Assembly: GCA_036170245.1 (NCBI GenBank)
Contig: JAVHOV010000004.1
Location: 1-23,532, forward strand
Length of the DNA: 23,532 bases
Direction of reading: 5' to 3'
From: an archaeon
GTDB lineage: Archaea; Iainarchaeota; Iainarchaeia; Iainarchaeales; JAAZKV01
Part shown: piece after piece, positions 1 through 23,532 of the stretch
Layout of the letters: the number at the start of each line of letters is the position of its first letter
Position numbering within the stretch: position 1 is the stretch's first letter
Made by a program: the position numbers and the translations under genes
The notes under the pieces: model-generated
Databases searched by the model: none
What the model was told of the DNA's origin: nothing
Seen by the model: only the letters and a program-made list of their open reading frames with translations

Positions 1-411
1 AAGAAAAAAACCAACTACCTGCTTGTAATGTATGGAACTACAATAGGAGTTAGTTTATTGTTCCTTTTTGTGATATTTCCAATGCTAGTAACAAGTATTC
101 CTGCGAGCATAGATACCCAAACTACCCAAAATCTATCAGCAGGAACTAGCAATGGAACAAATACTGCACTAACTACAACAAACACAACCCCCCTAACACA
201 AAATGGAACGCTAAAATTAGAAGTACAAATACCTTGTGCAGGCCACTCTCCATTAATTATTTCAGAACTAAAAAAACTACCAGGAGTAACTGGCGCAAAA
301 ATGCTCAATTGGAACACTTTCCAAGTAACTTTTGATACAACAAAAACAAGTAAAGAGAGAATACTTGCTGCAGAGATATTCAAAAGCTACCCTGCGAAGG
401 TTATAAATTGA
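1..411 (+). CDS. Membrane-anchored heavy-metal-associated (HMA)-like domain protein, 5'-partial
   Basis: Frame is open from position 1 (KKKTNYLLVMYG...), so the gene starts before the window. TM segment (GVSLLFLFVIFP), Thr/Asn-rich linker, then an HMA-like domain LKLEVQIPCAGHSPLIISELKKLPGV...FQVTFD with CxxH in place of CxxC. Lies directly upstream of copA. Confidence 0.7.
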   Translation, partial: KKKTNYLLVMYGTTIGVSLLFLFVIFPMLVTSIPASIDTQTTQNLSAGTSNGTNTALTTTNTTPLTQNGTLKLEVQIPCAGHSPLIISELKKLPGVTGAKMLNWNTFQVTFDTTKTSKERILAAEIFKSYPAKVIN

Positions 412-476
412 AGCAAACAATACACTAAATAGCTATATTTGAATAAAATTAAAAAAAATGGAAATGTGATTGAAAA

Positions 477-2666
477 ATGGGAAAAGAAACAATTTTGCTT
501 TCAGGCCTCCACTGCGCAAATTGCGCACAGACAATAAGCAAAAAACTTGCTAAAACAAATGGAATAACTCAGGCGAATGTAAATTTCTCATCATCAAAAG
601 CATTTATTGAATACGACGAAAGTAAAATAAAAAGCGAAGAAATAATAAAAACAATAACTGATTTAGGATATGGGGCATTTTTACCAAAGAAAAATGAAAA
701 TACAGAAAAGGAATTATATGAAAAAGAACTCAAGCACCTAAAAAACACTTTAATTTTCAGTTTAATTCTCTCAATCCCTACTTTTGTAATAAGCATGAGC
801 ATAATGACATTTAACATTATGATTCCTTTTGTTGGAATTTTACTTTTAATCCTTGCTACGCCAGTTCAATTTATTGCAGGAAGACAATTTTATGTTGGAG
901 CATATTACGCAATAAGAAACAAAACTGCAAACATGGATTCTTTAGTAGTACTTGGAACAAGCGCAGCATACTTTTTTAGTGTATACTCAATATTCTTTGG
1001 AGGCGAACAATACTTTGAAGCATCAACAATAATTATTACGTTGGTTTTGCTTGGAAAATATCTTGAAGCAAAAGCAAAAAACAAAACAAGCGAAGCAATC
1101 AAAGCACTTATACAATTAAGCCCAAAAATTGCAACAATTTTGATTAACGGAAAAGAAGTTGAAATGAATGTTGATGAAATAAAAGTTGGCTACAAAATAA
1201 TTGTAAAACCTGGAGAAAAGATTCCAGTTGATGGAAAGATAATTTCTGGAAGCAGCTTTGTTGATGAAAGCATGATAACTGGAGAAAGCATGCCCTCTGA
1301 AAAAAAAATAAACTCAAATGTAATAGGAGGAACAATAAACAAACAAGGAAGCTTTGTTTTTATTGCAACAAAAGTTGGAGAAAACACTACTCTTGCAGGA
1401 ATAATAAAACTTATTGAAGAATCCCAAGGAAAAAAAGCACAAATACAGAGATTTGCTGATGTTGTATCAGCATACTTTGTCCCAACAGTACTAATAATTG
1501 CAACCGGGACTTTTATTTACTGGTTCTTTATAGGAGGCCAAACATTTTCCTTTGCCTTAATGACTTCTGTTTCAGTTTTAGTAATTGCATGCCCTTGCGC
1601 TTTGGGACTTGCTACCCCCACTGCAATAATGGTGGGAACAGGAATGGGCGCAAAATATGGAATACTAATCAAAGGCGCAGATTCCTTAGAAACTGCCCAC
1701 AAAACAAATTTTGTAATATTTGATAAAACTGGAACCATCACAAATGGAAACCCAAACGTTACAGATATAGTTCCTTTAAGAATAACCAAAAAAGAATTGC
1801 TTGCAATTGCTGCAAGCATTGAACAAAAATCAGAACACCCTCTTGGAGAAGCAATTGTAAATAAATCAAAAGAACTAAAAATCAAACTTAAAAAAACAAC
1901 TAAATTTGAAGCAATTCCAGGAAGAGGAATAAAAGCAAACCTTGGAAAAAACAAATATTTTATAGGAAATTTTGGACTTATAAAAGGACAAAAAATAAAT
2001 TTAGATGATCAAACTGAAAACAGTGTAAGAGAGCTTGAAGAAAAAGGAAAAACTGTAGTGTGCGTTTCAAAAGAAAAAAAGCTGCTAGGATTACTTGCAA
2101 TAGCTGATACAATAAAAGAAACTTCAAAACACGCTGTTGAAGAACTAACAAAAATGAGAATAGAAACTTACATGATTACAGGGGACAACGAAAGAACCGC
2201 CAAAGCAATTGCAAAGCAGGCAGGAATCAAGGAACAAAACGTGTATTTTGAAGTAATGCCAAGCGAAAAAGCAGAGAAGGTCAAAGAACTGCAGAAAAAT
2301 AATAAAGTAGTTATGATGATTGGAGACGGAATAAATGATGCACCTGCACTCGCACAAGCAGATATTGGAATAGCAATGGGAAGCGGAACAGATGTGGCAA
2401 TGGAAACAGGAAACATTGTTCTAATGAGAAATGATTTGAATGATGTTGCCAGAGCAATTAAACTAAGCAAGGCAACCATGAATAAAATAAAGCAGAACAT
2501 GTTCTGGGCGCTATTCTATAATGTTATTGGAATACCAATTGCAGCAGGAGTGCTTTATTTTTCAATGGGAATAACTCTCTCCCCAATAATTGCAGGAGGG
2601 GCAATGGCATTGAGTTCGGTTTCAGTAGTTACTAATTCATTACTATTGAAAAGAAAGAAAATTTAA
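477..2666 (+). CDS. copA: Cu(I)-translocating P1B-1 type ATPase
   Basis: N-terminal metal-binding domain GLHCANC, TGES actuator motif, CPC, DKTGT phosphorylation site, SEHP, GDGIND, and YN plus MALSSVSV metal-specificity motifs. Confidence 0.95.
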   Translation: MGKETILLSGLHCANCAQTISKKLAKTNGITQANVNFSSSKAFIEYDESKIKSEEIIKTITDLGYGAFLPKKNENTEKELYEKELKHLKNTLIFSLILSIPTFVISMSIMTFNIMIPFVGILLLILATPVQFIAGRQFYVGAYYAIRNKTANMDSLVVLGTSAAYFFSVYSIFFGGEQYFEASTIIITLVLLGKYLEAKAKNKTSEAIKALIQLSPKIATILINGKEVEMNVDEIKVGYKIIVKPGEKIPVDGKIISGSSFVDESMITGESMPSEKKINSNVIGGTINKQGSFVFIATKVGENTTLAGIIKLIEESQGKKAQIQRFADVVSAYFVPTVLIIATGTFIYWFFIGGQTFSFALMTSVSVLVIACPCALGLATPTAIMVGTGMGAKYGILIKGADSLETAHKTNFVIFDKTGTITNGNPNVTDIVPLRITKKELLAIAASIEQKSEHPLGEAIVNKSKELKIKLKKTTKFEAIPGRGIKANLGKNKYFIGNFGLIKGQKINLDDQTENSVRELEEKGKTVVCVSKEKKLLGLLAIADTIKETSKHAVEELTKMRIETYMITGDNERTAKAIAKQAGIKEQNVYFEVMPSEKAEKVKELQKNNKVVMMIGDGINDAPALAQADIGIAMGSGTDVAMETGNIVLMRNDLNDVARAIKLSKATMNKIKQNMFWALFYNVIGIPIAAGVLYFSMGITLSPIIAGGAMALSSVSVVTNSLLLKRKKI

Positions 2667-2686
2667 CTAAACTAAATAAAATTAAT

Positions 2687-3535
2687 TCAAAATATTAAAG
2701 GGGCAAATACTTTTTCATTCATTAATTCTGAATCTATTTTAGCTTCTTTAATTGTTTTAGCACAGGAGAAACAAGCCCTTACTCCGCCTTCAATAATATA
2801 TTTCTTTGCAAGAGAGACTGGAATGCACTTCACTTCAATTAAAGCATTGTATTTCTCAAGCTCCTTAAAATCAAATTTCAATTCATCATCTGAAACCAAA
2901 ATAACTGACGCTCCGCATTTCATTAAGTTTTTTGCAAGCAAAATCAAATCATTTCTGTTAGTTTTGCTATTGCAAATAATTGCAGCTTTACCCTGCACAC
3001 TTACAGGCATTCCCCCAGCGGCAATAGTGGGATCAAAATAAACAAACGCATGATCTTTCACAACTATACAGAATAATTCTTTTTCTGGATCCTTTAACTT
3101 TACTTTAAGCAAAGGGTATTTTTCAGTAACACTATCCCCCAAAGCAATTTCAAGACTCTTAGAAGAAAATGATTTTGAAAAACTTTTCCCCCTAACTGCA
3201 AAAGTTTCATCCTTAAATTTTCCCTCGCACAAAGGAACAACTTTTTTTGCTAAATCTTCAAGAGTTGAAAATGAAAAAACTTCTGATAAAAACAAAGAGT
3301 GAATTCCAAAACAAGTTTTAAGCGCTTCAAGAACTTTCTTTGGCTCTTTTGAAGGAATAATCAATCTCCCTGATGTGTAAGAAATATTTTCAGTTTTTAA
3401 GTTTTCATGAGCCAAATAAAAAGAAATGTTTCGCTTAAGTCTTGCAACCATAAAAGAGCGAACTGCAGAACTTTTAATTGAAATCTCAGGAGTAACTAGA
3501 ACTATAACACAATTTGGTTCAAACACAAGAATCAC
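2687..3535 (-). CDS. ThiI-like NFLD+THUMP domain protein with degenerate PP-loop domain
   Basis: ThiI-like N-terminus (PEISIKS, GRL, FGIHS), THUMP features (TFAVR, VKLKDP), then GGMPVSVQGK, which matches ThiI GGLPxGxxGK. The SGGxDS PP-loop that should follow is absent. The GTG start overlaps the upstream TGA (GTGA). Confidence 0.75.
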   Translation of the reverse strand: MILVFEPNCVIVLVTPEISIKSSAVRSFMVARLKRNISFYLAHENLKTENISYTSGRLIIPSKEPKKVLEALKTCFGIHSLFLSEVFSFSTLEDLAKKVVPLCEGKFKDETFAVRGKSFSKSFSSKSLEIALGDSVTEKYPLLKVKLKDPEKELFCIVVKDHAFVYFDPTIAAGGMPVSVQGKAAIICNSKTNRNDLILLAKNLMKCGASVILVSDDELKFDFKELEKYNALIEVKCIPVSLAKKYIIEGGVRACFSCAKTIKEAKIDSELMNEKVFAPLIF

Positions 3536-4068
3536 TTCCTTAATCTAAAACGTTTTCTATCAATCTTACGCTTAGCGTTTATTCCAGAAATCATCTCAGT
3601 TGCACTTTTAGAATAACTGTTAGTCGGACCCACTTTTATCCCACGAGAAAGAAGCTGTTTTTTTCGCTCGAAAGAAACAGAAGCAAACGGCTTAATAATA
3701 ACATTTCCAAAACGCTGCTTAATTGCAGAAAGAACTTTTCTTTCAAGTTCAAGTGCAAACCCCTTGCCCTTAAAATCAGAAATCTCTTTTCCTAAATTAA
3801 AAAAAGGATAATTTAATACATGCAAAACAGGCGATTCTTTTGAAAAAGCATGCCCCAAATATTCCATAGTACCTAAACCCTTTCCAATTAAATGAGGGTG
3901 TTTTTCTAAAACAGTTCTTAATCGAGGACTAGAATAAAACAATAAATCGGTAGGAGAACCGCGACTTACAACAACATCAAAGTCAAGAGAACCTAGTGCT
4001 TCTATGCTCTTTGATTCAAATCCTTTTGGAGGAACAAGCTTTAATCCGAGTACTGACAGTTTAGCCAT
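3532..4068 (-). CDS. Basic hypothetical protein (178 aa), possible degenerate GNAT-like motif
   Basis: Start moved from the ORF-track position 4236 to ATG 4068 (MAKLSV) to remove the overlap with the divergent gene. Its stop is coupled to the THUMP gene start. FKGKGFA resembles GNAT motif A. K/R-rich C-terminus. Confidence 0.6.
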   Translation of the reverse strand: MAKLSVLGLKLVPPKGFESKSIEALGSLDFDVVVSRGSPTDLLFYSSPRLRTVLEKHPHLIGKGLGTMEYLGHAFSKESPVLHVLNYPFFNLGKEISDFKGKGFALELERKVLSAIKQRFGNVIIKPFASVSFERKKQLLSRGIKVGPTNSYSKSATEMISGINAKRKIDRKRFRLRK

Positions 4069-4150
4069 ACTTAACTTTTGTTTAGAGGAAAATAAAAATG
4101 TGCCTAAATCAGGCAAGTTTATTAACAAAGAAAAAGCATCAATGATAATT

Positions 4151-5182
4151 ATGAAAGCAAAAAAAGCATTTGACAACAATAAATACTTCAAGGCCCAAAC
4201 TTGTGCAATAATTGAAAGATGTAATAAATTTTCCAAATTATACCTTGAGATAGGAGGAAAACTGCTCTTTGACGGGCATGCATCAAGAGTTCTGCCAGGA
4301 TATAATGGAACAAATAAGATAAAACTGCTAAAAAGACTGAAAAACCAAATTGAAGTGCTCTACTGCATCAGTTCAAAAGAACTTGAAAAAGGAAAAACTT
4401 GGAGTGATACCGGACTAACGCTTGATAAACTTGCAATAAAAGAAACTACTGCACTGAAAAAAGAAGGAATAAAGGTTCTTGGAATAGTTGCAACAAGATG
4501 CAACGGAGGAAAAAAAGTTATTCAACTTAAAAAGAAATTAAAAAAACTGAAAATAAACTTATTTTACACCAAAGAAATCAAGGGATACCCAAATAATCTC
4601 AAACTAGTATTTGGAAAAAACGGATTTGAATTACAGGCCAGAATAAAAACTACAAAAAAAATAATCATTATTACAGGGGCAGGGGCAGGAAGCGGAAAAA
4701 TGTTCACCTGCATGTCGCAGATATATCAAGATTATAAAGAAGGAATAGATTCAGGTTATGCAAAATGGGAAACTTTTCCAATTTGGAATTTGCCTCTCAA
4801 CCACCCAGTAAATATTGCCTACGAAGCTGCTACTGCAGATCTAGGAGACAGAAATTTACTTGATCTGCGCCACAAAAAAGCATATGGAATAAACGCAGTG
4901 AATTACAACAGAGATATTGAAAACTTTGATTTACTGAAAAAAATAATCAACGAATTTGTTCCAAAGAGCAACTATATGCATTCCTATAAATCCCCAACAG
5001 ACATGGGAATCAACCATGCGAAAGAAGGAATTATTGATGACACCTTGGTTCAAGAGGCTTCAAAGCAAGAAATACTCAGAAGATATTATTTTTTTATAAA
5101 AAGAGTAAAAGATGGAGACAACCAAAAAAGAACTATTAAAAGAATGAAAGAACTGCTAAAAAAAGCAAATATAAAACTCTGA
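4151..5182 (+). CDS. DUF1846 (UPF0371) family protein, C-terminally short
   Basis: Family motifs LYLEIGGKLLFDGHASRVLPG, GAGSGK (P-loop-like), GYAKWETFPIWNLPLNHPVNIAYEAATADL, NYNRD and YKSPTDMGIN. Start is ATG 4142 or 4151. Confidence 0.85.
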   Translation: MKAKKAFDNNKYFKAQTCAIIERCNKFSKLYLEIGGKLLFDGHASRVLPGYNGTNKIKLLKRLKNQIEVLYCISSKELEKGKTWSDTGLTLDKLAIKETTALKKEGIKVLGIVATRCNGGKKVIQLKKKLKKLKINLFYTKEIKGYPNNLKLVFGKNGFELQARIKTTKKIIIITGAGAGSGKMFTCMSQIYQDYKEGIDSGYAKWETFPIWNLPLNHPVNIAYEAATADLGDRNLLDLRHKKAYGINAVNYNRDIENFDLLKKIINEFVPKSNYMHSYKSPTDMGINHAKEGIIDDTLVQEASKQEILRRYYFFIKRVKDGDNQKRTIKRMKELLKKANIKL

Positions 5183-5189
5183 AAAAAAT

Positions 5190-6941
5190 TTATTCTTTCA
5201 TGATCATTTCGAGCAATGCTTTGGCAGCTGATTCTGGACCAGTTCCTTCCATCCCTTTTACTCCAAGCATTGTCCTTATTTGCCCAACTTTTATTTTATT
5301 CTCAAACAAAGCTAAAAAATATTTGTCAGCCAATTTATCATGCAATTCTTTGTATTGGATTGGCCCAAAAACATTTACAAAATAAGTCTCTGTAATTCCC
5401 GTTGAAGTAGTTGTGCCTTTACTCATGCTCCTTCCTCTTCTAAAAGTACAAATTGCGTCTGTATCTGTTTTAAATAATTCAAGAACTGGATGAGACTTGT
5501 CAACTTGCTCATAATTATTTGCATACAAAAAATAATCAACTTCTTGTCCTTTTAGAACCTCACCCATAGTAGTTATTGGCAAAACTACTCTTGCATTCTT
5601 TTTTTGAGGACTCATTATAATAGAACGGTCAATATTACCAAAAGCATATCCTGGATTTAAGTCATCAAGCCTGACAAACGCCCCCATTTCGGTACCGTAC
5701 GCTTTAATTTTTCCTTTTTCAATATTAAGTGAACTCATATCATCAAAAATAATTGTCATTTCCTTAATGTAATTCTCCCCTAACTTTCTAAAAGCTTCAA
5801 GTGATTCAGATTTACCTGCGCCAGTGTCCCCCATTATTACAATATTTGCAGATTTATTATTTTTCAAATCAATCTTCACCATCGCCCCATGAACTGGAAG
5901 CCTTCCCCTTTTCATCATTATAATATTGTGCAAAGTTAACATCATTTTTTTCAAATAACCAAAATAACCAAATTCATCACCGTCAGGAATTGAACCGACA
6001 AGAAGATTATTTTTTTCATCTTCAAAGAAAACAGTTGGCGCTGAATCAATACTCTTTGCAACACAATCAGGCACCCCAAACAAAAACACTGCATCAGGCT
6101 TTCGCTTTAACTGCTCCCCAGTTGCAAGATCAAATAAATTTGATAACGCAGTCCCAAGGCCAATAAATTTATTATTGAAAAAAACATGAATAATTAATTC
6201 TCCAACCTGAGCAGGATAACAAAGCCATTCATGCTCTTTTAGAGATTCAACAAAATCAAGAGGGTTTTTTTCTATTTTCTTAAATTCCCCATTACGAGTA
6301 TTATTAGGAGGATCAATAATCAAAGGAGGCTCTATTAACACCTGCTTAATGTAATTAACTTCTTCCAATTTTGTATAAGGATATGGAAGATTCAATTGCT
6401 CTTCAACAACAATCAAACCAACTTGAGCTCCAGCAGGAACCTGGCGATAAATCCGTGGATGCTCATTAGTAATATTTTCGCAAAGATCTCTGTAAAGCTT
6501 TCTTGTTAAATTATTTAAACTCTCAACAGTATCATTGAAAGTAGAATAAGGCCTTTCATGGTGACGAAACAAAAGCAAATCATCAGAGTAACAAATAAAA
6601 AATCTTTCATGAGTTCTCCAGAAATTATAAAAAGATTCAACAAATAAATTCAAAGTATAAAGATCCTTAAAATAATCTTCAAGTTTGGGATATTTTTGAA
6701 CAACAAACTTTTTTTGATACCTGGCTAATTGCTGAATCAAAAACAATAATTGCTCTTCATTCACATTATTAGGAAAAACTTTCAACAAAGAAGATTCTTT
6801 TTTTTCCAATTGAACAATGTATCTGTGAAACATTTCCTTAAACAGAGTAGAATAAGTTAAATCATCAGAATAAGCAGGCACTTTACCGTCGCTATAGATA
6901 ATCATCTGCTTGCCAAAAATACCGAATTTGTCATTACTCAT
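5190..6941 (-). CDS. Atypical phosphoenolpyruvate carboxykinase-like P-loop protein
   Basis: FGYLKK, LPVHGA, Walker A GDTGAGKSE, IFDD metal-binding pair, GTE.GAF and NAR motifs parallel the ATP-PEPCK active-site elements. I recognise it as the ~580-aa type annotated in anaerobic bacteria. Confidence 0.75.
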   Translation of the reverse strand: MSNDKFGIFGKQMIIYSDGKVPAYSDDLTYSTLFKEMFHRYIVQLEKKESSLLKVFPNNVNEEQLLFLIQQLARYQKKFVVQKYPKLEDYFKDLYTLNLFVESFYNFWRTHERFFICYSDDLLLFRHHERPYSTFNDTVESLNNLTRKLYRDLCENITNEHPRIYRQVPAGAQVGLIVVEEQLNLPYPYTKLEEVNYIKQVLIEPPLIIDPPNNTRNGEFKKIEKNPLDFVESLKEHEWLCYPAQVGELIIHVFFNNKFIGLGTALSNLFDLATGEQLKRKPDAVFLFGVPDCVAKSIDSAPTVFFEDEKNNLLVGSIPDGDEFGYFGYLKKMMLTLHNIIMMKRGRLPVHGAMVKIDLKNNKSANIVIMGDTGAGKSESLEAFRKLGENYIKEMTIIFDDMSSLNIEKGKIKAYGTEMGAFVRLDDLNPGYAFGNIDRSIIMSPQKKNARVVLPITTMGEVLKGQEVDYFLYANNYEQVDKSHPVLELFKTDTDAICTFRRGRSMSKGTTTSTGITETYFVNVFGPIQYKELHDKLADKYFLALFENKIKVGQIRTMLGVKGMEGTGPESAAKALLEMIMKE

Positions 6942-6971
6942 TGTATACTAATACACTTGCTTTGTTACGAG

Positions 6972-6979
6972 TATAAAAA
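6972..6979 (-). promoter_or_regulatory. Putative archaeal TATA box for the PEPCK-like gene
   Basis: Minus strand AAAACCC-TTTTTATA about 31 nt upstream of ATG 6941. The spacing implies a leaderless or short-leader mRNA. Confidence 0.45.
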
Positions 6980-7067
6980 GGGTTTTAGAAAATAAGTGTA
7001 ATAAAATGAGCATCAATTACGAAAAACGAATTTTAATATTTTAAAAAAAGACTTTATAAAAAAATAA

Positions 7068-7222
7068 TGCAGCCGCCGGGAATTGAACCCGGAGCTCAAC
7101 CTAATTCCAAACAAAACACACTTTAAGTTTGGTCGAGCAACTTTGTTGCGAAGACCATACCCAGATGCGAACTGGCTGGGCAGTTCTGGGAAGGTTGCAT
7201 GATACCACTTCACTACGGCTGC
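7068..7222 (-). tRNA. tRNA-Gly(CCC) with 84-nt intron at position 37/38
   Basis: Minus strand GCAGCCG TA GTGA AGTGGTA TCAT G CAACC TT CCC A [intron 7186-7103] A GGTTG AGCT CCGGG TTCAATT CCCGG CGGCTGC A. Spliced length is 71 nt, discriminator A73, no encoded CCA. Confidence 0.92.
7103..7186 (-). other. tRNA intron with bulge-helix-bulge splice motif
   Basis: Exon TTCC (32-35) pairs with intron GGAA, flanked by 3-nt bulges CA^G and TT^A. The outer intron helix is short (2 bp), so this may be a relaxed BHB. Confidence 0.85.
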
Positions 7223-7318
7223 AATCTAACTATCAAGAACTTCAATTCTTTTTTTAAATTCACTCAATTCAGCAGTTTTTTAAATAAAACGATAGAAAAT
7301 TTGTTTAGTGATAAAATA

Positions 7319-7569
7319 GGCAGAAAGCGTTTTCTGCCCATTGCGAAGCACATGGGCAAAAATTCTTCAATGTAAAAGCAGTGCTTTTACGATGCGCCAC
7401 AAAACCAAGTGGTTTTGTTTGGTCGCGCACCTTAACAAGGTGCAAGGCTATCAAAGATAGCCAATTTTTTAGTGCACGTTTAATTGTCGCACAATTAAAA
7501 GTGCAAGGGCTACCAAAGGTACCCAAAAGTTTAATGCATGTTTAATTGCATCAGGCAATTAAAAATGCA
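7319..7569 (+). repeat. Array of nine stem-loops including two ~62-bp degenerate tandem units
   Basis: Inverted repeats at 7319-7338, 7335-7358, 7372-7390, 7399-7418, 7427-7443, 7446-7462, 7473-7505, 7507-7524 and 7535-7569. Tandem units at 7441-7501 and 7502-7565. Confidence 0.85.
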
Positions 7570-7637
7570 GGGCTAGCAAAGCGGTTATGCATTCCCCTGC
7601 AGAGGGAATTAGAGGGGTTCAACTCCCTTGCCCTGCT
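7567..7637 (+). tRNA. tRNA-Cys(GCA)
   Basis: GCAGGGC TA GCA AAGCGGTTA TGC A TTCCC CT GCA GA GGGAA TTAG AGGGG TTCAACT CCCTT GCCCTGC T. Discriminator U73, G37, 71 nt, no encoded CCA. Confidence 0.95.
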
Positions 7638-9083
7638 TTATTCAATCCTTTTTAATGGATCAAATTCATACACAACAATATTTTTTGTTTCCATAAAACG
7701 AGTAAATTCCATTCTTTGATCAAACCATTCGAGTCCTGGAGCAAAATTAAAATCTTTATAATACACAAAAAACCCAGGTTCATTCAAAGAACTATAATAT
7801 CTAAAAAATCTTGATTCAGATTGATAAAAAGTAAGAACCTTAAAATTTGAATAATAGGCATAAAGCGGGAAAAGAAAATTAGTATATATTACAGTATCAT
7901 TCGAGTACCCCTTTTCTTTGAGTGTTTCCACAATAAATTGCTCTTCAGGAACCGTATTATCAATTAAAGGTCTATTCAAGTTCAAAATTGAGGGTGCAAA
8001 AGAAAAACAAATAAGCAACAACAGAATAACAAAAAAAAGGCTTTTTATTATAAAATTTTTCCTTACATTGATCCACTCCAATGCCAATAATATCCCATGC
8101 ACCCCAAGAAGAAGTGACGGAATTGCTAAAGGCAAAAGCAAATATCTATCCTCCTTATGGGGAGTAAAACACATGAAAATAAACAAAGCAAAGAACCAAA
8201 TTAAAAGAAACAAATCTGAATTGTTTATTTTCATGCTCACTTTTTGTTTTTTTGCTTTTACACTTTTATTAAACCAATAAAAAATTAAAAAGAAGATGCC
8301 AAAAAAAGCAAGCAAAGAAAAATACCAAGGAAGAATATTAACATAAAATAAAACTGGGGTGTCCCAACCAGATACTGCACGAGCTGCACGCTGAAAAAGC
8401 GGAATTGCACCTAAGCTATAAAAAATAAAAGCACTTAAAAGATACAAAAACAAAACAATTGACGCTCCAATAAAATTTTCTTTTGAAAAAATAGATTTGA
8501 TCAAATTTTTTCTTTTAGAAATAACAAAAAACACAGAAAACACTACAAAAAGAACTAAAAAATCTAAAAGAGCAGCATATCTCGTCAAAATAGTGAATCC
8601 TACAAAAATGCCTGAAAGATAACCAAAAATTGGCTTTTTTGATTTATAAAATAAAATAAAAAAATAAAAACTAAATGACAAAAAGGATAACCCTGGAACA
8701 TCAGCAAGCATAGTATTTGAACTTGAAACTAAAGCAGGCAGAAAACAGGCTATTAACGCAGTAATCCACCCCACTTTTTCATTATACAATTCTTTTCCAA
8801 TAAAATAAAACAGAATTACTCCAATAGAACCTAATAAAGAAGTTATTATTGAAGCAGTAAAAATATGATGCCAGAAAATAAATCCAATCCCAAACAATAC
8901 AGAAATTAATAAGGGCCGGTAAAAAAGCTCATCATAATTATTATCTTTGAATCCAAACAAAACATCCGCATTCTGCAAGTAACTACACTCATCCCAGCCG
9001 CAATAATTCTGCAAAGGAAAGAGCCTAAGTGAAAAAGCAACAATAAAAAGCAATATTAAAAATAAAATTGGAACTAACTTCAT
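7638..9083 (-). CDS. GT-C membrane glycosyltransferase (PMT_2/ArnT/GT39-like)
   Basis: First TM helix followed by WDE..Y, then RPLL, many TM helices, D.P, TRY and HKEDRY, with a soluble C-terminal domain. ATG 9083 chosen over TTG 9089. Confidence 0.85.
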   Translation of the reverse strand: MKLVPILFLILLFIVAFSLRLFPLQNYCGWDECSYLQNADVLFGFKDNNYDELFYRPLLISVLFGIGFIFWHHIFTASIITSLLGSIGVILFYFIGKELYNEKVGWITALIACFLPALVSSSNTMLADVPGLSFLSFSFYFFILFYKSKKPIFGYLSGIFVGFTILTRYAALLDFLVLFVVFSVFFVISKRKNLIKSIFSKENFIGASIVLFLYLLSAFIFYSLGAIPLFQRAARAVSGWDTPVLFYVNILPWYFSLLAFFGIFFLIFYWFNKSVKAKKQKVSMKINNSDLFLLIWFFALFIFMCFTPHKEDRYLLLPLAIPSLLLGVHGILLALEWINVRKNFIIKSLFFVILLLLICFSFAPSILNLNRPLIDNTVPEEQFIVETLKEKGYSNDTVIYTNFLFPLYAYYSNFKVLTFYQSESRFFRYYSSLNEPGFFVYYKDFNFAPGLEWFDQRMEFTRFMETKNIVVYEFDPLKRIE

Positions 9084-9271
9084 AAGCAAATCAATTGTTT
9101 TTACATATTTAATTCTTTACCCAAACCAAGGACCTTAAACAATACATTTACCCCCTCCTTCTTTGTGCTTTTAACAACCTTTTTAAAGGTTTCATGAGAG
9201 AATTAATTTACAATGAGCTTGAAAAACAGCTAATTTTTAGTAAATAAATTAAGTTTAAAATGGTGAGCAAA

Positions 9272-10084
9272 ATGGGACTAAGACCAGCAAGATGTTATAG
9301 AGGAAAAAAAGTTAGATTAAGAAAAGGATCTAGTGGGCACGCAAGACAAACATGCATACAAAGAGCAAACACTAGAGTTGCAATCAATGTTCCTGATAAG
9401 AATTATATCGGAGCTGCACCACAATTGAAAATAAGACAATTCAACATGGGTAACCCTTTATTGCCTTATGATACTGTTGGAGATTTGGTTTCAAAAGACG
9501 CACTTGATATTAGAGATAATGCTATTGAAAGTGTAAGAAGCGGAGTTAACAGAATGCTAGTTAAGGCATTAGGAAAAGACGGTTACTTCATGAAAGTAAG
9601 AATTTTCCCATCTCACATAATGAGAGAAAATAAGCAAGCTCAGGGAGCTGGAGCTGATCGTGTTTCACAAGGAATGACTCTGCCATTTGGAATCCCAATT
9701 GGAAGAACATCAAGAGTTCGAAAAGGACAAGCATTATACAGTGTTCTTTGCATGAGTACTCAAAAAGATATTGTAAGGAAATGCTTACTAAGAGCAAAAT
9801 CAAAATTGCCTTGCAAAACACAAGTTGAGTTCCACAATGATATTAAGAGTTTAGGAACACTACCTTCAAAAGCAATCGAAGAAAAAGTAGTAGAAGTGAA
9901 GGTTGCAGAAGGAGCAGCAGCTACAGGTGCAGCAGGAACAACACCCGCAGCAGATGCAGCAACAGCAGGAAAGACACCTGCACCAGGAAAAGGACAAGCA
10001 GGAGCAAAAGTAGGCGCAGCAGGAACAACACCAGCTGCAGGGAAAACTCCCGCACCAGCAGCAAAACCAGCTGGAAAGAAATAA
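9272..10084 (+). CDS. rpl10e: 50S ribosomal protein L10e (uL16) with low-complexity C-terminal tail
   Basis: MGLRPARCYR, IRDNAIESVR, RENKQAQGAGADRVSQGM..PFG.PIG and AKSKLP. SD-like GGTGA at 9262-9266 favours ATG 9272 over 9260. Confidence 0.95.
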   Translation: MGLRPARCYRGKKVRLRKGSSGHARQTCIQRANTRVAINVPDKNYIGAAPQLKIRQFNMGNPLLPYDTVGDLVSKDALDIRDNAIESVRSGVNRMLVKALGKDGYFMKVRIFPSHIMRENKQAQGAGADRVSQGMTLPFGIPIGRTSRVRKGQALYSVLCMSTQKDIVRKCLLRAKSKLPCKTQVEFHNDIKSLGTLPSKAIEEKVVEVKVAEGAAATGAAGTTPAADAATAGKTPAPGKGQAGAKVGAAGTTPAAGKTPAPAAKPAGKK

Positions 10085-10096
10085 GGTTAGTTTTAA

Positions 10097-10128
10097 TTTG
10101 TGAAGCACTTAAAAAAGTGTTTCACAAA
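10097..10128. terminator. Hairpin between convergent rpl10e and peptidase E, putative terminator or stabiliser
   Basis: TTTGTGAAGCACTT-AAAA-AAGTGTTTCACAAA forms a 14-bp stem with one G.T pair and is followed by T runs on the + strand. Confidence 0.6.
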
Positions 10129-10146
10129 AATCTTTTTTTAAATTTT

Positions 10147-10917
10147 TTAATTCTTTTTAACTAAGTCACTAACTAGAACCCATTTATTTTTTATCAATTT
10201 TTCTTGGAAATATTTTCCTTTTGACCAAAATATTTTATAGCCATTTGCACTTGACTTTGAAGTAATTAATCTTGCTTCATTTCCAATCACTTCAATGGCA
10301 GAACAATTATCTAAAGCTATAGCAACCCCACTAGTTTTTTTCATCATCTTCTTTAAACTCAAAGGTCTATCCTTTTCTTTATCAAAGTGAGGACACAAAA
10401 GGGCAGGAACAAAATTTAGACATTTTAATTTTATATAATCAGCGTTTTTGTTTTTGAATTTTAAAGAATCAGAATTTCCTAGTTTAAACCAGCAAATGGC
10501 CCCCGCACTTAAACCAGAAAGAACAATTCCTCTGCTTCTTGCTTTCTCTAACATTTTGTCAACGCCAAATTTCTTCCAAATTCTTAACATTTTTAGAGTA
10601 TTCCCTCCGCCAACATAAATAATATCCGCAGAAAGAATCTTTTTTTCAATTTCTAATTTTGAATGCTTTTGTTTCTTCAAAAGCAATGAGTCAACAATAC
10701 AGCCAAGTTTTTTTCCAAAATAGTTTTCTACAACGCTAACATAACCGCTAGAATCTCCGCTAGCTGTGGGCAAAAATAAAAGTTTAGGTTTTTTTGATTT
10801 TTTTGAAATTCTAATTATTTCTTTATCAATAGAAACAGTTTCGATTGGATAAAATCCACCACCCTCCTTAGGCCTCCCTATCTCACCCCCTCCTATTGCT
10901 ACAATTTTTTGAATCAA
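10147..10917 (-). CDS. pepE: Peptidase E / S51 family (class I glutamine amidotransferase-like)
   Basis: IVAIGGGE, FLPTAS, YVGGGNT, nucleophile elbow GLSAGA and CPH. Start uncertain: TTG 10917 (after SD-like GACGTGA) or GTG 10947. Confidence 0.85.
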   Translation of the reverse strand: MIQKIVAIGGGEIGRPKEGGGFYPIETVSIDKEIIRISKKSKKPKLLFLPTASGDSSGYVSVVENYFGKKLGCIVDSLLLKKQKHSKLEIEKKILSADIIYVGGGNTLKMLRIWKKFGVDKMLEKARSRGIVLSGLSAGAICWFKLGNSDSLKFKNKNADYIKLKCLNFVPALLCPHFDKEKDRPLSLKKMMKKTSGVAIALDNCSAIEVIGNEARLITSKSSANGYKIFWSKGKYFQEKLIKNKWVLVSDLVKKN

Positions 10918-11033
10918 TAATCTCACGTCCTGCACAGTAAAGTGCACAAAGAAACTTATTTTTTATTGAATATAAAGCATTAGTTTTAATTAATGTAATA
11001 AAGAATACATTAACAAAAATACAAAAACTAAAT

Positions 11034-11645
11034 TTAAGAAAAAGCTGATTCTATTTTATTGATTCCGGCTGAGGAAAGGAGTTCGAATCCTTCCCCATCA
11101 TAATCAAATTCCACTATTGCGCAATCACTAATTTCACTCACTTCAAAGCCAAGTAATTCTCTGAAAATTACTGTTATAGGCCCTCCGTGTGTTACAAACG
11201 CAATTGCTTTTGTACCGCTTTCAAATTCATCATTGACAATCTCATTAAACGCTTTTGTAACTCTCTCTGCAAATTTATAATAATCTTCAGAACCAGTAAC
11301 ATGGTGATAAGGATTATTTGCTTCTAAGTCCTCAACATCATCAGGAAACTTTTCTTGCGCTTCACTTTTAACCATCCCAGTCATTACACCATACTGATTT
11401 CTTTCCCGTAAATCAGTAACACTGACAAGTTCAAACAAAACTTTCTTTTTTAAAATCAAAGCAGTTTCAACTGCACGAATTTTGGGACTAACAAAAAGTT
11501 TTGTAATTTCTTTCCCTTTTAATTTTTCTGCAAGTTCGTGAGCCTGCATCATCCCCTTTGTTGAAAGAGAATCATCATAATCTCCTCCGTAACGGTTCTC
11601 AACATCACCAGTAGTCTGGCCGTGTCTTACTAGAAATATTTTCAT
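11034..11645 (-). CDS. Histidine phosphatase family protein (phosphoglycerate mutase-like)
   Basis: LVRHGQT, LS..G..QA, SP..RA.ETA, LRE and VTHGG motifs. Confidence 0.9.
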   Translation of the reverse strand: MKIFLVRHGQTTGDVENRYGGDYDDSLSTKGMMQAHELAEKLKGKEITKLFVSPKIRAVETALILKKKVLFELVSVTDLRERNQYGVMTGMVKSEAQEKFPDDVEDLEANNPYHHVTGSEDYYKFAERVTKAFNEIVNDEFESGTKAIAFVTHGGPITVIFRELLGFEVSEISDCAIVEFDYDGEGFELLSSAGINKIESAFS

Positions 11646-11677
11646 GCTTCAACCTAAAGAAAACCTTAATCGGAATC

Positions 11678-11685
11678 TTTTTAAA
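11678..11685 (+). promoter_or_regulatory. Putative TATA box for ppsA (leaderless)
   Basis: TTTTTAAA ends about 25 nt upstream of ATG 11710, in the short divergent intergenic gap. Confidence 0.45.
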
Positions 11686-11709
11686 CATAAAAACAATCAC
11701 TATTGCAAC

Positions 11710-14700
11710 ATGCAAAACATACTTTGGTTTAGAGAAATCAACATGCAGAATATTGCAGAAGTTGGTGGAAAAGGAGCTTCACTAGGCGAAATGGAACAAA
11801 ACGGATTCCCTGTACCTACTGGATTTATTGTTACAAGCGGAGCATACTTTACATTTTTGCAGGAAACTAAAATACAGCAAAAAATCGTCCAAATGATTGA
11901 TGCAATAGATGTTGAAAATACTGCACAGCTTGAAGAAGTGAGTGCAAAAGTTCGAAAAATAATTGAGAATACTCCAATCATTCTAAAAATAAAATCAGAA
12001 ATTACTGCTAATTATAATATTCTTTCGCAAGGAACTCCTTGTTTAGTTGCTGTCAGAAGCAGTGCAACTGCAGAAGATTTGCCTGAAGCTTCATTTGCAG
12101 GACAACAAGAAACTTACTTAAATATTCAAGGACCTGAGGAAGTTGCAAGTGCAGTTCAAAGATGCTGGGCATCACTATTCACTGCAAGAGCAGTATACTA
12201 CAGAAAAAAACAAGGATTTGGAACTGAAAAAGTCGGTCTTTGCGCAGTAGTACAGAAAATGGTTGAGAGCGACGTGAGCGGAATAATGTTCACTGCAGAC
12301 CCTACTGGAGACAGAGAAACAATTGTAATTGAAGCAGGATTTGGACTCGGAGAAACAATTGTTTCAGGAAGCGTTACACCAGATAATTATGTTGTTGACA
12401 AATCAACGATGAAACTTGTAAGTAAAAAAATACTAAAACAAGAATGGATGCTTGTAAAAGAAGGAAAAGAAAATATTAGAGTAAACCTTGGACACGGAAA
12501 AAGCGATGTTCAAAAAATGAGTGACGAAAAAATAATTGAACTAGCGCAAATAGGAAAAAAAATAGAAGAGCACTACACAAAGCCAATGGATATAGAATGG
12601 GCAATGCAGGATGATGTTTTGTACATTGTACAAGCAAGACCAATTACAACATTAAAGAGCAAAGGTGACGGAGAAGAAATTGTAACAAGTGTGAAACCTA
12701 TTCTTGAAGGCTTACCTGCTTCGCCAGGAGTAATAACTGGAATCGTAAGAATAGTTCCTGAAATTGATGATATTGAAAAAGTAATGAAAGGAGATATTTT
12801 AGTAACAAAAATGACTTCACCATCTTGGGTTCCTGTAATGAAAAAAGCAAGCGGGATAATCACTAATGAAGGTGGTAGAACCTGCTTTGATGGAGAAACT
12901 AAACTTTTAACCAACCAAGGTTTTATGACATTTAAACAAATACATGAAAAAGGATTTGACGGACTTAAAGTAATATCTTTCAACAAGCAAACAAGGAAGA
13001 CTGAGTGGAAGCCGATTATATTTTCAATGAAACGAACTGCCCCAAAAATTACAATAAGTGTTTCACAATCAGGAAGAATCGACCACAATACAATTACACT
13101 CACCCCTGACCATAAAATGATTAACTTAAGAAATGCAGAAATAGTAGATACTGAAATACAAGAAATGCTAACTAAAAACGAAATGATTTGTATAGCACAC
13201 CATATTCCTGCACTAAGTGAAGCATCTGAAAAAGACCAAAAAATGGCTTATTTCCTTGGAGGAATAATGACTGATGGATCTATTTACCAATCACGCACAC
13301 ACGGAGAAGTTCAATTCATACAAAAAAATACTCTTGAAAAACAAGAATTCATTCAATACATGAATGATTGTGCAAAAACTTCATTCAATAAAGAATTTGC
13401 AATTTCAGAGAAAAAAATATCAAGCGGGTTTATAAGAGGAAATAAAGTAGAAGGAAGTGCAACAGCATATCGACTTTATTCAAAACAAATTGCTCAAGAA
13501 GTTAATACTGAAGAACAACAAATCACCCAAACATTATTGCAAGGAAATGAAGAAATAGCCTACAACTTCTTAGCAGGAGTGATTGATGGAGACGGCACAT
13601 TTTTTAACAACAGAATTAACATTTATGTTTCTGAAGAAAACTTATTACAAGGAGTTATAATCGCTTGTTTAAGAATTGACACAATACCCCAAGTAACAAG
13701 AAATAGAAATATATTCAATGTCCAAATTGTAGAAAAACTTGAGGAAATATTAAAACACACTAAAAGAGTAAAAGGGGATTTGAGAAAACAAAAAATCCAG
13801 ACAAGATTTTTTTCTGCAAAACAAGTTCAAACAAATGATTCGCCATACAGATTAATTGAAAGAGCTAAAAAAGATTTGTATATTTCAGACAAAGATTTAT
13901 TTAAAATTCAAAATCCAAAAGTGCAAGCAATTCTTAACAGCGATATTAGAATGCAGAGAATGATTAAAACGGATTTTGAAGAAATGGGGGATGTATACAA
14001 TATCACAGTAGACGACACCCATACATATTTGGTTTTTACTAAAAATTTAACCCCCCTTATTGTAAATAATTGCCATGCTGCAATAGTTTCTCGAGAACTA
14101 GGAATACCTTGCGTTGTTGGAACTAGCACTGCTACTGAATTATTAAAAGACGGAGAAGAAGTAACAATTGACGGATTCAACGGAAAAATTTACGAAGGAA
14201 AAATAAGTATTACTCATACAAAAAAAGAAATAGAAATGCTTAATGAGAATGAAGTTGACGAAGTAGAAGAAGCACTAGAAAAAGAATATGTTGAAGAAAA
14301 AATTGAAGTAAAAAAGAGAATTGGTTTGATTGAGAAAGTATTTGGCGGAATCAAATACAAAGAAATGAATAAAGATCAAAAAGCAGAAGAAGAAAAAGAA
14401 CTGCTTGAATTACTAAAAGACTTATCAATTAAAGTAAAAGTAAACGTTGCACTCCCTGATGCTGCTGAAAGTGCAGCCGCAACACACGCTGACGGAGTAG
14501 GACTACTCAGAGCAGAACACATGATTACTTCAAGCGGAATGCATCCTGCTGAATACATCAGACAAAATAAAGACACTGAACTAAAAGACAATGTGAAAAA
14601 AGGAATAAGATTAGTTGCTGAAAAATTCTCAGGACCAGTTTGGTTTAGAACGTTTGATGCAAGAAGCGATGAATACAAAGAACTAATCGGCGGAGACAAA

Positions 14701-15297
14701 GAACCAAAAGAAGAAAACCCAATGATTGGATGGCACGGAATTCGAAGAGACCTTGACGAAGACAGAATGCTAAAAGCACAATTAATTGCAATAAAAGAAT
14801 TATACTCCGAAGGAATAAAGAATGTTGGAGTAATGCTGCCATTTGTAATAAGCCTTGACGAAGTACTTGGAGCTAAAAAAATAATGCAGGAAATCGGACT
14901 GCCAAAAGAAGTTGATATAGGAGTAATGGTTGAAACTCCAGCAGCAGTATGGGTAATTGATGAATTAATCCCGCACATTAAATTCGTTTCATTTGGAACA
15001 AATGACCTAACACAACTAACACTAGGAATTGACAGAAATAATGAAAGAGTTCAAAAGAGCTTCTCAGAACTGCACCCAGCAATCTTGCGACAGCTTGAAT
15101 ATGTAATCAAGAAATGCAAAGCTGCAGGCGTTACTACAAGTATCTGCGGACAAGCTGCTTCAAACCCAGATATGGTAAAGAAACTAATCTGGTACGGAAT
15201 AGATTCAGTATCTGCAAACATTGATGCAGTTGAAGAAATCAGAAAAGTTGTGATATTAGAAGAAAAGAAAAAAGTACTTGAAATGTTTCGAAAATAA
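11710..15297 (+). CDS. ppsA: Phosphoenolpyruvate synthase (pyruvate, water dikinase), intein-containing
   Basis: VGGKGASLGE, VAVRSSATAEDLPEASFAGQQET, DIEWA, QARPIT, spliced GGRTCHAAIVSRELG phospho-His motif, GLLRAE, FGTNDLTQ and SICGQ. Start set to ATG 11710 (MQNILWF). Confidence 0.95.
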   Translation: MQNILWFREINMQNIAEVGGKGASLGEMEQNGFPVPTGFIVTSGAYFTFLQETKIQQKIVQMIDAIDVENTAQLEEVSAKVRKIIENTPIILKIKSEITANYNILSQGTPCLVAVRSSATAEDLPEASFAGQQETYLNIQGPEEVASAVQRCWASLFTARAVYYRKKQGFGTEKVGLCAVVQKMVESDVSGIMFTADPTGDRETIVIEAGFGLGETIVSGSVTPDNYVVDKSTMKLVSKKILKQEWMLVKEGKENIRVNLGHGKSDVQKMSDEKIIELAQIGKKIEEHYTKPMDIEWAMQDDVLYIVQARPITTLKSKGDGEEIVTSVKPILEGLPASPGVITGIVRIVPEIDDIEKVMKGDILVTKMTSPSWVPVMKKASGIITNEGGRTCFDGETKLLTNQGFMTFKQIHEKGFDGLKVISFNKQTRKTEWKPIIFSMKRTAPKITISVSQSGRIDHNTITLTPDHKMINLRNAEIVDTEIQEMLTKNEMICIAHHIPALSEASEKDQKMAYFLGGIMTDGSIYQSRTHGEVQFIQKNTLEKQEFIQYMNDCAKTSFNKEFAISEKKISSGFIRGNKVEGSATAYRLYSKQIAQEVNTEEQQITQTLLQGNEEIAYNFLAGVIDGDGTFFNNRINIYVSEENLLQGVIIACLRIDTIPQVTRNRNIFNVQIVEKLEEILKHTKRVKGDLRKQKIQTRFFSAKQVQTNDSPYRLIERAKKDLYISDKDLFKIQNPKVQAILNSDIRMQRMIKTDFEEMGDVYNITVDDTHTYLVFTKNLTPLIVNNCHAAIVSRELGIPCVVGTSTATELLKDGEEVTIDGFNGKIYEGKISITHTKKEIEMLNENEVDEVEEALEKEYVEEKIEVKKRIGLIEKVFGGIKYKEMNKDQKAEEEKELLELLKDLSIKVKVNVALPDAAESAAATHADGVGLLRAEHMITSSGMHPAEYIRQNKDTELKDNVKKGIRLVAEKFSGPVWFRTFDARSDEYKELIGGDKEPKEENPMIGWHGIRRDLDEDRMLKAQLIAIKELYSEGIKNVGVMLPFVISLDEVLGAKKIMQEIGLPKEVDIGVMVETPAAVWVIDELIPHIKFVSFGTNDLTQLTLGIDRNNERVQKSFSELHPAILRQLEYVIKKCKAAGVTTSICGQAASNPDMVKKLIWYGIDSVSANIDAVEEIRKVVILEEKKKVLEMFRK
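12883..14070 (+). mobile_element. Intein (396 aa) with LAGLIDADG homing endonuclease
   Basis: Junctions T/CFDGETK and LIVNN/C. Block B ITLTPDH, endonuclease motifs FLGGIMTDG and FLAGVIDGDG, block F VYNITV. Removing it restores GGRTCHAAIVSRELG. Confidence 0.93.
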
Positions 15298-15353
15298 ACT
15301 CTTAATTTTCAAGCAAAATAAGCAATTTAACCCTTTCTAAACAGTACTTTACT

Positions 15354-16340
15354 ATGCTACAACTTGATTTAACTAATGCTATAAAAGACCTAAAAAAAAT
15401 AAAGGCAAAAAACGTATTCTTGCAAATCCCTGAAGGATTAAAAGTCAAAACTGAAGGAATTATTGCTGAACTTGAGGAAAAAGGATTTAATGTTACTACT
15501 TCAATGGACCCATGCTACGGTGCATGTGATATTAAACAATCAGAAGCAAAACAAATGGGATGTGACGCAATACTTCATTTAGGGCACACAAAATTTGTTG
15601 AAAAAAGTTCAATTCCAATTGTATATGTTCCGCTAAAATATGATTTAGGAGATAGATTCTCTCGAATTGTTAAAATAATTATTGAATATCTGCATGATGA
15701 GAAAATAACTGAAGTTGGATTAACCACTACTGCACAATTCTTGAACTATTTGCCAGAAATAAAAAAGGAACTTGAAAAAGAAAAAATAAAATGTGTCATA
15801 GGAAAAGGAAAAAGAGTAGAAGACGGACAGGTATTAGGATGCAACTACTCAAGTGCACAAGTAAAAGCAGAAAATATAATTTACCTTGGAGACGGATTAT
15901 TTCACCCGCTTGGGATACACTTCTCAACCCAGAAGAAAGTAATTATTGCAAACCCTTTAATGCTTGAAATAAAAACCTTAAACGAAGAGAAAGACAAATT
16001 TATCAGACAAAGAATTTTACTTATTGAAAGAGCAAAGAATGCCACAGAGTATGCAATACTTGTAACTACAAAAGAAGGACAAAACAGAATCACTGAAGCA
16101 CTGAAGATAAAAAAGGATTTAGAAAAAGCTGGCAAAAAAGCAAAAATATATTCAATGGATTTTATTTCACAAGAAGCACTCTTAGGAATTAACGCAGAGG
16201 CATTCATCAATACAGCATGCCCAAGAATTTCAATTGATGATTACTTTAATTACAAAAAACCAATTATTAATTACACTGAAGTTGAGTACATGCTTGGGAA
16301 GAAGAGCTACGACAACTTTAGTTTAGCGGTTGTTTACTAA
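15354..16340 (+). CDS. dph2: Diphthamide biosynthesis radical-SAM enzyme Dph2
   Basis: LQIPEGLK, the three Fe-S cysteines in PCYGACD, GQVLGC and TACPRI, and GDGLFH. Confidence 0.93.
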   Translation: MLQLDLTNAIKDLKKIKAKNVFLQIPEGLKVKTEGIIAELEEKGFNVTTSMDPCYGACDIKQSEAKQMGCDAILHLGHTKFVEKSSIPIVYVPLKYDLGDRFSRIVKIIIEYLHDEKITEVGLTTTAQFLNYLPEIKKELEKEKIKCVIGKGKRVEDGQVLGCNYSSAQVKAENIIYLGDGLFHPLGIHFSTQKKVIIANPLMLEIKTLNEEKDKFIRQRILLIERAKNATEYAILVTTKEGQNRITEALKIKKDLEKAGKKAKIYSMDFISQEALLGINAEAFINTACPRISIDDYFNYKKPIINYTEVEYMLGKKSYDNFSLAVVY

Positions 16341-16342
16341 TT

Positions 16343-17215
16343 TTATTCTAAATTCTCTTCAGAATTGTTTGAAGAAGATTCAGTTCTAACAATTGTTCCC
16401 TTAAATTCTAATCCTCTAATGCAGTTCTTGAAATTATTTAAATCTTCTCCACTAATGAAAGAAGATCTTATTTTGCTTCTCTGAATTATTGCTGCTGCAT
16501 GAGGGTCAACAAAAGTATGTGCACCTGGTTTTGAAGCCTGAGCTTTCAACAAAGAAACCATTTTTACATGAGATAATTCCTTGTACATTTTTGCATTAGG
16601 TTCAGCTTTAGGATCCGCACTGTAAATTCCATCAACGTTGCTCAAATTAACAAACTCTGCATTCATCATTTCTGCAATTATTGCAGCAACTGAATCAGTT
16701 GTTTGACCAGGAGTTGTCCCTCCAAATACAGGAGTCTTTCCCAAAAGAAGAACATTCTCTGCCTGTTTTGGATCAATTAGAACCTCTTTCCAAGCATTAT
16801 CAATAATATGAGTGAAAAGCATTGCATTAGCTCTTGTAATTTGAATAGCAACCTCATCCAAGTCAAAGTTATTTGCTCCAAGAGCTTTCGCTCCTGCCTG
16901 GTAAACTCTAGCAACTCTTCCCCCTCCAACAACTATTACAAATTCATAACCATCACGCTTCAATTCATTAATTGTTTCACAGAACTTTGCAATCTCAGGA
17001 GCCCTTAATTTATCACTGAAAAAAACACTTCCACCAACACTCAAAACAAAAGTCTTGCTTCTAATTGAAGAATAATTTGAATTATAGGAATCACTTGTAG
17101 AAGAAGTTGAAGACTGAGAATATTCGCTTGAATTGGAAGAAGACTCATTAGAAGTAGTAGTTGAAGAAGATTCACTCTTTGGCGTACCATCAAACTTTTC
17201 AAATAAATCAAACAT
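16343..17215 (-). CDS. pyrH: UMP kinase, archaeal type, with Ser-rich N-terminal extension
   Basis: VLSVGGS, VVGGG, LD..AI..TR.NA, GGT.PGQTTD and NVDGIY..DP. SD GGAGGAG favours ATG 17215 over 17230. Confidence 0.92.
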   Translation of the reverse strand: MFDLFEKFDGTPKSESSSTTTSNESSSNSSEYSQSSTSSTSDSYNSNYSSIRSKTFVLSVGGSVFFSDKLRAPEIAKFCETINELKRDGYEFVIVVGGGRVARVYQAGAKALGANNFDLDEVAIQITRANAMLFTHIIDNAWKEVLIDPKQAENVLLLGKTPVFGGTTPGQTTDSVAAIIAEMMNAEFVNLSNVDGIYSADPKAEPNAKMYKELSHVKMVSLLKAQASKPGAHTFVDPHAAAIIQRSKIRSSFISGEDLNNFKNCIRGLEFKGTIVRTESSSNNSEENLE

Positions 17216-17346
17216 TACAATCTCCTCCATTGCATCGAGTTTACGAAGATGCTATTTTCGCGACAAAGCAAAGTCCTTGACTTTGCGAGTCCAACAAAAT
17301 TCTTTGTTGGATCCTTAATTAAGGCTCTTTTGAATAAATCAAACAT
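17215..17346 (-). CDS. Putative 43-aa upstream ORF sharing its start (MFDLF) with pyrH
   Basis: MFDLFKRALIKDPTKNFVGLAKSRTLLCRENSIFVNSMQWRRL*. SD-like GGGGTG 7 nt upstream. Its TAA overlaps the pyrH ATG (TAATG). No recognisable family. Confidence 0.35.
   Translation of the reverse strand: MFDLFKRALIKDPTKNFVGLAKSRTLLCRENSIFVNSMQWRRL
17232..17324. repeat. Hairpin/palindrome cassette between 14-bp direct repeats
   Basis: Inverted repeats at 17232-17252, 17262-17291 and 17290-17311, plus palindrome CCTTAATTAAGG at 17313-17324. Direct repeat AATAAATCAAACAT at 17202-17215 and 17333-17346. Confidence 0.8.
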
Positions 17347-17499
17347 CAAAAAACACCCCATTAGGAAAGCAAATTAGCTTATTTTAGCTCAACTGAAAGC
17401 TTTTATAAGCTAACGAAACCGAATTATATTAAGTTTACTAGTTTAAATACTTTCTTAAGTTATTTAAATTTTAATAAAAAAAGAACAAGTTGATATAAA

Positions 17500-18759
17500 A
17501 TGGCAATGCACAATGCGGAAATGCTAGAAGCTGTTGACGAAGCTGAACTAGCAGTATTCAAGAAAAAACTCAAAATGCTTGAAGGGTATAAAGGACGACA
17601 CACTGAACTAATTACACAATACTTACCACCAGGAACTGACCGAAGTACAGTAATGGGACAATTATCTGAAGAAATTAATCAAAGTAGTAATATTAAGAGT
17701 CCCCAAACTAGAAAAAATGTACAAGGAGCTTTAAGAAAAATAATTGGATTCTTAAAAAATATTAATTTTAAACTTCCAACAAACGGAATGGTTGTATTTG
17801 CAGGAAACATTTCAGAAACTGATGGAAAAAGTGATATCAGATTATTTACTATTACTCCTGTCAGACCACTAAAAGTAAAAATGTACTGGTGTGATTCAAG
17901 CTTCCACTTAGATTATCTAAAAGACATGATGGCGCCAAATGACTTTTACGCATTAATGACTATTGATAAAAATGAATCAACAATAGCACAGCTTGTAGGA
18001 AAAAAATATGAAATCCTTGGGCACTTCACTTCAATGGTTCCAGGAAAAACAAGAGCTGGAGGACAGTCATCACAGAGATTTGAAAGACTAAGAGAAGAAG
18101 CTACTCAAAACTTTTTTGGCCACTCAGCAGATAAATTCAATGCCTATTTTGAACCGCACAAAGAGCGAGTAAAAGGAGTACTAATCGGCGGACCAGGATT
18201 AACCAAAAATTATTTCATGGAAAAAAAAGTACTTCACCATGAACTAGAGAAAAAAGTTATTGGAGTAGTTGATACAGCATACACTGATGAAGGCGGAATA
18301 AGAGAACTTGTGTACAAAAGTCAGGACTTACTTAAAGACTCTGAACTGGTAAAAGAAAGACAAATCCTCGACAAATTTTTAGGAGAAGTTGCAAGAGATG
18401 GACTTGCCACTTATGGGCAAGCAGAAGTAGAAAAAGCTATGAATGAAAACAGAGTAAGCACATTAATTATTTCAGAAGATATTCCTTGGATAGTTTTTAG
18501 AGTATTTTGCGAAAAATGCGAGAAAGAAGAAATCATAATTGTAAAAGAACCTGAAAATTTTGAAGAATCAAAATTAAGATGCGACACATGCCAATCAAAG
18601 ATAGAAACAACTGAAGAAATAAGTTACCTTGATTATATGGTTGAAAGAGCAAACAACATTGGAGCAAAAGTAAGAGTAATAAGCACAGAAACAAATGAAG
18701 GGGAACAATTTCTAAAAGGATTTGGCGGACTTGCCGCACTCCTAAGATACAGGATTTGA
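17500..18759 (+). CDS. prf1: Peptide chain release factor aRF1
   Basis: NIKS, YWCDSSF (YxCxxxF) and GGQS motifs, a CxxC...CxxC zinc-ribbon insertion and C-terminal FGGLAALLRY. Confidence 0.96.
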   Translation: MAMHNAEMLEAVDEAELAVFKKKLKMLEGYKGRHTELITQYLPPGTDRSTVMGQLSEEINQSSNIKSPQTRKNVQGALRKIIGFLKNINFKLPTNGMVVFAGNISETDGKSDIRLFTITPVRPLKVKMYWCDSSFHLDYLKDMMAPNDFYALMTIDKNESTIAQLVGKKYEILGHFTSMVPGKTRAGGQSSQRFERLREEATQNFFGHSADKFNAYFEPHKERVKGVLIGGPGLTKNYFMEKKVLHHELEKKVIGVVDTAYTDEGGIRELVYKSQDLLKDSELVKERQILDKFLGEVARDGLATYGQAEVEKAMNENRVSTLIISEDIPWIVFRVFCEKCEKEEIIIVKEPENFEESKLRCDTCQSKIETTEEISYLDYMVERANNIGAKVRVISTETNEGEQFLKGFGGLAALLRYRI

Positions 18760-18766
18760 TTATACT

Positions 18767-19138
18767 ATGAGAATATATTTAGCACACTCAACTGATTTTG
18801 ATTACAAAAAAGAACTCTACGAACCATTGAGAAAAAGCAAATTAAACAAAATGTATGAAATAATAATGCCACATGAAAAAAGTTCTGAATTATTCAACTC
18901 AAAAGATTTTTTTAAAAGTGATTCAAAAAACATTATGCTTGCAGAAATCAGCCAACCAAAAATTGGGCTCGGAATTGAGTTAGGTTGGGCGAATGCGTTT
19001 GGCAACAAAATAATTTGCATACATAAAAAAGATGCAAAATTATCAAGTTCAGTAAAAGTTGTAACAAAGAATATAATAGCTTATGAAAATGCAGAAGATT
19101 TAATTGATAAACTAAATGAAACACTAAAATATATGTAA
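18767..19138 (+). CDS. Nucleoside 2-deoxyribosyltransferase-like protein
   Basis: IYLAHS first strand and AEISQP..GLGIELGWA, which matches the NDT/Rcl G...E.G.A motif with the catalytic Glu. Confidence 0.7.
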   Translation: MRIYLAHSTDFDYKKELYEPLRKSKLNKMYEIIMPHEKSSELFNSKDFFKSDSKNIMLAEISQPKIGLGIELGWANAFGNKIICIHKKDAKLSSSVKVVTKNIIAYENAEDLIDKLNETLKYM

Positions 19139-19143
19139 AGAAG

Positions 19144-20412
19144 ATGAAAAAGATGACTGAACAATTTTTTACTAACACCCCTGCCTTAAAGGGAAGAGTA
19201 AAGCAAAGATACTCTGACTTTATGGTTGAAGAAATACTAAACGACGGCACTGTGTGCAGGATAAAAAGATTCAACACTCCTTTTGAAGAAAGGGAAGCAA
19301 CTCCTGAAATAGTAATCCCTCCAAGGACTGATGAAGAATATTTACTAGTTGAAATGGAAAAAATAAATTATGATACTGCCACTGCACTTGCATTACTTTC
19401 AAGAGGATTAAATGTCAGCAAAAAAAGAATAGGATACGCAGGACTAAAAGATAAACGAGCAATCACCTGCCAGCAAATAAGTATTTATTTGCCTGATGAA
19501 GAATTAATAAAAAAATTCGGAGTAAAAGGAATTGAAATTAGAAACCCTAAATGGAGCAAAGACAGAACTGAACTAGGACACTTGAAAGGAAATGAATTTA
19601 CAATTACAATAAGAGATATCTCTAATACTGAAGAAGAAATAAAAAAAATCCTTGAAGAATTCATAACAACTTCACAAAAAGGAGTCCCTAACTTTTTTGG
19701 AAACCAGCGTTTCGGCGGAAAAAGAATGATTACACACAGAGTTGGAAAACTGCTTTTGGCAGGAAAATTCGAAGAAGCAGTAATGCTTTACTTAACTGAA
19801 ACTTATGAAGAAGAAAAAATTGAGTTAAAAAACGCAAGAATAAACTTAGCAAAATCAAGAGACTTAAAACAGGCTCTAAAAGAATACCCGTTTGATGCAA
19901 GAACTGAAAGAGCAATAATAAATCATTTGGTTCAGCACCCTGCTGATTTTGCAGGAGCATTTGGAGTACTTCCTAAAAAAATGAGATACTTATTCTCACA
20001 CGCAGTACAAAGCGATATTTACAACAAAGTTCTTACAAAAAGAATGGAAAAATATAAAGAGCATGCGCTTGAACCAATTGACGGAGATGTTTTGATTGAA
20101 GGAGTACCTGTAATAATACTCCCTGGATATGAAAGCAAGTTTGCAGAAGGAGCGGCAGGAGAACTTGAAAAACAAGCAATGCAAGAAGTGGGAATAACAT
20201 TTGAAGAATTCAAAACCGCAAAAATGAGTGAACTCTCAAGCCAAGGAGATAGGAAAGCAATTTTACTAAAACCAGAAAATTTTACAATTGAAAAAATATT
20301 TGACGATGACTTTAATGAAGGAAAAAAAGCTGTTACAATAAAGTTTTTCCTTTCACGCGGGAATTATGCTACAACAATTTTACGAGAACTTATAAAAGAA
20401 GAAATATTCTAA
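19144..20412 (+). CDS. truD: tRNA pseudouridine(13) synthase TruD
   Basis: DF.VEE, YAGLKDKRAIT.Q with the catalytic Asp, GNEFTITIR, PNFFGNQRFG and F.L.RG.YAT..LRE. Confidence 0.95.
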   Translation: MKKMTEQFFTNTPALKGRVKQRYSDFMVEEILNDGTVCRIKRFNTPFEEREATPEIVIPPRTDEEYLLVEMEKINYDTATALALLSRGLNVSKKRIGYAGLKDKRAITCQQISIYLPDEELIKKFGVKGIEIRNPKWSKDRTELGHLKGNEFTITIRDISNTEEEIKKILEEFITTSQKGVPNFFGNQRFGGKRMITHRVGKLLLAGKFEEAVMLYLTETYEEEKIELKNARINLAKSRDLKQALKEYPFDARTERAIINHLVQHPADFAGAFGVLPKKMRYLFSHAVQSDIYNKVLTKRMEKYKEHALEPIDGDVLIEGVPVIILPGYESKFAEGAAGELEKQAMQEVGITFEEFKTAKMSELSSQGDRKAILLKPENFTIEKIFDDDFNEGKKAVTIKFFLSRGNYATTILRELIKEEIF

Positions 20413-20433
20413 AATTCAAAGCTATTTTGAAAA

Positions 20434-21849
20434 CTAATTGTTTGAAGTATAATAATACACTTCAAAATTGTTAAAATTTTTAAAAAATTTAAAAGAACTA
20501 TTTTTACTTAACCATTCCTTTGAAGGAAACAAATTATCCCCTTTGTGAACTATAAAAAATCCATTCTCTGGCATGTTCTTAGGGTACCCTTCATAAAAAT
20601 AATTAGCTCCATTTAGAAGAACTATTTTCTTTGTAGTATAATATCCAAAAACCGGCCAATAGTTATTAGTGTAAATTATATTTGAATCATTAAGCCCTTC
20701 TAAATAAGTTGAAACAACATATTCATCAGTAATAATAGCATTATTGATGAAAGGCTCAGGAATCCTTCCAAATGAAGGAAGGAAAAAAATAAAAGTGCAA
20801 AAAACGAACAATCCCCCAAAAACAAGAACTGATTTGAAATTCTTTTTGCAAAACTCAAACAACTGCACAAACCCTCTTGAAGAAAGAAGAATAACTGAAA
20901 TTGAAAGAGGTTCAACCAAATATCTTTCCTCTTTGTGGCTTGAAGCCATCAAAATTAACATGATAAGGAAGAAAGATAATAAAAGAAATAACTCTTTTCT
21001 AGAATCTTCTTTTTTAAAATTCAAAACCAAGTAAATTATTGCAACCAAAAAACCAAATATCACAAACCAAGTAAAAGCAAAAGGCAAAGAAATTATATAA
21101 AATTCAAAAGGGTGGTTGACTTCTGAAATAAGAGACAAGGCTTTTGTAAAAATAGAAATCGGATTTCCATACTTACCAAGCATCCATGCAAAAAATATTA
21201 CTAACGGAACAACAAACCCTAAAAGAATAGGATACACTTTTTTGAAATTCAATTTTGCTTTAGTATTATAAACAAACAAAAACGCAATTAACAAACAAAT
21301 CAATGTAGGAATAGTTGAATATCGCATCAATAACGCAAATGAGAAAAATAATCCTGAAAATATTCCTAAAATCAAAGGATAATTATCTTTTGTATATTTT
21401 ACAAACAAAAATGAACCTATTACCAAAAAAGTTAATGAAGGGACATCAGTTAGCACCATTCTAGAGTTTGAAACCAAAAACGGAATCAGCGCAAAAAAAA
21501 GCGAGGATATGAAAGCCTCTTTTTTTCCAAAGAGCTCTCGAGCAAGCAAATAGATAAACAATACCCCTATCGTCCCAATCAGAGCTACAAGTATGCTAGA
21601 AATAATTACTGAATGCCACGCAAGAAAGGTTAACCCTATCAAAAACGACAAAAGAGGGGGCCTAAATTCAAATTCATTGTAATTATCAGCCTTAAAACCA
21701 AACAACACATCAGCATTCTGCAAGTAAACCGTCTCATCCCACCAATGAACCATTTGGATAGGCCAGATACGAACAGTAAAAGAAACTAATAGAAGAAGCA
21801 AAAGGAACAAGAGCTCATAGCGCTTAAGATAAAATGACATTTTAATCAA
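20434..21849 (-). CDS. GT-C membrane glycosyltransferase (PMT_2/ArnT/GT39-like), paralog of 7638-9083
   Basis: WWDETVY, RPPL, LTDVPS, MRY and HKEERY motifs; multi-TM. Start is TTG 21849 (overlapping the upstream stop) or ATG 21840. Confidence 0.85.
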   Translation of the reverse strand: MIKMSFYLKRYELLFLLLLLLVSFTVRIWPIQMVHWWDETVYLQNADVLFGFKADNYNEFEFRPPLLSFLIGLTFLAWHSVIISSILVALIGTIGVLFIYLLARELFGKKEAFISSLFFALIPFLVSNSRMVLTDVPSLTFLVIGSFLFVKYTKDNYPLILGIFSGLFFSFALLMRYSTIPTLICLLIAFLFVYNTKAKLNFKKVYPILLGFVVPLVIFFAWMLGKYGNPISIFTKALSLISEVNHPFEFYIISLPFAFTWFVIFGFLVAIIYLVLNFKKEDSRKELFLLLSFFLIMLILMASSHKEERYLVEPLSISVILLSSRGFVQLFEFCKKNFKSVLVFGGLFVFCTFIFFLPSFGRIPEPFINNAIITDEYVVSTYLEGLNDSNIIYTNNYWPVFGYYTTKKIVLLNGANYFYEGYPKNMPENGFFIVHKGDNLFPSKEWLSKNSSFKFFKNFNNFEVYYYTSNN

Positions 21850-22487
21850 CTACAATTCACTAACTTCATCAATTCATCCTTGGAAAATGAAGATTCATAT
21901 TTATTTCCATCAACTACCAAAGTAGCCGGTTTTGTTACACCATATCTCTTCTCTAAAAAAGAAGTAAATGGATACAAATGCCAATTATAAGGCAGTGCAA
22001 AAACCCATATATTAGAACATTCACGTTTAACTAATTCAAGTTCATCAGCTAAAACAGCACACTCAATTTCACAGCTTTTATCCTCTGCGTAAAAATAAAT
22101 TACAGGTTTTATATTTACATTACAATCTTTTTCAAGCGAACTAACTTTTTCAAAAAGAAGCAAATTTGTAAGCAAATAACTCTTTTTCACAGAGGAATAC
22201 TCTGTGGAAAATAAGGATTCTTTGTAATTAGACAACCTGTACTCCATTAAGGAAAGTTCATCTATGTTGGAAGTCAAGGAACTTTGCATGCTCAAACAAT
22301 AGGAATTCAAGTCAGCATCTTTATTTAAGAAATAAATATTTTGAAGCTCATTCTCAAGAACAATTTGTCTAAGCCCTTCATTAATATTTGATAAACGCTG
22401 CTCCTCAAGGAACCATGTTGAAAAAATTGCAACTACAAAAATTGCCAAGGTAGCAATAAATGCAATTAAATAGACACTCTTACCCAT
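21846..22487 (-). CDS. Membrane-anchored hypothetical protein with thioredoxin-like C-terminal domain
   Basis: N-terminal TM helix and helical stalk, then VIYFY....CEIEC...helix...VFAL...YGV..PATLVVDG, a thioredoxin-fold-like pattern with CxxxC. Confidence 0.6.
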   Translation of the reverse strand: MGKSVYLIAFIATLAIFVVAIFSTWFLEEQRLSNINEGLRQIVLENELQNIYFLNKDADLNSYCLSMQSSLTSNIDELSLMEYRLSNYKESLFSTEYSSVKKSYLLTNLLLFEKVSSLEKDCNVNIKPVIYFYAEDKSCEIECAVLADELELVKRECSNIWVFALPYNWHLYPFTSFLEKRYGVTKPATLVVDGNKYESSFSKDELMKLVNCS

Positions 22488-23532
22488 GACCCTCTAACTC
22501 CTAACATTTCTTTTACAAAACTTTGGAAATAAATTACTGTAATAAACAAAGGATAGAATAAAAGGTATATTAATATTGCTAAATAATCCATTCCCCTTGG
22601 TTGATAGTGAATTAAACGCATACTAACAAAAAGGAACAAAAGTACTAAAGCATAGGAAGTGACAAAGAAAACCATTGAAGAAGGCAAAATTATTTCATTT
22701 AAAACTAAAATTACAGAATTAGTTAAAGCAACTACTCCCGACTGAATCAAAACAAATTTGAATGCATTTTCCAAAAACAAAATACTTAACTTAAACAGCA
22801 TTACTACAGAAACTAATTCTAAAGCAAATAAATAAGGGAGTGAAAAGAATCCTAAGTCATAATTGTTTTTTGAGAAAAATAATTCTTTATAACCCATTAA
22901 ATTGAATACTCTCCCCCTATACCATCTGTCACGCTGTTTAAACAATTTTCCTAAAGTATCAGGAATATCAGTATAAGCAATTGCTTCAAAACAAGTTTTT
23001 ATTTTGTAACCATATTTTTGTAATCTTAAACCAATCTCCATATCCTCAGTAAGGTTACCGTCCTCATAACCCCCGGCTCTTTTGAAAAATTCCATTTTAA
23101 AAACGGTCATGGGACCTGGAATCATTGTCATTGAATTAATTGAAGACAATAGAGTAGTCCATAAACCAAAACCGGCAGCATACTCTATGAACTGAATTCT
23201 CTGGATTAATGATTGTCTTTTATCAGGAAGAACAAGGCAAGTTACAGCACCTACTTTTTTATCCTCAAAGTACCCCATAGTTTTTAGCAAAACATCATCT
23301 TTAGGATAAGTGTCAGAATCAATGCATGCAACAAAATCAGATTTTATTGATTTCAATCCAGTGTTAAGAGCAATGGCTTTTCCTGAATTCTTTTTTAAAT
23401 TAATTAATTTAATTCCCTTCATTTTCTTTAGCATTAAATCTGAACCATCAGTTGAGCCATCATTAACAACAATAATCTCAAACTTTCTTGGGTAATTCAT
23501 TGCTTTTACTGAATTAATACACTCGACAATAG
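22466..23532 (-). CDS. Processive GT2 glycosyltransferase (CesA/PgaC-like), 5'-partial
   Basis: NDGSTD, GKA.ALN, DSD, TED and QRDRW (D,D,D,QxxRW) followed by TM helices. Frame is open to the window edge (IVECINSVKAMNYP). Confidence 0.9.
   Translation of the reverse strand, partial: IVECINSVKAMNYPRKFEIIVVNDGSTDGSDLMLKKMKGIKLINLKKNSGKAIALNTGLKSIKSDFVACIDSDTYPKDDVLLKTMGYFEDKKVGAVTCLVLPDKRQSLIQRIQFIEYAAGFGLWTTLLSSINSMTMIPGPMTVFKMEFFKRAGGYEDGNLTEDMEIGLRLQKYGYKIKTCFEAIAYTDIPDTLGKLFKQRDRWYRGRVFNLMGYKELFFSKNNYDLGFFSLPYLFALELVSVVMLFKLSILFLENAFKFVLIQSGVVALTNSVILVLNEIILPSSMVFFVTSYALVLLFLFVSMRLIHYQPRGMDYLAILIYLLFYPLFITVIYFQSFVKEMLGVRGSWVRVSI

Follow-up and report, generated by a model that had tools for sequence, protein, structure and literature searches.

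Eukaryotic SINEs move by target-primed reverse transcription. Both the small dispersed repeats of cyanobacteria and the double-hairpin elements of fungal mitochondria are tiny hairpins with covarying stems that have colonised introns as well as RNA genes, and we know of no enzyme and no long duplications for either. Transposed BHB tRNA introns were described in the Thermoproteales by Fujishima et al. (2010), and, as summarised in part of PMC4033280, similar intron sequences recur in different tRNA genes and are gained and lost among relatives. The palindromic elements of Rickettsia and the repeats that Suyama et al. (2005) described in archaea appear in the available part of PMC2229807 as folded sequences of 100-150 bp that land in protein and RNA genes, with no mover named. 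REP/BIME sequences with RAYT form small hairpins in mosaic clusters (PMC3733652, in excerpt). Much longer duplications are made by IS1549 and IS1634 (repeats of 8-514 bp; PMC2266710, in excerpt), and a casposon makes a 14-bp duplication at tRNA-Leu-like sites (PMC10359463, in excerpt).

Here we describe, starting from an archaeon of the Iainarchaeales, a family of folded DNA elements, 55-130 bases long, of tiny archaea; the window is the whole stretch of 23,532 nucleotides analysed. One module, element E, resembles the cyanobacterial and fungal hairpins in its enzyme-less colonising of introns, a likeness that follows general descriptions of those elements. E is like SINEs (as defined in the accessible part of PMC13343696) in being short, structured and non-coding, with no inverted repeats, variable duplications and one exact edge, and unlike them in having no partner reverse transcriptase that we could find, no poly(A) tail, a location at RNA ends and, given the lack of an Rfam match, no derivation from a tRNA. 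Unlike the Thermoproteales introns as summarised there, E also occurs free outside tRNAs, in both orientations and with target duplications. The Rickettsia and Suyama repeats are long stem-loops with terminal inverted repeats, unlike E, and neither a pseudoknot nor a long duplication figures in the part of PMC2229807 that describes them. E shares small clustered hairpins with REP/BIME, but lacks the GTAG/CGTC tag and the Y1 association and has long duplications. Long target duplications, and in one casposon tRNA-like targets, are shared with IS1549/IS1634 and casposons, which in the excerpts are kilobase, enzyme-coding elements with inverted repeats, unlike E.

Results

The three hairpin loci lie at the coordinates originally proposed (Table 1), and both TCGAG..CGAAGA hairpins and both gene-start copies (tRNA-Cys and pyrH) are present. 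The tRNA-Gly intron and the pyrH cassette contain copies of one ~57-nt element, in which a 5' hairpin, often a covarying pseudoknot, is followed by a stem whose internal loop is TTC/TC. Related modules make up the tRNA-Cys array. Covariance model R1 found the intron and the cassette and missed the array. Modules E, D and X occur nested.

Table 1. Features of the three loci and neighbouring genes in the window.
Feature	Positions	Strand	Basis and parts
tRNA-Gly(CCC), 84-nt intron at position 37/38	7067..7223	-	aragorn run with introns
Predicted intron with relaxed BHB, starting exactly at the element's first base	7103..7186	-	
Element E, pseudoknot type	7126..7186	-	R1 52.5 bits, copy was in R1 training set; 6-bp stem 7186-7181/7174-7169; loop 7179-7176 pairs with 7164-7161 (pseudoknot); 3' stem with TTC/TC loop, TCTTCG..CTCGA 7154-7133
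Left array: E-type 5' hairpin, double hairpin D, further hairpins	7319..7443	-	assigned by eye; 5' hairpin 7443-7427 adjoins first tRNA-Cys start copy, antisense; D 7372-7418
First copy of tRNA-Cys +1..+15, extended as fold-back hairpin	7442..7462	+	
Module X1: T-run, AGTGCA, hairpin, AGT	7463..7502	+	
Second tRNA-Cys start copy with fold-back hairpin	7503..7524	+	
Module X2; outer stem pairs with the tRNA's first bases	7525..7566	+	
tRNA-Cys(GCA), intact	7567..7637	+	
pyrH-like amino-acid-kinase-family gene, intact	16343..17215	-	Pfam PF00696; name pyrH from the original prediction
43-codon upstream ORF through the pyrH element; TAA overlaps pyrH ATG by one base	17215..17346	-	
Hairpin-type element E, double hairpin D nested within	17228..17327	-	R1 31.5 bits, E 1.2e-6; 5' hairpin 17327-17313; D 17311-17268; GCGAAA linker 17261-17250; TCTTCG..CTCGA 17249-17235
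Upstream copy: pyrH leader and first 20 coding bases	17327..17362	-	

The fold of E is supported by covariation. In alignment A3 (18 sequences) 96% of cells pair, against 26-36% in slid controls, and both sides have changed at 15 of 19 pairs, including all four pseudoknot pairs. Stems on the E strand show A-C in 19 cases and G-T in 5 (p=0.007, with non-independent copies), while the terminal pseudoknot pair is T-G in 13 cases, a strand signal opposite to the A-C excess of the stems. No terminal inverted repeats are found in alignments A2 and A3, where the ends pair inside separate stems and not with each other, and E carries no poly(A) tail. When closed by a stem of at least 3 bp, the loop motif occurs four times in the genome, compared with 0-1 (mean 0.15) in 20 Markov shuffles, and three of the four lie in tRNA introns (Gly, Glu and Gln). 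The bare TCTTCG..CTCGA pattern without stems is not enriched over a reversed control; one bare match inside a reverse transcriptase gene (contig C30) was dropped for want of a closing stem. The descriptor GTTTGGTCG has 4 genomic matches, about the number expected by chance (~2.7 from base composition). The two matches of CCCA..TGGGCA differ in structure: the one in the intron is the pseudoknot read on its reverse strand, and the one in the array is a plain hairpin. Rfam covariance models matched only tRNA-Cys in the window and, at eight congener loci, tRNAs and a C/D sRNA target, with nothing credible on the element. Reading the GA/GAA loop as a hammerhead, HDV or kink-turn motif was rejected by eye against the consensus structures, because the register clashes with the covarying stem.

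The sequence at 7103-7186 is a predicted archaeal BHB tRNA intron, with a bulge-helix-bulge at position 37/38, a foldable spliced tRNA and a splicing endonuclease in the genome. The splice motif has a 4-bp helix (TTCC/GGAA) and two 3-nt bulges, and the outer intron helix is just 2 bp. The joined exons are identical to the intron-less tRNA-Gly gene of congener G003. Tolerance of the element in BHB introns, as originally suggested, is supported.

The tRNA-Cys array folds with z=-10.05, and by eye the module order of its left part is that of a tRNA-Gln intron on contig C21. Module X1 also precedes tRNA-Cys in five congeners and tRNA-Glu in G003. In genome G008 a 182-bp block of the array is 93% identical, while fourfold sites of pyrH are just 48% identical (39/82).

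The pyrH cassette (folding z=-4.46) follows an upstream copy identical to the live gene start at 26 of 36 positions (leader 9/16, coding 17/20). Duplicated starts form open mini-ORFs: in all five sense inserts examined at protein starts (pyrH and four thiolase alleles, two loci) the reading frame stays open and its stop codon overlaps the ATG of the live gene, and a shuffled element keeps the ORF open 10% of the time. Upstream copies at protein starts do not decay as a neutral duplication would: there are 23 synonymous and 4 non-synonymous codon differences between upstream and live copies at four thiolase loci. Synonymously diverged species also share near-identical alleles, the thiolase insert being identical at 58 of 63 positions between species and fourfold sites at 89 of 148. 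The thiolase start duplication is present in 4 of 31 relatives. The original prediction mentioned neither the 43-codon ORF opened by the pyrH start copy nor the pseudoknot. The start duplications of thiolase and pyrH were also considered as BHB introns; this reading was set aside, as no conserved helix was seen by eye.

We further note that R1 matches 55 of 151 genomes of the class and has no match in whole families (f3, 0/13; f17, 0/12; f30, 0/14). The original prediction was to be abandoned if there were no further copies and the loci were fixed among relatives; instead, besides these matches, empty alleles are found among congeners at pyrH (11/16) and tRNA-Gly (4/11). Its central proposal, a mobile family of hairpin modules that is non-autonomous and regenerates the ends of genes, is supported. 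Different genomes hold different variants at one site, and copies from one genome resemble each other more than copies from different genomes do (0.646 vs 0.612; 0 of 2000 label permutations). G052 has identical copies at two different tRNA-Gly genes, and at locus L094 two different inserts separate three target copies. The three loci are not an assembly artefact, since contigs of four same-study (not independent) runs agree there with no difference or gap; no empty allele from the source population was seen in these read contigs, which drop rare variants. An all-species scan of 50 loci included 11 outside DPANN (one weak full-length match of 27 bits, nine partial and one with none), which we treat as chance. 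Viral contigs gave 0 matches to one exact pattern, a narrow test.

Insertion marks were examined in 32 training copies, which are tRNA-associated, and in 97 new copies, the better-scoring ones among 150 matches listed of 265; site classes may be biased by this training and selection. Direct repeats flank 14 of the 97 new and 11 of the 32 training copies, compared with 1 of 129 controls, and a second test gave 13/97 versus 0/97. They measure 15-78 bp (median 23), the longest being inflated by tandem copies. In 18 of 25 cases the repeat ends within -3 to +1 nt of the element's 5' edge, while on the 3' side the gap varies between -8 and 241 nt. No duplication is seen at ~86% of new copies, including 34 of the 35 lying antisense at tRNA +1. 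This class, whose rough chance expectation is 0.002 per copy, is the commonest of the 97, alongside 8 copies at an intron start and 6 after a tRNA 3' end. In tRNA genes, edges fall at the 5' and 3' ends and at position 37/38; others fall at start and stop codons. The same sites are struck repeatedly, and the duplicated sequences also include 3' ends of genes and stop codons. The element is therefore neither limited to gene starts nor fixed in orientation, contrary to the initial proposal. Variable duplications without inverted repeats, and one exact edge with one ragged edge, are features of SINEs and target-primed reverse transcription; long variable duplication is also a feature of IS1634/IS1549 derivatives. 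Taken together, the single exact edge at RNA boundaries, the long variable duplications and the lack of any enzyme found fit none of the prokaryotic families tested.

The window encodes no mobilising enzyme, as first reported, and the Y1 transposase or reverse transcriptase suggested as an accompaniment does not track the element. Reverse transcriptase (PF00078) occurs in 7 of 55 positive and 9 of 96 negative genomes (p=0.59), a comparison that a divergent or transient enzyme could escape, and in 6 of 22 congeners. Y1 occurs in 13/55 positive and 21/96 negative genomes (p=0.84), in 1 of the 22 genomes of the family and not in the genome itself (86% complete), where TnpB, Cas1, IS110 and Thg1 were not found either and PriS is present. 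Cas1, in 3 of 55 positive genomes, is not enriched, and neither the Cas1-solo gene nor the inverted repeats of a casposon were found. By eye, no constant GTAG/CGTC or other tetranucleotide marks the exact edge at 97 junctions. Having no terminal inverted repeats, the element is not a MITE or REP; this, the missing tag, duplications of 15-78 bp and the single Y1 among 22 genomes argue against the label 'REP/MITE-like'. The DDE fragments seen in the genome come from an IS that has an inverted repeat of its own and ends other than those of E. The ends of active IS lie at contig breaks, with interiors mostly unassembled, and by eye these contig-end repeat families look unlike E. No recurring enzyme gene was seen by eye in translations of 561 neighbouring ORFs, which cluster only as housekeeping genes.

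Discussion

The three loci are copies of small folded non-coding elements, and relatives differ in whether a given site is filled or empty. We tentatively favour, with somewhat less than even confidence, the reading that these elements spread by SINE-like target-primed copying. An RNA template would be copied into staggered nicks at transcript ends by a polymerase taken over from the host or from a mobile element passing through, with the target 3'-OH priming synthesis that begins at the element's exact edge. The duplication would result when the stagger is filled in, fold-back of the free end could give the hairpins on the tRNA-Cys copies, and repeated insertion or recombination between repeats could build arrays. 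Copies would persist only at sites from which RNase P, RNase Z or the splicing endonuclease cuts them out, or at which the duplication restores the gene and an open mini-ORF hands ribosomes on. Elements with their flanks would probably also move between co-occurring species at orthologous sites. In favour of this reading are the filled and empty alleles, the covariation, the direct repeats with one exact edge, the junction classes, the closer likeness of copies within genomes, the identical copies in G052 and the two inserts in L094. Against it weigh the reverse transcriptase that does not track the element, the opposing strand signals of stems and pseudoknot, the ~86% of new copies without a duplication, the missing poly(A) tail, the non-neutral decay of upstream copies at protein starts and the possible bias in site classes. 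A stronger version, possible though doubtful, would make E a prokaryotic SINE: a ~57-nt pseudoknotted RNA parasite copied at cellular RNA ends by a non-classical polymerase, its exact end cut by tRNA processing, homing between species at orthologous genes and acting as an ongoing source of tRNA introns in the lineage.

A rather unlikely alternative is a single-stranded DNA intermediate, in which host enzymes, for example the template-switching primase PriSL and a flap nuclease, patch a folded copy into breaks that open at R-loop borders or in transcription bubbles. To our knowledge PriSL is present in every archaeon, yet R1 finds nothing in families f3, f17 and f30, and DNA alone would hardly mark mature tRNA ends and position 37/38. 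The lack of a reverse transcriptase association, the presence of PriS and the fold-back hairpins at junctions are consistent with this alternative, as is the polymerisation of Sulfolobus PriSL across discontinuous templates (PMC3333859, in excerpt). We regard as improbable an unrecognised Cas1-like or IS1634-like integrase or transposase that would insert a DNA copy at a long staggered cut and recognise the fold instead of inverted repeats. The duplications of IS1549/IS1634 and the casposon target sites cited above offer precedents, and the genome holds active IS ends whose interiors are mostly unassembled; against it stand the single exact edge without terminal inverted repeats, the unenriched Cas1 and Y1, the absence of IS110, the assignment of the DDE fragments to another IS and the lack of a recurring gene among the neighbours.

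The near-identical G008 array block, the thiolase insert and the open frames of all five sense inserts would also suit a mostly domesticated RNA device that protects ends, aids processing or couples translation, and that selection maintains while interspecies recombination at orthologous loci is the chief means of spread. Each insert is nevertheless lacking in most relatives, as with the thiolase start duplication, and one site can carry different variants from genome to genome. New insertions are moreover needed to account for perfect repeats of 23-43 bp at genes unrelated to each other, and we consider such a device quite improbable. Very improbable is the absence of any mobile unit, with local quasi-palindrome template switching after chance tandem duplications: across 55 genomes the same 57-position architecture recurs at dozens of loci that are unrelated, and different genes carry identical copies, which refutes it for element E. 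Both tRNA-Cys copies have fold-back arms that look as if templated locally, and these arms may have arisen in this way.

We rate the element as a new family within a known broad kind, small non-autonomous repeats, and it would be categorically new if the target-primed mechanism holds. A literature search covering few subscription papers found no description of the family; the available text of a 2026 archaeal transposon survey has 0 occurrences of 'Iainarchae' or 'tRNA', and its supplements could list such repeats (PMC13343696). The finding bears on how archaeal tRNA introns are gained, a standing question. The route is testable here because congeners hold both filled and exactly empty tRNA alleles and the intron sequence occurs free elsewhere. 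If copying is RNA-templated, it points to an unknown polymerase activity in DPANN archaea, and copying at RNA ends, if true, would show one way in which archaeal tRNA introns arise.

Architecture and distribution of the element family

Sequence and folding checks place chains of hairpins at all three loci of the original prediction: the tRNA-Gly(CCC) intron, the tRNA-Cys array and the pyrH cassette. Of the three motifs proposed to link them, the stem-closed loop motif stands above chance (four occurrences in the genome against zero to one in 20 shuffles), whereas the other two are weak, GTTTGGTCG occurring genome-wide at chance level and the two matches to CCCA..TGGGCA having different folds. 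Read in the orientation of the tRNA-Gly transcript, the element, E, is about 57 nt long: a hairpin at its 5' end is joined by a short linker to a 3' stem made up of 2 bp, an A-A mismatch, 5 bp, a TTC/TC internal loop and, last, a variable hairpin.

One type of E forms a pseudoknot, in which the linker pairs with the six loop nucleotides of the 5' hairpin. An alignment of 18 such copies has 96% of its cells paired, against 26-36% in slid controls, and 15 of 19 pairs, including all four of the pseudoknot, are changed on both sides; the 3' stem shows the same covariation behaviour across 29 copies. Stems on the E strand contain A-C 19 times and G-T five times, which would favour the originally described GA/GAA strand as the folded one, while the terminal pseudoknot pair is often T-G. 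The tRNA-Cys array gives no score with R1, the covariance model of E, and its membership is a probable one, read by eye from module order. Rfam holds no match to E.

Locations of hairpin modules and of other features in the window and elsewhere in the source genome (C, contig; D, double hairpin; X, hairpin unit before tRNA-Cys)
Feature	Location	Observation
tRNA-Gly(CCC) intron	window:7103-7186	Pseudoknot type of E
tRNA-Cys array	window:7319-7569	Antisense E-type hairpin with D, followed by two units, each a tRNA-Cys start copy with fold-back arm and X
pyrH cassette	window:17228-17327	Plain-hairpin type of E, D nested in its first stem
Thiolase start	C40:19602-19752	E at the +44 junction
Predicted ORFs	C2:11429-11512; C14:18102-18181; C35:25651-25698	Double-hairpin modules within the ORFs
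rRNA genes	C26:16067-16285; C26:19945-19987	Flanked by chains of the same double-hairpin modules
PyrH N-terminus	window:17060-17215	Ser-rich, length-variable extension after MFDLFEK start conserved across the genus
583-aa ORF	window:5190-6941	No Pfam match; P-loop region presumably PEP-carboxykinase-like
Peptidase S51 gene	window:10296-10792	Contigs of four runs differ in blocks of 8-20 substitutions set between almost identical flanks; a mosaic from recombination in the population
PEP-synthase-like gene	window:11644-15297	Intein with LAGLIDADG-like domain

Close relatives carry empty alleles. Among 16 congeners with readable pyrH leaders, 11 are empty, three have hairpin chains, each with its own 3' module, and two are not assignable. 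Eleven congeners show the tRNA-Gly(CCC) gene, seven with the intron and four without, and the gene of congener G003 equals the spliced exons of the window gene letter for letter. PyrH similarity between congeners does not predict intron type. The tRNA-Cys leader is short in six of 16 congeners, carries module X in five and other inserts in four, and is truncated in one. We further note that tRNA-Cys itself (L028-L044) is identical in the source genome, G012, G018 and G015 but differs by 10% in the more closely related G008 and G003, a hint that tRNA genes have been exchanged.

Within the genus, 19 of 22 genomes have R1 matches; within the class, 55 of 151 do, spread over 23 of 59 genera. Families f3, f17 and f30 have none, a blank that does not amount to absence since R1 overlooks variant elements such as that of G018. 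An all-species scan for the E core gave 50 loci, 39 of them archaeal and outside Halobacteriales (nine titled Candidatus Iainarchaeum, four Micrarchaeota, 26 other archaea); 38 of these 39 match the full-length model at 30 bits or more. On this basis the source genome probably belongs to the DPANN class Iainarchaeia.

Insertion marks and target sites

In a scan of the source genome, about ten hairpin inserts among 21 low-energy candidates are flanked by direct repeats, against one to five in shuffles; repeats include a perfect 28-bp one on contig C26, a 44-bp one at the thiolase start and others at tRNA-Gly, -Trp, -Lys and -Tyr ends. We then consider 97 non-training copies of E, fetched from 150 listed class-wide R1 matches and a few genus-level ones. 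Direct repeats of 15-78 bp (median 23) flank 14 of these and 11 of 32 training copies, against 1 of 129 controls, and most copies show no duplication. Eighteen of the 25 repeats terminate at the 5' edge of E; the 3' side is ragged.

In 35 of the 97 copies this 5' edge adjoins the 5' end of a tRNA encoded on the opposite strand; in eight it coincides with a tRNA intron start, in six it follows a tRNA 3' end and in nine it lies antisense near an ORF start; 25 junctions were left unclassified. The targets also include one C/D box sRNA. Where antisense inserts lie near protein-gene ends, the duplication reaches the stop codon, overshooting by -2 to +2 nt in five of six scored cases and by 22 nt in one. 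Duplication of gene starts, predicted originally, thus does occur, but this spread of junctions and the stop-codon duplications make it only one of several outcomes. Tolerance within a BHB intron is borne out by the tRNA-Gly copy, which has the sequence hallmarks expected of one. Separately, scaffold N-gaps fall exactly at element copies in the congeners L049, L090, L093 and L117, which suggests that element and repeat form tandem arrays there; L074 contains such a tandem that is free of gaps.

Mode of spread

The family is almost certainly real and mobile; that the hairpins simply grew locally is very improbable. The proposed REP/MITE-like label does not apply, as E lacks defining features of MITE and of REP, and likewise of casposons. 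SINEs are closest in their way of working, though E itself is not a SINE. Our literature search found no description of the family.

We tentatively favour target-primed copying, by which an RNA template would be copied into staggered nicks at transcript ends, because it explains together why one edge is exact and the other ragged, why the duplication varies and why the sites lie at RNA boundaries. The missing enzyme is where this reading is weak. The source genome encodes two reverse transcriptases, PriS and a splicing endonuclease, together with DDE fragments that have ends of their own. Y1, TnpB, Cas1, IS110 and Thg1 were not found in this genome (867 kb, about 33% G+C, the window being its contig C4), which is 86% complete and whose assembly, judging by IS-like ends at contig breaks, lacks IS interiors. 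Its contig ends (C7, C11, C12, C2, C20, C14, C10, C28 and others) hold at least five multi-copy families with mostly unassembled interiors; one is a DDE IS bounded by inverted repeats, while several others look like IS200/IS605 ends.

Nor do reverse transcriptase, Y1 or Cas1 associate with E across 151 genomes, assumed to be the identical set for each and including non-independent kin: reverse transcriptase is present in 7 of 55 E-positive and 9 of 96 E-negative genomes, Y1 in 13 and 21, and Cas1 in 3 and 11. Single-stranded DNA patched in by host enzymes is a somewhat unlikely alternative, insertion by an integrase of a yet unrecognised kind is improbable, and a domesticated device spread by recombination is slightly more so.

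Possible exchange and coupling at protein-gene starts

E occupies the same +44 junction of the thiolase start in four of 31 family genomes (the source genome, L117, L221 and L231); in L227 and L233, an antisense element adjoins the same ATG. The upstream and live thiolase copies differ by 23 synonymous and four non-synonymous codons and have lineage-specific residues alike. Between the source genome and G008, a 182-bp array block is 93% identical where pyrH fourfold sites are 48% identical, and the thiolase insert is identical at 58 of 63 positions where fourfold sites are 60% identical. The synonymous pattern and these near-identical alleles are beyond simple duplication. Both fit a transfer between species at orthologous sites, the alternative being strong selection.

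Five sense inserts at protein starts, from two loci, were examined; in each, an ORF begins in the upstream copy and its stop codon overlaps the live ATG. A shuffled element leaves that ORF open in 10% of trials. These open mini-ORFs suggest selection for translational coupling at duplicated starts.
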